From Sideroxydans sp. (GTDB lineage: Bacteria > Pseudomonadota > Gammaproteobacteria > Burkholderiales > Gallionellaceae): a stretch of 64,000 bases of DNA. The notes under the pieces are model-generated. The model was not told the DNA's origin and ran no database searches. It worked only from the letters and a program-made list of their open reading frames with translations. Below are positions 1 to 64,000 of the stretch, piece by piece (the first letter of the stretch is position 1; each line of letters begins with the position of its first letter). The position numbers and the translations under genes were made by a program. The stretch covers positions 17,607 to 81,606 of the forward strand of contig DAIDAJ010000024.1 of the NCBI GenBank assembly GCA_027310665.1. The letters run 5' to 3'.

Positions 1-81
1 ACGCGACCGCCCAACGGCGCGGGACGAGAATCAGGCTATGAAAACAACGACGATGAAATCAGCAGGCGGACTCGTCCCGTA

Positions 82-465
82 TCAGGCGCGGACGAGAGGC
101 GGGGGGACCAGCGGAGCGGAAACCAGGGAATCAAAGGCAACCAGATAGGGAGTGATTTCACTTGCGGCGGTTTGCACGGGGATCATTTCAATGCCGGGTA
201 CAGCGAGGTAACCGGTGCAGGCCAGATGGCAGACACCGCAAGCGTCGCAGGACGAGCCATGTTCAGCCGTTGCAGCGTGCATCTTGCAAGGTGACTGATG
301 ATGTCCTGCCATGCCGTCATGCGACATCATGTGGGCCGCGGCAGCTTCGTGGCTTTTACCTTGCTGCATCTGCATGGACACCGTTGCCGCAAGCGCGCTG
401 CCGCTGAAAAGCGGCAACCATAGCAGCAAGAACAGTGCGATAAATTTTCTGGATGACCGGAACAT
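82..465 (-). CDS. Small exported His/Cys/Met-rich putative metal-binding protein (CopL/DUF2946-like)
   Basis: N-terminal signal peptide, His/Met-rich middle, CxxCxxCH cluster (SCDACGVCHLAC) and C-terminal PPP motif. Confidence 0.55.
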   Translation of the reverse strand: MFRSSRKFIALFLLLWLPLFSGSALAATVSMQMQQGKSHEAAAAHMMSHDGMAGHHQSPCKMHAATAEHGSSCDACGVCHLACTGYLAVPGIEMIPVQTAASEITPYLVAFDSLVSAPLVPPPLVRA

Positions 466-634
466 ATTTACAGTGTGGCGAATTACCGCTCACTAGTCAA
501 ATGCCCGCAGCCCAATACTGTAGCCAACCGGTCTGGCTCAGTCGTCTCCATTGCAGGAATATATCCATTGTCAGCGAAACGCGCTGCGGTTAAAGTTAGC
601 GCTATCCACACACAAGAATTAAAGAGAGAAGAAG

Positions 635-3214
635 ATGGCAATATTGATCATAGTGGTGCTGGTTGTGGCCTTATTGCTGGCCTTCTTCCGCTCTTCCATC
701 TGGGGATGGCTGATCGCTTTCGCCGTACTCGTGCCGCTGGTGGCGATGGTAAGCCGCATTTCCGACGGAGCCCTGCAAACGGTCTACATCGCGCTCGGCA
801 TCTTCCTCGCCGTCCTGGGTATTCCCGCATTGCGCCGCCTGCTGGTCAGCGGCTTCATACTCGGTATCTTCCGCAAAATACTGCCGCAGGTTTCACAGAC
901 CGAGCAAGAGGCGCTGGACGCCGGCACGGTGGGCTGGGACGGCGAACTGTTCAGCGGCAACCCCCACTGGAGGCAACTGCTGGACTTGCCCAAGACCGGG
1001 TTGAGCGAACGCGAGCAAGCTTTTCTCGATAACGAAGTAGAACAGCTTTGCGCGATGGTGGACGACTGGGACGTCACCCACACACGGCAGGACTTGTCGC
1101 CGGAAGCCTGGCAGTTCATCAAGGACAAGGGTTTCTTCGGCATGATCATCCCGCAGGAATACGGCGGCCTGGAATTTTCCGCCCAGGCGCAATCGGCGGT
1201 GGTGGCCAAAGTGGCCTCGCGTAGCGGCACGGCGGCGGTGACGGTGATGGTGCCCAATTCGCTGGGGCCGGCCGAATTGCTGCTGCATTACGGCACGCAG
1301 GAACAAAAGGAAAAGTACTTGCGCAACCTTGCATGCGGCAAGGAAATCCCATGCTTCGCCCTGACCGGCCCGTTCGCAGGTTCGGACGCGGGTGCGATCC
1401 CCGATTACGGCATCGTCTGTTACGGGGACTTCAACGGACACAGCAACGTGCTCGGCGTGCGCGTCACCTGGGAGAAGCGCTACATCACGCTGGCCCCGGT
1501 GGCGACGCTGCTCGGTCTGGCGTTCAAGCTTTTCGATCCGCAAAACCTGCTGGGCGCCGAAGTGTCGCGCGGCATCACGCTGGCGCTGATCCCGACGGAC
1601 ACGCCCGGAGTGAATGTGGGCCGTCGCCACTTCCCGCTCAATTCCGCTTTCCTGAACGGTCCGACCACGGGCAAGGAAGTATTCATTCCCATGGACTACA
1701 TCATCGGCGGCACCATGCGCATCGGACAGGGCTGGCGCATGCTGATGGAATGCCTCGCGGCAGGGCGATCCATCTCCCTGCCTGCCAGCGCGACGGGCGG
1801 CGTCAAACTGGCGGCGCGCACCAGCGGTGCCTATTGCCGCGTGCGCAAACAGTTCAAGGTGCCGGTGGGCAAGTTCGAAGGCGTGGAAGAGGCGTTGACC
1901 CGCATCGGCGGGAATCTTTATGTGATGGATGCGGCACGCACGATGACGGCGCAGGCGGTGGATCTGGGCGGCAAACCGTCCGTGATCTCCGCCATCGTCA
2001 AATACCATTGCACCGAGCGCGGCCGTATCGCCATCAACGATGCGATGGACGTGCACGGGGGCAAGGGGATATGCCTGGGGCCGGACAATTATCTGGGCCG
2101 CGCCTATCAGCAGACCCCGATCGGCATCACGGTGGAAGGGGCAAATATCCTCACGCGCAGCCTGATCATATTCGGGCAGGGTGCCGTGCGCTCGCATCCT
2201 TACGTGCTGAAAGAGATCCATGCCGCGCACGATGAGGACACCAAAAGAGCCGTACGCGAATTCGATGCCGCCCTGTTCGGGCATATCAGTTTCAGCCTGA
2301 GCAATGCGGTACGCAGCCTGGTCTACGGCCTGACCGGCGGGCACATCATCGGTGTGCCGACCGAGCAACCGACCAAGGGCTACTATCAGGCGCTGACGCG
2401 CTATTCAGCAGCGTTCGCTTTTGCTTCGGACGTTTCCATGCTCGTGCTGGGGGGCGGACTCAAACGCCGCGAGAAGCTGTCCGCCCGTCTCGGCGACGTA
2501 TTGAGCCAGATGTATCTCTGCTCCGCGGTGCTGAAACGCTTCGAGGACGACGGTCGTCCGGAAGAAGACCTGCCGCTGTTGCACTGGGGGATGCAGGACG
2601 GTCTGTATCGTATCCAGACTGCGCTGGACGGCGTGCTGCAGAACTTTCCCAGCCGCCTTGCCGCGCTGGTGTTGCGCGTCATGATCTTCCCGCTGGGACA
2701 ATGGCGCAGGCCGCCCAGCGACCATATTGGCCATCAGGTTGCATCCCTGTTGCTCAAGCCCGGTGCGGCGCGCGATCGCCTGACTGCGGGCATGTTCATC
2801 CCGAAGGCGCATCGTAATGCGCCTTCCCCTCTCCTCAATCCTGAAGAAACTACTAGCCATTCGACTAAGCCCGCAAGCGGGCAAGTCGCTGGTTATCTCC
2901 CGCAAGCGGGCGACGGGGCAAACGAATCGCTGCGCGACTCTCCCACTTACGACGAGAAAGATGCCGTCGGTGCGCTGGAAGCCGCGCTTGCCAGCACCCT
3001 GGTGTGTGAACCGTTGCAGGCAGTCCTGGAAAAGGCGCGCAAGGAAGGCAGGATCAAAGCGCGCGAAGAGCTGCAACAGATCTCCGAGGCGCGCGAACTA
3101 GGCTACATCGATGCCGGACAGGCGCAGCAGCTGGAACGCGATTACGCCTTGCGCCGCAAGGTCATCATGGTGGACGACTTCGCTCCGGAAACATTGAGGG
3201 CAAACCAGGGATGA
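635..3214 (+). CDS. fadE: Acyl-CoA dehydrogenase, FadE type
   Basis: N-terminal TM segment; VMVPNSLGP, CFALTGPFAGSDAGAI and ITVEGANILTR motifs; carries an in-frame repeat-derived insert near the C-terminus. Confidence 0.93.
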   Translation: MAILIIVVLVVALLLAFFRSSIWGWLIAFAVLVPLVAMVSRISDGALQTVYIALGIFLAVLGIPALRRLLVSGFILGIFRKILPQVSQTEQEALDAGTVGWDGELFSGNPHWRQLLDLPKTGLSEREQAFLDNEVEQLCAMVDDWDVTHTRQDLSPEAWQFIKDKGFFGMIIPQEYGGLEFSAQAQSAVVAKVASRSGTAAVTVMVPNSLGPAELLLHYGTQEQKEKYLRNLACGKEIPCFALTGPFAGSDAGAIPDYGIVCYGDFNGHSNVLGVRVTWEKRYITLAPVATLLGLAFKLFDPQNLLGAEVSRGITLALIPTDTPGVNVGRRHFPLNSAFLNGPTTGKEVFIPMDYIIGGTMRIGQGWRMLMECLAAGRSISLPASATGGVKLAARTSGAYCRVRKQFKVPVGKFEGVEEALTRIGGNLYVMDAARTMTAQAVDLGGKPSVISAIVKYHCTERGRIAINDAMDVHGGKGICLGPDNYLGRAYQQTPIGITVEGANILTRSLIIFGQGAVRSHPYVLKEIHAAHDEDTKRAVREFDAALFGHISFSLSNAVRSLVYGLTGGHIIGVPTEQPTKGYYQALTRYSAAFAFASDVSMLVLGGGLKRREKLSARLGDVLSQMYLCSAVLKRFEDDGRPEEDLPLLHWGMQDGLYRIQTALDGVLQNFPSRLAALVLRVMIFPLGQWRRPPSDHIGHQVASLLLKPGAARDRLTAGMFIPKAHRNAPSPLLNPEETTSHSTKPASGQVAGYLPQAGDGANESLRDSPTYDEKDAVGALEAALASTLVCEPLQAVLEKARKEGRIKAREELQQISEARELGYIDAGQAQQLERDYALRRKVIMVDDFAPETLRANQG
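2826..2924 (+). repeat. Nested palindromic elements inserted in-frame in fadE (45-nt outer element split by a 54-nt inner hairpin element)
   Basis: Outer halves 2826-2841 and 2896-2924 align with the intact element at 14139-14183 (36/45 identical by hand). Inner 2842-2895 contains CGACT..GCCCGC-AA-GCGGGC..AGTCG. Confidence 0.75.
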
Positions 3215-4038
3215 CCGGCCTGCGCGACAAGGTGGTCTTCATCACCGGATCCAGCCGCGGCATCGGACGCGAGATCGCGTTGCGATGCGCACGCGACGGA
3301 GCACTAGTGGTCATCACCGGCAAGACGGTTGAGACGCATCCCAAGCTGCCCGGAACCATACACAGCGTGGCGGAAGAAGCGGTCGCCGCGGGCGGCCAGG
3401 CGCTGGCGATCCAGCTCGACGTGCGCGACGAGCAAGCCATTCACGCGGCGGTCGAGCAGGCGGCAGCGCACTTCGGCGGCATCGACGTGCTGGTCAACAA
3501 TGCCAGTGCCATCAGTCTTACCCCCACGCTGCAAACTCCCGCCAAGCGTCTCGACCTGATGTGGGACGTGAACATGCGCGCGACCTTTCTTGCATCGCAA
3601 GCCTGCATCCCGCATCTCCGGAAAGCGGCGAACCCGCATATCCTGACGCTGTCGCCGCCGCTCAATTTCGAGGCGAAATGGTTTGCGCCGCATGTCGCCT
3701 ATTCCATCTCCAAATTCGGCATGAGCCTGTGCGCCCTGGGCATGGCGAAGGAGTTCGCGGACGACGGCATCGCCGTGAATTGCCTGTGGCCGCGCACCAC
3801 CATCGCCACCGCCGCCATCGAATTCAATTTTCCCGAAGCCATTCTTCGTGCCTCGCGCAAGCCCGCCATCGTGGCCGATGCGGCGCATGCGATTCTGCTG
3901 CGCGACAGCAGGACATTCAGCGGCCATTTTTTCATCGACGATGAAGTGCTGCGTGCCGAAGGCGTGAAAGACTTTGAAAAGTATGCGGTCAGCCCGGGCG
4001 AGCGGCTGTTCGGCGATCTGTTCTTGTCGCAACCATAA
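3211..4038 (+). CDS. Short-chain dehydrogenase/reductase (HSDL2-like)
   Basis: TGSSRGIG glycine motif, NNAS, YSISK catalytic motif; ATGA overlap with fadE. Confidence 0.9.
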   Translation: MTGLRDKVVFITGSSRGIGREIALRCARDGALVVITGKTVETHPKLPGTIHSVAEEAVAAGGQALAIQLDVRDEQAIHAAVEQAAAHFGGIDVLVNNASAISLTPTLQTPAKRLDLMWDVNMRATFLASQACIPHLRKAANPHILTLSPPLNFEAKWFAPHVAYSISKFGMSLCALGMAKEFADDGIAVNCLWPRTTIATAAIEFNFPEAILRASRKPAIVADAAHAILLRDSRTFSGHFFIDDEVLRAEGVKDFEKYAVSPGERLFGDLFLSQP

Positions 4039-4060
4039 TAATAAAACGGGAGTCGGGGGA

Positions 4061-5869
4061 ATGAATCCAGCAGAAAAAGAAGACGTGATATCGCCACAGC
4101 AGGCGGTGACTTTGCACGGCCTGTTCCTGGAACGGGTGCGCCGCTCGCGGGACAAGATCGCCTACCGGTATTTCGACAACCGGCAATCGGTCTGGGTCGA
4201 CCTGAGCTGGGGGCAGATGCTCGAACAGGTGGCGCGCTGGCAGGCGGCTTTGGCGCAGGAGGGACTGGCCAAGGGCGACCGTGTGGCGCTCATGCTGCGC
4301 AATTGCCCGCAATGGGTCATGTTCGACCAGGCCGCGATGTCGCTGGGTTTGGTCGTGGTGCCGCTGTACACGGTGGATCGGGCCGAAAACATCGCCTACA
4401 TCGTGAACGACGCACAAGTGAGAGTCGTGCTGTTCGAGACCGCCGAGCAATGGCAGGAACTCAGCGGCGTGGTGGGCCAGATGGGCTGTGTGCAACGCTT
4501 CATCTCGCTGGACGACTTCAAGAGCCAGGAGGAGCGTCTGGTTCCGGCCGCGAAATACCTGCACACGCAGTCGGTCGAACTGCTGCCCGCCGTCCCGTGC
4601 GAGAGCGGTGAACTGGCGAGCATCATCTACACGTCTGGCACCACAGGCAAGCCCAAAGGCGTGATGCTGAGCCACTCCAACATGCTGAGCAATATTTACG
4701 ACGGCATGGCCACGTTCGCGGTCTACAAGAGCGACCTGATGCTTTCGTTCCTGCCGTTATCCCACACGTTCGAACGCACCTGCGGCTATTACATGCAGGT
4801 GATGACGGCAGCGACGGTCGCCTATGCGCGGTCCATTCCCCTGCTGTCGGAAGACCTGCAAATCATACGCCCGACGCTGCTGATCTCCGTGCCGCGCATC
4901 TACGAGCGCATCTACGGCGCGATCAATACGAAGCTGAGGGAAGGTTCGCCGCTCAAGCGCATGTTGTTCAAGCTGGCCGTGGATGTGGGCTGGTCGCGCT
5001 TTCAATACCGGCAGGGACGGGGAGGCTGGAAACCCTCGTTCCTGTTGTGGCCCCTGCTGCAGAAGCTGGTGGCGCAAAAGATCATGGACAGGCTCGGCGG
5101 ACGCTTGCGCACTGCCGTCACCAGCGGTGCGGCGCTCGCGCCGGAGATCTCGCGCATGTTCATCGGCCTGGGGCTGCCGGTGGTGCAGGGCTACGGACTC
5201 ACCGAGACCAGCCCCATCGTGGCGGGCAACAAGCTGGACAACAACTTCCCGGACAGCGTAGGGCAACCGATACGCGGGGTGCAGGTGAAGGTGGGCGAGC
5301 AGAGTGCGCTGCTGGTGAAGGGGCCGAACGTGATGATGGGTTACTGGAACAACCCCGAGGCGACCCGGGCCATGATCGATGCGGATGGCTGGCTGAACAC
5401 GGGCGACACCGCGCGCATCAGCGAAACGGGGCACATCTATATCACCGGGCGCCTGAAGGAGATCATCGTGCTGTCCAACGGGGAAAAGATGCCGCCCGCC
5501 GACATCGAGGCCGCCATCCTGCATGATCCCCTGATCGACCAGGTGATGATATGCGGCGAGGCGCGGCCGTACCTGGTTGCACTGGCCGTGCTCAATCCGG
5601 AAGTGTGGCCGGCCATCGCTGCGAAAGTCGGCGTGCGGCCGGACATGCCGGAATCGCTGACCGACAGCAATGTGGAAGCCAAGGTGTTGCGGCGTATCGC
5701 GCGCAACATGAGCGAGTTTCCCGGCTATGCCAATGTGCATCGCGTATTGCTGTTGCGAGAGCCGTGGACCATAGACAACGGCCTGCTGACGCCGACACTG
5801 AAACTCAAGCGTGCCGTCGTCGCGCAACGATTTGCGGCGCAGATCGACGAACTTTACAAGGGACATTGA
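4061..5869 (+). CDS. Long-chain fatty-acid--CoA ligase (AMP-dependent synthetase)
   Basis: YTSGTTGKPKG, QGYGLTET, GWLNTGD and LLTPTLKLKR motifs. Start placed at ATG 4061, not the ORF-track start. Confidence 0.92.
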   Translation: MNPAEKEDVISPQQAVTLHGLFLERVRRSRDKIAYRYFDNRQSVWVDLSWGQMLEQVARWQAALAQEGLAKGDRVALMLRNCPQWVMFDQAAMSLGLVVVPLYTVDRAENIAYIVNDAQVRVVLFETAEQWQELSGVVGQMGCVQRFISLDDFKSQEERLVPAAKYLHTQSVELLPAVPCESGELASIIYTSGTTGKPKGVMLSHSNMLSNIYDGMATFAVYKSDLMLSFLPLSHTFERTCGYYMQVMTAATVAYARSIPLLSEDLQIIRPTLLISVPRIYERIYGAINTKLREGSPLKRMLFKLAVDVGWSRFQYRQGRGGWKPSFLLWPLLQKLVAQKIMDRLGGRLRTAVTSGAALAPEISRMFIGLGLPVVQGYGLTETSPIVAGNKLDNNFPDSVGQPIRGVQVKVGEQSALLVKGPNVMMGYWNNPEATRAMIDADGWLNTGDTARISETGHIYITGRLKEIIVLSNGEKMPPADIEAAILHDPLIDQVMICGEARPYLVALAVLNPEVWPAIAAKVGVRPDMPESLTDSNVEAKVLRRIARNMSEFPGYANVHRVLLLREPWTIDNGLLTPTLKLKRAVVAQRFAAQIDELYKGH

Positions 5870-5872
5870 ACG

Positions 5873-6274
5873 ATGAATACAACAGCAGCAGCAACACTAC
5901 CGGATCGCCAGCCCACCTTGCGCGTGGCGGCGATGCCTTCGGACGCGAACTACACGGGAGATATCTTCGGCGGCTGGTTGATGGGGCAGGTCGACATCGC
6001 CGGCAGCATCCCGGCGGTACACCGCGCCAAGGGCAGGGTGGCAACGATAGCGGTCAATTCGTTCGTGTTCAAACAGCCCATCTTTGTCGGCGATATCGTC
6101 AGCTTTTACGCCAGGATATTGAAGGTCGGGACGACTTCGGTCACTGTGGATGTCGAAGTCTTTGTGCAGCGCGACCCCGAGAATCCGACCTGTCTCAAGG
6201 TGACCGAAGCGACCCTGACTTATGTCGCGGTGGGTGAGGATCGCAAGCCGCGGCCCTTGCCGCCCCAGGAATAA
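5873..6274 (+). CDS. Acyl-CoA thioesterase (YciA-like hotdog fold)
   Basis: MPSDAN..GDIFGGWLMGQVDIAG signature. Confidence 0.9.
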   Translation: MNTTAAATLPDRQPTLRVAAMPSDANYTGDIFGGWLMGQVDIAGSIPAVHRAKGRVATIAVNSFVFKQPIFVGDIVSFYARILKVGTTSVTVDVEVFVQRDPENPTCLKVTEATLTYVAVGEDRKPRPLPPQE

Positions 6275-6327
6275 CAAGTCCCATCTTGCAGCAGATAAAT
6301 TGTTTTAGTCCCAGGAGAGATTGAGTC

Positions 6328-7620
6328 ATGAAGTTATACAGATCGTTGATCGCCATGTCCGTGACGGGCGCATTGGTGGCAATGTCGGGAAATGCGGCCG
6401 CGGCCGCGTTCGCCTTGATCGAACAAAGCAGCGGGCTGGGCAATGCCTTTGCCGGCGGTGCCGCGGGCGCAGAAGATGCGACCACCATCTTTTTCAACCC
6501 GGCCGGCATGTCCCGGCTGAAGGGCAACCAGGTGACCGTTGCCGGCAGCCTGATCCAGCCCTCGATCAAATTCTCCAACACAGGATCGACGGGTGCAGCG
6601 CTGCAGCCATTCGGCGACAATGGGGGCGATGCAGGCAGCCTGGTGCTGGTGCCCAACACCTATCTGGTGATGGAAGTCGAGCCTGCCCTGCGCTTCGGCC
6701 TGAGTATCAATTCCCCGTTCGGTTTGCAGACCCAATATGACCCGACCTGGGTCGGACGCTTTCAGGCGATCAACTCCAGGATTCGAACCGTCAACCTGAA
6801 TCCCTCGTTTTCATACGAGATGAACGACTATGTCAGCCTCGGAATCGGTCTGAGCTATCAGCACATCACCGGCGATCTTTCCAATGCGGTGAACTACAGC
6901 GCTGCGGCAGGCGGCGGGCTGGGGCCCAACCTGGAAGGGGTCAGTTCGATGAGCGGCAGCGATTCGGCCTGGGGCTACAACTTCGGGGTCCTGTTCAATG
7001 TCGCGCCGGATACCCGCATCGGGCTGTCGTATCGCTCGAAGATCAACTACAACCTGAATGGCTCGGTTAGCTTCAGCAATGTCCCTGCTGCACTGCAGGG
7101 GCAGGCGGCACTTCAGAACGGCAATGTGTCGCTGCCGATCAGCATGCCCGATATGGCCTCGATCAGCGGCTTTCATCAATTGAACGACAAGTGGGACGTG
7201 ATGGCCGATGCAAGCTGGACGGGTTGGAGTGTCATGCAACAACTGGTGGTCAGCCGTGCCAACGGAAGCGTCTTGCAGTCAACCCCGGAAAACTGGACCA
7301 ACACCTGGCGTTTCAGCCTGGGGTCGACCTATCACTACAACGAACAATGGCTGGCTCGCATCGGCGTGGCCTATGACCAGACGCCGGTGCCCGCTGCCTA
7401 CCTGACGGCGCGCATTCCCGACAACAGCCGCACCTGGCTGACGTTCGGAGGCCAGTACAAGGTATCGGATAGCAGCAAGGTGGATTTCGGATACGCCCAC
7501 CTGTTCGTCAAGGACACTTCCATCGCCAACAACCAGACCGCAACGGGCGCGGGCGATCTGGTAGGCATCTACAGCAGCAGCATCAATATCGTGACGGTGC
7601 AGTACGCATATAATTTCTGA
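6328..7620 (+). CDS. fadL: Outer-membrane long-chain fatty-acid transporter (FadL/OmpP1 family)
   Basis: Signal peptide, GNAFAG..AEDATTIFFNPAGM hatch motif, C-terminal aromatic residue. Confidence 0.92.
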   Translation: MKLYRSLIAMSVTGALVAMSGNAAAAAFALIEQSSGLGNAFAGGAAGAEDATTIFFNPAGMSRLKGNQVTVAGSLIQPSIKFSNTGSTGAALQPFGDNGGDAGSLVLVPNTYLVMEVEPALRFGLSINSPFGLQTQYDPTWVGRFQAINSRIRTVNLNPSFSYEMNDYVSLGIGLSYQHITGDLSNAVNYSAAAGGGLGPNLEGVSSMSGSDSAWGYNFGVLFNVAPDTRIGLSYRSKINYNLNGSVSFSNVPAALQGQAALQNGNVSLPISMPDMASISGFHQLNDKWDVMADASWTGWSVMQQLVVSRANGSVLQSTPENWTNTWRFSLGSTYHYNEQWLARIGVAYDQTPVPAAYLTARIPDNSRTWLTFGGQYKVSDSSKVDFGYAHLFVKDTSIANNQTATGAGDLVGIYSSSINIVTVQYAYNF

Positions 7621-7633
7621 TCGTCTTCGGCAG

Positions 7634-7661
7634 GTGGCGGGATTTTGCCCGCCGCTTTTTT
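7634..7661 (+). terminator. Intrinsic terminator-like hairpin after fadL
   Basis: GTGGCGGG-attttg-CCCGCCGC followed by T6. Confidence 0.65.
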
Positions 7662-7685
7662 CAGCATAAATTCGGGAGTATCGCG

Positions 7686-10184
7686 ATGGGCAATCATCTG
7701 AATGTTCGTAAGGCTGCCGTTCTCGGCGCAGGCGTGATGGGCGCGCAGATCGCCGCGCACCTGGTCAATGCCAATGTGGAGACGCTGCTGTTCGAGTTGC
7801 CCGCGAAGGAGGGCGACCCGAACGGCAACGTGAACAAGGCGCTGGACGGACTGAAGAAGCTGGAGCCTGCGCCCATCTCCAGCCCGTCCCGGATCACCTA
7901 CATCCAGGCTGCGAATTACGACCAGCACCTGGAGAAGCTGCGCGAGTGCGACCTGATCATCGAAGCCATTGCGGAGCGAATCGACTGGAAATCCGACCTT
8001 TACCGCAAGGTCGCGCCCTATGTCGGCGAGCACGCCATCTTTGCGACCAATACCTCCGGGCTTTCGATCAACCAGCTGTCGCAGGCGTTCCCCGATAACC
8101 TGCGCCACCGTTTCTGCGGCATCCACTTCTTCAACCCGCCGCGCTACATGCACCTGGTCGAGCTGATCCCTTGCGCTGCAACCGAAGCCCCGCTGCTCGA
8201 CCAACTGGAGACCTTCCTCGTCTCGACGCTGGGCAAAGGCGTGGTGCGTGCCAAGGACACGCCCAACTTCATCGCCAACCGCATCGGCGTCTTCTCCATG
8301 CTCGCCACCAAGCATCACGCGGCGGAGTTCAACCTCGGCTTCGACATGGTGGACGCGCTCACGGGGCGCTACCTCGGCCGGCCCAAGAGCGCGACCTTCC
8401 GCACGCTGGATGTGGTCGGCCTGGACGTGTTCGCCCATGTGGTCAACACCATGCGCGAGAACCTGACCGAGGATCCCTGGCACAAGCATTTTGAACTGCC
8501 GAGCTGGTTCAAGTACCTGGTCGACCAGGGTTCCCTGGGGCAGAAGACCAAACGCGGCGTCTACATGAAGATCGGCAAGGAGATCCATGTGCTGGACCTG
8601 CACACCCGGGAATACCGCCTGTCCGATGCCAAGGTGGACGACGGCGTGAAGGACATCCTGCGCGAACGCGACTGGGCGAAGAAACTCGCCGGACTGCGCA
8701 GCAACCCGCATCCGCAGGCGCAATTCCTGTGGGCGACGTTCCGCGACGTGTTCCACTATTGCGCCCTGCAGCTGGAGTCCATCGCGAACAATACGCGAGA
8801 CCTGGACTTGGCCGTGCGCTGGGGTTTCGGCTGGGACAACGGCCCGTTCGAGATCTGGCAGGCCGCAGGCTGGCAGCAAGTGGCAGAGTGGATCAGTGCC
8901 GATATCGCCGCCGGCAAGGCGATGGCAACCACACCGCTGCCCGCGTGGGCGACCTATGCGACACGCCTTGCGGTGCACGGCATGCAGGGATCCTACGCGC
9001 CGGCCACCAATAGCTACCAACCCCGTTCCAACCTCCCGGTCTACCAGCGCCAGCTCTATCCGGACCGGCTCCTCGGCGAGGAGCGCCACTATGGCGAGAC
9101 CGTGTTCGAGACCGACGAAGTGCGCCTGTGGCACACGGGAGACAGCGTCGCCATCCTGAGCTTCAAGAGCAAGATGCACACCGTCAGCAACGAAGTGCTG
9201 GACGGTATCCTGCGTGCGGTGAACGAAGCCGAAGCGCATTTCAGCGCGCTCGTCCTGTGGCAAACCGAGCCGCCGTTCTCGGCTGGGGCCAACCTGCTGC
9301 AACTGATGCAGGGCATGCAGGAACCGGCACCGGACGAAGGACTGTTCGGCCGCTTCAAGCAGGCGGCCAGCCGCGTCAAATACACCATCGCGGGCGGTGG
9401 TGGTTTGAGCGAGATCGTCAATGCAGCCACCGGCAACGTGCCCAAGGTGGAAGCCGTGGTGGCCAAGTTCCAACAGGTCTCGCAGCGCCTCAAATACGCG
9501 CTCGTGCCCACCATCGCCGCGGTGGACGGGCTGGCGCTCGGCGGCGGCTGCGAATTCTCCATCCACTGCACGCGCATCGTCGCCACGCTGGAAACCTACA
9601 TCGGCCTGGTGGAAGTCGGCGTGGGCCTGCTGCCCGCGGGCGGCGGCTGCAAGGAGATGGCGCAGCGCGCGGCACAAGAGGCGCAGCGCTTCGCCAGTGA
9701 CAACCGCGTCGACGTCTTCCCCTACCTGCGCAGATATTTTCAGAACATCGCCATGGGTGAGGTCGCCAAAAGCGCCGAGATGGCACGAGAGATGGGCTAC
9801 CTCAGGCAGTCCGACCGCATCGTGATGAACCGTTTCGAACTGCTGCATATCGCCAAGGAAGAAGCCAGGGCGCTCAACGCCACCGCCTACCGCCCGCCGC
9901 TGCACCAGCGCCAGATCACCGTGGCCGGCCGCACCGGCATCGCCACCCTGCAGGCTGCGATGGTCAACATGCTCGAAGGCAACTTCATCTCCGAATACGA
10001 CTACAACATCGGCAGCCGCGTCGCCGAGACTCTGTGCGGCGGGGATGTGGATTCGGGCAGCGTGGTGGACGAGCAATGGCTGCTCGACCTGGAGCGGCGC
10101 CACTTTATGGAGTTGCTGGGGCACTTCAAGACGCAGGACAGGATCGAATATATGTTGAAGAACGGGAAGCCGTTGAGGAATTGA
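7686..10184 (+). CDS. 3-hydroxyacyl-CoA dehydrogenase / enoyl-CoA hydratase (FadB/FadN-type, dehydrogenase domain first)
   Basis: GAGVMG Rossmann motif, HFFNPPRY, PNFIANRIG, then crotonase motifs FSAGAN and ALGGGCE. Confidence 0.92.
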   Translation: MGNHLNVRKAAVLGAGVMGAQIAAHLVNANVETLLFELPAKEGDPNGNVNKALDGLKKLEPAPISSPSRITYIQAANYDQHLEKLRECDLIIEAIAERIDWKSDLYRKVAPYVGEHAIFATNTSGLSINQLSQAFPDNLRHRFCGIHFFNPPRYMHLVELIPCAATEAPLLDQLETFLVSTLGKGVVRAKDTPNFIANRIGVFSMLATKHHAAEFNLGFDMVDALTGRYLGRPKSATFRTLDVVGLDVFAHVVNTMRENLTEDPWHKHFELPSWFKYLVDQGSLGQKTKRGVYMKIGKEIHVLDLHTREYRLSDAKVDDGVKDILRERDWAKKLAGLRSNPHPQAQFLWATFRDVFHYCALQLESIANNTRDLDLAVRWGFGWDNGPFEIWQAAGWQQVAEWISADIAAGKAMATTPLPAWATYATRLAVHGMQGSYAPATNSYQPRSNLPVYQRQLYPDRLLGEERHYGETVFETDEVRLWHTGDSVAILSFKSKMHTVSNEVLDGILRAVNEAEAHFSALVLWQTEPPFSAGANLLQLMQGMQEPAPDEGLFGRFKQAASRVKYTIAGGGGLSEIVNAATGNVPKVEAVVAKFQQVSQRLKYALVPTIAAVDGLALGGGCEFSIHCTRIVATLETYIGLVEVGVGLLPAGGGCKEMAQRAAQEAQRFASDNRVDVFPYLRRYFQNIAMGEVAKSAEMAREMGYLRQSDRIVMNRFELLHIAKEEARALNATAYRPPLHQRQITVAGRTGIATLQAAMVNMLEGNFISEYDYNIGSRVAETLCGGDVDSGSVVDEQWLLDLERRHFMELLGHFKTQDRIEYMLKNGKPLRN

Positions 10185-10185
10185 T

Positions 10186-10896
10186 GTGAATCAGAAAGTT
10201 GATGCCTCAGATCAGTTGAGATCGGTGGATTGTGTGTATGAACCAGATCCCAGAACAAAAATGTTTGTCAGGCTGGATATACGCACAGGAGATGTTTATC
10301 CGAGAGTTCTCGCAGATCAGTATGGTGCCATAGCCTTCTTTAAGCTGCATGAAACCGTTCCGAGCGTTGTGTTGGTTCATTTTGAGACTGCAAAAAACTT
10401 GTATCTATATGCGTGGTTCGTTTATCGCTTTTATCCTGTGGCTGAACAACAGGCCCTTGCAAGTCTTGAGTTTGCGCTTCGCGAGAGACTTCCGGATTTT
10501 GTGGCAGCGGAAAAGAGAAAGCATAGAATGGGTTTCGAGCCCGGACTTAAGAGCTTATTAGGCTACGCAGTTAAAGAAGGTATTGTCAGAAATGAGAAAT
10601 TCTCAACGCGTGAACGTTGGGCAAGAAAGCGCGCTGAGAGTCGATATCGTTTTCAAAAGAGCGAGGAAATGAGAAACACGAATGTTGATAGCTTGGTGAT
10701 AGATGAGTCAGAGGCAGTGGTGACACAAGAGGACTTGGATTGTGATTGGCTAAATATCTTCTTGGAAACCATACCATCTATCCGTAATGACTATGCACAC
10801 GGCAGTCGTACATTGAGAAACAATGTCCTTCATTCGTTTGAGTTAGTGACAGAGATAATTAACCAGCTTTATCCAAAAGCGGAAATAGGCGCGTAG
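10186..10896 (+). CDS. Hypothetical protein with HEPN-like features
   Basis: Lower GC than flanks. N-terminal helix ..ALASLEFALRE and C-terminal RNDYAH (R-X4-H) at 10783-10800. Start codon uncertain. Confidence 0.6.
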   Translation: MNQKVDASDQLRSVDCVYEPDPRTKMFVRLDIRTGDVYPRVLADQYGAIAFFKLHETVPSVVLVHFETAKNLYLYAWFVYRFYPVAEQQALASLEFALRERLPDFVAAEKRKHRMGFEPGLKSLLGYAVKEGIVRNEKFSTRERWARKRAESRYRFQKSEEMRNTNVDSLVIDESEAVVTQEDLDCDWLNIFLETIPSIRNDYAHGSRTLRNNVLHSFELVTEIINQLYPKAEIGA

Positions 10897-10912
10897 GTCG
10901 GGTTAGCGCAGC
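10893..10912 (+). repeat. Truncated GTAG-REP (family A half-copy); supplies the TAG stop of the HEPN-like gene
   Basis: GTAGGTCGGGTTAGCGCAGC is identical to the first 20 nt of the REP at 11328. Confidence 0.8.
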
Positions 10913-10915
10913 AAG

Positions 10916-10996
10916 GTAGGATGGGTTGAGCGTAGCGATACCCATCGTCAGAGTGAAAAATGATTGATGGGTATCGCTGCGCTCAACCCATCCTAC
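10916..10996. repeat. REPIN: inverted pair of GTAG-REPs (family B)
   Basis: GTAGGATGGGTTGAGCGTAGCGATACCCATC (10916-10946) and an inverted near-copy at 10966-10996 ending CCTAC. Confidence 0.88.
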
Positions 10997-11028
10997 AGAA
11001 CTGTCGAACGGGAAAATTGAAAATAGTG

Positions 11029-11073
11029 TTTCATCCGTCCATGGTTCGACAGGCTCACCACGAACGGGTGAAA
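11029..11073. repeat. Palindromic repeat of the 'TTCGACAGGCTCACCACGAACGG' type
   Basis: Outer stem TTTCATCCGT/ACGGGTGAAA and inner TGGT/ACCA; resembles a widespread REP-like class recalled from other genomes. Confidence 0.6.
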
Positions 11074-11146
11074 CGGGGTCAGCATCGCAATTGTTTTTGT
11101 AGTGTTGTAACGGCAGTTGCTAACAGGAGGTGAAATAAAATTGGCC

Positions 11147-11327
11147 ATGCAGTCATACAAGGGTAGCTGCCACTGCGGCGCGATCCAGTTCTCGTTCGAG
11201 ACCGAGCCGTTCACCCACGGTATACGCTGCAACTGTTCGTTCTGTGCCAAACGGGGAATCATGGTACATCCGGTGCCGGGGTCGAAGTTCCTGATTGAAG
11301 CCAAGGACGATACGCTTGGTCAGTCCC
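11147..11327 (+). pseudogene. GFA/CENP-V family gene fragment truncated at a REP
   Basis: GSCHCGAI..CNCSFC zinc motifs and an AGGAGG RBS upstream. The frame runs into the GTAG REP at 11328 after about 60 codons, and no remainder is visible. Confidence 0.75.
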
Positions 11328-11406
11328 GTAGGTCGGGTTAGCGCAGCGTAACCCGACATTTTTCGTTGCGCTGTCGGGTTACGGCCTGCGGCCTAACCCG
11401 ACCTAC
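11328..11406. repeat. REPIN: inverted pair of GTAG-REPs (family A) upstream of RAYT
   Basis: GTAGGTCGGGTTAGCGCAGCGTAACCCGAC (11328-11357) and inverted variant 11373-11406 ending CCTAC. Confidence 0.9.
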
Positions 11407-11440
11407 AGGGATATTGGCGGTATAGAGGTTGGGGGATGTG

Positions 11441-11977
11441 ATGAGATACCGGCGTGCATTCGTTGATGGCGGCTCATTCTTCTTCACGTTGGTGACGGAG
11501 AAACGGCGACCGATATTTGCCTCGACGGAGGCGGTGGATGTGTTGCGGTCCGCATTTCGTTCCGTGCGAGCCTCCCATCCGTTTGTGCTGGATGCAATGG
11601 TGGTTTTGCCGGATCACTTGCATTGCATCTGGACGTTGCCGCCAGACGATGCAGATTTCGCCATCCGCTGGAGACTGGTTAAAACGTGGTTCACGAAACA
11701 TTGCGATCCGGCGCTACGTGTCATGCAAAACGCCAGCCAGGCGAGGCGGCGGGAGCAGACGCTGTGGCAGCATCGTTATTGGGAGCACATGCTGCGGGAC
11801 GAACAGGATTTCGAGAAACATGTGGAGTATGTTCATTACAATCCGGTGAAGCACGGATATGCGACCTCTCCGATGGCGTGGCCGCATTCCAGTTTCCGGA
11901 GGTATGTCGAGGCTGGGATATATGAGGCGGATTGGGGACGGTGGCAGATGGATTTTGATGGTGTTGGGTATGAATGA
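11441..11977 (+). mobile_element. REP-associated tyrosine transposase (RAYT / TnpA-REP, HUH Y1)
   Basis: GGSFFFTLVT, HUH motif PDHLH, WQHRYWEH, catalytic region YVHYNPVK; flanked by GTAG REPs. Confidence 0.92.
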
Positions 11978-11984
11978 GGCGGGT

Positions 11985-12014
11985 GTCGGGTTACGCTGCG
12001 CTAACCCGACCTAC
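11985..12014 (-). repeat. GTAG-REP (family A) downstream of RAYT
   Basis: GTCGGGTTACGCTGCGCTAACCCGACCTAC is the reverse complement of the 11328 REP. Confidence 0.9.
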
Positions 12015-12082
12015 GGGGCTACGGGGTGGCCCAATTCTCAATTCTTGAAATGAGAAAATGCGATAGTTGATCGGAGGAAATT

Positions 12083-13279
12083 ATGAGCAAACAAGTCCAG
12101 GAAGCCTACATCGTTGCCGCAACACGCACGCCAGTCGGCAAGGCGCCGCGCGGCATGTTCCGCAACACCCGTCCGGACGACTTGCTGGCGCATGTGCTGA
12201 AGAGCGTGCTGGCACAGGCACCGTCGCTCGACCCGGCCAGCATCGGTGACGTGATCGCCGGCTGCGCGATGCCGGAGGCGGAGCAGGGCATGAACGTGGC
12301 ACGCATCGCGCTGCTGCTGGCAGGATTGCCGGATTCGGTGCCCGGGATGACGGTCAACCGCTTCTGTTCCTCCGGTGTGCAGGCAGTGGCGCTGGCGGCA
12401 GACCGCATCCGACTGGGCGAGGCCGATGTGATGATCGCGGCAGGTGTGGAGAGCATGAGCATGGTGCCCATGATGGGCAACAAGGTCGCGTTCAATCCGG
12501 CCATTTTCGAGAACGAGCATGTCGGCATCGCCTACGGCATGGGGATGACCGCGGAGAAAGTGGCGGAGCGCTGGAAGGTGTCGCGCGACGCACAGGACGC
12601 GTTTGCCTTGCAGAGCCATCTGCGCGCCGTTGCGGCGATCAACAACGGCGAATTCGAGGACGAGATCACGCCTTACCGCATCACCGACAATGTGCCGGAC
12701 CTTAATACCCGCGAGATCAATATCAAGACGCGCGACGTCGCGCAGGACGAGGGCCCGCGCTCGGATACCTCGCTGGAGGCGCTGGGCAAGCTCAAGACGG
12801 TGTTCATGCAGAAAGGCTCAGTCACGGCCGGCAACAGTTCACAGATGTCGGACGGTGCGGGCGCGGTACTGCTGTGCTCCGAGTCCGCACTGAAGCGCTA
12901 CAACCTGACACCTATCGGCAAGTTTCTGGGCTTCAACGTGGCGGGCGTGCCGCCGGAGATCATGGGCATCGGCCCGAAAGAAGCCATTCCGCGCGCATTG
13001 AAGCAGGTTGGCCTGACCCTGAACGACATCGGCTGGATCGAGCTGAACGAAGCGTTTGCCGCGCAATCGCTGGCGGTGATCCATGATCTCGGGCTTGATC
13101 CGGCCAAGGTCAATCCGCTGGGCGGGGCGATCGCTTTGGGCCACCCGCTGGGTGCGACCGGGGCGATCCGCACCGCGACGCTGATGCACGGCCTGCGTCG
13201 CCGCAAACAGAAATACGGCATGGTGACTATGTGCATCGGCACGGGCATGGGCGCGGCCGGCGTGTTCGAATCTTTGTGA
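12083..13279 (+). CDS. fadA: Acetyl-CoA C-acyltransferase (3-ketoacyl-CoA thiolase)
   Basis: NRFCSSG, NEAFA, GHPLGATG and CIGTGMG thiolase motifs. Confidence 0.93.
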   Translation: MSKQVQEAYIVAATRTPVGKAPRGMFRNTRPDDLLAHVLKSVLAQAPSLDPASIGDVIAGCAMPEAEQGMNVARIALLLAGLPDSVPGMTVNRFCSSGVQAVALAADRIRLGEADVMIAAGVESMSMVPMMGNKVAFNPAIFENEHVGIAYGMGMTAEKVAERWKVSRDAQDAFALQSHLRAVAAINNGEFEDEITPYRITDNVPDLNTREINIKTRDVAQDEGPRSDTSLEALGKLKTVFMQKGSVTAGNSSQMSDGAGAVLLCSESALKRYNLTPIGKFLGFNVAGVPPEIMGIGPKEAIPRALKQVGLTLNDIGWIELNEAFAAQSLAVIHDLGLDPAKVNPLGGAIALGHPLGATGAIRTATLMHGLRRRKQKYGMVTMCIGTGMGAAGVFESL

Positions 13280-13293
13280 ACGAAAGGATATAC

Positions 13294-13857
13294 ATGAAAA
13301 AATTATTGCTGGTTGTCTGTGGTCTGTTGCTGAGTGGAAGCCTGAACGCGATGGAAGTGGCCGGCGTGAACCTGCCGGGCAGCGCACAAGTCGGCGTGCA
13401 GCCGCTGGTGCTGAACGGCGCGGGCATCCGCACCAAGTGGTTCTTCAAGGTCTATGTCGCCGCGCTATACCTGCCGCAGAAGCAGACTTCAGGTTCGGCG
13501 ATCATCGCGGATGAGCATCCGCATCGCATGGCAATGCACATGCTGCGAGAGCTGGCGAGCAAGAAACTGTATGGCGCGTTCAGCGAGGCCATCGAGATGA
13601 ACCGGACTCCGGCCGAACTGGCCGCCATGGATGCGCAGATGAAGGAGATGAAGCAGATATTCGATGCGGTGGGCGAGGTGAAGGAAGGTGACATCGTCAC
13701 GCTGGACTATCTGCCCGGCAGCGGTACACAGGTCAGCGTGAACGGAAAGGCGTTCGGCACGATTGCCGGAGCGGAATTTAACCGTGCCCTGCTGGAAATC
13801 TGGATCGGCAACAACCCGGTGCAGGATGACCTGAAGAAAGGATTGTTGGGTGGTTGA
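13294..13857 (+). CDS. Chalcone-isomerase-like exported protein (CHI fold, putative fatty-acid binding)
   Basis: Signal peptide, LNGAGIRTKWFFKVYVAALYL and IWIGNNPVQDDLKKGLLG motifs. Confidence 0.85.
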   Translation: MKKLLLVVCGLLLSGSLNAMEVAGVNLPGSAQVGVQPLVLNGAGIRTKWFFKVYVAALYLPQKQTSGSAIIADEHPHRMAMHMLRELASKKLYGAFSEAIEMNRTPAELAAMDAQMKEMKQIFDAVGEVKEGDIVTLDYLPGSGTQVSVNGKAFGTIAGAEFNRALLEIWIGNNPVQDDLKKGLLGG

Positions 13858-15166
13858 TTCCAGTGCTCCTGACGAGGCCAGGGAGAGCTTTGATGTGGAC
13901 CATGCCTTTATCGCGCATCTGAACGGCGAATGCCTTGACTGGGCGGGCATGGATAACGAGGCGCTGCAGCGCGCGATACAGGCGCAGGGCGGCGAGTGGA
14001 GCAGCCTGGTGAAGGAGCGCTGCCCGCATGTGTTCGCCGCTGCACCGGTTTTCATCAGCGAGTTGCAGCTGCAGCAGATGCGCGCTGTCATCGCCGCTGT
14101 GGAGGAAGTGGTGAATCGGCCAGATACTCGGCCCAACACCCCTCACCCTAACCCTCTCCCGCCTGCGGGAGAGGGGACAAACGCCACTCCTGCATCGCGT
14201 GAGCATTGTCATGGAGTGTTCTACGGCTACGACTTCCATCTGAACGAGCAGGGCGCTCACCTCATCGAGATCAATACCAATGCGGGGGGGGCTTTCCTGA
14301 ACGCATTGCTGATCGGGAGTCAGCATGGCCTCTTCCTGTATGGCACGGCAGTGGCCAAGAACCGCCTGGAGCAGGTCTTCATCGACATGTTTCGCAATGA
14401 ATGGCGACTGGTTCGCGGCGATGCCGCGCTGAAAACCATCGCCATCGTGGACGAACAGCCGGAGTCCCAATATCTCTATCCGGAATTCCTGCTGATGCAG
14501 AAGATCTTCGAGCGTGAGGGTTACGCTGTGCATATCGTCGATCCCTCGGCCCTGCAGGCGCGCGAGGACGGTTTGTATTGCGGTGAACAGCGCGTCGATC
14601 TGATCTACAACCGCCTCACCGATTTCGATCTGCATCAGTTTCCGCATATTCGCGCGGCCTGGGACGATCAGCAGGTGGTGCTGACGCCGAACCCGGCGCA
14701 TTACCGGCGCTATGCGGACAAACGCAAACTGACGCAATTGTCGGACAAGGAATGGCTGCATTCGGCCGGAGTCTCGCAAGCGAGTATCGATGCGCTTATG
14801 CTAGGGGTGCCGCAGACTCGCCTGGTCCAGGCGCAAGATGCCGATCAGTGGTGGAGCGAACGCAAGCAATGGTTCTTCAAGCCGGTGAGCGGCTACGGCA
14901 GCAAGGGCGCATATCGCGGCGACAAGCTCACCAAGCGCGTGTTCGAAGAGATCATGCAGTCCGACTATGTCGCACAACGACTGGCGCTGCCGGACGAGCG
15001 CAAGGTGTGCATGGAAGGTGCCGAACCGCAATCGCTCAAATTTGACGTGCGCTGCTATGTGTATGACGGGCATATCCAGTTTGTCGCGGCGCGTCTCTAC
15101 CAGGGGCAGACTACCAACTTCCGCACACCGGGCGGCGGCTTTGCGCTGGTGCGCGAGGTAAGCTGA
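13850..15166 (+). CDS. Uncharacterised circularly permuted ATP-grasp ligase
   Basis: GYDFHL..LIEINTNAGG, DLIYNR, FFKPVSGYGSKG, YVAQ, FDVR motifs; overlaps the upstream gene by 8 nt. Start uncertain. Confidence 0.7.
   Translation: MVDSSAPDEARESFDVDHAFIAHLNGECLDWAGMDNEALQRAIQAQGGEWSSLVKERCPHVFAAAPVFISELQLQQMRAVIAAVEEVVNRPDTRPNTPHPNPLPPAGEGTNATPASREHCHGVFYGYDFHLNEQGAHLIEINTNAGGAFLNALLIGSQHGLFLYGTAVAKNRLEQVFIDMFRNEWRLVRGDAALKTIAIVDEQPESQYLYPEFLLMQKIFEREGYAVHIVDPSALQAREDGLYCGEQRVDLIYNRLTDFDLHQFPHIRAAWDDQQVVLTPNPAHYRRYADKRKLTQLSDKEWLHSAGVSQASIDALMLGVPQTRLVQAQDADQWWSERKQWFFKPVSGYGSKGAYRGDKLTKRVFEEIMQSDYVAQRLALPDERKVCMEGAEPQSLKFDVRCYVYDGHIQFVAARLYQGQTTNFRTPGGGFALVREVS
14139..14183 (+). repeat. Palindromic element inserted in-frame (encodes ..PHPNPLPPAGEGTN..)
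   Basis: CCCTCTCCCGC-CT-GCGGGAGAGGG is a perfect 11-bp inverted repeat (14152-14175); the element is 45 nt and preserves frame. Confidence 0.8.
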
Positions 15167-15318
15167 TTACCGATGGCCTTGCGCCCCTGAAGGGCAAAGT
15201 ATCTAGGCAGGTATCTAGATACTTGTCTAGGTAGTCGTGCATATTGTGGGGACTGGGGCTTCGTCGCAGAATCCGGACTCGGCCGTTGAGCGTCTATTGG
15301 CCGTATTGGGGAACAGCG

Positions 15319-16797
15319 ATGAATACTTCCTTGCTCAACCGGCGTCCGTTCTGGTTCAGTCTGGACGATTATATTTTCCATATCGATCAGGCAAACTTGC
15401 GTGTTCGAACCGAGCAACTCCGCACTCGGCTTTCGGTCTATCCCTGGCTCGTCTTGAGCCAAATCGTTTTACAGTTCCTGTTTGTGTTGTTGTTCTGGGA
15501 CCAGGCACTGCATCGGCTGCTGCTGTCCTGGCTGGCAATTCTTTACGCATTGCATGCGGCGGAGCTCGTCAGGTGGTCTACGCATCGGGATGAATTGAAT
15601 ACCTTGCAGGACTGCAGGGATTGGCATCTTCACTTCACGCTCTTCGCGATCGCGGCGGGCGTCATGTGGGGTGTGGCTACGGTAATCTTCTTTCCGGCCG
15701 ACATCGGCTATCAAAGCCTGTTGATCTGCGTGATGCTGGGGTTGGTCGCGGGAGCGGTTACCATGAACTCGGCGCATCTGCCTTCGCTATACGGCTATTT
15801 TCTCGGGATCATGATCCCGCTGATCCTGCGTGTGTCATTCGAGAATGACACAATCCACTGGATACTCACGTTGATGCTGAGCGTATATGTGGCGGTGGTT
15901 GTGCTGGAAGGACATGGCCTGAACAAGACATTCATGCTTTCGCTTCGGCAGCGCTTTGAAAATACCTCGTTGCTGCAGCAACTGACAGCGCAAAAGGCAG
16001 AAACTGAAGAGGCCCGCAGTCAACTGGAACGAACCAATATCATTTTGCACGATAACGAAACGAGGCTGGAGCAGATGGTGCGCGAACGGACCGCTCAGCT
16101 TCAACAAAGGTCTGATGAGATCGTGGCGATCAAGGATACGACCATCCTGGCGCTGACCTCACTGGCGGGGACGCGGGATAACGAGACGGGCAACCACATC
16201 CGTCGCACGCAACATTATGTCCGTACCCTGGCGATACGGTTGCGCGACCATCCGCGCTTCAAATATTTTCTGACCGACGAAAATATCGAGATGCTCTTCA
16301 AGATCGCGCCTCTGCACGATATCGGTAAGGTCGGCATTCCGGATCGCATACTTCACAAGCCGGGCAAGCTGACACAGGAAGAGTTCGAGATCATGAAGAC
16401 GCATACCACCCTCGGCGGAAATGCGATATCGGGCGCGGAGAACATGACGAGTGTCCGCAACAGCCCGTTTCTGAAAGCAGCCCGCCAGATCGCGATCGGG
16501 CATCACGAGAAATGGGACGGAAGCGGATATCCATTCGCCTTGCGCGAGGATCACATTTCCATCCCGGCGCGTTTGATGGCCCTGGCTGATGTCTATGATG
16601 CGATGTCATGCCGGCGCGTGTATAAGTCCGCCATGGTTCACGACGACGTTGCGGAAGTCATCATCGACGGCAAGTGGAAACACTTTGACCCCGATGTGGT
16701 CGATGCATTTGTGGCTGCCATCGGTGAATTCAAGGAAATCGCTGCGAGGTATCGCGACAACGAGGCCGATGTCCCCGGCTGGAAAGTGGCTGCCTAA
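15319..16797 (+). CDS. Membrane-anchored HD-GYP c-di-GMP phosphodiesterase
   Basis: Several N-terminal TM helices, coiled coil, LHDIGK, HHEKWDGSGYP and ADVYDA motifs. Confidence 0.88.
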   Translation: MNTSLLNRRPFWFSLDDYIFHIDQANLRVRTEQLRTRLSVYPWLVLSQIVLQFLFVLLFWDQALHRLLLSWLAILYALHAAELVRWSTHRDELNTLQDCRDWHLHFTLFAIAAGVMWGVATVIFFPADIGYQSLLICVMLGLVAGAVTMNSAHLPSLYGYFLGIMIPLILRVSFENDTIHWILTLMLSVYVAVVVLEGHGLNKTFMLSLRQRFENTSLLQQLTAQKAETEEARSQLERTNIILHDNETRLEQMVRERTAQLQQRSDEIVAIKDTTILALTSLAGTRDNETGNHIRRTQHYVRTLAIRLRDHPRFKYFLTDENIEMLFKIAPLHDIGKVGIPDRILHKPGKLTQEEFEIMKTHTTLGGNAISGAENMTSVRNSPFLKAARQIAIGHHEKWDGSGYPFALREDHISIPARLMALADVYDAMSCRRVYKSAMVHDDVAEVIIDGKWKHFDPDVVDAFVAAIGEFKEIAARYRDNEADVPGWKVAA

Positions 16798-16829
16798 CTG
16801 TTTTTGCAATATCTCAGACTTCCCGGTAT

Positions 16830-17924
16830 TCAATGGCCGCGTATCACCAGCGGAATACGCTGCCTGCCGAACTGTCCGTCGAATTTTCCGAAGTGTCCCG
16901 CCAGTTTCGTGCCGCAATGCGGGCATGTGCCGTTGTCCGCGACCGCGTAATCTCGGATGAGGTGCCAGTCACGGACGATCAGCGGTTGCCGGCAGTTGGA
17001 ACAGAGCGTTGTGCCGCCGCTCAGGTCATGTACGTTGCCGGTATAGACATGCTGCAATCCGGCGGCATGGGCGATCTCGCGTGCCTGCGTCAGTTTGCCG
17101 GCGGGCGTGGGAGCAATGTCGGTCATCTTGTAGTCGGGGTGGAAAGCGGTGAAGTGCAGTGGCACCTCCGTCCCAAGTTCCTTCGCGATCCATTCGCTCA
17201 TCCGGCCGATCTCGTGCTCACTGTCGTTGTAGCCGGGTATCAACAGCGTGGTCAGTTCGACCCACACCCCGGTTTCCTGCCGCAGATATTTCAATGTGTC
17301 CAGCACGGGTTGCAGGTGTGCGCCGGTCTGCTTTAAATAGAACTCATCCGTGAACGCTTTCAGGTCCACGTTCGCGGCATCCATCTTTGCGTAGAACTCG
17401 CGGCGGGGCTGGTCGTGCATATAACCCGCCGTGACCGCCACGGCCTTGATGCCAAGCTCATGACAGGCATCGGCCACGTCCATGGCGTATTCGGCGAAGA
17501 TCACCGGATCGTTATAGGTGAATGCCACGCTCTTGCAATTCAGTTCGGCCGCGGTACGTGCGATAGCCTCGGGCGTCGCCTGATCGGCGAGTTTGTCGAA
17601 GCTGCGTGATTTGGAGATGTCCCAGTTCTGGCAGAATTTGCAGGCCAGGTTGCAGCCGGCCGTGCCGAACGACAGAATGCTGCTGCCCGGATAAAAGTGA
17701 TTGAGCGGCTTCTTCTCGACGGGATCGACGCAAAAGCCCGAACTGCGACCATACGTGGTCAGTACCATCGCGTCATCGATGCGCCCCCGCACGAAGCATG
17801 CACCGCGCTGCCCCTCATGCAATTTGCAGTCACGCGGACACAGGTCGCACTGTATGCGCCCGTCGTCCAGCCTGTGCCAGTATCTGGCCGGATACCGCTC
17901 GGCGATGCTGATCGGCTCGTCCAT
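16830..17924 (-). CDS. AmmeMemoRadiSam system radical SAM enzyme
   Basis: CDLCPRDC N-terminal motif, CNLACKFC radical-SAM motif, FTYNDP. Confidence 0.92.
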   Translation of the reverse strand: MDEPISIAERYPARYWHRLDDGRIQCDLCPRDCKLHEGQRGACFVRGRIDDAMVLTTYGRSSGFCVDPVEKKPLNHFYPGSSILSFGTAGCNLACKFCQNWDISKSRSFDKLADQATPEAIARTAAELNCKSVAFTYNDPVIFAEYAMDVADACHELGIKAVAVTAGYMHDQPRREFYAKMDAANVDLKAFTDEFYLKQTGAHLQPVLDTLKYLRQETGVWVELTTLLIPGYNDSEHEIGRMSEWIAKELGTEVPLHFTAFHPDYKMTDIAPTPAGKLTQAREIAHAAGLQHVYTGNVHDLSGGTTLCSNCRQPLIVRDWHLIRDYAVADNGTCPHCGTKLAGHFGKFDGQFGRQRIPLVIRGH

Positions 17925-17925
17925 T

Positions 17926-18492
17926 TCAGCGGGCCTCGGCGAAATCGGCTTCGCGCCACTTGCTCACGGTATAACGCGACAGCCTGATCTCCTGCGCCCA
18001 GAAATTGTCGGGCAACCCGGCTTTGCGCTTGAGGTGTGCCATGAAATGGCGTGTCTCCGGCAATTGTTCCCAGACCTGCGGCAGAAAAGTGCTGCGGTAA
18101 CGCCCGTATTCGAAGATAACGCCATCCACCCCCGGGCGCAGTTGTGACAGGGCGTCATGCTCGCCGCGGAATTCCATTGTCTCGGCTGCTGACAGCAATG
18201 AAATCTCACACTCGGTTATTGTCAACTCGTAGCGGCCAAGCGGCTCGAAACGCGGGTCGCGAAAAGCTGCGGCAAGGGCGTTCTGACGGACATCCTGAGC
18301 CAGCGGACGGTGCGCCTGCAACGACCCGATGCAGCCGCGCAACTCGCCATTCTGTGTCAGTGTGACAAACGTCGCACCTTTCTCGTCCAGCCATTGTTCT
18401 TGCGGTGTCGAGACATAAACCTCCCCGAGCGCCTCGCCGATGGCGCCGCGCGCGATCTCTACCAATACTTTTCCACGTTTTGAATCAGTCAC
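17926..18492 (-). CDS. AmmeMemoRadiSam system protein A (AMMECR1 domain)
   Basis: GATFVTL..LRGCIG, AAFRDPRF, EISLLS, TFLPQVW. GTG start at 18492 behind AAGGAG. Confidence 0.9.
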   Translation of the reverse strand: MTDSKRGKVLVEIARGAIGEALGEVYVSTPQEQWLDEKGATFVTLTQNGELRGCIGSLQAHRPLAQDVRQNALAAAFRDPRFEPLGRYELTITECEISLLSAAETMEFRGEHDALSQLRPGVDGVIFEYGRYRSTFLPQVWEQLPETRHFMAHLKRKAGLPDNFWAQEIRLSRYTVSKWREADFAEAR

Positions 18493-19285
18493 TCTCTTCT
18501 CCTTCAACGAAGGCGATGGAAGCATATCCCACCACTCTATCCTTAGACCCGGCGGTGTCACCGGAGTTTCGCAGATCGAGCAAATGGGGAGTGAGTCGAT
18601 GCTGTCGCGCCGCAAGGATCAGTCCATTGATAGGGGTGGCACCGCAGGCCTGGTCATGGGCGACAGGTTGCTGCAGGCCGAGAATGTCTATGACGGTGCG
18701 GTTGTCGAGGGATTGCGCGGCCGCGTAGGGCAGGTAATGCGACAGGTCGGAACTGATGACGATCAACGTGTCTTCTCCGCCCCATACTTTCTCGAGCACT
18801 GCGGCCACTTCTTCTGCAGATGCCATGCCAACCACCAGTGGCAGCAAAGTGAAGTCCTGCAATACGCTTTGCAGGAATGGAAGCTGCACTTCCAGTGAGT
18901 GTTCCTGCCGGTGCGCCTCGCCGCTGACGATCACTTGTGGCAGATTGGCGATGGCGCGCGCCGCGTCGGAATCCAGAGGTACACGTCCCAACGGCGTATC
19001 GAACGCATCTGCATCCGGCAAGGCTAATCCATGTATCGCTACCCGGTGGGCAGGGCCCAGTAACACCACGTGGCGGATGCGCGGTGCGATATCACGCAAC
19101 GTGGCATAGGCACTCGCGGCGATTGCGCCGGAATAGATGTAGCCCGCATGCGGGCAGACCAGTACTTTAGGGGTCAAGGTGCACGGCTGCGCCTCACGCA
19201 GGAATTCCTGCACGTCATGTGCAAGTTGTTCCGGATCGACTGGGTAGAACAATCCGGCTACGGCTGGCGGACGAACGACAGGCAT
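18485..19285 (-). CDS. AmmeMemoRadiSam system protein B (MEMO1 family)
   Basis: RPPAVAGLFYP, PHAGYIYSG, EHSLEVQLPFL, SSDLSHY, SGDTAG..VVGY. Confidence 0.92.
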   Translation of the reverse strand: MPVVRPPAVAGLFYPVDPEQLAHDVQEFLREAQPCTLTPKVLVCPHAGYIYSGAIAASAYATLRDIAPRIRHVVLLGPAHRVAIHGLALPDADAFDTPLGRVPLDSDAARAIANLPQVIVSGEAHRQEHSLEVQLPFLQSVLQDFTLLPLVVGMASAEEVAAVLEKVWGGEDTLIVISSDLSHYLPYAAAQSLDNRTVIDILGLQQPVAHDQACGATPINGLILAARQHRLTPHLLDLRNSGDTAGSKDRVVGYASIAFVEGEESD

Positions 19286-19384
19286 GGCTATCTCCTGATT
19301 CCAATATTTGTAATATGGCGATTGATTGCGAAGAATCAAGTCAAAATGTGACTTAAAAGTACACGGATATTTCATTTGGAGTTG

Positions 19385-19400
19385 TGTGACCAAAATCACT
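19385..19400. promoter_or_regulatory. CRP-like site TGTGA-N6-TCACT in the divergent MEMO / repeat-protein intergenic region
   Basis: TGTGACCAAAATCACT, 9/10 to the TGTGA-N6-TCACA consensus. Confidence 0.4.
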
Positions 19401-19520
19401 GAAATTTTAAAAATGCAGGTGTAGTATTCGACCCTGCTTCCATGGCGGGATGGTTTGGGAGCATATCTATATGATTGCAAGAAATTATTTCAGCCATCCC
19501 AAATTCAGTTGGAGGGCATC

Positions 19521-19949
19521 ATGAACAAGAAAGTCATGTTATTGAGCGTGTCCGTCGCTGCTTTATTGTCAGGAATGGCTGCCGCTGCCGATCAGACGCA
19601 AACCAGGGATCAAACGCAAGATCAGATAAAGGATCAAACCCAAGATCAGACAAGGGATCGGACGCGTGACCAGATAAAGGATCAGACACAGACGCAAGAT
19701 CGCACGCGGCAAACAACAGGAAGGCGGTTAATGACTCCCGAAGAGCGCCAACAGCAACGTGCCAAGATGCGTAGTACCACCACGAAGGAAGAGCGCGAGA
19801 AAGTCCGTGCCGAGCATCATGAAAGGATGAAGGAGCGCGCCAAGGAACAGGGCGCGTCCATTCCTGACAATCCTCCCGCAGGTGGCATGGGCGGAGGAAT
19901 GGGCGGGGGCATGGGAGGCGGAATGGGGCCTGGTGGCGGCAGACAATAA
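19521..19949 (+). CDS. Exported hypothetical protein with QTQD-type and GGMG repeats
   Basis: GGAGG RBS, signal peptide, Q/T/D/R repeats, helical LMTPEERQQQRAKM..HHERM segment, GGMG tail. Confidence 0.8.
   Translation: MNKKVMLLSVSVAALLSGMAAAADQTQTRDQTQDQIKDQTQDQTRDRTRDQIKDQTQTQDRTRQTTGRRLMTPEERQQQRAKMRSTTTKEEREKVRAEHHERMKERAKEQGASIPDNPPAGGMGGGMGGGMGGGMGPGGGRQ
19590..19709 (+). repeat. Degenerate ~12-nt coding tandem repeat (DQTQ/DQIK/DRTR)
   Basis: Recurrent GATCAG/GATCAA units at roughly 12-nt spacing. Confidence 0.75.
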
Positions 19950-19967
19950 GGTATCTCATGGGACAGG

Positions 19968-19999
19968 AAAATGGCTCGCGAATTTGCGGGCCATTTTTT
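19968..19999. terminator. Intrinsic terminator-like hairpin
   Basis: AAAATGGCTCGC-gaattt-GCGGGCCATTTT then TT. Confidence 0.7.
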
Positions 20000-20072
20000 A
20001 TCGGGTCTGCCGAAGATCGTGAGCCCGCTCGAGCGGCATATCTGCTACAACACTTTTCCCTGTTTGGAATAA

Positions 20073-20091
20073 ACAAATAATAATCATTATG
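20073..20091. promoter_or_regulatory. Candidate Fur box
   Basis: ACAAATAATAATCATTATG, 14/19 to GATAATGATAATCATTATC by hand. Confidence 0.4.
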
Positions 20092-20175
20092 AAATCTGGA
20101 GAAGCAGGTGCCAGGCCTTATCTATCGGCGTGACAAACAGCGTGTTCTGCGTCAGTATTATCCGATTGCGGCTGA

Positions 20176-22557
<2,382 letters not shown>

Positions 22558-22587
22558 TGCGCACAATTTGAGTCGGGGCAGAATATG

Positions 22588-22613
22588 CAAATGGCCGCGT
22601 AAGCGGCCATTTG
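22588..22613. terminator. Hairpin between convergent icd and mdh
   Basis: CAAATGGCCGC-gtaa-GCGGCCATTTG perfect stem. Confidence 0.75.
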
Positions 22614-22689
22614 TCTTTATGCGTACCGGCAGTTCAAGCCGGGATGGTTTCCTCAAGGCATCAGGCAACAGACGACTTGAAGAAACGGC

Positions 22690-23673
22690 TTAACCCAGCA
22701 GTTGTTTCACCATGTCGCGCTCACCGAGCAATTCGTTGTAACTGTCTATCATATGCTTGCGGCCAAGGTCGCTGATGGGCAGGTCTTGCACGATGTGGTA
22801 ATGGCCGTTGCGGCAGGTAACTGGGAAGCCATATATGACCCCTTCCGGAATTCCATAGCTGCCATCGGAAGGGACGCCCATGCTGACCCAGTCATTGTGA
22901 TGCGAATGCAATAGCCAGTCGTGGACATGGGCAATGGCGGCATTGGCAGCACTCGCCGCGCTGCTCAGGCCGCGCGCTTCGATCACCGCTGCGCCACGCT
23001 TCTGAACGGTAGGGATGAAAGTACTCTCAATCCAGTCGTGGTCTTGCAGCACTTCAGTCACCTTGCGCCCCCGAATCTCGGAATGCGACAGGTCGGGATA
23101 CTGTGTACCGGAGTGGTTGCCCCAGACAACCATTTTCTTCACATCGCGTATCGGCTGGAACAGTTTCAAGGCCACCTGTGCGATTCCGCGATTGTGGTCC
23201 AGGCGCATCATGGATGTGAAATTGCGCGGATCGAGGTCGGGAGCATTTTTCATCGCGATGAGTGCATTCGTGTTGGCGGGGTTGCCGACCACCAGCACCT
23301 TCACATGGCGTGCAGCCACTTCGTTGAGGATGCGACCCTGTTCGGAGAAGATGGCACCGTTGGCTTCCAGCAGATCCTTGCGTTCCATTCCTTTGCCGCG
23401 CGGACGCGCGCCAACCAGTATCACAACTTCGGCATCGCGAAAGGCCACGCGGGGATCGTCGGTGGTAATGATTTGTTGCAGGTTGGGGAAGGCACAGTCT
23501 TCCAGTTCCATCGCCACGCCATGCAGCATCGGTTGGGCCGGTGGTATGTCCAGCAGTTGCAGGATGATCGGCTGTTCGCGACCCAGCATGTCACCATTGG
23601 CGATTCGGAACAGCAGGTTGTAACCGATTTGTCCTGCGGCGCCGGTAATTGCTACGCGGATAGGTGCTTTCAT
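22690..23673 (-). CDS. mdh: Malate dehydrogenase
   Basis: [39 protein letters not shown]. Confidence 0.95.
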
Positions 23674-23853
23674 GGTGTCCTCGCTTGGGGTTAAAAATTT
23701 ATTATAAATCCGGATTTTCAGAATGGATTATTAAATATTCAGCACCGAATTATAAATTTTGTACATGCGGAAACTTTATGGTCTTTAATGCTTTTCACTC
23801 GCCAAGTGTAGGTGTAGCATCGGGCTCTTGGAATTTGGTTGTGGAAGAAATCA

Positions 23854-24237
23854 ATGAACAAAATAATTAAACGCCGCCCCAAGCATCTCGCATTACACAA
23901 GATTCAATTTCCCCTCCCCAGTTATGTCTCCATTCTTCATCGCGTCAGCGGAGCAGTTCTATTTCTTTGCCTGCCGCTGTTATTGTTGTTGTTCGACCAG
24001 AGTCTGCGCTCGATCGAAACTTACACCAATCTGACCGAATATCTGGCACATCCTCTGCTGAAGCTGGTTCTGCTTGGCCTGATGTGGGCGTTTCTGCATC
24101 ACTTCTGCGCGGGGCTTCGATATTTGGCAATAGATTTGCATCTCCTGCCGACGCTGGCGCTGGCACGTAGCAGCAGCAAATGGGTGTTGGCCGTGAGTCT
24201 GTCGTTGACCGTCCTGTTGGGAGTGAAGCTATGGTGA
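23854..24237 (+). CDS. sdhC: Succinate dehydrogenase cytochrome b556 subunit
   Basis: RPKHL, SILHRVSG, HHFCAGLR; operon position. Confidence 0.92.
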   Translation: MNKIIKRRPKHLALHKIQFPLPSYVSILHRVSGAVLFLCLPLLLLLFDQSLRSIETYTNLTEYLAHPLLKLVLLGLMWAFLHHFCAGLRYLAIDLHLLPTLALARSSSKWVLAVSLSLTVLLGVKLW

Positions 24238-24578
24238 ATCGTATCTTGACAGGCGCACATTACGGTCTGCGCGACTGGTTGGTGCAGCGAGTTACTGCCG
24301 TGGTGATGGCAATCTATGCGGTGATAGTCGTCGTTTACTTGCTGATGCAGCCATCTTTCGGTTATGACACCTGGGCCGAGTTGTTTTCCGGCAATGTCAT
24401 GCGCACCTTTTCAATGTTGTTCCTGCTGAGCCTGTTTTATCACGCATGGATCGGCGTGCGTGACATCGTGATGGATTATGTGAAGCCGGCGAGCATCCGT
24501 CTGTTGATTCATGTGTTGGTCATTCTTGCACTGGTTGTTTACACGATCTGGTCGGTGCAGATTCTTTGGGGACTTTAA
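24231..24578 (+). CDS. sdhD: Succinate dehydrogenase hydrophobic anchor subunit
   Basis: [29 protein letters not shown]. Confidence 0.92.
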
Positions 24579-26341
24579 TGGCATTGGCGAAAAGAACATT
24601 CGATGTGGTGGTGGTGGGAGCCGGCGGCGCCGGGATGCGTGCCGCGCTGACTTTATCGGAGGCCGGGCTCAAAGTCGCGGTCCTGTCCAAGGTGTTCCCC
24701 ACGCGTTCTCATACAGTCGCAGCTCAGGGCGGTATCGCGGCTTCATTGGGGAATGTGAATGAAGACAACTGGCACTGGCATATGTACGACACGGTGAAAG
24801 GGTCGGACTATCTGGGCGACCAGGATGCCATTGAATATATGTGCCGCGCCGCACCGGAAGTGGTGTACGAACTCGAACATTTCGGCATGCCGTTCGACAG
24901 GTTGGACAGCGGCAAGATATACCAGCGCCCGTTCGGTGGTCACATGCAGGACTACGGCAAGAATCCTGTGCCGCGAGCCTGCGCTGCGGCCGATCGCACT
25001 GGGCATGCATTGCTGCACACGCTGTATCAGCAGAACGTGCGTGCCAATACGAATTTCTTCGTCGAGTGGATGGCGCTCGACCTGATCCGCGATCAGGACG
25101 GCGATGTGCTGGGCGTGGTTGCGATGGAAATCGAAACCTCCGAGGTAATGATCCTGCAAGCGCGGGCCACCCTGTTCGCCACGGGCGGGGCCGGGCGCAT
25201 CTTTTCGGCAAGCACGAATGCCTATATCAATACCGGCGACGGACTGGGCATGGCGGCACGCGCCGGCATACCGCTGGAGGACATGGAGTTCTTCCAGTTC
25301 CACCCGACAGGGGTACACGGTTCGGGAGTGCTCATCACCGAAGGCGTCCGCGGAGAAGGCGGTTATCTGGTGAACAAGGATGGCGAGCGCTTCATGCCGC
25401 GTTACGCGCCGACCGCCAAGGATCTGGCCAGCCGCGATGTGGTCTCGCGTGCGATGGCTACCGAGATCAAGGAAGGACGTGGCTGTGGGCCGCACGGCGA
25501 TCACGTCATGCTCAAGCTTGATCATCTGGGGGACGAGGTGATACGCCATCGTCTGCCCGGTATCCGCGATATCGCCATCAAATTTGCCCATGTCGATCCG
25601 TCCAAGGCGCCCATCCCGGTCGTTCCTACTGCTCATTACATGATGGGCGGCATCCCGACCAATTACCACGGACAGGTTGTGGCGCCACACGGTACCGCAC
25701 CGGAAGACGTCGTGCAGGGTTTCTACGCGGTAGGCGAATGTGCCTGTGTATCGGTGCATGGTGCGAACCGCCTGGGCTGTAATTCGTTGCTCGATCTGAT
25801 CGTGTTCGGGCGCGCAGCGGCGCGGCAGATCATCGAGGACTTGAAGAACAATCCGAATCCCAAGCCACTGCCTGCCGATGCTGCGGATCGACCGCTGGCG
25901 CGCCTGGCGCGGCTGGAGAACCAGAAGAATGGCGAGCGGGTTTCCGATGTCGGGGATGCGATGCGCAGGGTGATGCAGGCGCATTGCGGCGTGTTCCGCT
26001 TCCCGGATCTGCTGGCTGAAGGTGTGACCAGGATACGCGAAGTGGCAGAACGCGTACGCAACACCGAGATCAAGGACAAGAGCAAGGTGTTCAACACAGC
26101 GCGTATTGAGGCGTTGGAGCTGGATAACCTGATCGAAGTTGCGCAAGCCACGATGACCGCGGCCGAAGCGCGCAAGGAAAGCCGCGGCGCTCACGCGCGG
26201 GAGGACTTCTCTGAGCGCGACGACAAGAACTGGCTGAAACACTCGCTGTATTACAGCGAGGGATACCGGCTCGATTACAAGCCCGTGCACTTGAAGCCGC
26301 TGACAGTGGAATCGTTCCCGCTCAAGGCACGTGTGTATTGA
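24578..26341 (+). CDS. sdhA: Succinate dehydrogenase flavoprotein subunit
   Basis: [36 protein letters not shown]. Confidence 0.96.
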
Positions 26342-26435
26342 TATACAACTGATGGGACTGCCACCGGCCGGTCGTTGGTCAAAGCCATTTCAACTTGATG
26401 AAACATGCCAAATGATTGGTTATAGGAGCTAGGCA

Positions 26436-27131
26436 ATGAAATTCAGAATTTACCGCTACAACCCGGACACCGACACTGCACCCTACATGCAGGATTTCGA
26501 GTTGAGTCTGGAAGCGGGCGACGCCATGTTGCTGGACGCGCTCATGTTGCTCAGGCAACAGGATGACAGTATCGGCTTCCGCAAATCCTGCCGCGAAGGC
26601 GTGTGCGGATCGGATGCAATGAACATCAACGGGCGCAATGGCCTGGCTTGTATCACGGCGCTGTCTTCGCTGAAGCAGCCCATCGAGATACGCCCGTTGC
26701 CGGGGCTCCCGGTCATCCGTGACCTGATCGTGGATATGACGCAGTTCTTCAAGCAATACCACTCGATCAAGCCTTATCTGGTGAACAACGATCCGCCGCC
26801 GGAAACGGAGCGCCTGCAATCGCCGAAGGATCGCCTGGAACTGGACGGTTTGTACGAATGCATCCTGTGCGGATGCTGTTCAACTTCATGTCCGTCGTTC
26901 TGGTGGAATCCGGACAAATTCGTCGGCCCGGCCGGCCTGCTGCAAGCCTACCGCTTCATTGCCGATACGCGCGATCAGGATACGGCCGCGAGGCTGGACA
27001 ATCTGGAAGATCCTTATCGCCTGTTCCGTTGCCATACCATCATGAACTGTGTGGATGTATGTCCGAAGGAACTGAATCCGACGGAAGCGATCGGCAAGAT
27101 CAAGGATATGATGGTCAAACGCGCGGTATGA
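26436..27131 (+). CDS. sdhB: Succinate dehydrogenase iron-sulfur subunit
   Basis: SCREGVCGSD, CILCGCCSTSCP, CHTIMNCVDVCP. Confidence 0.96.
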   Translation: MKFRIYRYNPDTDTAPYMQDFELSLEAGDAMLLDALMLLRQQDDSIGFRKSCREGVCGSDAMNINGRNGLACITALSSLKQPIEIRPLPGLPVIRDLIVDMTQFFKQYHSIKPYLVNNDPPPETERLQSPKDRLELDGLYECILCGCCSTSCPSFWWNPDKFVGPAGLLQAYRFIADTRDQDTAARLDNLEDPYRLFRCHTIMNCVDVCPKELNPTEAIGKIKDMMVKRAV

Positions 27132-27361
27132 AAGAACTGGAACGCGTGCGCTGGCGCTGCCGGCGCGGTCTGCTGGAACTGGATATTGTGTTGGGGCGTT
27201 TTATCGAGCAACGATACGCAACGATGGACAACGAACAACGAATAGTTTTCGATGAATTGTTGGACTTGCCCGATACGGAACTCTGGGATTTGATCACGGG
27301 GAAAAGAGAACCGGCACCGGCGCATCAGCGCGTGGTGCTGGGATGGCTAAAAGAAGTTTGA
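27128..27361 (+). CDS. sdhE: Succinate dehydrogenase assembly factor 2
   Basis: [11 protein letters not shown] motif; ATGA overlap with sdhB. Confidence 0.9.
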
Positions 27362-27381
27362 ACGAAGCGAGGGCTGAGAAA

Positions 27382-28668
27382 ATGGAAAGCAAACGTATCG
27401 CAAAATTAACTCTAGATGACGGTCGCAGCATCGATTTGCCAATTATTTCCGGTACGCTGGGCCCCGATGTGATCGACATCAGAGCCTTGGGGAAATTGGG
27501 CGTATTCACTTATGACCCCGCGTTCTTTTCCACTTCAAGCTGTACCTCCGAGATCACATTCATCGATGGCGACGCTGGATTGCTGTACTACAGGGGCTAT
27601 CCGATCGAGCAACTGGCGGAGAAATCCGATTTTCTGGAAGTGTGCTACCTGCTTCTGAATGGCGAATTGCCGAATTCGGAACAGAAGGCGCAGTTCACTT
27701 ACAACATCACCCATCACACCATGGTGCACGATCAGCTTGCGCGTTTCTTCAACGGATTCCGCCGCGATGCCCACCCGATGGCGGTGATGGTCGGCGTGGT
27801 GGGTGCGCTTTCCGCCTTCTACCACGATTCTCTCGACATCAACGACCCTCAGCACCGGGCGGTTTCGGCGCAGCGCTTGCTGGCGAAGGTGCCCACTATT
27901 GCCGCGATGACACACAAGTACAGTGTCGGGGAGCCCTTTGTTTATCCAAAAAACAAATTCGGTTTCGTCGAGAACCTGATGTACATGATGTTCGCCACGC
28001 CAGCGGAAGAATACGTGCCCAATCCGATACTGGTCCGCGCCCTTGAACGCATACTCATTTTGCACGCCGATCACGAACAGAATGCCTCCACTTCGACCGT
28101 GCGCCTAGCCGGTTCGAGCGGGGCGAATCCGTTCGCCTGTATCTCCTCGGGTATTGCTGCCCTGTGGGGACCGGCCCATGGAGGTGCGAACGAAGCTGCG
28201 CTGAAGATGCTGGAAGAGATCGGTGACGTGTCGCGCGTCGCCGAATATGTGCAAGGCGTGAAGGACAAGAAATATAAACTGATGGGATTTGGCCATCGCG
28301 TCTACAAGAACATGGATCCGCGTGCATCGGTGATGCGTCAGACTTGTCATGAAGTCTTGTCGGAACTGAAGCTGGAGAACAATAAGCTTTTCGAGCTGGC
28401 GATGGTGCTGGAAAAGACTGCCTTGAGCGATCCGTATTTCATCGAGCGCAAGCTTTATCCGAATGTGGACTTCTATTCCGGCATCGTGCTGCGCGCGCTG
28501 GGTATCCCGTCCAACATGTTCACGGTGATCTTTGCCGTGGCTCGCACCATCGGCTGGGTATCGCAGTGGAACGAGATGATCGCGGATTCCGAATACAAGA
28601 TCGGCCGTCCGCGACAATTGTACCGTGGAGCGGTGCGGCGCGATTTTGTGCCGCTTGCAAAACGCTGA
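27382..28668 (+). CDS. gltA: Citrate synthase
   Basis: [35 protein letters not shown]. Confidence 0.96.
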
Positions 28669-28685
28669 GGGAAGCGAGGAAGATC

Positions 28686-31553
28686 ATGAATGCTCCGGGA
28701 AACAACTATCTGCAGATGATGCAGAGCACCTCCCTGTTGTCGGGAGGAAACAATGCCTTCGTCGAGGGTTTGTATGAAGACTATCTGCAGGATGCAACTT
28801 CCGTTCCGGCGGAATGGCGCGCCTATTTCGACAAACTGCAAGCCGCAAATCTCCAGCACGATGTGGCGCATAGCCCGATCCAGCGCGGTTTCCTGGAACT
28901 GGGCAAGCGCCGTGCGGAGCCGCCGGTACATGCCGACGAATCGCGCAAGCAGGCCAAGGTTCTTCAGCTCATCAATGCCTATCGCTTTCTGGGTGCGCGC
29001 GTTGCCGAACTCGATCCGCTGAAACGCCACCCCGCTCCGGAAGTGGCGGAATTGAACCCGTCCTATTACGGGCTGAGCGAAGCCGACATGGATGCGACTT
29101 TCTTCACCGGATCGCTGGAGGGCGGCAAGCGCATGACCCTGCGCGAGATACTGCAACGCCTGCGCCGCATCTATTGCAGCAGTGTCGGCGCCGAATACAT
29201 GTACATCAGCAGCGTCGTTGAGAAGCGCTGGATACAAGCGCGCCTGGAGGGTGCTGCCGGCGAGCCGCATTATCCCAATGAAACCAGGAAGCGCATTCTT
29301 GAAAGATTGACGGCAGCCGAAGGACTGGAGCGCTATCTGCACACCAAGTATGTCGGACAAAAGCGGTTTTCCCTGGAAGGCGGCGACACGTTGATTCCAA
29401 TGCTGGACCATTTGTTGCAGCGGGCCGGCAATCAGGGCGTCAAGGAATCCGTCATCGGCATGGCACACCGCGGTCGTCTGAATGTGCTGATCAATACATT
29501 GGGCAAGCTGCCCAAGGAATTGTTTGCGGAATTCGAGGGTATCCATACGGAACATCTGGCTGCGGGCGATGTGAAATACCATCAGGGTTTCTCGTCGGAT
29601 ATCGCCACGCCCGGCGGCCCCATGCATCTCACACTGGCGTTCAATCCATCGCATCTGGAGATCGTCAATCCTGTCGTCGAGGGATCCGTACGCGCCCGGC
29701 AACATCGCCGTCACGATGTCAAAGGCAAGCAGGTGTTGCCGATCCTGCTTCACGGCGACTCGGCTTTCGGCGGCCAGGGCGTCAATCAGGAAACGTTCAA
29801 CCTGTCGCAAACGCGCGGCTATGGCACTGGCGGGACCGTGCATATCGTGGTCAACAACCAGATCGGCTTTACCACATCCGACCCGCGCGACATGCGCTCG
29901 TCGCTGTATTGCACCGACGTCGCGAAGATGGTCGATGCGCCGATTCTGCATGTGAATGCGGACGACCCGGAGGCGGTGTTGCTGATCACCGAGATTGCAA
30001 TCGATTATCGTATGCATTTCGGCAAAGACGTCGTGGTGGACTTGGTGTGCTTCCGCAAGCTGGGACACAACGAACAAGACGAACCTTTGGTCACCCAACC
30101 GTTGATGTATCGCAAAGTCAATCAGCATCCAGGCACGCGCGCTTTGTACGCGAAGCGTCTGGTGGAGCAGGGCGTGCTGACTGCGGATGAGCCGGATGCA
30201 ATGGTTGCAGCCTATCGGCAGGCGATGGACGAAGGCCGCAATCCAATACAGCCGGTGCTGACCGAGTTCAAGCATGAGTTTGCGGTGAGCTGGTCGAAAT
30301 TCATCGGCAACATCTCCTGGAGGACGCCGGCAGTGACCGCTGTTCCGCTTGAGCGCCTGCGGCAACTGGCTGAACGTTTGGTCGCGATTCCCGGGAATTT
30401 CAAGCTGCACTCGCGGGTGGAGAAGATCATCGCCGACCGTGTCGCGATGGGCAAAGGCGAGCTGGCACTGGACTGGGGCATGGCCGAAAATCTCGCCTAT
30501 GCAAGCCTGGTTGCGGAAGGCTATCCGGTGCGCCTGTCCGGCGAGGATACCGGTCGCGGTACTTTCTTCCACCGGCATGCCGTGTTGCACGACCAGAACC
30601 GCGAACAATGGGACAAGGGCTTGTATATTCCCTTGCAGCACATCGCTCCGGATCAGGCCGACTTTATCGTGATCGATTCGATACTCTCGGAAGAAGCGGT
30701 ATTGGGATTCGAATACGGTTATGCCACGGCCGAGCCGAACACCCTGACGATCTGGGAAGCCCAGTTCGGTGATTTCGTTAACGGTGCGCAAGTGGTCATC
30801 GACCAGTTCATCGCTTCCGGCGAAGCCAAGTGGGGCAGGTTGTGCGGCCTTACCATGCTCTTGCCGCATGGTTACGAGGGACAGGGGCCGGAACACTCTT
30901 CCGGCCGGATTGAGCGTTACCTGCAACTATGTGCCGACTACAATATCCAGGTGTGCGTCCCCACCACATCTGCCCAGATATTCCACTTGTTGCGCCGCCA
31001 GATGCTGCGACCCTATCGCAAGCCTCTTGTTGTGTTCACTCCCAAGAGCTTGCTGCGCAGCAAGGATGCGGCTTCCCCGATGCAAATGCTGGCGGAAGGA
31101 ACCTTCCAGACCGTGATACCCGAGGTCGAGACAATGGATGCCGCAAAGGTGAAACGTGTCATCGTGTGCAGCGGCAAGGTGTACTTCGATCTTATCAAGC
31201 ATCGCCGCGAAAAGGGCATCGAGAACACTCCGGTCATCCGGCTGGAGCAGCTGTATCCTTTCCCGCACGACGAATTCGCCGCACAGATCGCAGCATATCC
31301 AAAAGCGACGGAGGTAGTCTGGTGTCAGGAAGAACCGGGCAATCAGGGGGCATGGCATCGTATTCAGCACTACCTCGTTCGCCATATGCGCAAAGAGATG
31401 CGTCTAGAATATGCGCTGCGCCCTTCTTCAGCCTCGCCTGCGGCGGGTTATCTGGCCACGCATAATGAACAGCAAAAAGCGGTGATCGAAGCTGCATTCC
31501 GTCCCGACCTCGACGTAAAGAACATACCAGGAGCGCACCATGAGCATCATTGA
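28686..31553 (+). CDS. sucA: 2-oxoglutarate dehydrogenase E1
   Basis: [44 protein letters not shown]. Confidence 0.96.
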
Positions 31554-32739
31554 AGTCAAAGTCCCGCAACTTTCCGAGTCAGTATCCGAGGCCTCTTTGC
31601 TGACCTGGCATAAGCAAGCCGGCCAGGCAGTGAAGGAAGGCGAGAATCTGATCGATATCGAGACTGATAAAGTGGTCCTGGAATTGCCGGCGATCAAGAG
31701 CGGTGTTCTGGTAAAGATCATCAAAACTGACGGAGCGAAAGTGGGAAGCGGTGAAGTCATCGCCCAGATCGACACGGCAGCACAAGCTGCCGAAGTGCCG
31801 GTTGCGGTTCCTGCCACGGTACCTGTTGCTGCAGCCAGTGCCCCCAAGGTGTCGCCCCAAGCTGCAGCCGTGTCTCCTTCGGCGCGCAAAATGGCGAATG
31901 CGCTTGATGTGGATACCGCCGGCTTGCAGGGCAGCGGCCGCAAGGGTCTGGTGACCAAGGAAGACGTGTTGGGTGCGGTCCAGCAACCAGCACCGAGCCA
32001 GCCAATGATCGCACCAGTTGCCGTACCTGCGGGAGACCGCCCCGAGCAGCGTGTGCCGATGACGCGCATACGCCAGCGTATCGCCGAGCGCCTGCTGCAA
32101 TCGCAGCAGAATTCCGCGATCCTGACCACGTTCAACGAAGTGAACATGCAGCCGGTGATCGAGCTGCGCAACAAATACAAAGAAGCCTTCGAGAAGAAAC
32201 ACGGCGTCAAACTCGGTTTCTCGTCGTTCTTCGTCAAGGCAGTCGTGATCGCCTTGCAGAAATTCCCTATCGTCAATGCTTCGGTGGACGGCACCGACAT
32301 CATTTACCACGGCTACTTCGACATCGGCATGGCAATCGGCAGCGAACGCGGTCTGGTTGTGCCAATTTTGCGTGACGCGGACAAGATGTCCATTGCGGAC
32401 ATCGAGAAGAGCATCGCGGAGTATGCCGCACGCGCCAAAGTCGGCAAGATCACGATGGAAGAGTTGACCGGCGGTACTTTCTCCATCACCAATGGCGGAG
32501 TATTCGGCTCCATGCTTTCCACACCCATCATCAATCCGCCGCAGAGTGCGATTCTCGGCATACATGCCACCAAGGACCGTCCGGTGGCTGAGAACGGCCA
32601 AGTGGTCATCCGCCCGATGAACTACCTGGCGCTTTCCTACGATCACCGCATCATCGATGGGCGTGAGGCCGTGCAATTCCTCGTCACGATCAAAGAAGTG
32701 CTGGAAGAGTTTTCGGCACGCGTACTGCTGGATCTGTAA
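31540..32739 (+). CDS. sucB: Dihydrolipoamide succinyltransferase E2
   Basis: Lipoyl domain ETDKV, GSGRKG E3-binding region, [10 protein letters not shown]. Confidence 0.95.
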
Positions 32740-33735
32740 ATGAAGACTTTTCGTGCTTACCAGATTGTTGAAGAAGGCGGCAAGTCCGCCGGCCGTTTCG
32801 TCGAGTTATCGCAGGACAATTTTGACACCGGTGAGGTGGTCATCCGTACCCATTATTCCGGCGTCAATTACAAGGACGCGCTCGCTGCCACAGGGGCTGG
32901 CAAAGTCATTCGCCGCTTCCCCTGTGTGGGAGGTATAGACGTTGCCGGGGTTGTTGAGTCTTCGCAGGATGCGCGTTACAGGGCGGGCGATCAGGTACTG
33001 GTCACCGGCTATGACATGGGCGTCGCGCATGACGGCGGCTTTGCCGAATATGTGCGCGTTCCGGCGGATTGGATCGTGCCGTTGCCGGTCGGTCTTACCA
33101 TGTTCGAATCGATGGCGTTGGGTACGGCGGGATTCACTGCCGCCCTTGCGATCCATCGTTTGGAACAAAACGAGCTTACGCCCAAAAAGGGCAAAGTGAT
33201 CGTCACCGGTGCGACAGGCGGTGTGGGCAGTATCGCAATCCAGATGATGTCGCAACTTGGTTATCACGTGGTCGCACTGACCGGAAAAGCCGGCGAACAC
33301 GATTACCTGAAATCAATCGGTGCCAGCGAGATATTGCCGCGGAACGAGATCGACATGAAGAGCACGCGCCCCCTGGAAAAAGCTTTGTGGGCAGGTGCGC
33401 TGGATGCGGTGGGGGGAGATACCCTGGCCTGGCTTGCACGTACCATGCAACAGGAAGGTGCCATTGCCAGTTTTGGTAACGCGGGTGGCGCCGAGTTGCA
33501 TACTTCGGTGTTCCCCTTCATTTTGCGCGGAGTGAAGCTGCTCGGCGTGGACTCCTCGGCGACATTGATGCCGCTGCGCAAGCAGTTATGGCAACGCATG
33601 GCCGGCGATCTGCACATTTCGCAATTTGACAAGATTGCGCACCGTATCGCGTTTTCCGAGCTTCCCGAAGCCTGTGCAAAGCTGATCAGGGGTGAGGCGC
33701 ATGGCCGTTCTGTGGTGGAATTCGTTCCGAACTAG
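32740..33735 (+). CDS. YhdH/AcuI-family NADPH oxidoreductase (acryloyl-CoA reductase-like)
   Basis: NYKDALA, GTAGFTAAL, VTGATGGVGS, PFILRGVKLLGVDS. Confidence 0.88.
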   Translation: MKTFRAYQIVEEGGKSAGRFVELSQDNFDTGEVVIRTHYSGVNYKDALAATGAGKVIRRFPCVGGIDVAGVVESSQDARYRAGDQVLVTGYDMGVAHDGGFAEYVRVPADWIVPLPVGLTMFESMALGTAGFTAALAIHRLEQNELTPKKGKVIVTGATGGVGSIAIQMMSQLGYHVVALTGKAGEHDYLKSIGASEILPRNEIDMKSTRPLEKALWAGALDAVGGDTLAWLARTMQQEGAIASFGNAGGAELHTSVFPFILRGVKLLGVDSSATLMPLRKQLWQRMAGDLHISQFDKIAHRIAFSELPEACAKLIRGEAHGRSVVEFVPN

Positions 33736-33785
33736 GAATCGCTCGGTTATAATGCGCCCCCTTTGGGGCCTTCAGTGCCCCAAAT

Positions 33786-33870
33786 GCGAAAGTGGCGGAA
33801 TTGGTAGACGCACTGGATTTAGGTTCCAGCGCCGTAAGGCGTGAGAGTTCGAGTCTCTCCTTTCGCACCA
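33786..33870 (+). tRNA. tRNA-Leu (anticodon TAG)
   Basis: Acceptor GCGAAAG/CTTTCGC+ACCA, anticodon arm CTGGA-tt TAG gt-TCCAG, long variable arm, GTTCGAG T-loop. Confidence 0.96.
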
Positions 33871-33907
33871 GGTTGTCATTGGAGATGCGAGAGCGATTCC
33901 ATCAGTC

Positions 33908-33937
33908 AGAGGCGGTTAATACCGCCTTTCTGTTTTT
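33908..33937 (+). terminator. Terminator-like hairpin after tRNA-Leu
   Basis: AGAGGCGGT-taat-ACCGCCTTTCT then a T-run. Confidence 0.6.
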
Positions 33938-34138
33938 AAATCAAATTTGTTGATACAAAATCGCCCTTTACAGAATATATGGCGAAGTAACCCATAAAGA
34001 AGCGTCAGTCACCTAGAAGGATTCGACGATCTGGTAGCGTTATTAACAACAAAAACAAAACTGCAAAAGCAAACTTTAGAATCTTGGTAGGTATGACATC
34101 GCCGGTTGATTCCTTCAATGCTGGAACAAGGAGGCATC

Positions 34139-34318
34139 ATGTCGACAGATATCCCCGCAAAAATCCCCCCGCACTCATTCCGGCGCACCGCAGATAACAC
34201 ACCGGCAAGCAGAACGGGATCCAATACGCAAAATCCCCCTACTTCACCAAAAATCCACGAACTGAGGGAAAGGTATGAAGCGCTGAAAGAAAAGAAGGAT
34301 GGCTTGAATTCGAGCTGA
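34139..34318 (+). CDS. Possible small hypothetical protein (59 aa)
   Basis: AAGGAGG just upstream of ATG 34139 and a C-terminal charged helix; no family recognised. Confidence 0.25.
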   Translation: MSTDIPAKIPPHSFRRTADNTPASRTGSNTQNPPTSPKIHELRERYEALKEKKDGLNSS

Positions 34319-34485
34319 GATTGAAGGGCACATTTGGTAACCCCTCAAATAGTCAGAATTGCCAGGGACGGAATTTCAGGGACGCGTTACGAACCTTTCG
34401 TATTTCGGCCAGTGCGGACAGTAGCAGGTAATTAATTTTCGTTTGCCGGGAGCATCTGCTTCTTTTCCCGCAACTTCCCTCAAAA

Positions 34486-36210
34486 TTACGCTTCGGCCGG
34501 TGTTTCATTTTTTGGTAATGTTTTTAATAGCCTATACCAAAAATAAGGTGCTATAGGTGTTCGGTGATGTCGGCAAGCAATCAAATCCAGCGCAACAATT
34601 CCAGCCAAACCGGCAGAAGAATTATCAATAACGTTGTGACGTTCTGAATCAAGTACGGCGTTCATCATGTTAAGGAATTCACTTGACCGATTAGGGAGAG
34701 TGATAGGTGCTTCACTCTCTCCGCAATGATGCTGAGCTGACCAGTAGTAGAGATGCTTTGCCAAATCTTGCGTTGGATGCCATAGCTGTAGACACACCTC
34801 TGGATATTCATTCTTCGAGTTTTTGGCAAGTGCAGCGTATAAATCATCACGGCCTAACAACACAGCCCAGCCTGCTAATGTGGGGAGAAGCCAGCTCATG
34901 TTCATCAAGCGAGTACGCAACTCATCATCTCCGAAAACGGTTGCTTCAATTAGGTCGTCGATCGAATCTGTACTGATAGGGAAATTGCGCTTTACCTTAA
35001 ATGTGTAATCAGTGCGCCGTACTAATTCAGCGACCCAATCTTGAGCTTGAGAAACATGCCCAGTTAATACCAGTAATAGCAATCCGAGAACAATATCAAT
35101 TACGTTCGCATCGAGCCGAGGGGAGGCGGAAACGGGGTTGTTAGTTATCAATGAAGCTAGGGTATCAGCTATCACAGTAGCGCTCTCTAGGTTAATTTGT
35201 TGTTGTGACTCATTGTCAGCAAGTGTCAATATTTGACATAGTCCAATTGTCGAAATAATGCCAATTTGCTCAAATACTACTAAAGAGAATTCTGCGTTCT
35301 CTCTGCAATATCCAGTCAAGCCGTCAGGCACATACATATGCCCTCTTAACTTCTCAAAATATCGGAAAGAAACAGCATTGTAAGTCCTCAGTATTTCAGA
35401 AATATCTTGATGATATTGTTTACGCCTATCAATATCCTCGAGCTGTACGCGGTGCCAAGACCAGAGCAAAGCACGCTCAGATGCAATTAAAGCTTGCTTT
35501 AGATTGCCCTCATCTTCTGACCATTTGGCAAACACTTGGGCTGCCAAATTGACAATCCGCAACGCCTTTTCCAAATGACGAGGATGCGCAGGCTGCGGCA
35601 GCAATTCTCCAGCATCTCCAATTCCAAGCTGTCGTCGGAATAAGCGATGGAGATCTCTTTGGTCATAATCTTGCACCCCGGCCAGCGCGAGAGATTTTCG
35701 CAAATGCGTGCGATCCTCCGAATCGAATATGTGCTCGTCAAGCATGTATTTTTCAATGAGAACGGATGCCTGCGCGCCTCCCCAAAAGCGGAAGTCAGCC
35801 CTCGAAACTTTGGCTTTCGTGTAGCAATCCCAATTAATCTGCGTGTCTTGTTTTAGGTCGCCAGTTGTCGCAAGCACTATCTTTTTTCGAAGCCCTGCAT
35901 GCGCTGGCTCGACGAGCGTGTCCAGATAAACCTCAAATACCTCATCCAGACTTTGGCGAACAGATTGAGGCCCTGAGCTCCATTCTGTTCGCCCTATATC
36001 CCCTCGTTTTATTACCAACAGTAAAAGCTCTTGAATGTTGTCTTCGGGCGAAATCCCAACCGCTGCGAGGTCAACGCCAAATTGTCGAACACCGGTTTGA
36101 GGTAATGAGATTGGAACATATCCCATTGCTAAAAGCAGATCGGGGAGAAGACGATCAAATTCGTCTCGCTCCTTTAAGGTTCGCAGATACTGAGCAAGGA
36201 TTAGCTTCAT
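34486..36210 (-). CDS. Hypothetical protein with N-terminal Mrr-like PD-(D/E)xK nuclease domain
   Basis: ERDEFDRLLPDLL..MGY..G.RQFGVDLAAVG..VIK.GD..IVLATTG pattern, followed by about 400 aa of helical sequence. Confidence 0.6.
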   Translation of the reverse strand: MKLILAQYLRTLKERDEFDRLLPDLLLAMGYVPISLPQTGVRQFGVDLAAVGISPEDNIQELLLLVIKRGDIGRTEWSSGPQSVRQSLDEVFEVYLDTLVEPAHAGLRKKIVLATTGDLKQDTQINWDCYTKAKVSRADFRFWGGAQASVLIEKYMLDEHIFDSEDRTHLRKSLALAGVQDYDQRDLHRLFRRQLGIGDAGELLPQPAHPRHLEKALRIVNLAAQVFAKWSEDEGNLKQALIASERALLWSWHRVQLEDIDRRKQYHQDISEILRTYNAVSFRYFEKLRGHMYVPDGLTGYCRENAEFSLVVFEQIGIISTIGLCQILTLADNESQQQINLESATVIADTLASLITNNPVSASPRLDANVIDIVLGLLLLVLTGHVSQAQDWVAELVRRTDYTFKVKRNFPISTDSIDDLIEATVFGDDELRTRLMNMSWLLPTLAGWAVLLGRDDLYAALAKNSKNEYPEVCLQLWHPTQDLAKHLYYWSAQHHCGESEAPITLPNRSSEFLNMMNAVLDSERHNVIDNSSAGLAGIVALDLIACRHHRTPIAPYFWYRLLKTLPKNETPAEA

Positions 36211-38159
36211 GGATTTTCTCGCCTTGCGATACGCATAGAAAATAGGTGGAGGGCGTAGCCAATGGAATCGGAAGCTTCCCTCATCGGCAAGGAGACAGAA
36301 TGCGAGATTGATTGCATGTAGGTAGGCTCACCATACACGCCATCGCGAAAACTAAAAGAGCCGATGCCGGCTTTTAGCGGAATTTCTGTACATAGCTGCC
36401 GTATGATTGAGCCTTTTTGGGCTTCCTCCATCGACAAGCGCATCTGCTTGTCACGAGCTTTTGTAAACTCTCTTTGTATTCTTGGCGGCGGGCGCAACTC
36501 GGCAAGTCGAGGTAATGCATTTAGTGTATCAATTCGGTTCCTAATTTCTGTAATTGCGCTTGAATAAAAATTAAGGGTTTCTTTTTCTGTTACTAATGAT
36601 TTTGCTGATTCCAGCGCTTTAATTGTGGAGGATGGGTAGTCTTTTCCTATTTCATTAACGAACAATCCATAGGCCAGTCCGAAGACGCGTTGTTTGGTTT
36701 CACGGGTTTTAAGGAGTGATATTGTCAGCGACAGGAGATGATCCTCAGAAAAAACGAATCCGAGTGTCCGTCGGGCTAAAAAAAGTAAATCACTGTTTTC
36801 GAGATTATCAAGTCGAGAAACGTCAAACTCGGGATTCCGAAACCCTCTAATCCCTAAGTGAGATAATAAACCGGCGGCAGCAGATGCAAGTTTTCTATTG
36901 TCGGCCAGAAGCCAGTCTGTAATTAGCTGTGAGAGCAGAGCTGGACGGTTAGCCAACTCATGCGATGTTGCATTAAAGATCTCTGCAATGGATTTATCTC
37001 GCGGTATGTCCTCTGCATTAATGCTGCCCCATTCGGTTAGCCACGAAATGACTAATTGCTGGCCCAGTTCATCGGACATTAACTGGCTTAATATAACATC
37101 AAGATGTTGAAGAAAGCTGCCATGTGTGTGGGGCAGTTTGCATAGCAGCTTTAGCCAGTTTTCGAAAATTGGTTTAGCCTTCATTTCGGCCGTATTCATG
37201 TAGATTGCTTCTGTAATGCTGCTAAGTGCATTCGGATCGCCGGCCTCGCCTCGCTTCGTTATGGATTCATCAAATGCATTGGTTACGTGTGCTGTGTATG
37301 CGGCGGCGCGAATTGCTGTCTGTCGAATCTCCTCTACCGGGTGCGACATATTGTTAATGATGATATTCGTCGCGATGGATTGCGAATCACCTTTGACTAG
37401 CGACATGACAAGCAATCTTCCTACTGCCCATAAGGCGGCATTCTTAAGTAGCGGGTTTGAAGAGTCGATATCTTCAACTACAAGCTTGAAGGCGTCTTCT
37501 GGATAGGACTTTGCGAGAGCAATAAGCGGAACAGGGTAAAGGGAGATTGTCGTATCTGTAATATCGCTCTTGAGCAGGAGGTGAATCTTGCGGCAGGTAT
37601 TTGGCAACTCAGCTAATTTCTCTTCAAGTTTGTGGTAGAGCATGCCACCCGCATAATCGTTCTTGGTGTTTTTATGTTGTACAGCAACTAGTCTAACAAT
37701 TCCTTCTGGTGGTAGATCGGCTAAATGCGGAAGTGCAGACTCGATTGTGCATAAAACATTCCACACATCTGCGGGTTTTCTTTCAATCACTTTGGTGGCG
37801 ATGTTGAATATGTCACTTACTTCATGCACGAATGCCAATAGTCTTCCTGCGGCGCTGTCACTTTTACCTATCTCATTGCGCCAAAGTTCAAGTGCGACAT
37901 CCAGCCACCTTGGATCGTCATGAAAAAACTCTTCTCGATTTTCCATGAATCTGTAGGTTGCAACTATGCTGTTTCGGGCCTCAATCGAAGCGAAATGAAC
38001 ACTTTTTCCATCAATTTTAAACTCGGAAATTGCTGCATTAGGTAGGGTTATATCTGTCACAGCCGGCAAATCACCAATTAACTCATCAGAGTTGTTTGCG
38101 TGAATCTCTATTGCAAGCGGGCCAATTACTTTGATCCATTCATCATTGCGGCTAGACAT
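36207..38159 (-). CDS. Hypothetical alpha-helical (HEAT/ARM-like) protein
   Basis: 650-aa low-GC ORF, AAGGAG RBS, HEAT-like segments (LLKNAALWAVGRL; HPVEEIRQTAIRAA), ATGA-coupled to the next gene. Confidence 0.65.
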   Translation of the reverse strand: MSSRNDEWIKVIGPLAIEIHANNSDELIGDLPAVTDITLPNAAISEFKIDGKSVHFASIEARNSIVATYRFMENREEFFHDDPRWLDVALELWRNEIGKSDSAAGRLLAFVHEVSDIFNIATKVIERKPADVWNVLCTIESALPHLADLPPEGIVRLVAVQHKNTKNDYAGGMLYHKLEEKLAELPNTCRKIHLLLKSDITDTTISLYPVPLIALAKSYPEDAFKLVVEDIDSSNPLLKNAALWAVGRLLVMSLVKGDSQSIATNIIINNMSHPVEEIRQTAIRAAAYTAHVTNAFDESITKRGEAGDPNALSSITEAIYMNTAEMKAKPIFENWLKLLCKLPHTHGSFLQHLDVILSQLMSDELGQQLVISWLTEWGSINAEDIPRDKSIAEIFNATSHELANRPALLSQLITDWLLADNRKLASAAAGLLSHLGIRGFRNPEFDVSRLDNLENSDLLFLARRTLGFVFSEDHLLSLTISLLKTRETKQRVFGLAYGLFVNEIGKDYPSSTIKALESAKSLVTEKETLNFYSSAITEIRNRIDTLNALPRLAELRPPPRIQREFTKARDKQMRLSMEEAQKGSIIRQLCTEIPLKAGIGSFSFRDGVYGEPTYMQSISHSVSLPMREASDSIGYALHLFSMRIARRENP

Positions 38160-38431
38160 TAGCGCTCCTTAATATTTAATGGAACAAGTTTGGATTGTTA
38201 TTCACCCTAAGTATATCGCCCCCCTGTCAACCTTACGGTATCTTCGGAAGCAGACATTCCAGCAGGCAGATTTGATACCATTTTCATATAAGCGCTACAG
38301 TCCGCAATGGCACCGAGAATCGGTTCTACGAGTTGCTTTGACTTAGTGACCATTCGAAATAGAAGTCATTAAAGAACCAGTGCCCACATTCGCTTGATTC
38401 GGCGAGCCAGATCAAAAACCAAGCCGAGATA

Positions 38432-38815
38432 TCAATTCGCCGCAATAGCCATCGGCGCAACATAAGCCGCACGTGCAGCGCGCACCGCGTCATGATTCTC
38501 CAGCGCCCATTCGATCATGCTTTGCAGGGGCTTCAGCAATGAGTGTCCCAACGGTGTAAGGGTGTATTCCACCCGCAACGGCACGGTGGCGAATACCTGT
38601 CTCGATACCAGGCCATCCTGCTCCAGGCGGCGCAGCGTCTGCGCCAGCATGCGTTGCGAAACGTCGCCGATGCGGTTCCTGAGTTCGCTGAAGCGCAGGG
38701 TGCCTGCTTCCAGTTCATGGATCACCAATAACGACCAGCGGTCTCCCAGACGATCCAGCACATCGCGAATCGGGCACAGGCAGGCCTTGGGGTCTTTGGG
38801 TTTATGCAGCGTCAT
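38432..38815 (-). CDS. HxlR-family winged-helix transcriptional regulator
   Basis: CPIRDVLDRLGDRWS, LRFSEL, SQRMLAQTLRRLE, VEYTLTPLG. Confidence 0.92.
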   Translation of the reverse strand: MTLHKPKDPKACLCPIRDVLDRLGDRWSLLVIHELEAGTLRFSELRNRIGDVSQRMLAQTLRRLEQDGLVSRQVFATVPLRVEYTLTPLGHSLLKPLQSMIEWALENHDAVRAARAAYVAPMAIAAN

Positions 38816-38831
38816 GGCTATCTCCTTTCAT

Positions 38832-38856
38832 GGTTACCCGGCAGTAACCAGGTAAC
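38832..38856. promoter_or_regulatory. Putative HxlR operator
   Basis: GGTTAC-N6-GTAACC inverted repeat plus extra GTAAC copies in the divergent intergenic region. Confidence 0.5.
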
Positions 38857-38950
38857 TTTCGGCGCCCTACTTGTGCGGGGTTTGCGCCGTGGTGCAATAT
38901 AGTAACCAGATTCCAGTTTTGAATCCAAGCTAATTTTAAAGGAAAAAATC

Positions 38951-39487
38951 ATGAGCAAGAAGACCCTGGTTGTCGTCGCCCACCCCGATCTGGGCAAGTC
39001 CCGCATCAACCGCACCTGGATAGATCACCTGCGTCCGCACTCCGGCAAAGCTACCGTGCATGAGTTATACAAGGCCTATCCGGATGGCAAGATCGATGTG
39101 GCGGCCGAGCAAAAACTGCTGGAAGCGCACGACCGCATCATCCTGCAATTCCCGATGTTCTGGTTCAGCACGCCCTCGCTGCTGAAGCAATGGCTGGACG
39201 ATGTGTTGTCCTACGGTTGGGCATTCGGCCCCGGCGGCGACAAGCTCGAAGGCAAGGAGATCGGTGTCGCCGTTTCCACCGGCGGCCCGGCGCACGCCTA
39301 CCAGGCGGGTGCGCAGAACCAGTACACGCTGAGCGAATTGCTGCGCCCGCTGCAGATGACGGCGCAATATACGCGCGCCAAATATCTGCCTGTATTCTCG
39401 ATGCAGGGCGCGCTCTATAATCCGACGGAAGAAGAAGTCAAAAGCAATGCACAGGCGTATGTGCAGCATGTATTGAGCGCAGCTTAA
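38951..39487 (+). CDS. Flavodoxin-like NAD(P)H:quinone oxidoreductase (KefF/MdaB-like)
   Basis: AHPD..SRIN, QFPMFWFSTPSLLKQWLD, STGG. Confidence 0.9.
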   Translation: MSKKTLVVVAHPDLGKSRINRTWIDHLRPHSGKATVHELYKAYPDGKIDVAAEQKLLEAHDRIILQFPMFWFSTPSLLKQWLDDVLSYGWAFGPGGDKLEGKEIGVAVSTGGPAHAYQAGAQNQYTLSELLRPLQMTAQYTRAKYLPVFSMQGALYNPTEEEVKSNAQAYVQHVLSAA

Positions 39488-39508
39488 CCACGGAAAGATA
39501 ACTTGATC

Positions 39509-40342
39509 ATGAGCACCCCCGCACGTTTGCCCACTTTGTTCATCCCGCATGGCGGCGGCCCCTGTTTTTTCATGGAGCCGATGCCGGGCATGCCGGCGGA
39601 TACCTGGGACAGGATGGCGGCATATCTGCGCGGTATTCCCAACGCGCTGGGGCAACGTCCGAAGGCGGTGCTCGTCATCTCCGGGCATTGGGAAACCGAA
39701 CAAGCCACCGTGCTCAATACGGACAACTATGAGCTGCTGTACGACTACTATGGTTTTCCCGAGCACACCTACAGCCTCACTTACCCCGCGCATGGTTCGG
39801 CACCCGTGGCAGCGCGCGTGCGCGAACTGCTGGGGCAAGCCGGCATCGATACGGATGAGCAGTACGAACGCGGTCTCGACCACGGCGTGTTCATCCCGTT
39901 CAAGCTGATCTATCCCGATGCCGACATCCCCATCGTGCAGCTTTCGCTGTTGCATAGTCTCGACCCCGCCGCGCATTTCGCCATCGGCAAGGCCCTCGCA
40001 CCGTTGCGCGACGAGGGCGTGCTCATCATCGGCAGCGGCTTGAGCTATCACAATCTGCGCTATTTCTTCAGGACGGATCCGGCTTCAAAGGCCGCGTCGG
40101 ACAATTTTGACACCTGGCTGGGCGAGGCCATCACCGCAGAGCCGTCGAAGCGCGAGCAGTTGCTGATCAACTGGCACCAGGCACCCAACGCCCTCGATTG
40201 CCATCCGCGCAGCGAACACCTGATTCCGCTGATGGTGGCTGCAGGCGCGGCGGCGAACGATGCCGGACATATCGCCTACACCGACAAGGTGCTGGGCAAG
40301 AGCGTGTCCGGGTTCCAGTTCGGCAGCGCCCCGGTCCAATAA
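39509..40342 (+). CDS. LigB-family extradiol dioxygenase (DOPA 4,5-dioxygenase/YgiD-like)
   Basis: FIPHGGGP, SGHWE, YDYYGFP, RGLDHG, GSGLSYHNL, HPRSEHLIPL. Confidence 0.9.
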   Translation: MSTPARLPTLFIPHGGGPCFFMEPMPGMPADTWDRMAAYLRGIPNALGQRPKAVLVISGHWETEQATVLNTDNYELLYDYYGFPEHTYSLTYPAHGSAPVAARVRELLGQAGIDTDEQYERGLDHGVFIPFKLIYPDADIPIVQLSLLHSLDPAAHFAIGKALAPLRDEGVLIIGSGLSYHNLRYFFRTDPASKAASDNFDTWLGEAITAEPSKREQLLINWHQAPNALDCHPRSEHLIPLMVAAGAAANDAGHIAYTDKVLGKSVSGFQFGSAPVQ

Positions 40343-40737
40343 CGTCAACCCAGAGAAAACCTGTGGCCATGTCCGCCTTTGGTGGACATACCCGACGTTC
40401 GTCTTTGGAAAATGCTCAACGATCAGTCCGCGCATCGGCAGCGGTCGCGCCAGTTGAAACATTCCGGCACGGCATCGGTTATCATTTGGAAAACCACGCC
40501 GGAACGACGATGTATCGTCTGGCAGTTCTGCCGGAATGGCGCACTTTTGACCGTATGAAAACCAGGAGGAGGGGGATGGCTGCGGTACTGAAAAACGCAT
40601 TCCAGGATAGCCGGACGGGATACCGGATATGCATCAGCGAGTGAATCTCTTGTTCAATCGGCGGACTTATCTTACAGCGACTTTCAATTCTTAACCGGGC
40701 AGTCTTCAAGCACCTGTTCTCCCGCTTTGCCGGCAGC

Positions 40738-41616
40738 ATGCTTTCTGCGCTGCTGGTATATCTGTGTTCCTCTCTCTCCCCAGTGCAAGCCGCTTCGCTG
40801 CGAGTCACGGTGGTGTTGAGCGAAGACGGCGGCGCGTACCAGACATTCGGCGAGGCTTTGCGCAGCCAATTGCAGCCTGGCAGGGTCTCGCTGTACGTAC
40901 AACGCGCCGGCCAGCCATTGGGCGCAGCTGACCTGTACATCGCAGTCGGCATGAAGGCGGCGTCGGCCTTGGCTGCCAGGGAAGCCCCCACTTTGAGCGT
41001 GCTCATCCCAAAGGCAGGATATGAACAATTGCTGAAGACCTCGGAGCGACATGGCGAACCACGCTCGGCGGTTTTCCTTGATCAGCCTGTGCAACGGCAA
41101 GTGGCATTGCTACTGGCCGCCTTGCCTGCCGTGAAGCAGGTTGGCGTGATTTACGCTGCGCCGCAACCGGAACTGCCGAATTTGCGCCGTCTGCTGGCGG
41201 ACAAAGGCATACGTTTGCATGATCAGATAGTCGACAAGACGCAGTCGCTGAACGATGCGCTGGAAAACATACTGGATGTCAGTGAAGTTCTCTTTGTGCT
41301 GGCCGATTCCGAAGTCTATAACGCAGGGACGATACGCAATATCCTGTTGACGGCATATCGCAAGCAGGTTCCGCTGGTGGGAATCTCGCAGGCCTATGTC
41401 AAGGCGGGTGCCTTGTGCGCGATATACAGCACGCCGGAACAGATCGCCAGGCAGACTGCGGGCCTGATCGAACGATATGCCGAATCGGGCAGGCTTCCTG
41501 CGGCGCAATATCCCTCCGAATTCGAAGTTTTGGTCAACACACAGGTGGCGCGTTCACTTGAAATACATATGAAGGACGCAGGTCAACTGCGCGACGAGAT
41601 CAGGAGGACTCCATGA
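40738..41616 (+). CDS. ABC-type substrate-binding-like periplasmic protein coupled to a sensor kinase
   Basis: Signal peptide, VFLDQPVQRQ, YVKAGAL..YSTPEQ; ATGA overlap with the kinase. Confidence 0.75.
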   Translation: MLSALLVYLCSSLSPVQAASLRVTVVLSEDGGAYQTFGEALRSQLQPGRVSLYVQRAGQPLGAADLYIAVGMKAASALAAREAPTLSVLIPKAGYEQLLKTSERHGEPRSAVFLDQPVQRQVALLLAALPAVKQVGVIYAAPQPELPNLRRLLADKGIRLHDQIVDKTQSLNDALENILDVSEVLFVLADSEVYNAGTIRNILLTAYRKQVPLVGISQAYVKAGALCAIYSTPEQIARQTAGLIERYAESGRLPAAQYPSEFEVLVNTQVARSLEIHMKDAGQLRDEIRRTP

Positions 41617-43556
41617 AGCGACATGGAATTGAAAGACAAATGCTGGCCGTGGCGGTCATACCTATCCTGATCCTGGCCCTGTTGCTGGAAGGCTATTTCA
41701 CCTATGCACGATTTTCGGATCGGGATCGTGCCCTGCTGGGGCGCGCCAGACTGATCGTCCGTCAGCTCGCATTGTCCGCCGAGTATCCGGTTTTTTCTGG
41801 CAACCAGGGATTGTTGCAGCAGCAAGTGGATATGGCCTTCAAACATAAGGATGTCCTTTCCATTGCGGTGCTGGATGCCGATTCGAAATATCTGGCCGGT
41901 GCGGGTGACATTTCCAATGTCAACGAATATGAGTTTCTGGAAAAGTTGTCGTCCAGGGATAGCGATCTCATTGTCTATCACGAAGACAACAATGCCATAT
42001 GGCTCTATCAGTCCATCGTGGCCACGCAGATCAAGCTCGATGATCTGGGCAGTGGCAATGCGGGGGATCTGCCCAACAAGCTATTGGGCGGCGTGTTCGT
42101 CGAAATCGGGAAAGACAGGCTGAATGACGAAAAATTCGAGATGCTGGGTCTTAACCTGTTCATATTGCTGCTTGTGTTGACGGCTACCGTGCTGGTCGCG
42201 ATGCGTATGTCGCGCCGCATCATTCTGCCGGTGATGGAGATGAGTAGCGGTGTCCGCAGCATCGGGGAAGGATATCTGGATACGCAGATCAGCGGAAACA
42301 AGATACAGGAGCTCGACGCGCTCGCTTCAGGCATCAACGAAATGGCGCGCCAGTTGCTGCAGGACCGCAATACCTTGCAGCAACGCATCGACGACGCCAC
42401 CCAAGAACTGCGCCGGAAAAAAGAAGAGGCGGAGCGAGCCAATTTCGACAAGAGCCGCTTTCTCGCGGCTGCGAGCCACGACTTGAGGCAGCCCATGCAT
42501 GCGCTCGGCCTGTTTGTGGGCGAATTGCACAGCCGGCTGGATACCCAGGACCAGCGCAAGATCGCGAGCAAGGTCGAGGAATCGGTCGAGGCGCTGTCCA
42601 GCCTGCTGGATTCCTTGCTGGACATCTCGAAACTGGATGCCGGGATAGTGATTCCGCAGATGCAAGGTGTCGACATCGATGCGATGGTCAAGCGCTTGGC
42701 GCAGGATTTTGTGACTGTTGCGCAACGCAAGAATATCACTTTGCATTTCCGCAGCATCAACGCGACGGTGCTGAGCGACCCGGTGTTGCTGGAGCGAATT
42801 CTGCTTAACCTGCTGGGCAATGCGATTCGCTACACGCCGCAGAACGGCACGGTGATGCTGGCCTGCCGGCTGCGGGGCGATGCGGTTCGCATCGAGGTTC
42901 GCGACAACGGTATCGGCATCCCGCCGGAAGAGCAGCAGAACGTCTTTCGCGAATTCGTTCAGCTCGCGAACAACGCACGCGACCGCAGCAAGGGAATCGG
43001 GCTCGGTCTTGCGATCGTGGACAGGCTCTGCAGGCTGCTGCATCACCCGCTGAGTTTGCGTTCGACACCGGGCCTGGGCTCGACTTTTTCGATCGACGTA
43101 CCTCGCACGCTGGGAATAGAAGAATTGCTGGCGGAACCGCAAGCGCAGGTCGCGGCGTCGTACAAGCATGACAGGCTGGAAAACCTCCGGGTGCTGGTGG
43201 TGGATGACGACACGCTGGTGCGCTTCAGTACCGCCGGCATCCTGGAGTCGTGGGGTTGCAGCGTTTCGGTCGCGGAAGACCTGCAGGCTGCCGCGGGCAG
43301 GTATACGGATGCGAGCTTCGACCTGGTGATCTGCGACTACCGTCTCCCAGACGGAGACGGCCTGATGCTGATGGACATCATTAACGAGAAGCCCGGGATA
43401 CCACCCGCGTTCATTCTCGTCAGCGGCGACACTGCCCCCGAAATCCTGCAGGCTGCCAATCGATGCGGGGTGCATTTGATGCACAAACCGGTGCGCCCGG
43501 CCAAGCTGCGTTCATTGATGCTGTTCCTGTTGAAGAAACGCAGCGATTCGATTTGA
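41613..43556 (+). CDS. Hybrid sensor histidine kinase (HAMP-HisKA-HATPase-REC)
   Basis: Two TMs, ASHDLRQP H-box, DNGIGI and GLGLAIV boxes, REC domain DLVICDYRL..KPV. Confidence 0.92.
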   Translation: MKRHGIERQMLAVAVIPILILALLLEGYFTYARFSDRDRALLGRARLIVRQLALSAEYPVFSGNQGLLQQQVDMAFKHKDVLSIAVLDADSKYLAGAGDISNVNEYEFLEKLSSRDSDLIVYHEDNNAIWLYQSIVATQIKLDDLGSGNAGDLPNKLLGGVFVEIGKDRLNDEKFEMLGLNLFILLLVLTATVLVAMRMSRRIILPVMEMSSGVRSIGEGYLDTQISGNKIQELDALASGINEMARQLLQDRNTLQQRIDDATQELRRKKEEAERANFDKSRFLAAASHDLRQPMHALGLFVGELHSRLDTQDQRKIASKVEESVEALSSLLDSLLDISKLDAGIVIPQMQGVDIDAMVKRLAQDFVTVAQRKNITLHFRSINATVLSDPVLLERILLNLLGNAIRYTPQNGTVMLACRLRGDAVRIEVRDNGIGIPPEEQQNVFREFVQLANNARDRSKGIGLGLAIVDRLCRLLHHPLSLRSTPGLGSTFSIDVPRTLGIEELLAEPQAQVAASYKHDRLENLRVLVVDDDTLVRFSTAGILESWGCSVSVAEDLQAAAGRYTDASFDLVICDYRLPDGDGLMLMDIINEKPGIPPAFILVSGDTAPEILQAANRCGVHLMHKPVRPAKLRSLMLFLLKKRSDSI

Positions 43557-43609
43557 ACCGCCGTTGGTCGGAAGTGAGAGCCCTGCGACGGAGTCGCAGG
43601 GAGGACCGG

Positions 43610-44182
43610 TCACAAAGGGCGTTTGACGCTTACACCGCCACGGATCTGGCCGGGGGTATAGCCGGTTGCCTGATCGTAGGGATAGTACTCGGCCAGACGC
43701 GCTTTGACGCCGTCGGAAAGCTGTTCCCCGGTGCCGTGGCAGGCAACGCAGCCTTGCTGCAGCACGATCGCTTTCATGTAACGGAAATATCTTCCGTTCG
43801 GTTCGTTCACGATCTCCGCAGACTCAAGTGCTTCCGGCTTTTCTCCGCGGGCCAGGCGAACTTCGAATTGCTTCAAGGTCTTTTGTTCCCACTCATCCGC
43901 AGTGCCTAGCAGCGGATTGCGCACCTTGAGGCTAACGCGGGTGATCTTCATGCCGTGCCGACGTGAAAGATCGTTCGCCATTCCGGGAGCGATCTCTTTA
44001 CAGACTTTGATTGCGGATTCAACCCCGCCTTCCATGATGGCTTTTTTGTTCTCGGTCATCAGTTGCTGCATGAAAGGCGTGACAATCGCACGGCTTTCAT
44101 CCTCGTATTTTCCGAGGTCGTCGGCCAATGCCGGTGCTGCGGAAAGTGCGAGCAGCACGTACAGGATAATCTTGTTACTCAT
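43610..44182 (-). CDS. DUF3365/Tll0287-like c-type heme protein
   Basis: Signal peptide, RVSLKVRNP, RYMKAI, CVACH heme-binding motif. Confidence 0.85.
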   Translation of the reverse strand: MSNKIILYVLLALSAAPALADDLGKYEDESRAIVTPFMQQLMTENKKAIMEGGVESAIKVCKEIAPGMANDLSRRHGMKITRVSLKVRNPLLGTADEWEQKTLKQFEVRLARGEKPEALESAEIVNEPNGRYFRYMKAIVLQQGCVACHGTGEQLSDGVKARLAEYYPYDQATGYTPGQIRGGVSVKRPL

Positions 44183-44241
44183 GAATTTTTCCCAATAAAG
44201 AGCGCCCGGCGTTAGCACGGGCGCGATGCGTGTTCGAACGA

Positions 44242-44436
44242 TTATTTATTTTCCATCGGGCAAGTGTTCATGCCGAACAGGGCATAGGCCGGGCAGAACT
44301 TGAATATACCGGTCAGCAAGGGAACGACGCCTATCCAGCCCCATATGCCGATCATGCCAGCCAGTGTGGCACCAATCAGGGCCAGACCGACGACGATACG
44401 CAGGATGCGGTCGATACCACCAACGTTGAGTTTCAT
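44242..44436 (-). CDS. DUF2892 (YgaP-like) small membrane protein, copy 1
   Basis: NVGGIDRILR..GL..WGWIG..PLLTG..FCPAY..TC. Confidence 0.88.
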   Translation of the reverse strand: MKLNVGGIDRILRIVVGLALIGATLAGMIGIWGWIGVVPLLTGIFKFCPAYALFGMNTCPMENK

Positions 44437-44496
44437 TTTTTCTCCTTGGATGAGGTTAGAGGAGATGTCAGGATAGGTGGAAAGCGAGATCATGTC

Positions 44497-44512
44497 TGTG
44501 ACATAAATCACA
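44497..44512. promoter_or_regulatory. Perfect CRP-type site TGTGA-N6-TCACA upstream of DUF2892 copy 1
   Basis: TGTGACATAAATCACA, about 60 nt upstream of the start codon. Confidence 0.65.
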
Positions 44513-44669
44513 CATCTGCAATTTGAGGTTCGGCGGCGCGGTAAGCCGAGCAGGAGCACAGGCTCTGTTGAAGTGCGAACGGCAATTCCTTCCTGCCCGC
44601 GCTCGAGGGAAATATCCAATGAACGATGCCCGACCTCTTCACGCCGGGCAAGTTCATATCGGGGGCGGA

Positions 44670-44864
44670 TTATTTCCTTTCAAGCGGGCAGGTTTGCAGG
44701 CCGAAGATGGCATAGGCCGGGCAGAACTTGAATACGCCGGTCAGCAAGGGAAGGAGGCCGATCCAGCCCCACATGCCGATCATGCCGGAGAGCGTCAGGC
44801 CGATGAGTACCAGGCCTATGGTAACGCGCAGGAAACGATCGATACCGCAAACGTTGAGTCTCAT
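44670..44864 (-). CDS. DUF2892 (YgaP-like) small membrane protein, copy 2
   Basis: NVCGIDRFLR..WGWIGLLPLLTG..FCPAY..TC; clear paralogue of copy 1. Confidence 0.88.
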   Translation of the reverse strand: MRLNVCGIDRFLRVTIGLVLIGLTLSGMIGMWGWIGLLPLLTGVFKFCPAYAIFGLQTCPLERK

Positions 44865-44946
44865 GTTTTCTCCCTGAATATGATTACAGGAATACACAGG
44901 ATAGGCTCAATATGGCCGGTTGTCTAAAAAAACTCAGACACGAAAA

Positions 44947-45612
44947 TCAGAGCTCGGCGAAGTGTTTAAGTGCGGCTTTATCGGAAACTTGGATATGTTC
45001 CCGCGCCAGTGTCACCCAACCCTGGTCGGCAAACCCTTTCAGCAGACGACTGACGATTTCGCGTGCGCTGCCGAGTTCGTCGGCGAGGGCCTGATGCGTC
45101 GTATTCAGAGGGGTGGGTTTTGCAATGAGCAATGCGGCGAGGCGCTGGTCCAGTTTCTGAAAGGCGACGGCAGAAACCAGCTGCATCAGGTCAGTCAGGC
45201 GGTCGGAGAAGAGGTGGAACACATAATTGCGGAACCCGTCATGTCTTGCCAGCAATGCATGAAACGAAGAAACGGGCAAAACCACCATTTCCAGCGACTG
45301 CTCGACGATTCCTCGCGCCGGATAGCGGGTGTTTCCAAGCAGGCAGCTGCTGGTGAGGATGCAACTTTCACCGGGCGCGATGCGGTAGAGCTGCAATTCG
45401 CGCCCGTTCGGGGCCGTCTTGATCACGCGAACGCTGCCGGAAAGCAGCATCGGAAAACCCTGGCAAGGCTGATTCTCGTCGAATATCACGGTTCCGGCCG
45501 CCAGAGGCATCACCATTGCCGTGTCCAGCAACGCATCGAGTTCCGCTGCAGGCAGCTCGGCCAGCGTCGGGTAGAGCTGCAACACTCGAGTGCGGATGTC
45601 CGGGGCCAGCAT
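44947..45612 (-). CDS. Crp/Fnr-family transcriptional regulator
   Basis: cNMP-type domain (RELQLYRIAPGESC) and HTH THQALADELGSAREIVSRLL. Confidence 0.9.
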   Translation of the reverse strand: MLAPDIRTRVLQLYPTLAELPAAELDALLDTAMVMPLAAGTVIFDENQPCQGFPMLLSGSVRVIKTAPNGRELQLYRIAPGESCILTSSCLLGNTRYPARGIVEQSLEMVVLPVSSFHALLARHDGFRNYVFHLFSDRLTDLMQLVSAVAFQKLDQRLAALLIAKPTPLNTTHQALADELGSAREIVSRLLKGFADQGWVTLAREHIQVSDKAALKHFAEL

Positions 45613-47115
45613 TTATTCCGGCCGCATGTGCGGGAACAGAATCACGTCCCGGATGTTGGCACTGTCGGTAAGCAACATCACCAGGCGGTCGATGCCGATG
45701 CCTTGACCGGCTGTGGGCGGAAGGCCGTATTCCAACGCGCGCACAAAGTCGTTGTCCTTGAACATCGCTTCTTCATCTCCGGCATCTTTTGCAGCCACCT
45801 GGGCGTCAAAGCGCGCTTCCTGGTCTTCCGCGTCGTTAAGCTCGGAGAAGCCGTTCGCGATCTCGCGCCCGACGATGAACAGCTCGAAGCGTTCGGTGAT
45901 CTCGGGGTGGGCGTCGCTGCTGCGCGCCAGCGGTGAGACTTCGATCGGGTAATCGATGATGAAGGTCGGCTCAAAGAGGTGAGATTCGGCCAGCTCCTCG
46001 AACAGGGAAAGCTGCAAGCCGCCGATGCCGTCCTCGGGTTTGTATTTCGCTTTCAGGTCTTGCAGTTCGTTGACGAGGAACTCGCGGTTGTTCAGTTGCG
46101 CATCGGTGAACTGCGGGTGATATTTCTGGACTGCCTGTACCATGGTCAGGCGGTGGAAGGGCTTGCCCAGGTCCAGCTCCTTGCCCTGATACGTGATGAC
46201 CGTGGTACCCAATACTTTCATGGCGACTTCGCGGAACAGTTTCTCGCTGAAGTCCATCAGGTATTTGTAATCGCGGTAGGCCTCGTAGAACTCGATCATG
46301 GTGAACTCGGGGTTGTGCCGCGTGGAAACTCCCTCGTTGCGGAAATTGCGGTTGATCTCGAACACTTTCTCGAAACCGCCCACGACGAGGCGTTTCAGGT
46401 ACAGCTCGGGCGCGATACGCAGATACATCTTCATATCCAGCGCATTGTGATGTGTTTCGAAAGGCTTGGCCGACGCCCCGCCGGGAATGGGATGCATCAT
46501 CGGCGTTTCAACTTCCAGGTACCCGTGGCGCACGAAGAAATCGCGGATGGCCTGGATGATCCGCGTGCGGGCGACGAAGACTTTGCGCGAATCCTCATTG
46601 GTGATGAGATCGAGGTAGCGCTGGCGGTATTTTTGCTCCTGGTCGGTCAGCCCGTGGAATTTCTCGGGTAAAGGGCGCAGTGCCTTGGTCAGCAGGCGTA
46701 CCTGCGTCACCCGCACGGAAAGTTCGCCGGTCTTGGTCTTGAACAGGACACCGATGGCGCCGAGTATGTCGCCCAGGTCGTAATGCTTGAATTCGCCATG
46801 TGCAGCTTCGCCGGTATTGTCGTTGCTGATGAACAATTGCATGCGGCCGCTCATATCCTGCACGGTCGCGAAGCTGGCCTTGCCCATTACGCGCTTCAAC
46901 ATCATGCGTCCGGCCACCGCGACGTGGATCTGTGCGGCTTCCAGTTCGTCATGCGTCTTCCCGCCGAACTCGGCATGCAGGTCGCCTGCCAGATTCTTGC
47001 GGCCGAAATCATTGGGGAAGGCGACACCTTTCTCGCGGATGGCCTTCAGCTTGGCGCGGCGTTCCGCGATGATCTGGTTGTCGTCCTGGGCTGGGATAGT
47101 GGGTTCGTTGCTCAT
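45613..47115 (-). CDS. lysS: Lysine--tRNA ligase (class II)
   Basis: [36 protein letters not shown]. Confidence 0.97.
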
Positions 47116-47182
47116 GGTGTTCTGAATGTGTTGAGTTAATTTTAGCGACGTGAAATATAGCACAGGGACAGGGGTTTCAGGA

Positions 47183-48361
47183 CTACAGATACCCCTCTTG
47201 CTCTCCCTTTTCGCCATGTTCGAGCATCCATTCCAGCAATTCGGCAAGGGCGGAGGGGAGTGCAGGTTCTTGTTGGAGTGAGGCCAGTTGCAGCCTGTCG
47301 CTCTCGGTCAACGGTTTGCGCACAGGCAAAGATGCAAGATCGGCAGCAGACATTTTCCACGGTTGCCAGTTGAGGCCAAGTTCACGCCAAAGTTCGGCAG
47401 CCTTGAGCGCGATGGCAATACCCGCGGGGTCTGGGTCGCAGGCGATACTGGCGGGAGCCGGGGCCAGGTTGAGCAGGCGGCCGACCGTTTCGCGCCACCA
47501 AGTCGGGGGGAAGCCGGGCAACCAGATCACACCGGTCTCCACCTCGCGGCTTTTGGTGGCACGCTCGAAGCTGGTGCGATTCTCCACCAGTTGCCAGCGG
47601 TTGACCGTGCCGGACGCTGCTGTTGCATCCTGTATGGTGGCAGGGGTGAGCGCAGCAAAATCGGCGCAGCTTGCCAGATCAATCCGTCCATTCGGCAAGG
47701 TCAATGTCAGTTGGGCAGCAATCAGCAATAACGGCGTATGGCGTTCAATGCCGAATTCAGCGAGGTCGACAATAGATTCCAGCCAATTCCATTCGCCCTC
47801 GCTGACTGCTTTGGTGTCGCCGCGCGCAAAAAGCGCGAAGTCGCGGCGCGTGCCGTTCCGTTGCTGTATCTGCCAGTCATGCAATTTGAAAATCAAATCC
47901 TGCCGCGCCAGCGCGCGCTGTACCGGCAATTCGTCGAGAAGGGGCACGGCTGGGGAAAGGGTTGGGTTGTCCAGCGCATGAAGCAAGGCACGGCATTCCT
48001 GCCAGCGTTGCGCGTCGTTATCCTTGTCGCGCAAGCCAAGAGCGGCGCGCAGTTGAGGCAAGTACAGCAGTTCCACCTGTTGCGGCCACCATGCACCGAG
48101 CTTCCATTGTTCAGCGACCGCAGCCCACCCGGAGCGCAACAGCCAATCCAGCAGCGCATCGGCTAGTTGCACGCGGGTAGTGCCCGCATCCTTGCGCAGT
48201 GTTTCCCAGCGGCTGTTGCCGCCGCGCTGCACCCAGCGTGCCAGCAGTTCGCGCCATTCGGCGGGCAGGGAGTCGAGCGATTGTGGCGAGCCGGGCATCG
48301 AGCACCGCCGCTTCTGACAGACGCGGCGCTTGTCCAGCGGCTCGATCAGCAACTCAGGCAT
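47183..48361 (-). CDS. jetD: Wadjet JetD/MksG-like Toprim nuclease
   Basis: [11 protein letters not shown] and CDPDPAG (DxD) Toprim motifs; last gene of the SMC operon. Confidence 0.78.
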
Positions 48362-51122
48362 TGCGTTCGCGCACCAGTACTTTCACTCCCGGAGCCCAGG
48401 TGTCCGCCGGTTTCTTCTTGAAGGTCACTAGCGTCAGCATGGAAGGATCGTACACGCCGACGTTGTGCGTCACCGGCGTGGTCAGCAGGTATTGGGCGCG
48501 GGTGGCCTTGAGGAATTTCGCCACGCGCTCGATGTTGACGATATCGAGGTGGGCGAAAGGTTCGTCGATGAACACGAAGCCGCCGGGGCGCGATTCCTCC
48601 ATCATCAGCGCCACCAGCAGGATCAGCGACTTCATCACCTGCTGGCCGCCGGAGGCGTCGCCGTCGTTCATGCCCATGAAACCCTTGTCGTCGAAGTTGA
48701 AGCGCACCGCAAGGCCGGCCTGCGCCAGCGACAGGTCGTTGCTGTCGAGCAGCACTTGCTCGTGTTCGACTTTAATGCCCGCCAAATCGCCAAGCACTTT
48801 CAGGTTCTTTACATAGCGGCTTACCGTGTAACGCAGTGCAGAGATATATATATCACGCGCCGTGTCGGTCTGGCTGCGCGCCATCTCGTTGTCGCGGCGA
48901 CGTGTGGAAAGGTCGCTTTCCATGCGCTGGTAGTCGTCCTTGATCTTGTCGCGCAGCGCAACCACTAAGTCGTCAGTCTCCCAGGATTCTTCGGCGAAGC
49001 GACGTTCGATCTCATCGATGCGTCGGTCGATGTTGGTGGTGTCGCGCCATTCGTCGGCCAGCTTCTGGTTGGATTCCTTGTTGCACCAGCCCCGGGGCAG
49101 GTGGCGCAGGTTGTGACGTAACACCTGCAGGCGGCGGAACTGCTCCTCGCGTCCGGCGCGGTTTTCCCTTTGCGCGATTTCTTTGTCTATCGTTTGAAGT
49201 TTGATTTCCAGACGCTGAAGTTCCCGGTGCCCATCTGATACGGCCTGGTCGGTCTTTTCCCGCTCCTGTTGCGCCTCGAACATGGGAATGTCCCGGCGGC
49301 GCTGGACCAGTACTTCGTATTGCTGGCGCGTTTCGGCGAATTCCTCGGCGCGCGCCGCGAGTTGCGCGGCGGCATCCACACCGGCCAGCCGCGCCTGCTC
49401 GCCACGTAGCCTACCGGTCAGCGCGGACAGTTGAGCACGTAGCGGCGCGAGTGTTTTTTCGATGCCGGCACGCTGCTCACGCAACGCTTCCAGCCGGGCG
49501 CGGCCGAATCGGGCCTGTTCCGACCCGGCGTAGCGGCCACCGCGTCGTTCGCGCAAATAGCCTTGGCGGGTGATCCAATCCTCAGCGCGCGGCAGCTTGC
49601 TGCCTTCTGCGGCATCTTCCACGCGGCGCGTGCGTTCCAGCGTGCGCAACAGCCATTCGGGCACTGCGCGGGAAAAGCGCACGACTTCGAGCAGCGATCC
49701 CTTCGGGGCGAGGCCGGCCGGCACGCAGTCCGGCACGATGAAGTGGCGATAGCGCAGCTTTTCGCCGAGCGCCATCGCCTGCTCGACATCCTTGTCCTTG
49801 GCCAGCAGCACGACGTGTGCGGAAGGGGCGAGCACGGCTTCCACCGCCGCTTGCCAGGCCGGGTCGGCGATCTCCACCACGTCGGACAACAGGTCGTGCG
49901 CGATACCGGCCTGGGTCAGGGCTTGGCGGAAGGCGGCGACATCCTGGGGGTCGGCGCGGCGTCCGGCGGCGAGGTTCTCCAGCATTTCGTCGAGCTGGCG
50001 TTGCTTCTGCTCCAGTTCGGCGATGCGCAGTCGCAACGTATCGCGGTCATCGGCCATTCTTTCGACCTCGCGCGCATCGGCAAGCTTGCCGTCTGCCAGG
50101 GCCTGCGCTTGGGCTAATAATTGGTCATGTTGCTTGACGATGACTTCGCAAGCCCTGATATCGCCGACGACTTCTGTCAATGCCTGTTGTTGCACCTGCT
50201 CGTTTTCGCGGGCCGCCTGTTTGCGCAACTCTGCCGCCCCATGCGCCTGCTGCTGCACCTGGAATTCCATTTGCAGGTTTTGCCGTTCGATACGCTTACC
50301 GGCCCATTCGCGGTATTGCGACTTTAGAGTGCGGCGCGCATCGTCGGCCTTGGTGCGCAACAGGTAGTGCTCCAGCCGAGGGCGGATTTCTGAGGCCAGC
50401 TCGACGCGTTCCTGATTTAGGTTCTTCCATTCGAGGTACTTATTGACCTTCATTTCGTGGGTTTGAAGGCTGTAACCAAGTTTCTCCAAATCACGTTGCG
50501 CTTCGTCCAGTTCGCGCGACGTGTGTTCCTGATGGTGGCGCGCTTCCTGGTAGCGCTCCAGCACTTCCTTGTCGCCGAACACTTGGAACACCAGGTCGAG
50601 CAGGTCCTTGTGCGACAGTTCACACAGCTTGTCGGTCTGACCCTGTTCCAACGACAGCACGCGGGCGATGGCGGGGGAGAGGCCGGCGCTGTGCAGGATG
50701 CGCTGATAGTCGCGCACGCCGAACTCTTCGCCATTCTGTTCGATTTCCTGCAGGCTCACCTCGCCGTCGGCGATCCAGTATTTGCGCGACCAGTCGCCGC
50801 CTTTCTTGTCGATGCGGCAGGCCAGCGTGATCTTGTCCTGCTGATAGGGCAGGCGGAACGGACGATAGCTCGCACCGGGCGGGCAGCGGTTGTCCACCAC
50901 GCCGCGCAGCCAGCAGAAGTCCTCGCCGTTGCGGCGCACGTAGCGTTTGTAGTCGCGTTTCTTCGAACATTCCAGCGCCAGCAGCGTGCGCATGGCATCG
51001 AGCAGCGTGGTCTTGCCGGAACCGTTGGGGCCGGAGATGGTGATGATGGGCGCATCCAACGGCAGTTTGAAATTGCGCCAGTAGTCCCAGTGGACAGTTT
51101 CCAGTTCCATCAACCTGAACAT
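48354..51122 (-). CDS. jetC: SMC-family ATPase, JetC/MksB-like
   Basis: Walker A GPNGSGKTT, long coiled coils, signature ASGGQQ, Walker B/D-loop FIDEPFAHLD. Confidence 0.85.
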   Translation of the reverse strand: MFRLMELETVHWDYWRNFKLPLDAPIITISGPNGSGKTTLLDAMRTLLALECSKKRDYKRYVRRNGEDFCWLRGVVDNRCPPGASYRPFRLPYQQDKITLACRIDKKGGDWSRKYWIADGEVSLQEIEQNGEEFGVRDYQRILHSAGLSPAIARVLSLEQGQTDKLCELSHKDLLDLVFQVFGDKEVLERYQEARHHQEHTSRELDEAQRDLEKLGYSLQTHEMKVNKYLEWKNLNQERVELASEIRPRLEHYLLRTKADDARRTLKSQYREWAGKRIERQNLQMEFQVQQQAHGAAELRKQAARENEQVQQQALTEVVGDIRACEVIVKQHDQLLAQAQALADGKLADAREVERMADDRDTLRLRIAELEQKQRQLDEMLENLAAGRRADPQDVAAFRQALTQAGIAHDLLSDVVEIADPAWQAAVEAVLAPSAHVVLLAKDKDVEQAMALGEKLRYRHFIVPDCVPAGLAPKGSLLEVVRFSRAVPEWLLRTLERTRRVEDAAEGSKLPRAEDWITRQGYLRERRGGRYAGSEQARFGRARLEALREQRAGIEKTLAPLRAQLSALTGRLRGEQARLAGVDAAAQLAARAEEFAETRQQYEVLVQRRRDIPMFEAQQEREKTDQAVSDGHRELQRLEIKLQTIDKEIAQRENRAGREEQFRRLQVLRHNLRHLPRGWCNKESNQKLADEWRDTTNIDRRIDEIERRFAEESWETDDLVVALRDKIKDDYQRMESDLSTRRRDNEMARSQTDTARDIYISALRYTVSRYVKNLKVLGDLAGIKVEHEQVLLDSNDLSLAQAGLAVRFNFDDKGFMGMNDGDASGGQQVMKSLILLVALMMEESRPGGFVFIDEPFAHLDIVNIERVAKFLKATRAQYLLTTPVTHNVGVYDPSMLTLVTFKKKPADTWAPGVKVLVRERNA

Positions 51123-51802
51123 CAGGATTCCTCCTCGTTATGCAACTCTCCAAGCGTGACATCACGCAGGATGCCGCGCTGTTTCAGCAGGTCGGACAAG
51201 GCGCCGTTGAGGATGCGCGGCGCCATTTCGGCGTAATCGAAGGCGAGGTCGAGCAGGGGGCCTTCGTGGATCATTTTGTTTTTTATTTCAATGAAATTGA
51301 GACTGGATAACTGTGGTAGGTTGATATTGATACGGGTTTTTTTGCCAAGCAAGTTACCGTAATCTTCCAGCAATACACTTACTGGAATTCCGCGCGAGGC
51401 CTCATGCGCCAGCGGCGTGAGTTTCACGGTCTCGAACATTTCGCTTTGTTCTTCCTGCTGTGTGGCTTCGCCCGACAACTGGCGTTCGCGCTTGGGCAAA
51501 ATGATCAGTGCCCACAGGATTACCAGCAGCGCCACGGCGTCCTTGGGCAGGCCGAGGTTGCTGGATTGCCAAGTGTCGTTTTGCTCGAACACGGCGCTTT
51601 CGCATTCGCGCGTGAGGGCGATGCCGACAAAAGCAGAGAAGGGGTGCGCCAGCAAACGCAGGCCGCTGGCGGCCAAGCGTTGTTCCACTTCATCGCGGAA
51701 ACCGGCATCCACCAGCAGGCGGCGCACTTCCTTGTCCTCGCGCGGCAGGTAGCTCAGCGCCAGCAGGCGTGCGATCAGGCGTGCGGCGTGATCCTGGTTC
51801 AT
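51122..51802 (-). CDS. jetB: JetB/MksE-like kite subunit
   Basis: 226 aa, coupled between the JetA-like gene and the SMC; family inferred mainly from position. Confidence 0.65.
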   Translation of the reverse strand: MNQDHAARLIARLLALSYLPREDKEVRRLLVDAGFRDEVEQRLAASGLRLLAHPFSAFVGIALTRECESAVFEQNDTWQSSNLGLPKDAVALLVILWALIILPKRERQLSGEATQQEEQSEMFETVKLTPLAHEASRGIPVSVLLEDYGNLLGKKTRININLPQLSSLNFIEIKNKMIHEGPLLDLAFDYAEMAPRILNGALSDLLKQRGILRDVTLGELHNEEES

Positions 51803-53058
51803 GGGGTTTTCTCCTGTTGCGGTTCGATGTATCCGTCGCTCATCGCGGCGATCTCATCGCGTCCTATGGTTTTCAGTTCCAGACTCTCATTCCAGCGCAA
51901 TTGCAGCGGCAGTGCGGCCAGCGGAGCCAGTTCGGGATCGACGTTCTGTTCGCCGAGGAACGACAGCAGCGACAGGCGGTACGAGGCATCGCTGAAGCTG
52001 CCGCCGACGATGCCGTCGGCCAGATTCATCGGTTCTTTCAGCCCGGCCAGCAGGCGCGTCAGCGCAGCCAGTTGATACGGCGGTTCATGCTCCACATCGT
52101 CCACGTATTCGACTTCGGCGGGGGCGGGCATGGCGGAGATGCGGCGGTTGGGCTGTTCACGCGCGACGAACTCTTCGGTGTTGTCCAGCATCACGTCGGG
52201 CAGGATGAAAGTGCATTCCGGCGTAATCGAAAGATGCTCGGCGGTGAGCGCAACCAGTTCGTCCACGCTGCGCTCCTTGAGCCAGGCCGCGAGTTCGGAA
52301 GAGCTGAGGCCGCCATGCGACAGGTGCACCTGCTGGCGCGAGATTTCGGCCAGCTCGCGCTGGAAAACGGACGACATGCGCATTAGCTTGGATTGGCGCT
52401 GGCCGATTTGTTGAGACAATTTCCAGGTCGCGTCGTCCAGACCTTCGGTGGCGAGGTCGCGCATTACCTGGTTGGCCTTGTCCATCCATTTCTGCACCGA
52501 TTCCAGCTTTGCCTGCGCCTCGCGCAGTCTGAATTCTGAGCCGGAGGTGACAGCCTGCGAGAATTCTTCTTCCAGTTCGGCCAGCCGCGCCAATAGGTGC
52601 GCCAGCGCTTCCGGCGATAGTTTGCCGACGGCGGCCCCGGCGGCGATCTGGGCTGCGAAGAATTCGCCGTCCTGTTCGGTGTTGAACGACAGCAAGCTGG
52701 AGAGCGAGGACAGCACCATGCGCCCAGCGGAGGATATCTGGTAGACGTGGCGCTCGGTGTCCCACAACAGCAATTCGTGTTCGCGCAGGCGGCCGAGCAC
52801 GGTGTTGAGCTTGGATTGGTTGATGAAGGCGAAGTGGCTTTGCAGATCGCGCGGCGTCCATTCAGGCGCGCTGGCGCGCAAGCCGATCTCGCGCAACACC
52901 ATCAGGCGCACCATCACCTCATCGTCGCCGCCGCGGAACAGCGCGATCATCGCGCCGATCAGCGGCTTGGCTTCAAACAGGGGAAAAAACTGCGGCACAT
53001 CGGCAGGCTCGACCCCGTCGACCAGGAACTCGGCGAGTCCGTTGTCTTGCTGCGACAT
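51799..53058 (-). CDS. jetA: JetA/MksF-like kleisin subunit
   Basis: 419 aa, winged-helix-like N-terminus then a helical bundle; first gene of the four-gene operon; inferred from architecture. Confidence 0.65.
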   Translation of the reverse strand: MSQQDNGLAEFLVDGVEPADVPQFFPLFEAKPLIGAMIALFRGGDDEVMVRLMVLREIGLRASAPEWTPRDLQSHFAFINQSKLNTVLGRLREHELLLWDTERHVYQISSAGRMVLSSLSSLLSFNTEQDGEFFAAQIAAGAAVGKLSPEALAHLLARLAELEEEFSQAVTSGSEFRLREAQAKLESVQKWMDKANQVMRDLATEGLDDATWKLSQQIGQRQSKLMRMSSVFQRELAEISRQQVHLSHGGLSSSELAAWLKERSVDELVALTAEHLSITPECTFILPDVMLDNTEEFVAREQPNRRISAMPAPAEVEYVDDVEHEPPYQLAALTRLLAGLKEPMNLADGIVGGSFSDASYRLSLLSFLGEQNVDPELAPLAALPLQLRWNESLELKTIGRDEIAAMSDGYIEPQQEKTP

Positions 53059-53061
53059 GGA

Positions 53062-54166
53062 TTAAACGCCTTGCTTCAGGCTGGCCTCGATGAAGGGATC
53101 GAGATCGCCGTCGAGCACTTTCTGCGTATTGGAGATTTCGACGTTGGTGCGCAGGTCCTTGATGCGCGATTGGTCGAGCACGTAGGAGCGGATCTGATGG
53201 CCCCAGCCGACGTCGGTCTTGGTGGCCTCCAGCTTGTCGGCTTCTGACTGGCGCTTGCGCAGCTCCAGTTCGTACAGGCGCGACTTCAGCATGGACATCG
53301 CTTCCGCCTTGTTGCGGTGCTGCGAGCGATCGTTCTGGCATTGCACGACGATGCCGGTCGGAGCGTGGGTGATGCGAATCGCCGAGTCGGTCTTGTTGAT
53401 GTGCTGGCCGCCCGCACCTGAGGCGCGGAAAGTGTCGATGCGCAGGTCGGCCGGGTTGATGTCCACTTCGATGGAATCATCCACTTCGGGCGAGACGAAC
53501 AGGCTGGCAAAGGAGGTGTGGCGGCCGCCCGAGGAATCGAACGGCGATTTGCGCACCAGGCGGTGCACACCGGTCTCGGTGCGCAGGTGACCGTACGCGT
53601 ATTCCCCCTCGACTTTTAGCGAGGCGCTGCGGATGCCGGCGACATCACCGTCGGTCTGTTCCAGCACCTCGACCTTGAAGCCCTTGCGCTCGCAGTACCT
53701 GAGGTATTGACGCAACAGCATCGAGGCCCAGTCGCAGGCTTCGGTGCCGCCGGCACCGGCCTGGATGTCGATGAAGCAGTTGTTCGGGTCTGCCGGGTTG
53801 GAGAACATGCGGCGGAATTCGAGCGCAGCGACGCGCTTCTCGATATCCTGCACGTCGGCGGCGATGCTCTGCAGGCTGTCATCGTCGTTCTCGGCCTGCG
53901 CCATCTCGAACAATTCGGCGGCATCGTCGAGGTTCTGGCCGATCCGGGTCAGGCCGAGTACCACGTCTTCCAGCAACTTGCGCTCGCGGCCCAATTCCTG
54001 AGCGCGCTTCGCATCGTTCCAGATGGTCGGGTTTTCGGCGAGTTGGTTGACTTCGGTTAAGCGCTCCTGCTTGCTGTCGAAGTCAAAGATACCTCCGTAA
54101 CTCATTGCTGCGACTGCGTAAATCTTGGAGGGAGTGGGAGAGGGCGTTGAGTTGTTCGGCTTCCAT
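53062..54166 (-). CDS. prfB: Peptide chain release factor 2 (programmed +1 frameshift)
   Basis: 27-codon leader MEAEQL..RRYL from 54166, then GGAGGT-AT-CTT-TGA-C slippery site (54082-54096); second frame carries SPF and GGQ. Confidence 0.96.
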
Positions 54167-54239
54167 TTTGTATGTTTTATCGCTGCTTTGAAAGGCCGCG
54201 ATTATACACGTCCTGAGCGTATCAAAGGAGCCGAAGGGC

Positions 54240-55511
54240 TTAGCGGAACAGCAGGCCGAACAGAACGCCGCAGGCAATGGCGCCGAAGCCGATGGCGACT
54301 GGTTTTGCCAATGTCCGGCCACCGATAAAGACGACCATGCCGAACTTGAAGGCGACATTGGACAGGAAGGCGATGGCGATCGCGGTGACCGTCTGTTGCT
54401 CGCTCAGTTGGCCGAGGTTGAACAGGCGCAGGCTGGATAGCGTGATGGCGTCGACATCGGTCAGGCCGGACGCCAGTGCCACGGCATACAAACCCTGGCT
54501 GCCGGCCAGGTCGGCCATCCACGCCGAACCCAGCAACACGATCACATACAGCAAACCGAAGCCGACAGCAGAATGCAATTCCGCCGGGTTCGAGGTTTCC
54601 GGAATATAAAGCTCGGATACTTTACTGGATTTGCGCCAAGTGTAGATCGAGACGACAACCCCGGCGATCAATCCACCCGCGAATACAGGCGCCAGGCCCG
54701 GCAGGGTGCCATATGCCACGACCGAGCTGACTACCAGCAGACGCAGCAATACCACTACGCTGGCGATCACGATCACCGCGGCGGCAAGACTGGTCATCGC
54801 CGGGTTGGACTTGCCGTGCTTGGCATAGATCATGGTGGTGGCAGTGCTCGACACCAAGCCGCCGAGAAAACCAAGCAAGGGTGCCCCGTAACGCGTTCCT
54901 ACCATGTGCAACGCGGCATAACCGGCGAGGCTGATACCGGAGATGAGCACCACCATCAACCAGGCCTGGTGCGGATTGAATGCATTATAGGGGCCGTAGT
55001 CCTGGTTCGGGAGGATGGGCAGGACGATGAAAGTGAGCACCGAGAATTGCAGCACGGCAACCAGGTCGCGGCGTGTCAGCCGTTGCGTGAAGCCGCGCAA
55101 TTCAGGCTTGAAGTAGAGCAGGGTGGTGATGCCGATCGCCAGCATCACGGCGAGCGTGGAAAGTCCGAACCAGATCAACACACCCAGGCCGTAACTCAGC
55201 AGCAGGGCGACCACAGTGGTGGTGCCGGGGTCGTTCTCTTCGGTGGGCGTGTTGATGTAGGCGGCGACGATCATGCCTGCCACGGCAAGCAGGCCCGCGA
55301 CCACCAGCCAGGGAGAGCCTAGTCTGGCAGAAAGCATCGCCATCAAGGTGCCGAGCACTGCGACCAGCGCAAAGGTGCGCAGACCGGCTTTGGCGGAAGG
55401 GTTGCGCTCGCGCTCGAGGCCGATCAACAGGCCGATGGCGAGACTGGTCAGGAATTGCGGCAGCGCTTCGATGCCATTGGCCTGCAATAGGGTGGATTCC
55501 ATAAAGCTCAA
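54240..55511 (-). CDS. MgtC/SapB-family membrane protein with DUF4010
   Basis: GLLIGLERE..AGLRTF, GGLVSSTATT, SGLTDVDA. Confidence 0.88.
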   Translation of the reverse strand: MSFMESTLLQANGIEALPQFLTSLAIGLLIGLERERNPSAKAGLRTFALVAVLGTLMAMLSARLGSPWLVVAGLLAVAGMIVAAYINTPTEENDPGTTTVVALLLSYGLGVLIWFGLSTLAVMLAIGITTLLYFKPELRGFTQRLTRRDLVAVLQFSVLTFIVLPILPNQDYGPYNAFNPHQAWLMVVLISGISLAGYAALHMVGTRYGAPLLGFLGGLVSSTATTMIYAKHGKSNPAMTSLAAAVIVIASVVVLLRLLVVSSVVAYGTLPGLAPVFAGGLIAGVVVSIYTWRKSSKVSELYIPETSNPAELHSAVGFGLLYVIVLLGSAWMADLAGSQGLYAVALASGLTDVDAITLSSLRLFNLGQLSEQQTVTAIAIAFLSNVAFKFGMVVFIGGRTLAKPVAIGFGAIACGVLFGLLFR

Positions 55512-57199
55512 TCTCCTATCCAGTGGCGCACGATGAGCTGCAAAGTCTCGCTGCCATTGTATTCATTGACACTCAGACTGTACACCGCATGGATGTCGTC
55601 CGGCGCGGGCTCGGCGGAAAAGAAGCGGATGGCGTCGAAACTTCCGGCTGGAGACGACAGCTTGAGCTTGAGGTGTTTCTCGCCGACCACACGCTGGGTC
55701 TGCACCCGGAAATCGCCTTCGAACAGCGGTTCCGGAAAACCCTGTCCCCACACCTGACGTTGAAGTTCGCGTGCGATGCTCAAAGTGGATTCGCTTGCGT
55801 CGAGCGTACCATCGGTTGGAATGGTTTTGACCAATGCTTCGGCGTCGAGCAATTCCTGCGCAACCGATTCAAAAGCCGATCGGAAGTCGTTCAGGTCCGC
55901 TTCGAGGATGCTCAAACCTGCGGCCATGGCATGCCCGCCGAATTTCAGTATCAGTTGCGGATGGCGCTTCGACACCAGATCAAGCGCGTCGCGCAGATGC
56001 AGTCCGGCGATGCTGCGCCCGGAACCTTTAAGTTCTCCCGTTTGCGAGCGCGCAAAGGCGATCACCGGGCGGTGGAACTTGTCCTTGAGGCGTGAGGCGA
56101 GGATGCCGATCACCCCCTGATGCCAATCCTCGTTGAACAGCGCAAGCGAGAAGCCGTCCTCCGGATCGAAGGCATGGAGCGTGGCCAGCGCGCTGTCCTG
56201 CATATCGGCCTCGATGGTGCGGCGCTCATGGTTCAGCGCATCCAGCCTGGCAGCGATTTCGCCGGCTTCCGTGTCGTCGTCGGTCAACAGGCAACGGATG
56301 CCGAGGCTCATGTCGTCCAGCCGTCCAGCCGCATTCAGGCGCGGGCCGACGATGAAACCCAGTTCGTAGGCCGACGCCTGCGCAGCCAGTCTGCGTGCCA
56401 CACGCAATAGTGCCCGGATACCGGCGCAGCTGCGTCCGGCACGGATGCGCTGCAAACCCTGCTGGACGAGGATGCGGTTGTTATCGTCCAGCCTGACCAC
56501 ATCCGCGACCGTGCCGAGGGCGACCAGGTCGAGCAGGTTGCCGAGATTGGGTTCGGCCTTTCCGGCAAACGCGCCGCGTTTGCGCATCTCCGCCCGCAAT
56601 GCCATCAGTACGTAGAACATCACGCCGACCCCCGCCAGATTCTTGCTGGGAAAAGTGCAGCCGGGCTGGTTGGGGTTCACGATGCACAGGGCATCCGGCA
56701 GCGTGTCTCCGGGCAAATGATGGTCGGTCACCAGTACTTGCATGCCCAGGCGTGCGGCTTCTGCCACGCCTTCTACGCTGGCGATGCCGTTGTCCACGGT
56801 GAGCAAAATATCCGGTTCGGAACGTTTGGCCAGACGCACGATCTCCGGCGTCAACCCATAACCATACTCAAATCGGTTGGGGACGATGAAATCGACTCTT
56901 GCGCCGAGCGCGCTGAGTCCCCGCATACCCACCGTGCAGGCTGTCGCACCATCGGCATCGTAGTCGGCCACGATCAGTATCTTCTTATTGTCCGTGATGG
57001 CATCGGCCAGCAGGCCTGCCATCATTTCCGCGTTCTTCAACAGCGTGAAAGGCAGCAGGTGCCTGATATCGGTATCGAGTTGAGCCGGATCGCGGATGCC
57101 GCGTGCCGCATAGATGCGGGCCAGCAAGGGGACAATGCCGGATTGGGCCAGAAGCCGGGAGGTGTCGGCGGGAAAGGGGCGCTGGATGATCTTGCTCAT
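55508..57199 (-). CDS. recJ: ssDNA 5'-3' exonuclease RecJ
   Basis: DYDADG, TVDNG, TDHH, RLNAAGRL, GSGRS, GGHAMAAG. Confidence 0.96.
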   Translation of the reverse strand: MSKIIQRPFPADTSRLLAQSGIVPLLARIYAARGIRDPAQLDTDIRHLLPFTLLKNAEMMAGLLADAITDNKKILIVADYDADGATACTVGMRGLSALGARVDFIVPNRFEYGYGLTPEIVRLAKRSEPDILLTVDNGIASVEGVAEAARLGMQVLVTDHHLPGDTLPDALCIVNPNQPGCTFPSKNLAGVGVMFYVLMALRAEMRKRGAFAGKAEPNLGNLLDLVALGTVADVVRLDDNNRILVQQGLQRIRAGRSCAGIRALLRVARRLAAQASAYELGFIVGPRLNAAGRLDDMSLGIRCLLTDDDTEAGEIAARLDALNHERRTIEADMQDSALATLHAFDPEDGFSLALFNEDWHQGVIGILASRLKDKFHRPVIAFARSQTGELKGSGRSIAGLHLRDALDLVSKRHPQLILKFGGHAMAAGLSILEADLNDFRSAFESVAQELLDAEALVKTIPTDGTLDASESTLSIARELQRQVWGQGFPEPLFEGDFRVQTQRVVGEKHLKLKLSSPAGSFDAIRFFSAEPAPDDIHAVYSLSVNEYNGSETLQLIVRHWIGD

Positions 57200-57303
57200 G
57201 TGAACGGGTCGCTGGATTTCCCGCAGTGTAGCAGAGGGGTAATCGTCTTTTTACGCCAGTTCAGTTAGAATGCCGCCCACTTTTAAATCGACGCAGGCAT
57301 ATC

Positions 57304-58536
57304 GTGGCATTGATAGTTCAGAAATACGGCGGCACTTCCGTCGGCAGTCCGGAGCGCATCAGGAACGTTGCGCAGCGCGTGGCAAAATACAAGGCTCAGG
57401 GGCATCAGGTTGTGGTCGTGGTTTCCGCGATGAGCGGCGAGACCAATCGTTTGATCGCACTGGCCAAGGAGATCCAGAAACATCCCGACCCCCGCGAGCT
57501 CGATGTGGTTATCTCCACCGGCGAGCAAGTGACTATCGGTCTGCTGGCGATGGCATTGAAAGACGTTGGCCTGGAGGCGAAGAGCTACACCGGTGCACAG
57601 GTCAAGATATTGACCGACAGCGCGTTCACCAAAGCACGCATCCTCAGCATCGACGAGCAGAACATCCGCACCGATCTGGCCAACGGCAACGTGGTCGTGG
57701 TTGCCGGATTCCAGGGCATGGACGAGGCCGGCAACATCACCACGCTGGGGCGCGGCGGATCGGACACCACAGGCGTGGCGATTGCCGCCGCATTGCGTGC
57801 CGACGAATGCCAGATTTACACCGACGTGGATGGCGTCTATACCACCGACCCGCGCATGGTGCCCGAAGCGCGCCGCCTGAAAAGCATCACCTTCGAAGAG
57901 ATGCTGGAAATGGCCAGCCTGGGTTCCAAGGTGCTGCAGATACGCTCGGTCGAGTTCGCGGGCAAATATAAAGTCAAATTGCGTGTGCTCTCCAGTTTTA
58001 CCGAAGAGGGCGAAGGTACGCTGATCACATTCGAGGAAGGCAATAAAATGGAACAGGCAATCATTTCAGGGATCGCGTTCAACCGCGATGAGGCGAAGAT
58101 CACCGTGCGCGGCGTGCCGGACAAGCCCGGGATCGCCTATCAGATCCTCGGCCCGGTGAGCGAATCCAACATCGATGTGGACATGATCATCCAGAACGTC
58201 GGCGTGGATGGCTCCACCGACTTCTCGTTCACCGTACATCGCAACGAGTTCAACAAGGCGATGGACATCCTGAAGAACAAGGTGCAACCGCATATCGGCG
58301 CCCGCGACGTCATCGGCGACAACAAGACGGCCAAGGTCTCAGTGGTCGGCGTCGGCATGCGTTCGCACGTGGGCATCGCCAGCAAGATGTTCCGCACCCT
58401 CGCCGAAGAGGGCATCAATATCCAGATGATCTCCACCTCCGAAATCAAGATTTCCGTGGTCATCGACGAGAAATATCTGGAACTGGCCGTGCGAGTGCTG
58501 CACAAGGCTTTCGATCTGGACCAGGAAAACGCATAA
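57304..58536 (+). CDS. lysC: Aspartate kinase
   Basis: VQKYGGTSV, LGRGGSD, DVDGVYTTDP, two ACT domains; GTG start. Confidence 0.95.
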   Translation: MALIVQKYGGTSVGSPERIRNVAQRVAKYKAQGHQVVVVVSAMSGETNRLIALAKEIQKHPDPRELDVVISTGEQVTIGLLAMALKDVGLEAKSYTGAQVKILTDSAFTKARILSIDEQNIRTDLANGNVVVVAGFQGMDEAGNITTLGRGGSDTTGVAIAAALRADECQIYTDVDGVYTTDPRMVPEARRLKSITFEEMLEMASLGSKVLQIRSVEFAGKYKVKLRVLSSFTEEGEGTLITFEEGNKMEQAIISGIAFNRDEAKITVRGVPDKPGIAYQILGPVSESNIDVDMIIQNVGVDGSTDFSFTVHRNEFNKAMDILKNKVQPHIGARDVIGDNKTAKVSVVGVGMRSHVGIASKMFRTLAEEGINIQMISTSEIKISVVIDEKYLELAVRVLHKAFDLDQENA

Positions 58537-58581
58537 ATCGTTTGACCGCCTAGCCTCTAATCAGTATTATTCGCGGCCTTC

Positions 58582-58675
58582 GGAGAGGTGGCCGAGAGGT
58601 CGAAGGCACGCCCCTGCTAAGGGCGCATACGAGCTTAAACTTGTATCGAGGGTTCGAATCCCTCCCTCTCCGCCA
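58582..58675 (+). tRNA. tRNA-Ser (anticodon GCT)
   Basis: Acceptor GGAGAGG/CCTCTCC+GCCA, anticodon arm CGCCC-ct GCT aa-GGGCG, long variable arm. Confidence 0.96.
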
Positions 58676-58684
58676 AGTAGTCTG

Positions 58685-58709
58685 AGCCCTTCCCTGTGAA
58701 GGGCTTTTT
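58685..58709 (+). terminator. Terminator after tRNA-Ser
   Basis: AGCCCTTC-cctgt-GAAGGGCT then TTTT. Confidence 0.7.
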
Positions 58710-58746
58710 CTATGGCGGACACGGTACGTATTCCTTTGCACAAATG

Positions 58747-59343
58747 CTAATTGGAGATGAACATCACATCTTCCTGTTGATTGATCTTCATTCTCCTGAG
58801 CACATTCATGCCAAGCAGTGCATCCACGCTCAGGGATGGCAGTATGTTCACCGTCACATCGTTAAGGTGGAAAGTCCCGAATGACAGTCTCGGGATCGTT
58901 ACCGAGCAGGTGCGGACCACGCCATTGCCCGTTGCAACAAGGCCTGCGCCGGTACAACTCTTGATGCCGGCCCTGATTGCGGCACGCTCAGAAATCGTCG
59001 TGACTGAAGCGCCTGTATCCACGACAAACGTGACCGGCAGGTCGTTGATCGAGCCTTGAGTGGTAAAACTGTGATGGGCATTCAAATACAACGTCAGGCT
59101 GCCATGTTCGTTGATCGGCTGGTCGCTCGCGCTTGAAAGTACCTGCGCATTGCTTGCGCATTTGGTTCCGCTATACGTCACCTTGCCGTGGTCGTCGCAT
59201 TTGTACACTGCTGCCATGACTTCGCTGGGCAACAGCGTGGAAGCCAACCCGGTCAGGGTCAGAATGAGCCCGGCTATCGAGTGACGGTTGAATGGAGCTT
59301 GACGGCGTGGTGACGATGCTTCAAAGAGTCGAGTGGGGCACAT
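58747..59343 (-). CDS. DUF4124 plus retropepsin-like (clan AA) aspartic protease
   Basis: VYKC...YS (DUF4124-like), FVVDTGAS catalytic motif, LLGMNVL. Start uncertain. Confidence 0.8.
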   Translation of the reverse strand: MCPTRLFEASSPRRQAPFNRHSIAGLILTLTGLASTLLPSEVMAAVYKCDDHGKVTYSGTKCASNAQVLSSASDQPINEHGSLTLYLNAHHSFTTQGSINDLPVTFVVDTGASVTTISERAAIRAGIKSCTGAGLVATGNGVVRTCSVTIPRLSFGTFHLNDVTVNILPSLSVDALLGMNVLRRMKINQQEDVMFISN

Positions 59344-59666
59344 GGGGTAATGTCCAATCATATGCAGTCGCTTGAACGCGCAGGATAGGCGAAATTTACT
59401 CCGATATTGGCGAGGCAGCCAGCGTGTCGATATCCGGCTGCATCTGCGGATGCCGTTGGAAAGCAGAAGTGCCCGGACAGGAAAATGCACTCAGGCCAGC
59501 TTCCTGATATTCGCGAATTCTTCACTTCATCGGCATGTGAGCGTGGCTTCACCCAGTATCCATAATGCCCGGGGGGTGACTCATGGCCTCTTGCGAACAG
59601 CGGTTGTTTGGGCTAACGTTAACGCGAACATGAAGAATTGCTGAAGAAAAACAGGGGGCGTTCTGA

Positions 59667-61436
59667 ATGTACAGTCCTAAAAGGTTGTTCGTCGCATTGA
59701 TCATTTCAGTGTTCGCCGCTGAGTTGTTGATCATGAGTGCGTTGTCTCTACTGGAGCCTATCCCTCAGTGGGTCGAGAACGCACTGGATGCTTTCCTGGA
59801 TGTTGTCCTGCTTTTGCCAATACTCTATTTCTGGGTGTTCAGGCCTTTGAAGAAGCTCAACGCGGAACTGGAGGCAAGAACCAGGGAGGCCGAGTCAGCC
59901 AACCGTGCTAAAAGCGCTTTCATGGCCAATATCAGCCACGAGATACGCACCCCGCTGCATGTCCTGATCGGACTGGGGCAGTTATTACGACGCGATCCGG
60001 ATCACCCCGTGCAATTGCAACGGCTCGACCAGCTCTGTGCGACCTCCGACCATTTGCTTGCCCTGGTCAACGACATTCTTGACCTGTCAAAAATCGAATC
60101 GGGCCGGTTCGTTCTCGATGACGGCGTCTTCCTTCTTGGCTCGGTCATCGACCAGGCGCGGGAAGTCGTCTCGCAATTGGCGTTCAGCAAGAACCTTGCG
60201 CTAAAGATCGATATTCCGCCGGCATGTTACAACGCGTCAGTGCGCGGCGATTCGCTCCGCTTGTCCCAGATACTCATCAATCTGGGAGGCAATGCCGTGA
60301 AATTCAGCAACCACGGGACGATACACATCGGCGTGTCCGTTGTTGAAGAGAATCCCGCGAGTCTGCGTCTGTGCTTCAGCGTGCTGGACAGCGGGATCGG
60401 CATCGCGAAGGAAGACCAGGCGCGCATCTTTCTTCCGTTCGAGCAAATTGACGGTTCTATTACCCGGGAATACGGCGGCACGGGGCTGGGGTTGGCGATC
60501 TGCCACCGGCTTGTCGGCATGATGGGCGGCAGGATATGGGTTGACAGCCAGCCGGGAGTGGGAAGCACTTTCAGCTTCGAGATCACACTGGCGCGTGGAG
60601 ACAGGATTCCGGAAACCATCGCTGCAACGCCCTCAGTCCCGGATCTGGTGGGCTTGCGGGTGCTGGTCGCCGAAGATCACCCGCTGAGCCAGGAAATCAT
60701 CCTCGAGATGCTGGAAGACCTGGGCTGCATTGCCGAGATCGCGACAGACGGAGTGGAGGCGATCGAATGTGCCCTGGCACATGACTTCGACCTGATCCTG
60801 ATGGATATGCAGATGCCGAAGATGGACGGATTGGCTGCCGCCCGCATCATCCGAACGTTGCCCGGACATCACGACAAACCCATCATCGCACTGACGGCGA
60901 ACGCGTTTGTGGAAGATCGCCTGCGCTGCCAGGATGCCGGGATGAACGACCATATCAGCAAGCCTGTTACGCCCGCCAAACTCGCCTCCACCCTGAGCAA
61001 ATGGCTGCCTGATCTTGTCGTCCCGGGCGAGGAGACTGAGCAATGCAAGTGCGAGTTGAGCGAGGCGCTCGCGAAGATTTCGGGATTGGATGTGGCGATA
61101 TCCTGGTGGCGATCTCCGGAACGGCTCGCCGATTATTGCGTGCTGCTGAACAAATTCGTGAAACTGCACGGTCAGGACATATCTCTGCTGCGGGAACATC
61201 TGGCCGCTGGAGAGTTTTATGCCGCACATGCGATCGCCCACAATCTTAAAGGGATCGCGGGGCTGATCGGCGCGCGGCGAATCGAATCGCTGGCCAGCGA
61301 GATGGTGCAGGCGCTGCGTTCCGGTTCCGGCAATGCAGATATTGCGGTCATTGAGGGAGCCTGCGAGGCAGAACTTGCCCGTCTCAGAGTGGCAATCCGA
61401 ACACTGCCGACAGTTGAAGAATCATTTGTGAAATGA
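59667..61436 (+). CDS. Hybrid histidine kinase (2TM-HisKA-HATPase-REC-HPt)
   Basis: ISHEIRTPL, GNAVKF, GGTGLGLAI, LMDMQMP, AHNLKG HPt motif. Confidence 0.92.
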   Translation: MYSPKRLFVALIISVFAAELLIMSALSLLEPIPQWVENALDAFLDVVLLLPILYFWVFRPLKKLNAELEARTREAESANRAKSAFMANISHEIRTPLHVLIGLGQLLRRDPDHPVQLQRLDQLCATSDHLLALVNDILDLSKIESGRFVLDDGVFLLGSVIDQAREVVSQLAFSKNLALKIDIPPACYNASVRGDSLRLSQILINLGGNAVKFSNHGTIHIGVSVVEENPASLRLCFSVLDSGIGIAKEDQARIFLPFEQIDGSITREYGGTGLGLAICHRLVGMMGGRIWVDSQPGVGSTFSFEITLARGDRIPETIAATPSVPDLVGLRVLVAEDHPLSQEIILEMLEDLGCIAEIATDGVEAIECALAHDFDLILMDMQMPKMDGLAAARIIRTLPGHHDKPIIALTANAFVEDRLRCQDAGMNDHISKPVTPAKLASTLSKWLPDLVVPGEETEQCKCELSEALAKISGLDVAISWWRSPERLADYCVLLNKFVKLHGQDISLLREHLAAGEFYAAHAIAHNLKGIAGLIGARRIESLASEMVQALRSGSGNADIAVIEGACEAELARLRVAIRTLPTVEESFVK

Positions 61437-61601
61437 TCGGGAAATGGTCGGCCATGAAATGCGAGCTGGCCAGCAGCCGAAAATTACAGCAAGCGGGAAG
61501 GCGATACCTGGTGAACCGGGTCAAGCTGAGAATCACGAGCGTCTGGGACTTTGTGCTATAAAGCGTTCAGGTTCGGCATTCCCGCTCCAGGAGAAACCCT
61601 C

Positions 61602-62246
61602 ATGAAAGTGCGCGTACTTCTCGTAGACGACCACAAGATGTTCCGTTATGCGCTCCGGCTCATCCTTGAAAAAGAACCGCATATCGAAATTGTGGGTGAG
61701 GCGGGCGACGGACAGGAGATGCTGGCCCTGGCACACAAGATCGTACCGGACGTGGTATGCATGGATATTTCCATGCCCCATATGGACGGCATCGACGCCA
61801 CGCGGCGCCTGCTGGCGATCAATTCCTCGATCCGGGTCATAGGATTGTCAGCCAACGCCGATCAGTATTATGTGATGGAGATGATGAACGCGGGTGCGGC
61901 TGGCTATATCACCAAGGCGGAATCCGTGGAAGAGATATTGCGCGCCATCAATACGGTGCATCACAGCCAGAAGAAATACTTGTGTCCGGACATTGCGGCC
62001 CATGTCGTGGATGCGGTATTCAAGCCGGCGACACATGAATCGACCGTTGCCAAGCTGAGTCACCGTGAGCAACAGGTGCTGCATCTGGTCGCCGAGGGTT
62101 GTTCGTCCTCCAGTATTGCTCAGCGCCTTCAACTGTCCTCATCTACGGTGGAAGTGCATCGGCGCAACATCATGCACAAGCTCAACCTGCACAGTATCGC
62201 GGACTTGACCAAGTATGCGATCCGTAACGGCATCACATCAGGCTGA
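61602..62246 (+). CDS. NarL/FixJ-family response regulator (REC plus LuxR HTH)
   Basis: LVDDH, MDISMP..DG, LSHREQQVL..TVEVHRRNIMHKL. Confidence 0.93.
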   Translation: MKVRVLLVDDHKMFRYALRLILEKEPHIEIVGEAGDGQEMLALAHKIVPDVVCMDISMPHMDGIDATRRLLAINSSIRVIGLSANADQYYVMEMMNAGAAGYITKAESVEEILRAINTVHHSQKKYLCPDIAAHVVDAVFKPATHESTVAKLSHREQQVLHLVAEGCSSSSIAQRLQLSSSTVEVHRRNIMHKLNLHSIADLTKYAIRNGITSG

Positions 62247-62694
62247 ACAGGCCGGGCAGCTGTCAGCAGGTTGACCTGCGCCTGCTTCCTGAATTCATCG
62301 ATCCGTTGTCGTTCCACTCCATATAAGCCGAAGAATATCGAATTCCGCTGGCGGAATGATGCGATTTCGTAGCAGGGTTATCAGGTGCAAGCGTCCGTTT
62401 ACGCAGCCGCACCTGCGGAAGTATCGACCTGAATATACACAAAACACAGTAGACCCTACTTCTTTTGCCCGGCATCGCTACCCGAATTAACTGATATGAA
62501 TACCTGTGTCCGGGTATTGAGGAAGCATTGTCTCATTGATTACATTGGCTCAGCGTCGATTGGACCGGCTGACGAGATGGTCCAGATGAAAAAACAGGGA
62601 GTCAGGGAGTCCCGGACGTGCTGCTCTGGTTGCATGGGAGGAATTTCTTTAGGGCCGTTTGCGGCAAATGTCAGGTTTGCTTAAGGGGACTGCT

Positions 62695-63645
62695 ATGAAA
62701 CAGATATTTCATGCCGGCGGCGATCCAGCCTCCGCGTACAGGCTGCAACGGCAGGAGGAGTCCGACGAGGGTTTCGATGCTCCGGACAAGAAGAAATATG
62801 ACTTTGCCAAAGCAAGGCGCAAGCATTTCGTGAATGACCCGTTTCTACCCGCAATTATCCAGTCGATCGACATCGGTTTGCATGAAAGTGACGTCGATAT
62901 ACTCCTGAGAGAGATGCAGGCGGAGGTCGTTCCGCGGAACCGCCCGGAAGAGCCGCGTACGATCTCGACGCATTTGCTGGCCATCCAGGAAAATGAAAGA
63001 CGGCGTATTGCCGCAGATCTGCATGACGGGATCGGACAGTCCTTGAGTATCATCAGGCTGACGCTGGATTCCGCGATGCAGCAAATCAGGATCGGCGAAG
63101 TACCTCAGGCACTGGAGGCACTGCAGCAGGTAAGCGGAAAAGTCAAAGAGACGATGGGCGAGCTTCACCGCACCGCGATGGACATGCGTCCGTCGATGCT
63201 CGACGACCTCGGTATCATTCCCACCTTGTCATGGTTCTTCCGTGAATTCGAGTCGGCCTGGCAGGGCCGGAAACTTGAAAAGAATGTAAGCATCGCGGAG
63301 AGCGATGTTCCGGCTCCCCTCAGGGTCACAATTTTCCGCGTCCTTCAGGAGGCCATGAACAATGTCGTCAAGCATGCCGGTGCGGACTGTATACGGGTGA
63401 GCCTGAACAGGTCAGGCGGATTGCTGCAGCTCTCTGTCGAGGACAATGGACGCGGCTTCGATCCGGACGCCGTGACCCTGTCATGCGGAGCCAGATGCTG
63501 CGATACAGGATGCGGCTTCGGTTTGCTGACGATGAAGGAACGGGCCAGATCCACCAACGGAATCTTCGAGATGCGATCCGCCGTCGAGGAAGGAACTCGC
63601 ATTCTCGTGTCCTGGCGATTCATGGATGGTGCGATGGACCGGTAA
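62695..63645 (+). CDS. Cytoplasmic HisKA_3 (NarX/UhpB-type) histidine kinase
   Basis: ERRRIAADLHDGIGQ, EAMNNVVKHA, DNGRGF, GLLTMKERA; no TM segment. Confidence 0.88.
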   Translation: MKQIFHAGGDPASAYRLQRQEESDEGFDAPDKKKYDFAKARRKHFVNDPFLPAIIQSIDIGLHESDVDILLREMQAEVVPRNRPEEPRTISTHLLAIQENERRRIAADLHDGIGQSLSIIRLTLDSAMQQIRIGEVPQALEALQQVSGKVKETMGELHRTAMDMRPSMLDDLGIIPTLSWFFREFESAWQGRKLEKNVSIAESDVPAPLRVTIFRVLQEAMNNVVKHAGADCIRVSLNRSGGLLQLSVEDNGRGFDPDAVTLSCGARCCDTGCGFGLLTMKERARSTNGIFEMRSAVEEGTRILVSWRFMDGAMDR

Positions 63646-64000
63646 GCCGGCCACGCTTCATCAGGGATGATTCCGCAATGCGCCTTCCGGCCGGACTCCC
63701 ATTCCGTGTCCCCGTTGCAAGACAGGCAGTACGGCGCACATCACAGCGGTGACTGTCATCAGGTTCATATCTTCTTTCCATCAGGCAGGCACCCGGAGCA
63801 GGACCGGGCGAAAGACGCAAATTCGGGCATTTCCTGCGGCCTGAGGCCGGACGATCGGATGTGGACTGTACGCCTCCGCATACAGCATTCACCCCAGATG
63901 GAAATACATGATCTCCTGCATGCGGGAATACAGTAAGTCCCCCATAGCTCATTACAGTCCCCTTGCCTATTCTTGAGCCAACACAAGGGAGGACGGCCAT

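What the first reader, a model, noticed from the sequence alone, without database searches (positions are those of the whole stretch)
2807..2950. Palindromic element inserted inside another palindromic element, in-frame, within fadE
Seen: FadE carries a low-complexity Pro/Ser-rich stretch (AHRNAPSPLLNPEETTSHSTKPASGQVAGYLPQAGDGANESLRDSPTY, about 48 aa). In DNA it is a 45-nt element similar to 14139-14183 (36/45 by hand), split by exactly 54 nt (18 codons) of a different hairpin element (CGACT-aa-GCCCGC-AA-GCGGGC-a-AGTCG). Both layers preserve frame, and the inner element lands in the left arm of the outer hairpin. Established: Rickettsia palindromic elements and some REPs insert into coding sequence. 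Inference: two mobile palindrome families, one targeting the other, generating new peptide loops in essential-looking enzymes.
Basis: partly seen in the sequence, partly recalled or inferred. Interest (0 to 1): 0.62.

Follow-up and report, generated by a model that had tools for sequence, protein, structure and literature searches.

The report
Hairpin repeat nested inside another, within fadE
The fadE gene of this Gallionellaceae bacterium carries, in frame, a 90-base palindromic repeat that was later split by a 54-base hairpin element, and that small element lands almost only inside other palindromic repeats, so it is a mobile element that uses other repeats as landing sites.

Summary
Compared with its closest relative (97% identical protein, 811 aa), fadE (window 635-3214, 859 aa) has 144 extra in-frame bases at 2804-2947.

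- **Outer element:** about 90 nt with three hairpins.
- **Inner element:** 54 nt at 2843-2896, inserted after a CT in the left arm of the outer's central hairpin, with no target duplication.
- **Allele states:** relatives show empty, outer-only and outer+inner alleles at this codon.

The inner family has about 40 copies here and occurs across Gallionellaceae.

- Its stems show compensatory changes.
- 153 of 158 copies follow YT.
- When the element is removed in silico, 74% of sites rebuild an intact member of another repeat family. The figure for random CT sites is 2%.
- It also nests in itself, up to three deep.
- At least six copies sit in frame in real genes, including NifN-like, CusA-like and MFS genes.

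I found no mobilising enzyme. The genome's Y1 transposases are flanked by other repeats, and one complete genome has copies of the element but no Y1 gene.

In-frame palindromic repeats are already known, for example in Rickettsia. The strict preference for landing in other repeats is the new part: a new variant of a known kind.

The parts
635..3214 (+). fadE (bacterial-type acyl-CoA dehydrogenase), 859 aa, intact ORF that carries the nested insert
   Evidence: ORF. Pfam finds Acyl-CoA_dh_N, _M and _1, plus ACDH_C in two stretches; the first stretch is residues 518-729 (profile positions 1-212 of 284), which runs into the first residues of the insert. Homologues are 804-814 aa. dN/dS is 0.034 against the closest empty allele.
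2804..2842 (+). Outer element, left part: hairpin H1 (arms 2803-2812 and 2817-2826) and the C-rich left arm CCCCTCTCCTCAATCCT of hairpin H2
   Evidence: Absent from P0001 (97% identical protein) and from at least 14 same-genus orthologues. H1 is inverted repeat I6 and folds. The arm belongs to the CCTCAATCCTCTCCCGC subfamily, about 10 copies in the genome.
2841..2842 (+). CT dinucleotide immediately 5' of the inner element (its target)
   Evidence: G003 reads CAATCCT|CTTCCGC uninterrupted, while this genome reads CAATCCT[54 nt]CTCCCGC. Across 158 copies, position -2 is C in 132 and T in 24, and position -1 is T in 153.
2843..2896 (+). Inner element, 54 nt: GAAGAAAC-TAC-TAGCCA-TT-CGACT-AA-GCCCGC-AA-GCGGGC-A-AGTCG-C-TGGTTA-T. 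It encodes EETTSHSTKPASGQVAGY.
   Evidence: Exact 54-nt gap against G003. About 40 copies in the genome, 1-4 differences from the nearest copy. Folds as a three-tier hairpin. Stems covary. No target-site duplication.
2897..2947 (+). Outer element, right part: the rest of H2 (CTCCCGC-AA-GCGGGCGACGGGG, right arm decayed) and a decayed H3 (CAAACGAATCGCTGCGCGACTC...)
   Evidence: Aligned to the intact three-hairpin version in G003 (L007) and in P0046. The H2+H3 module recurs at C79:73693, C58:16398 and C39:12242.
2948..2950 (+). Codon TAC (Tyr) at the right junction. The closest empty allele has TCC here.
   Evidence: P0001 reads ...ATCCCG|TCC|GACGAG, while this genome reads ...ATCCCG|AAGGCG...CACT|TAC|GACGAG. 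All eight filled alleles have Tyr here.
14139..14183 (+). Second copy of the outer-type (CCCTCACCC...GGGAGAGGGG) family, uninterrupted, in frame in ORF 13850-15166 (peptide PHPNPLPPAGEG)
   Evidence: Sequence. 36/45 identity to the split fadE copy. The ORF comes and has no Pfam hit.

Best explanation
Two successive insertions of non-autonomous palindromic mobile elements hit one codon of fadE.

**Step 1 (shown).** A roughly 90-nt, three-hairpin member of the CCCTCACC...CTCCCGC-loop-GCGGGAGAGG family was inserted in frame between Pro724 and the next codon. This site lies in the C-terminal ACDH_C domain, outside the catalytic core.

**Step 2 (shown).** A 54-nt hairpin element was then inserted 3' of a CT in the left arm of that element's central hairpin, with no target duplication. 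The hairpin then decayed. The whole 144 nt is read through as 48 extra residues.

**Behaviour of the inner element (shown).**
- It has no terminal inverted repeats and makes no target duplication.
- Its ends are defined: 5' G-R-W-R-N-AAC-TAC and 3' TGGTTAT.
- Its three-tier hairpin is kept by compensatory changes and holds a conserved G.T pair.
- It integrates after YT.
- It lands almost only inside other hairpin-forming repeats, in their 5' arm or loop, and inside itself.

**Mechanism (inferred, not shown).** A trans-acting, structure-dependent strand-transfer enzyme probably moves it as single-stranded or hairpin DNA. That enzyme would need a hairpin next to the YT it cuts. This is how E. 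coli TnpA-REP cleaves a CT dinucleotide in ssDNA carrying a REP hairpin with its GTAG, on either side of the hairpin and even at some distance from it (PMC3479197). I give about 0.3 to an HUH Y1-type enzyme specifically.

**Why intragenic copies survive (inferred).** Lengths of 54 and 60 nt, with three of six frames open, let copies persist when the host repeat already sits in a tolerant protein loop.
For: **Empty, outer-only and nested alleles**
- At least 14 same-genus orthologues are empty. G003 has the outer element only. This genome has outer plus a clean 54-nt insert.
- The closest relative, P0001, is 97% identical in protein and has identical flanks but an empty site.

**Copy number and spread**
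- About 40 inner copies in this genome.
- More than 118 contigs of Gallionella, Sideroxydans, Ferrigenium and Sulfuricella hold it.
- 18 of 301 genomes of the order match the pattern; multi-copy matches are mostly in this family and several single hits look like chance.

**Structure under selection**
- Middle stem: CGACT/AGTCG in 93 copies, CCACT/AGTGG in 33, TGACT/AGTCA in 3.
- Distal stem: 122 different sequences, all paired (mean MFE -8.6 against -1.6 for shuffles).
- Basal stem TAGCCA/TGGTTA, with its G.T pair, in 124 of 140 copies.

**Target**
- YT precedes 153 of 158 copies; there is no duplication.

**Landing in repeats**
- After in-silico excision, 35 of 42 sites rebuild an uninterrupted paralogue and 31 of 42 have three or more.
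- Only 14 of 600 random CT sites have three or more.
- Hosts include the a, b, c and h families and the element itself.
- Nesting reaches three deep at C9:39330-39503.

**Intragenic copies are real**
- Pfam domains span the inserts in NifN-like, MFS, AcrB/CusA-like, HemD and epimerase genes.
- In Ferrigenium the element sits in SucB-like, Nnr-like and oxidoreductase-like ORFs, named from their translations only.

**Gene still functional**
- dN/dS 0.034.

**CT and hairpin logic of a known enzyme**
- PMC3479197.
Against: **No enzyme identified**
- The genome's two RAYT genes are flanked by unrelated GTAG repeats, and a third Y1 gene by its own inverted repeats.
- No gene recurs next to the element in 118 loci.
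- G005 (complete genome, 7 copies) and G144 have no Y1_Tnp gene at all.
- IS91-type Y2 genes are absent from most carrier genomes.

**Mismatches with known ssDNA systems**
- Orientation shows no bias against GC skew (27:36), unlike IS608 or ISDra2.
- The motif next to the hairpin foot is CTAC, not GTAG.
- TnpA-REP cuts between C and T. The element fits that only if its ends are shifted by one T, and its 3' junction would then be A|T, not C|T.

**Other gaps**
- No identical copies and no observed excision, so current activity is not shown.
- Some spread could be by gene conversion between host repeats.
Confidence: 0.8

Rival explanations
1. The fadE copy of the inner element did not arrive by transposition. 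It arrived by gene conversion or ectopic recombination from another outer+inner composite, with the arms of the shared host repeat serving as homology. More generally, the inner element would spread within a host family mainly by hitch-hiking or conversion.
For: - The best match to the fadE insert is the composite in the NifN-like gene (C39:12209-12293). It is 94% identical over 85 nt and includes host-arm sequence on both sides.
- A distant FadE (P0044, 75% identical) has the inner element at the identical position of the same outer element.
- The same self-nested composite (ACTACT|GGTGAAAC...) recurs at C54, C87, C115 and C9.
Against: - Conversion cannot explain the first entry into each of five or more unrelated host families.
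- It cannot explain the constant YT junction and constant TTAT end across them.
- It cannot explain three different insertion positions within the outer-type family.
- The host arms are only about 17-25 nt and differ between copies.
Confidence: 0.2
2. The inner hairpin is mainly a functional structured RNA or DNA signal (an mRNA stabiliser, a terminator or a protein-binding site) kept by selection at each place. It is not selfish DNA.
For: - Strong compensatory covariation and an invariant basal sequence across genera.
- The conserved G.T (G.U) pair points to strand-specific folding.
- One context is conserved in 11 loci of different genomes.
Against: - No Rfam family matches, even at E up to 10.
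- Copies lie in both orientations relative to the host genes' reading direction, inside coding regions, inside other repeats and inside each other.
- Presence or absence differs between 97%-identical orthologues.
- Covariation is equally expected if a hairpin is needed for mobilisation.
Confidence: 0.1
3. The segment is an old, lineage-specific part of FadE, a low-complexity linker that was lost precisely in most relatives.
For: Eight of 121 close FadE sequences, in two deep clades, have an insert with the same end points and a shared ...ANESLRE...Y motif.
Against: - The filled alleles need 8 changes on the tree, at least 6 of them forced by well-supported branches, and they are no more clustered than shuffled labels. 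Each has an empty close relative.
- The DNA is a member of dispersed repeat families.
- Flanks are identical to the empty allele.
Confidence: 0.03
4. The insert is an assembly or binning artefact of a metagenome-assembled genome.
For: The genome is a 127-contig draft, and repeats are prone to misassembly.
Against: - The ORF is continuous and in frame.
- Independent assemblies show the same architecture: GCA_035720845 for outer+inner, G003 and P0018 for outer only.
- The element is only 54 nt, shorter than a sequencing read.
Confidence: 0.01

Closest known systems
Rickettsia palindromic elements (RPE) and intragenic REPs in general (Ogata et al. 2000, from my own knowledge; Di Nocera et al. 2013, PMC3733652)
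   Same: Short palindromic repeats sit in frame inside genes for conserved proteins and are read through as extra peptide. Di Nocera et al. note that CGTC-tagged REPs, which include RPE-4 and RPE-6, lack a dedicated transposase. Clusters of repeats encoding 43-82 aa have been reported, including in the betaproteobacterium Thauera.
   Different: The sequence, taxon (Gallionellaceae) and architecture differ. The inner element here is defined by a YT target and by landing inside other repeats, which is not a described property of RPEs.
REP/REPIN elements with RAYT (TnpA-REP) Y1 HUH enzymes (PMC3333891, PMC3479197, PMC3116915)
   Same: Both are hairpin repeats with a short conserved motif at the hairpin foot. 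The enzyme cuts at a CT dinucleotide in ssDNA carrying a REP hairpin, on either side of it. There is no target duplication, and the enzyme acts in trans from a single gene.
   Different: - The foot motif is CTAC on the 5' side, not GTAG.
- Copies are singletons or nested, not inverted doublets.
- No RAYT gene is flanked by the element.
- One carrier genome has no Y1 gene.
Small dispersed repeats SDR1-8 of heterocystous cyanobacteria (Elhai et al. 2008, Genome Res 18:1484; not held in the library, cited through the reference list of PMC3116915 and from my own knowledge)
   Same: Very small mobile repeats nest inside one another and inside conserved sequences, with no encoded enzyme.
   Different: SDRs are about 21-27 nt, cyanobacterial and unrelated in sequence. 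I could not read the paper here, so the comparison rests on memory.
Insertion sequences that target REPs: ISPpu9/10, ISPa11, ISPsy8, ISRm19/22 (Tobes and Pareja 2006, PMC1525189); IS1397 and IS621 (from my own knowledge)
   Same: Palindromic repeats serve as specific landing sites for mobile DNA.
   Different: Those are full-length, transposase-encoding elements, each specific for one REP family. Here a 54-60-nt non-coding hairpin lands in at least five families and in itself.
IS200/IS605 family and its miniature derivatives (PATEs)
   Same: Insertion 3' of a short specific sequence without duplication, no terminal inverted repeats, and hairpin-dependent end recognition.
   Different: - Those elements have two subterminal hairpins and a 4-5-nt target.
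- They show bias for the lagging-strand template, which was not seen here.
- They have a related autonomous IS, which was not found here.

Membership tests
REP/REPIN-RAYT system | Conserved GTAG tetranucleotide at the 5' foot of the hairpin | tested here: not met
   The element has AAC-TAC (CTAC) 5' of the basal stem TAGCCA. GTAG occurs only on the opposite strand, 3' of the hairpin.
REP/REPIN-RAYT system | A cognate RAYT gene flanked by copies of the repeat (REPtron) | tested here: not met
   The RAYTs at C52 and at window 11429-11977 are flanked by GTAGGGTGCGC... and GTAGGTCGGGTTAGC... repeats. No gene recurs near 118 loci. G005 has 7 copies and no Y1_Tnp gene.
REP/REPIN-RAYT system | Copies arranged as inverted doublets (REPIN/BIME) | tested here: not met
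   Copies are single units or are nested within each other.
REP/REPIN-RAYT system | Strand break at a CT dinucleotide next to the hairpin, with no target duplication | tested here: inconclusive
   YT precedes 153 of 158 copies and there is no duplication. The enzyme's C|T break (PMC3479197) fits only with a one-base shift of the ends, and the 3' junction is then A|T.
IS200/IS605-derived miniature element (PATE) | Left and right subterminal hairpins matching those of an autonomous IS with tnpA | tested here: not met
   There is one hairpin only. No long element with these ends was found in the genome or in the 118 loci.
IS200/IS605-derived miniature element (PATE) | Orientation bias relative to replication (lagging-strand template) | tested here: not met
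   27 against 36 copies relative to local GC skew. This is a rough test on draft contigs and includes a few spurious one-mismatch hits.
Classical MITE (derived from a DDE transposon) | Terminal inverted repeats and a target-site duplication | tested here: not met
   The ends GAWGRAAC and GGTTAT are not inverted repeats. The empty-versus-filled comparison shows no duplication. The right flank begins with CT in only 13 of 158 copies.
Intragenic palindromic repeats of the RPE type (a behavioural class) | A multi-copy palindromic element inserted in frame in conserved genes, absent from orthologues, with the ORF kept | tested here: met
   FadE. Five further genes have Pfam domains spanning the insert.
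Integron attC site | Complementary R'' (RYYYAAC) and R' (GTTRRRY) core sites at the two ends | tested here: not met
   Read from the sequence: AAC and GTT are present, but the rest does not fit the consensus. GTT pairs with AGC inside the basal stem, not with AAC.
Any Rfam RNA family | Covariance-model match | tested here: not met
   Nothing covers the inner element at E up to 10. The only nearby hit is a 21.8-bit match to DUF3800-VI (cut-off 35) on the outer right part, and it disappears in the larger search.

The most novel reading that the evidence does not exclude
The inner element would represent an undescribed class of bacterial mobile DNA: a 54-60-nt hairpin with no inverted ends and no target duplication, whose landing sites are other hairpin-forming repeats (after YT in their 5' arm or loop) and itself. 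It would be moved in trans by an enzyme that is neither encoded next to it nor a canonical RAYT, possibly a structure-specific nuclease or strand transferase common to these genomes. In the same reading, the fadE codon is a recurrent landing site: the outer family entered it independently six to eight times, and the outer's loop then caught further elements (the inner element twice, outer-type elements twice).
Probability: 0.3. Interest if true: 0.75.

Novelty: new variant of a known kind. Interest (0 to 1): 0.55.

Why it matters
**A fully resolved example.** It shows how selfish hairpin repeats build new peptide segments in conserved enzymes of free-living bacteria. Empty, single and nested alleles are all available in public genomes.

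**A new targeting rule.** The inner element's rule is YT inside another palindrome. This implies that palindromic repeats act as safe landing sites for one another. That would explain why such repeats pile up into mosaics without wrecking genes.

**A test case for hairpin-guided DNA insertion.** If the enzyme were found, it would be a structure-guided DNA inserter with a two-base sequence requirement. That bears on the open question of how REP-like repeats without a dedicated transposase multiply.

**A practical point for annotation.** These inserts inflate and split domain hits. Here ACDH_C is matched in two stretches. They also produce spurious low-complexity regions in proteins predicted from metagenome-assembled genomes.

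Tried and rejected
1. **Rfam match for either element.** None. A weak DUF3800-VI hit is noise.
2. **Hammerhead reading of CTGATGA...GAAAC.** Rejected: the left five bases vary and there is no helix II.
3. **Group II intron domain V likeness (AGC/GUU with a G.U pair).** No Intron_gpII hit, and 54 nt is too short.
4. **Integron attC reading.** The core sites do not fit.
5. **An autonomous partner with the same ends.** Every solo end in the genome and in 118 loci turned out to be a nested or interrupted copy.
6. **A recurrent neighbouring gene.** Clustering 2881 ORFs from 118 loci gave only orthologous contexts.
7. **Y1_Tnp genes.** Those present have their own repeats, and they are absent from G005 and G144. 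The RAYT about 1.2 kb from a copy in Ferrigenium is not flanked by it.
8. **IS91-type Y2 transposase.** One copy here, absent from most carrier genomes.
9. **Orientation against GC skew.** No bias.
10. **AlphaFold model of FadE from a 20-sequence alignment.** Mean pLDDT is 48, too poor to map the site. It only shows residues about 717-776 as coil with the lowest confidence, between two helices.
11. **Solved structures.** None reaches beyond about residue 636.
13. **Elhai 2008.** The paper could not be read.
Full report
**What is in the sequence**

The ORF at window 635-3214 (+) encodes an 859-aa bacterial-type acyl-CoA dehydrogenase (FadE). Pfam finds the three ACAD domains and the C-terminal ACDH_C domain. 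ACDH_C is matched in two stretches. The first is residues 518-729 (profile position 212 of 284), which runs into the first residues of the insert.

- The peptide AHRNAPSPLLNPEETTSHSTKPASGQVAGYLPQAGDGANESLRDSPTY is present.
- So is the hairpin CGACT-AA-GCCCGC-AA-GCGGGC-A-AGTCG.
- A 45-nt sequence is obtained by joining 2826-2842 to 2897-2924. It matches 14139-14183 at 36 of 45 positions.
- The piece between the two halves is exactly 54 nt (2843-2896).

**The empty site and the order of events**

I fetched FadE from 30 relatives and from the large protein collection.

*Empty alleles.* At least 14 same-genus orthologues read ...TAGMYI-S/P-x-DE.D.VGALE with nothing in between.

*The closest relative.* P0001 is 97% identical in protein outside the insert and 90.6% identical in DNA.
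- It reads GGCATGTTCATCCCG|TCC|GACGAGAAAGAT.
- The window reads GGCATGTTCATCCCG|AAGGCG...(144 nt)...CACT|TAC|GACGAGAAAGAT.
- So the insert is 2804-2947, 48 codons, with one codon changed at the right junction.

*The outer-only allele.* Genome G003 (locus L007) has only the outer layer, 93 nt.
- It reads CAATCCT|CTTCCGCAAGCGGGAGAGG where the window has CAATCCT[54 nt]CTCCCGCAAGCGGGCGACGG.
- This gives the three states: empty, outer, and outer+inner.
- It places the 54-nt element after a CT with no duplicated bases. One T is ambiguous.

*Fold of the outer layer.* As single-stranded DNA, the G003 outer layer forms three hairpins (z = -6.3).
- H1 is a hairpin of variable sequence.
- H2 is the 10-bp stem CCTCTTCCGC/GCGGGAGAGG.
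- H3 is GAACGAATCGC...GCGAATCGTTC.
- In the window, H2 is split in its left arm and its right arm has decayed.

The outer element is therefore about 90 nt.

**The gene is still under selection**

Against P0001, dS is 0.44 and dN is 0.015, so dN/dS is 0.034.
- The catalytic ACAD core (residues about 104-636) is what solved structures cover. The insert at 724-771 lies beyond it.
- My AlphaFold model was too poor to use (mean pLDDT 48). It only shows the insert as the lowest-confidence coil between two helices.
- A second FadE-like gene exists on contig C56, 63% identical.

**The inner element is a family with defined ends and a selected hairpin**

*Copy number and size.*
- The genome (3.19 Mb, 127 contigs) holds about 40 copies.
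- There are two size classes, 54 and 60 nt, which differ in the distal stem-loop.
- The 54-nt copies differ from their nearest neighbour by 1-4 bases and the 60-nt copies by 3-8. There are no identical pairs.

*Distribution.*
- An exact 19-nt core occurs in more than 118 contigs of Gallionella, Sideroxydans, Sideroxyarcus, Ferrigenium, Sulfuricella and a Propionivibrio MAG.
- In a sample of 301 genomes of the order, 18 match the pattern. The multi-copy matches are mostly in this family (0-35 copies; this genome has the most), and several single hits look like chance.

*Structure, over 140 distinct copies.*
- The middle stem is CGACT/AGTCG in 93, CCACT/AGTGG in 33 and TGACT/AGTCA in 3, with hardly any half-changed forms.
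- The distal stem has 122 different sequences, all hairpins (mean MFE -8.6 kcal/mol against -1.6 for shuffles).
- The basal stem TAGCCA/TGGTTA, with its G.T pair, is kept in 124 of 140.
- One variant has TAAGTA/TACTTA instead.

No Rfam family matches.

**Its target**

Among 158 copies, the base at -2 is C in 132 and T in 24, and the base at -1 is T in 153. The first base after the element is almost never T, and there is no duplication.

The striking point is where these YT sites lie. I cut each copy out in silico and joined its flanks.

| Sites tested | At least 1 uninterrupted paralogue | At least 3 |
|---|---|---|
| Inner-element sites (42) | 35 | 31 |
| Random CT sites (600) | 124 | 14 |

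The paralogues had to span the junction, and some sites had up to 73.

The hosts are unrelated palindromic families.

| Host | Insertion points |
|---|---|
| (a) outer-type family | CCCT\|CTCCC, CCCTCT\|CCC, or in the loop |
| (b) | CCGTTCGCCCTGAGCCT\|GTCGAAGGGC, and its partner ...GACAAGCT\|CAGGGCGAACGG |
| (c) CGTC-tagged | GTCATT\|CCGGCGAAGGCCGGAATCCAG, or its loop TTCCGGCCT\|GCGCCGGAA |
| (h) | CGTTACT\|GGCGAAGCCAGC |
| (i) | ...GATCTCT\|GTGGC |
| the element itself | AACTACT\|AGCC, or CGACT\|AAGC |

- At C9:39330-39503, one copy inside an (a) repeat carries two further copies.
- The site is always in the 5' arm or the loop of the host hairpin.
- In my rough sort of the (a) hosts, 25 copies were classed in the orientation that puts the asymmetric C-rich arm upstream and none in the other. 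Many of the unclassed copies look the same by eye.
- Other small repeats in turn insert into the inner element (L090, L109, L130).

**Intragenic copies are common and real**

Because the host repeats themselves sit in genes, so do inner copies.

| Gene | Position |
|---|---|
| NifN-like | C39:12237 (the same outer+inner composite as in fadE, ...PHPNP[DETTSQSTKPASGQVAGY]LPPAGEGAN...) |
| MFS transporter | C23:22759 |
| AcrB/CusA-type pump | C24:13397 |
| HemD | C58:16692 |
| NAD-dependent epimerase | C2:38356 |
| HsdR-like helicase | C75:4355 |

- Pfam domains span the insert in all five that I tested.
- In Ferrigenium straubiae KS the element sits in ORFs that, from their translations, look like the linker of dihydrolipoamide succinyltransferase, a quinone oxidoreductase and an NAD(P)HX dehydratase. 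I did not run family searches on these.
- Two reading frames are used: forward (DGTTSHSTKPASGQVAGY) and reverse (ITSDL...SRMASSSI).
- By hand translation of the consensus, three of the six frames are open.
- 148 of 158 copies have a length divisible by three.

**The fadE codon is itself a hot spot**

Of the 121 closest FadE sequences:
- 113 are empty;
- 4 have the outer element;
- 2 have outer+inner (this genome, and P0044 from Gallionella sp. GCA_035720845, with the inner element at the identical CAATCCT| position);
- 2 (P0058, P0034) have a second outer-type element nested in the loop of the first.

On a tree built without the insert columns, the eight filled alleles need eight changes. At least six of these are forced by well-supported branches. 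The filled alleles are no more clustered than shuffled labels, and each has an empty close relative.

All filled alleles share the same end points and the motif ...ANESLRE...Y. H1 differs in sequence and length between them but always pairs.

I cannot tell whether this reflects repeated site-specific entry, exchange of alleles by recombination, or frequent seamless loss.

**How it most likely works**

*Shown:*
- two sequential insertions;
- defined ends, no inverted ends and no duplication;
- a YT target;
- a hairpin under selection;
- a near-exclusive preference for other hairpin repeats.

*Inferred:* the element moves as folded single-stranded DNA, through a trans-acting enzyme that needs a hairpin beside the dinucleotide it cuts.
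- The best precedent is E. coli TnpA-REP. It cleaves a CT dinucleotide in ssDNA carrying a REP hairpin with its GTAG. The CT can lie on either side of the hairpin, even at some distance, and the enzyme can transfer strands (PMC3479197).
- An enzyme with that logic would naturally integrate into other hairpins.

*Against a canonical RAYT:*
- the foot motif is CTAC, not GTAG;
- the two RAYT genes of this genome form classical REPtrons with other repeats. One lies in the window: ORF 11429-11977, flanked by inverted GTAGGTCGGGTTAGCGCAGCGTAACCCGAC at 11328-11357 and 11985-12014;
- a third Y1 gene has its own inverted ends;
- no gene recurs beside the element;
- the complete genome G005 has seven copies and no Y1 gene;
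- there is no orientation bias against GC skew.

I therefore hold the mobility and nesting at about 0.9 and an HUH Y1 enzyme at about 0.3.

Gene conversion between host repeats may add to the spread (rival 1). It cannot account for entry into unrelated families with the same junctions.

**Comparison with what is known**

- In-frame palindromic repeats are known: the RPEs of Rickettsia, and intragenic GTAG and CGTC REPs, including clusters encoding 43-82 aa in Thauera (PMC3733652).
- That paper also notes REPs sitting inside other palindromes in Thermomicrobium roseum and Halothiobacillus neapolitanus, and that CGTC REPs lack a dedicated transposase.
- REPs as targets of full-length insertion sequences are known (PMC1525189).
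- Nesting of very small repeats is known from cyanobacterial SDRs (Elhai 2008, which I could not read).

What I did not find described is this family, its YT-in-hairpin rule across several host families and itself, and the complete allelic series at one codon.

Earlier notes of this scan record what appears to be the same 60-nt hairpin in cobQ of another Gallionella-like genome, and several repeat families inside housekeeping genes of another. These agree with my reading but are not independent evidence.

**Verdict**

This is a new variant of a known kind, of moderate interest.

Noticed in passing
window 11328-12014: A classical REPtron. A 182-aa Y1 (RAYT-type) ORF at 11429-11977 is flanked by two perfect inverted copies of GTAGGTCGGGTTAGCGCAGCGTAACCCGAC, at 11328-11357 (+) and 11985-12014 (-). 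It is unrelated to either element in fadE.
   Followed up: partly
window 13850-15166 (element at 14139-14183): A 438-aa ORF with no Pfam hit carries an uninterrupted outer-type repeat in frame (…NTPHPNPLPPAGEGTNAT…).
   Followed up: partly
L187 (P0058) and L188 (P0034), FadE of other Gallionellaceae: At the same fadE codon, the outer element carries a second outer-type element nested in the loop of its central hairpin (after CTCCCG / CTCCCGC). This gives 59-61 extra residues.
   Followed up: partly
FadE tree of 121 sequences: Filled alleles at this codon are scattered: 8 changes, at least 6 forced. Each filled allele has an empty close relative (ours/P0001, P0018/P0022, P0046/P0114). The cause is unresolved: recurrent site-specific entry, allele exchange, or seamless loss.
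   Followed up: partly
G000 C39:12209-12293: A NifN-like nitrogenase cofactor gene (Oxidored_nitro) carries the same outer+inner composite in frame as fadE. It is 94% identical over 85 nt.
   Followed up: partly
G000 C24:13397-13450, just upstream of the window on the same contig: An AcrB/CusA-type pump gene carries the inner element inside a (b)-family repeat, and a separate outer-type repeat (…ARPHPNPLPEGEGANV…) further on.
   Followed up: partly
G000 C9:39330-39503; also C120:30346-30454, C54:589, C87:15389, C115:4008: Self-nesting of the inner element up to three deep, at two recurrent internal sites (AACTACT|AGCC and CGACT|AAGC).
   Followed up: yes
L090, L109, L130, L108, L105: Other small repeats (ACCCGCAAGGGG...-type) are inserted into copies of the inner element. 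A sister family shares the GATGAAAC start but has a different hairpin (L108). One variant has a compensated basal stem, TAAGTA/TACTTA (L105).
   Followed up: no
158 copies from the loci and the genome: 148 of 158 inner copies have lengths divisible by three (54, 57 or 60 nt). This may reflect selection for frame preservation, or chance given only two main size classes.
   Followed up: no
G000 C84:12188-12517: A 242-aa Y1 transposase-like gene is bounded by its own inverted repeats (AATAGGGGAC..ACCACGGTTT / AAACCGTGGTCCCCTATT), the TIRYT type of Di Nocera et al.
   Followed up: partly
G000 C38:3387-5501: An IS91-type Y2 transposase (397-aa frame) lies beside a 307-aa ORF that looks like an integrase from the start of its translation. 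It is not linked to the hairpin element.
   Followed up: partly
L138 and ten other loci: An inner copy sits at the same place, at or before the N-terminus of an ORF that looks like an MsbA-type ABC transporter (judged from its translation only), in 11 loci of different genomes. This looks like an old, vertically inherited insertion.
   Followed up: no
G000 C56:13942-15972: A second FadE-like gene (802-aa frame, 63% identical) with an empty site.
   Followed up: no

Follow-up and report, generated by a model that had tools for sequence, protein, structure and literature searches.

A four-gene cassette between prfB and lysS

The window, a stretch of 64,000 nucleotides of Sideroxydans DNA, carries four closely packed genes, here called A to D, on its minus strand between prfB and lysS (Table 1). 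All three internal junctions overlap: A and B have an ATGA in common (4 nt), B and C meet in a TGATG (1 nt), and C and D overlap by 8 nt. The prfB stop codon (TAA, 53064–53062) is followed by TCC and then by the ATG of A at 53058, leaving a 3-nt gap, while the other end of the cassette is marked by the TAG of D at 47185–47183. These coordinates agree with a first-pass annotation of the locus, which had described four overlapping genes starting 3 nt after prfB and ending about 70 nt before lysS. A 544-residue reading frame opening with TTG (45613–47247) was rejected as lysS, being an artefact of ORF calling; the true start is the ATG at 47115.

Table 1 Features of the prfB–lysS locus, with positions in the window.
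Feature	Length	Positions	Strand	Assignment or supporting match
prfB (release factor 2), upstream gene		53062–54166	−	Pfam PCRF 6e-56, RF-1 8e-44
Gene A	419 aa	51799–53058	−	putative MukF/JetA-type kleisin
Gene B	226 aa	51122–51802	−	predicted KITE subunit (tandem winged helix), JetB/MukE/ScpB type
Gene C	922 aa	48354–51122	−	predicted SMC-family ATPase
Gene D	392 aa	47183–48361	−	JetD/MksG-like Toprim nuclease (predicted)
D–lysS spacer	67 nt	47116–47182	−	between D stop and lysS ATG
lysS (lysyl-tRNA synthetase), downstream gene		45613–47115	−	Pfam tRNA-synt_2 2.5e-93, tRNA_anti-codon 7.6e-15

In composition, the cassette is host-like: its GC content is 0.613, compared to 0.616 for prfB and 0.582 for lysS, and its GC3 ranges from 0.69 to 0.78 against 0.73–0.83 in the flanking genes. 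The neighbours are recJ and an MgtC/DUF4010 gene on the prfB side and, after lysS, a gene for a Crp-type regulator; no mobility genes were found within about 5 kb of the cassette, and no integrase, repeats or tRNA in the 64-kb window. The earlier impression of host-like GC and codon usage without adjacent mobility genes is thus borne out by GC, GC3 and neighbour annotation, and recent foreign acquisition in the source genome finds no support in composition.

The prfB gene begins with an ATG at 54166, has a TATAAT box upstream of it at about 54200–54205, and contains the classical +1 frameshift site CTTTGAC (54082–54088) with GGAGG ahead. A consensus scan of the minus strand detected no promoter- or terminator-like sites inside the cassette or at its edges. 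Since gene A begins 3 nt past the prfB stop and the coding strand has no terminator-like site, the cassette is most likely transcribed from the prfB promoter, which would place it on a common transcript with prfB. Within the D–lysS spacer lies a conserved extended −10-like box (TGcTATATT, 47154–47162), missed by the consensus scan because its −35 element is weak. The spacer block CCCTGTGCTATATTTCACG is identical in a comparison of six occupied sites, D-bearing and D-less alike, and empty prfB–lysS sites have only a 16–20-nt ribosome-binding spacer. Judged by its sequence, the box is a candidate promoter for lysS that moves together with the cassette, and lysS would probably obtain its own promoter in this way.

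Gene C resembles SMC ATPases and gene D resembles JetD

Gene C has the motifs expected of an SMC-type ATPase, with Walker A (GPNGSGKT, residues 31–38), an ASGGQQ signature (823–828) and Walker B (FVFIDE, 849–854), as well as coiled-coil arms and a central hinge at about residues 409–508. It matches Pfam SMC_N above the cut-off (3.7e-17) and also AAA_29, and SMC_hinge was found in 17 of 35 orthologues (best 2.8e-6), in line with the initial prediction of a 922-residue SMC ATPase bearing ASGGQQ. The PADLOC JetC1 model is matched at 2.2e-21, mainly across the coiled coil, and the LmuB and mad3 models at about 1e-21, the JetC matches being no better than these. A search of the source genome for smc–scpAB, as the first-pass annotation had proposed, located a true Smc on another contig (1178 aa, 1061 bits) and ScpA also elsewhere in the genome; with this canonical pair present, gene C was rejected as the genome's main SMC.

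The recognisable part of gene D is its C-terminal half; the N-terminal 200 residues are unassigned, an arm/CAP region not being recognisable from the sequence. Residues 200–390 are co-linear with positions 214–404 of the 409-position PADLOC JetD1 profile (1.6e-16), Pfam DUF2399 falls slightly below its cut-off (1e-3), and the OLD and AriB models gave no match, JetD being matched instead. The E..DxD motif noted at the outset was located as LVEN (E260) and CDPDPAG (D309, D311), and 28 orthologues are invariant at E260, N261, C308, D309, D311, P312, G314, K385, E387, Q388 and E389, consistent with a Toprim nuclease. E260 corresponds to the catalytic E248 of E. coli JetD (10.1101/2023.11.03.565488). 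The dN/dS of gene D is 0.14–0.25. At the first three distant loci the fourth gene was considered as D and discarded, since it proved to be a neighbour without relation to D (a THUMP methyltransferase gene, proB and a gene for a coiled-coil protein).

Predicted folds of genes A and B

Neither A nor B of the window matched any Pfam, PADLOC or NCBIfam family, the models for JetA (PADLOC), DUF3375 (Pfam), JetB (PADLOC) and DUF4194 (Pfam) included. For gene B, the AF2 model (pLDDT 76.7, pTM 0.73) has JetB chains as its top three Foldseek matches, 8as8_C at 5.5e-5 and 8dk1_E/F at 6e-4 and 1e-3 (up to 1.3e-3), with probability 1.0 and target-normalised TM scores of 0.56–0.62; ScpB, MAGE-G1/NSE-1 and MukE follow. 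Among gene B orthologues there are sub-threshold matches to JetB1 (0.0098) and DUF4194 (0.0064). Gene B is therefore, at fold level only, a predicted KITE protein of the JetB/MukE type, in agreement with its early description as kite-like.

The AF2 model of gene A (pLDDT 73) has a winged helix at either end; the N-terminal one is followed by a long helical bundle, and a disordered linker connects this bundle to the C-terminal one. Its best Foldseek matches in the PDB were JetA (9qe1_E, 6e-3; 8q72_E, 9e-3) and MukF (1t98_A, 4e-2), all of them weak (TM <0.2) owing to the extended shape and moderate confidence of the model. A profile search of PDB sequences with gene A yielded a single match, a PadR-like winged helix at about residues 47–114 (E = 0.088), beyond which single-sequence and profile searches of PDB sequences with A, B and D returned nothing useful. 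By hhalign, using type I JetA (DUF3375) and downstream JetB-like ORFs chosen by position in 20 genomes of the same class, neither gene A against JetA (P = 0.44) nor gene B against the JetB-like ORFs (P = 0.17) was significant, and cross-controls gave similar values. A profile search of 1.84 billion cluster representatives (50% identity clusters) returned 328 matches to gene A with no bridge to the large JetA, MksF or MukF families, and ten of the more distant full-length matches were without a kleisin-related Pfam domain. The domain order of gene A fits the proposed kleisin-like nature, and the weak JetA/MukF fold matches point the same way, with no support from HMMs or hhalign.

The cassette is accessory in Gallionellaceae and its core is fixed elsewhere

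Among 118 high-quality Gallionellaceae genomes, 20 carry the cassette and 83% lack it, including species with 92–94% identical prfB in which prfB and lysS form a clean junction. On the prfB tree, the different cassette types lie intermixed with empty sites, and lineages whose prfB is near-identical carry either of two types (i and ii). One relative (G102) retains a deletion remnant of the cassette, and another (G184) has an ectopic copy, flanked by IS21 and IS5, that carries a 3′ fragment of prfB. The cassette had been called domesticated, and synteny of prfB and lysS, fixed or patchy, had been named beforehand as the measure of that idea; patchiness in Gallionellaceae, with empty sites in near relatives, a remnant and an ectopic copy, does not support it as stated, and on the distribution and the trees a fixed, vertically inherited domestication in the Gallionellaceae lineage was rejected.

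What survives of the domestication idea is the prfB linkage itself, which spans four betaproteobacterial families (Gallionellaceae, Thiobacillus, Rhodocyclaceae and Methylophilaceae), even though the cassette is accessory within the first. At clade-1 loci, prfB lies no more than 150 nt upstream of A in 40 of 60 cases and within 2.5 kb in 14 more, and the tree of ABC follows host families. Toxin-antitoxin or other genes stand between prfB and A at 14 loci, and in relatives this prfB site also harbours insertions of VapBC pairs and of one more defence-like pair.

Several separate branches, Sideroxydans lithotrophicus ES-1 among them, have no gene D or only a remnant of it. For ABC, pairs without D give a dN/dS of 0.02–0.16, no different in range from pairs with D; the loss of D has occurred repeatedly, with A, B and C kept under purifying selection. 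In a sister clade, usually without D, ABC lies behind rplU-rpmA-obg in 52 of 54 Chitinibacteraceae (12 of 13 genera). Seven sampled Chitinibacteraceae genomes from three genera lack Smc, ScpA and MukB, with C as the one SMC-like gene they have; many other genomes with D-less ABC also keep Smc-ScpAB. In some Chitinibacteraceae genera, ABC thus seems to take the place of the normal chromosome-folding complex.

Relation to known SMC systems

The gene order kleisin, KITE, SMC, nuclease is that of Wadjet type I (JetABCD/MksBEFG/EptABCD), and further likenesses are the JetD1 match of D with its Glu and DxD residues, the JetB fold of B and a patchy distribution among species. A canonical SMC-type hinge, which gene C has, is predicted for type I JetC too (10.1101/2025.03.10.642339). 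The differences from Wadjet type I are that A and B escape all JetA/JetB HMMs, DUF3375 and DUF4194, that no match covers the N-terminal half of D, and that D is often lost with ABC kept. In addition, the cassette keeps to a housekeeping operon in several families instead of being scattered in defence islands. Gene C is about 15–20% shorter than JetC, its 922 residues comparing with JetC profiles of 1097–1215 positions, which agrees with the earlier view of a compact variant. In PADLOC-DB 2.0 (E ≤ 0.01), the best partial affinity is to type I, through JetC1 and JetD1, and no JetA or JetB match was found for A or B; because these two escape the models, the HMM comparison with Wadjet I, II and III, although best for type I, gives no subtype. 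The proposed Wadjet/MksBEFG-type architecture accordingly stands for gene order, the fold of B, the SMC_N match of C and the JetD1 match of D, and is weak for A, with A and B both outside the models.

D-less ABC, as in ES-1 and Chitinibacteraceae, has the kleisin-KITE-SMC make-up of MksBEF (P. aeruginosa; Mycobacterium MksB) and often occurs beside Smc-ScpAB, much as published MksBEF complexes are described as back-up or alternative condensins (10.1101/2025.03.10.642339; PMC11329512). It differs from them in that A and B have no detectable sequence relationship to MksF and MksE and belong to a separate small family (the 328 clusters above), and in that the contexts of ABC are fixed, after prfB or obg. 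A nuclease-free, stably inherited kleisin-KITE-SMC operon, as expected of an MksBEF/MukBEF-type condensin, is found in the family, the window copy itself carrying D and being accessory.

The order kleisin-KITE-SMC is also that of mukFEB. Sizes are similar for A (419 against about 440 residues in MukF) and B (226 against about 230 in MukE), and the fold matches include MukF and MukE. Gammaproteobacteria have MukBEF in place of Smc-ScpAB, a parallel to the Smc-less Chitinibacteraceae genera. Gene C, however, is far shorter than MukB (about 1480 residues) and its hinge signal is SMC-type, not MukB-type; the MukB N-terminal model is marginal in 15 of 35 orthologues (best E 0.002). No sequence membership in the MukB, MksB, MukF, MksF, MukE or MksE families was found, DUF3375 and DUF4194 being silent on the window proteins. 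Compared to Smc-ScpAB, the head of C is closest to Smc heads among PDB sequences, C matches SMC_N and SMC_hinge, and the fold of B resembles ScpB, yet C, at 94.2 bits, falls short of the 567-bit cut-off of TIGR02168 (the SMC_prok_B equivalog), and A is MukF/JetA-like and much larger than ScpA.

A probable diverged SMC complex with an optional nuclease

The best explanation, which we hold with a probability of about two in three, is that the four genes encode a strongly diverged Mks/Wadjet-type SMC complex whose ABC core could act as a condensin and whose nuclease D is optional. In this complex A would serve as kleisin and B as KITE subunit, together with an SMC ATPase with short arms (C) and a JetD-like Toprim nuclease (D). 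If it works as JetABCD does, ABC would be expected to bind DNA and, fuelled by ATP, to extrude loops; once these motors stalled on a small DNA circle, D would cleave it, so that plasmids would be restricted. A defence role is suggested by this analogy and by the patchy distribution. In Gallionellaceae the cassette is an accessory element that is either present or absent at a single fixed place in the chromosome; deletion removes it, within-family recombination replaces it, and occasionally it is mobilised. The purifying selection that persists after loss of D suggests that the ABC core also works without it, and in the sister clade ABC is a fixed core module, probably a condensin. The earlier suggestion of an additional condensin role gains indirect support from D-less ABC, which is under selection and fixed in Chitinibacteraceae, genera without Smc-ScpAB included; it fits less well in the source genome, with its Smc and ScpA.

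An unlikely but still serious alternative is that ABC is a housekeeping MksBEF-like condensin in the source genome too, with D, instead of being an immune nuclease, an accessory Toprim enzyme whose substrate would be the chromosome itself, for instance in an entangled or dimeric state, and the prfB link providing growth-coupled expression. Fixation behind rplU-rpmA-obg, the genomes in which C is the sole SMC-like gene and purifying selection on ABC where D is lost all fit this, as does the fact that both conserved contexts are translation-factor operons; the canonical Smc (1061 bits) and ScpA of the source genome, the clear Wadjet affinity of D, the clearest in the cassette, and the gathering of toxin-antitoxin and defence-like genes at the same site do not, and absence from 83% of Gallionellaceae, very close relatives included, fits an essential function poorly.

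We give less weight still, and consider improbable, an ordinary horizontally moving defence island that sits between prfB and lysS by chance, driven by a promoter of its own within the cassette and functionally unconnected with the operon. Patchiness, the mixing of types i and ii among near-identical prfB lineages and the ectopic copy between IS elements would be expected of such an island, and the 14 loci with genes separating prfB from A indicate that direct prfB coupling is dispensable. Nevertheless, the insertion point is the same in four families with a cassette tree following host families, a 3-nt gap is too small for a promoter unless it lies inside prfB, composition is host-like, the window holds no integrase, repeats or tRNA, and the prfB 3′ fragment kept by the ectopic copy suggests that the prfB site is the home locus. 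Finally, it is very improbable that A and B are winged-helix DNA-binding regulators or adaptors of another ABC-ATPase and Toprim defence system (Lamassu, PARIS or OLD-like) that forms no SMC ring: many of their fold matches are MarR, PadR or GntR-type regulators, C matches LmuB and mad3, and hhalign gave no JetA or JetB signal, but the best-ranked full-length matches are JetA, MukF, JetB, ScpB, Nse3 and MukE, C combines long coiled coils with an SMC hinge, order and sizes agree with mukF-mukE-mukB, and D matches JetD, not OLD or AriB models.

A broader reading, which we put forward tentatively and at clearly less than even odds, is that A-B-C(-D) may be an unrecognised fourth lineage of bacterial KITE-type SMC complexes, next to Smc-ScpAB, MukBEF and Mks/Wadjet I–III. 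It would have two lifestyles, restricting plasmids with D as a presence/absence polymorphism at prfB–lysS in the four families named above, and acting without D as a fixed chromosomal condensin behind rplU-rpmA-obg that replaces Smc-ScpAB in at least three Chitinibacteraceae genera; placement in translation-factor operons would then be functional, tying dosage to growth rate.

How nuclease-armed Wadjet relates in evolution to the chromosome-folding MukBEF/MksBEF complexes is an open question in the SMC field, their origins having been called ‘possibly linked’ (10.1101/2025.03.10.642339). Here, one orthologous framework holds a natural series that runs from the full ABCD, through ABC with a recent deletion of D or with remnants of it, to ABC as a fixed core module and, apparently, as the sole SMC complex of the cell. 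The chromosomal sites are known, and cultured hosts include Sideroxydans lithotrophicus ES-1, Sideroxyarcus emersonii, Ferrigenium, Methylophilus and Chitinibacter; of these, Ferrigenium sp. UT4 carries ABCD, and ES-1 and S. emersonii MIZ01 carry ABC. Since A and B have no Pfam, NCBIfam or PADLOC models and are annotated as hypothetical, model-based tools would probably miss the system. The compact proteins, with C at 922 residues, could suit structural work on loop extrusion coupled to cleavage.

A Wadjet-related gene cassette behind prfB

Four genes, designated A to D, lie between prfB and lysS. Gene A begins 3 nt after the prfB stop codon (TAA-TCC-ATG), successive genes overlap by 4 nt (A/B), 1 nt (B/C) and 8 nt (C/D), and a 67-nt spacer separates D from the lysS ATG, in agreement with the first-pass annotation, which had described four tightly packed genes behind prfB, the last ending about 70 nt short of lysS. 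Its description of host-like composition and absent mobility genes also held, with GC and GC3 in line with the flanking genes and no mobility genes found near the cassette in the window. A lysS start at TTG 47247, taken from a mechanical ORF list (45613-47247, overlapping the end of D), was rejected in favour of ATG 47115; D and lysS therefore do not overlap.

A TATAAT box lies ~35 nt 5' of the prfB ATG, and the short prfB frame-0 ORF terminates at CTT-TGA-C (54082-54088), with a Shine-Dalgarno-like GGAGG before it. A consensus scan of the coding strand inside the cassette and at its borders detected no promoter-like or terminator-like site. As read from the sequence, the cassette is most likely expressed together with prfB in the window genome, presumably by co-transcription.

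Features of the window and VapBC insertions at relative loci (L numbers)
Feature	Sequence	Coordinates	Strand	Remark
recJ	window	55508-57199	minus	
MgtC/DUF4010 membrane protein gene	window	54240-55511	minus	
prfB	window	53062-54166	minus	
prfB programmed +1 frameshift	window	54082-54166	minus	classical type; frame-0 ORF from ATG 54166
gene A	window	51799-53058	minus	419 aa
gene B	window	51122-51802	minus	226 aa
gene C	window	48354-51122	minus	922 aa
gene D	window	47183-48361	minus	392 aa
lysS	window	45613-47115	minus	
Crp-type regulator gene	window	44947-45612	minus	
VapBC insertion	L016/L036	~11713-12514		Ferrigenium sp. UT4
VapBC insertion	L054	8230-8971		
VapBC insertion	L072	8353-8965		
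VapBC insertion	L084			
VapBC insertion	L045	8312-8997		

Domain and fold assignments

C exceeds the Pfam SMC_N cut-off (62.9 against 40 bits), also passes Pfam AAA_29 and carries the previously quoted ASGGQQ motif at residues 823-828; among 35 orthologues, SMC_N matches all and SMC_hinge 17 (best E 2.8e-6). PADLOC JetC1 models match C at up to 2e-21, but most of the match covers the coiled coil, and the LmuB or mad3 models score at least as well. We ruled out C as the canonical Smc, since it scores 94 bits against the TIGR02168 cut-off of 567 and, following the check for smc-scpAB that the first-pass annotation had proposed, the genome was found to encode a separate Smc (1178 aa, 1061 bits) as well as ScpA.

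The C-terminal half of D is co-linear with PADLOC JetD1 (1.6e-16), and D falls just under the cut-off of Pfam DUF2399, which two of its orthologues exceed. E260, N261, C308, D309, D311, P312, G314 and a C-terminal K-x-EQE are invariant in 28 D orthologues, including the E260 and D309-x-D311 already noted as a Toprim motif. The glutamate of D corresponds in function to E. coli JetD E248, whose replacement by alanine abolishes cleavage (10.1101/2023.11.03.565488).

Because A and B have no match in Pfam, PADLOC or NCBIfam, and profiles of both families retrieved nothing relevant among PDB sequences, we predicted their structures from alignments of 43 and 44 orthologues, respectively. The B model (pLDDT 76.7, pTM 0.73) matches JetB from E. 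coli (8as8_C, 5.5e-5) and P. aeruginosa (8dk1_E/F) at probability 1.0, followed by ScpB, MAGE-G1/NSE-1 and MukE; these are KITE proteins, which points to a KITE fold for the predicted B structure. The A model (pLDDT 73) has winged helices at both its N- and C-terminal ends, with a long helical bundle and then a disordered linker between them, and its best PDB matches are weak: 9qe1_E (Neobacillus Wadjet-II JetABC entry, 6e-3) and 8q72_E (E. coli JetABCD entry, 9e-3), both of which we read as JetA, then MukF 1-287 (4e-2). Comparison by hhalign of A and B profiles with type I JetA (DUF3375) and neighbouring JetB-like ORFs was not significant, the A profile retrieved only 328 cluster representatives from 1.84 billion proteins, and no kleisin-related Pfam domain occurred in ten of its remoter full-length matches. 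The sequence divergence of A and B is thus extreme.

Together, the domain and fold matches of the four proteins indicate a Wadjet type I gene order: kleisin, KITE, SMC, Toprim nuclease. Type I is the closest known system, given this arrangement, the affinity of D for JetD1 and of C for JetC1, and the SMC-type hinge of C; for type I, a 'donut-like' hinge is predicted (10.1101/2025.03.10.642339). The Wadjet-type identity proposed in the first-pass annotation therefore stands for composition and order but not for sequence membership in JetA and JetB, which A and B lack, and we class the system as a Wadjet-related variant rather than a plain member.

Age and mobility of the prfB linkage

An alignment of A recovered >550 relatives in genome contigs, from which 80 loci were retrieved. 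In the window's clade (clade 1: Gallionellaceae, Thiobacillus, Rhodocyclaceae and Methylophilaceae; A identity 48-92%), 40 of 60 loci have prfB no more than 150 nt upstream of A, another 14 have it within 2.5 kb, and the branches of a concatenated ABC tree sort according to host family. The prfB association is therefore old, with exchange mainly within families, and the cassette is unlike a freely hopping island. The spacer before lysS contains a block, CCCTGTGCTATATTTCACG, identical in all six occupied Gallionellaceae sites compared and missing from empty prfB-lysS junctions; it includes an extended -10-like TGcTATATT (window 47154-47162, minus strand; also L011-L015), a candidate lysS promoter that may travel with the cassette and offset the 5.9-kb insertion.

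Carriers in the window's genus have the cassette at exactly the same site, whereas species with 92-94% identical prfB lack it, lysS following prfB directly after a 16-20-nt spacer. Gene A occurs in 20 of 118 high-quality Gallionellaceae genomes (7 of 14 genera), a patchiness that had been named beforehand as speaking against the domestication first proposed, and unoccupied sites and cassettes of two lineages (i and ii) intermingle on the prfB tree. In one genome (G102; L116 8763-9358), only the first ~150 codons of A and the last ~80 of D remain, in that order, behind prfB, a deletion remnant that shows loss in situ. Another (G184) holds an ABC-only copy at prfB-lysS (L115) and an ectopic lineage ii ABCD copy (L114, G184:C1:386000-404000) behind a 73-codon 3' fragment of prfB, in a lower-GC stretch and flanked by IS21 (IstA/IstB) and an IS5-like DDE_Tnp_1/DUF772 transposase.

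In several relatives, toxin-antitoxin pairs of VapB (AbrB or Phd type) and VapC (PIN), judged by eye, occupy the D-lysS or the prfB-A interval, and an Azonexus MAG (L067 7191-8983) encodes a 399-aa AAA-type ATPase and then a 198-aa ORF, DUF4276-like by eye, between prfB and A. The junction of prfB and lysS acts as a hotspot for accessory genes, and the cassette in Gallionellaceae behaves like an accessory, defence-like module. The Azonexus ATPase and 198-aa ORF may themselves be another defence pair.

Loss of D and retention of the ABC core

Among clade 1 loci, 40 carry a full-length D, 5 a partial copy or remnant, and 6, including S. lithotrophicus ES-1, lack it cleanly; a further 7 stop at a contig end. 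In the ABC tree these losses map to separate branches. Pairwise dN/dS of A, B and C spans the same range in D-less (0.02-0.16) and D-bearing pairs (0.05-0.20), and that of D is 0.14-0.25. The system can dispense with D but not with ABC.

In the sister clade (Chitinibacteraceae and related genomes), A-B-C occur at ~41% identity and follow rplU-rpmA-obg in 20 of 23 loci examined, with a THUMP/RlmL-like methyltransferase gene or proB downstream; only Silvimonas terrae has D among these. Of 54 Chitinibacteraceae genomes, 52 carry gene A (12 of 13 genera), and only 23 of 31 sampled have a canonical Smc. We examined seven Smc-less genomes (four of them single-contig assemblies), three from the genus of G029, assigned to Chitinibacter because its rplU-rpmA nearly matches that of C. 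tainanensis, and four from two other genera. In all seven, ScpA was not found, MukB searches gave at most marginal P-loop matches in short ORFs, and C was the only JetC-model match. By comparative-genomic logic, ABC would be the sole SMC-kleisin-KITE complex in these cells, from which we infer that the core is capable of condensin activity.

The best-supported model is a Mks/Wadjet-type complex, ABC(D), that would extrude loops, with D as an evolutionarily optional nuclease arm that would confer plasmid restriction; the cassette may accordingly serve in defence, and ABC may act as a condensin.

Outside the ABC locus, the Smc-less Chitinibacter genomes G047 and G049 yielded no JetC-like gene. 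Both carry sub-threshold DUF4194-like (MksE/JetB family) ORFs of ~220 aa away from ABC (G049:C1:2344213-2344725 and G047:C1:3221233-3221409).
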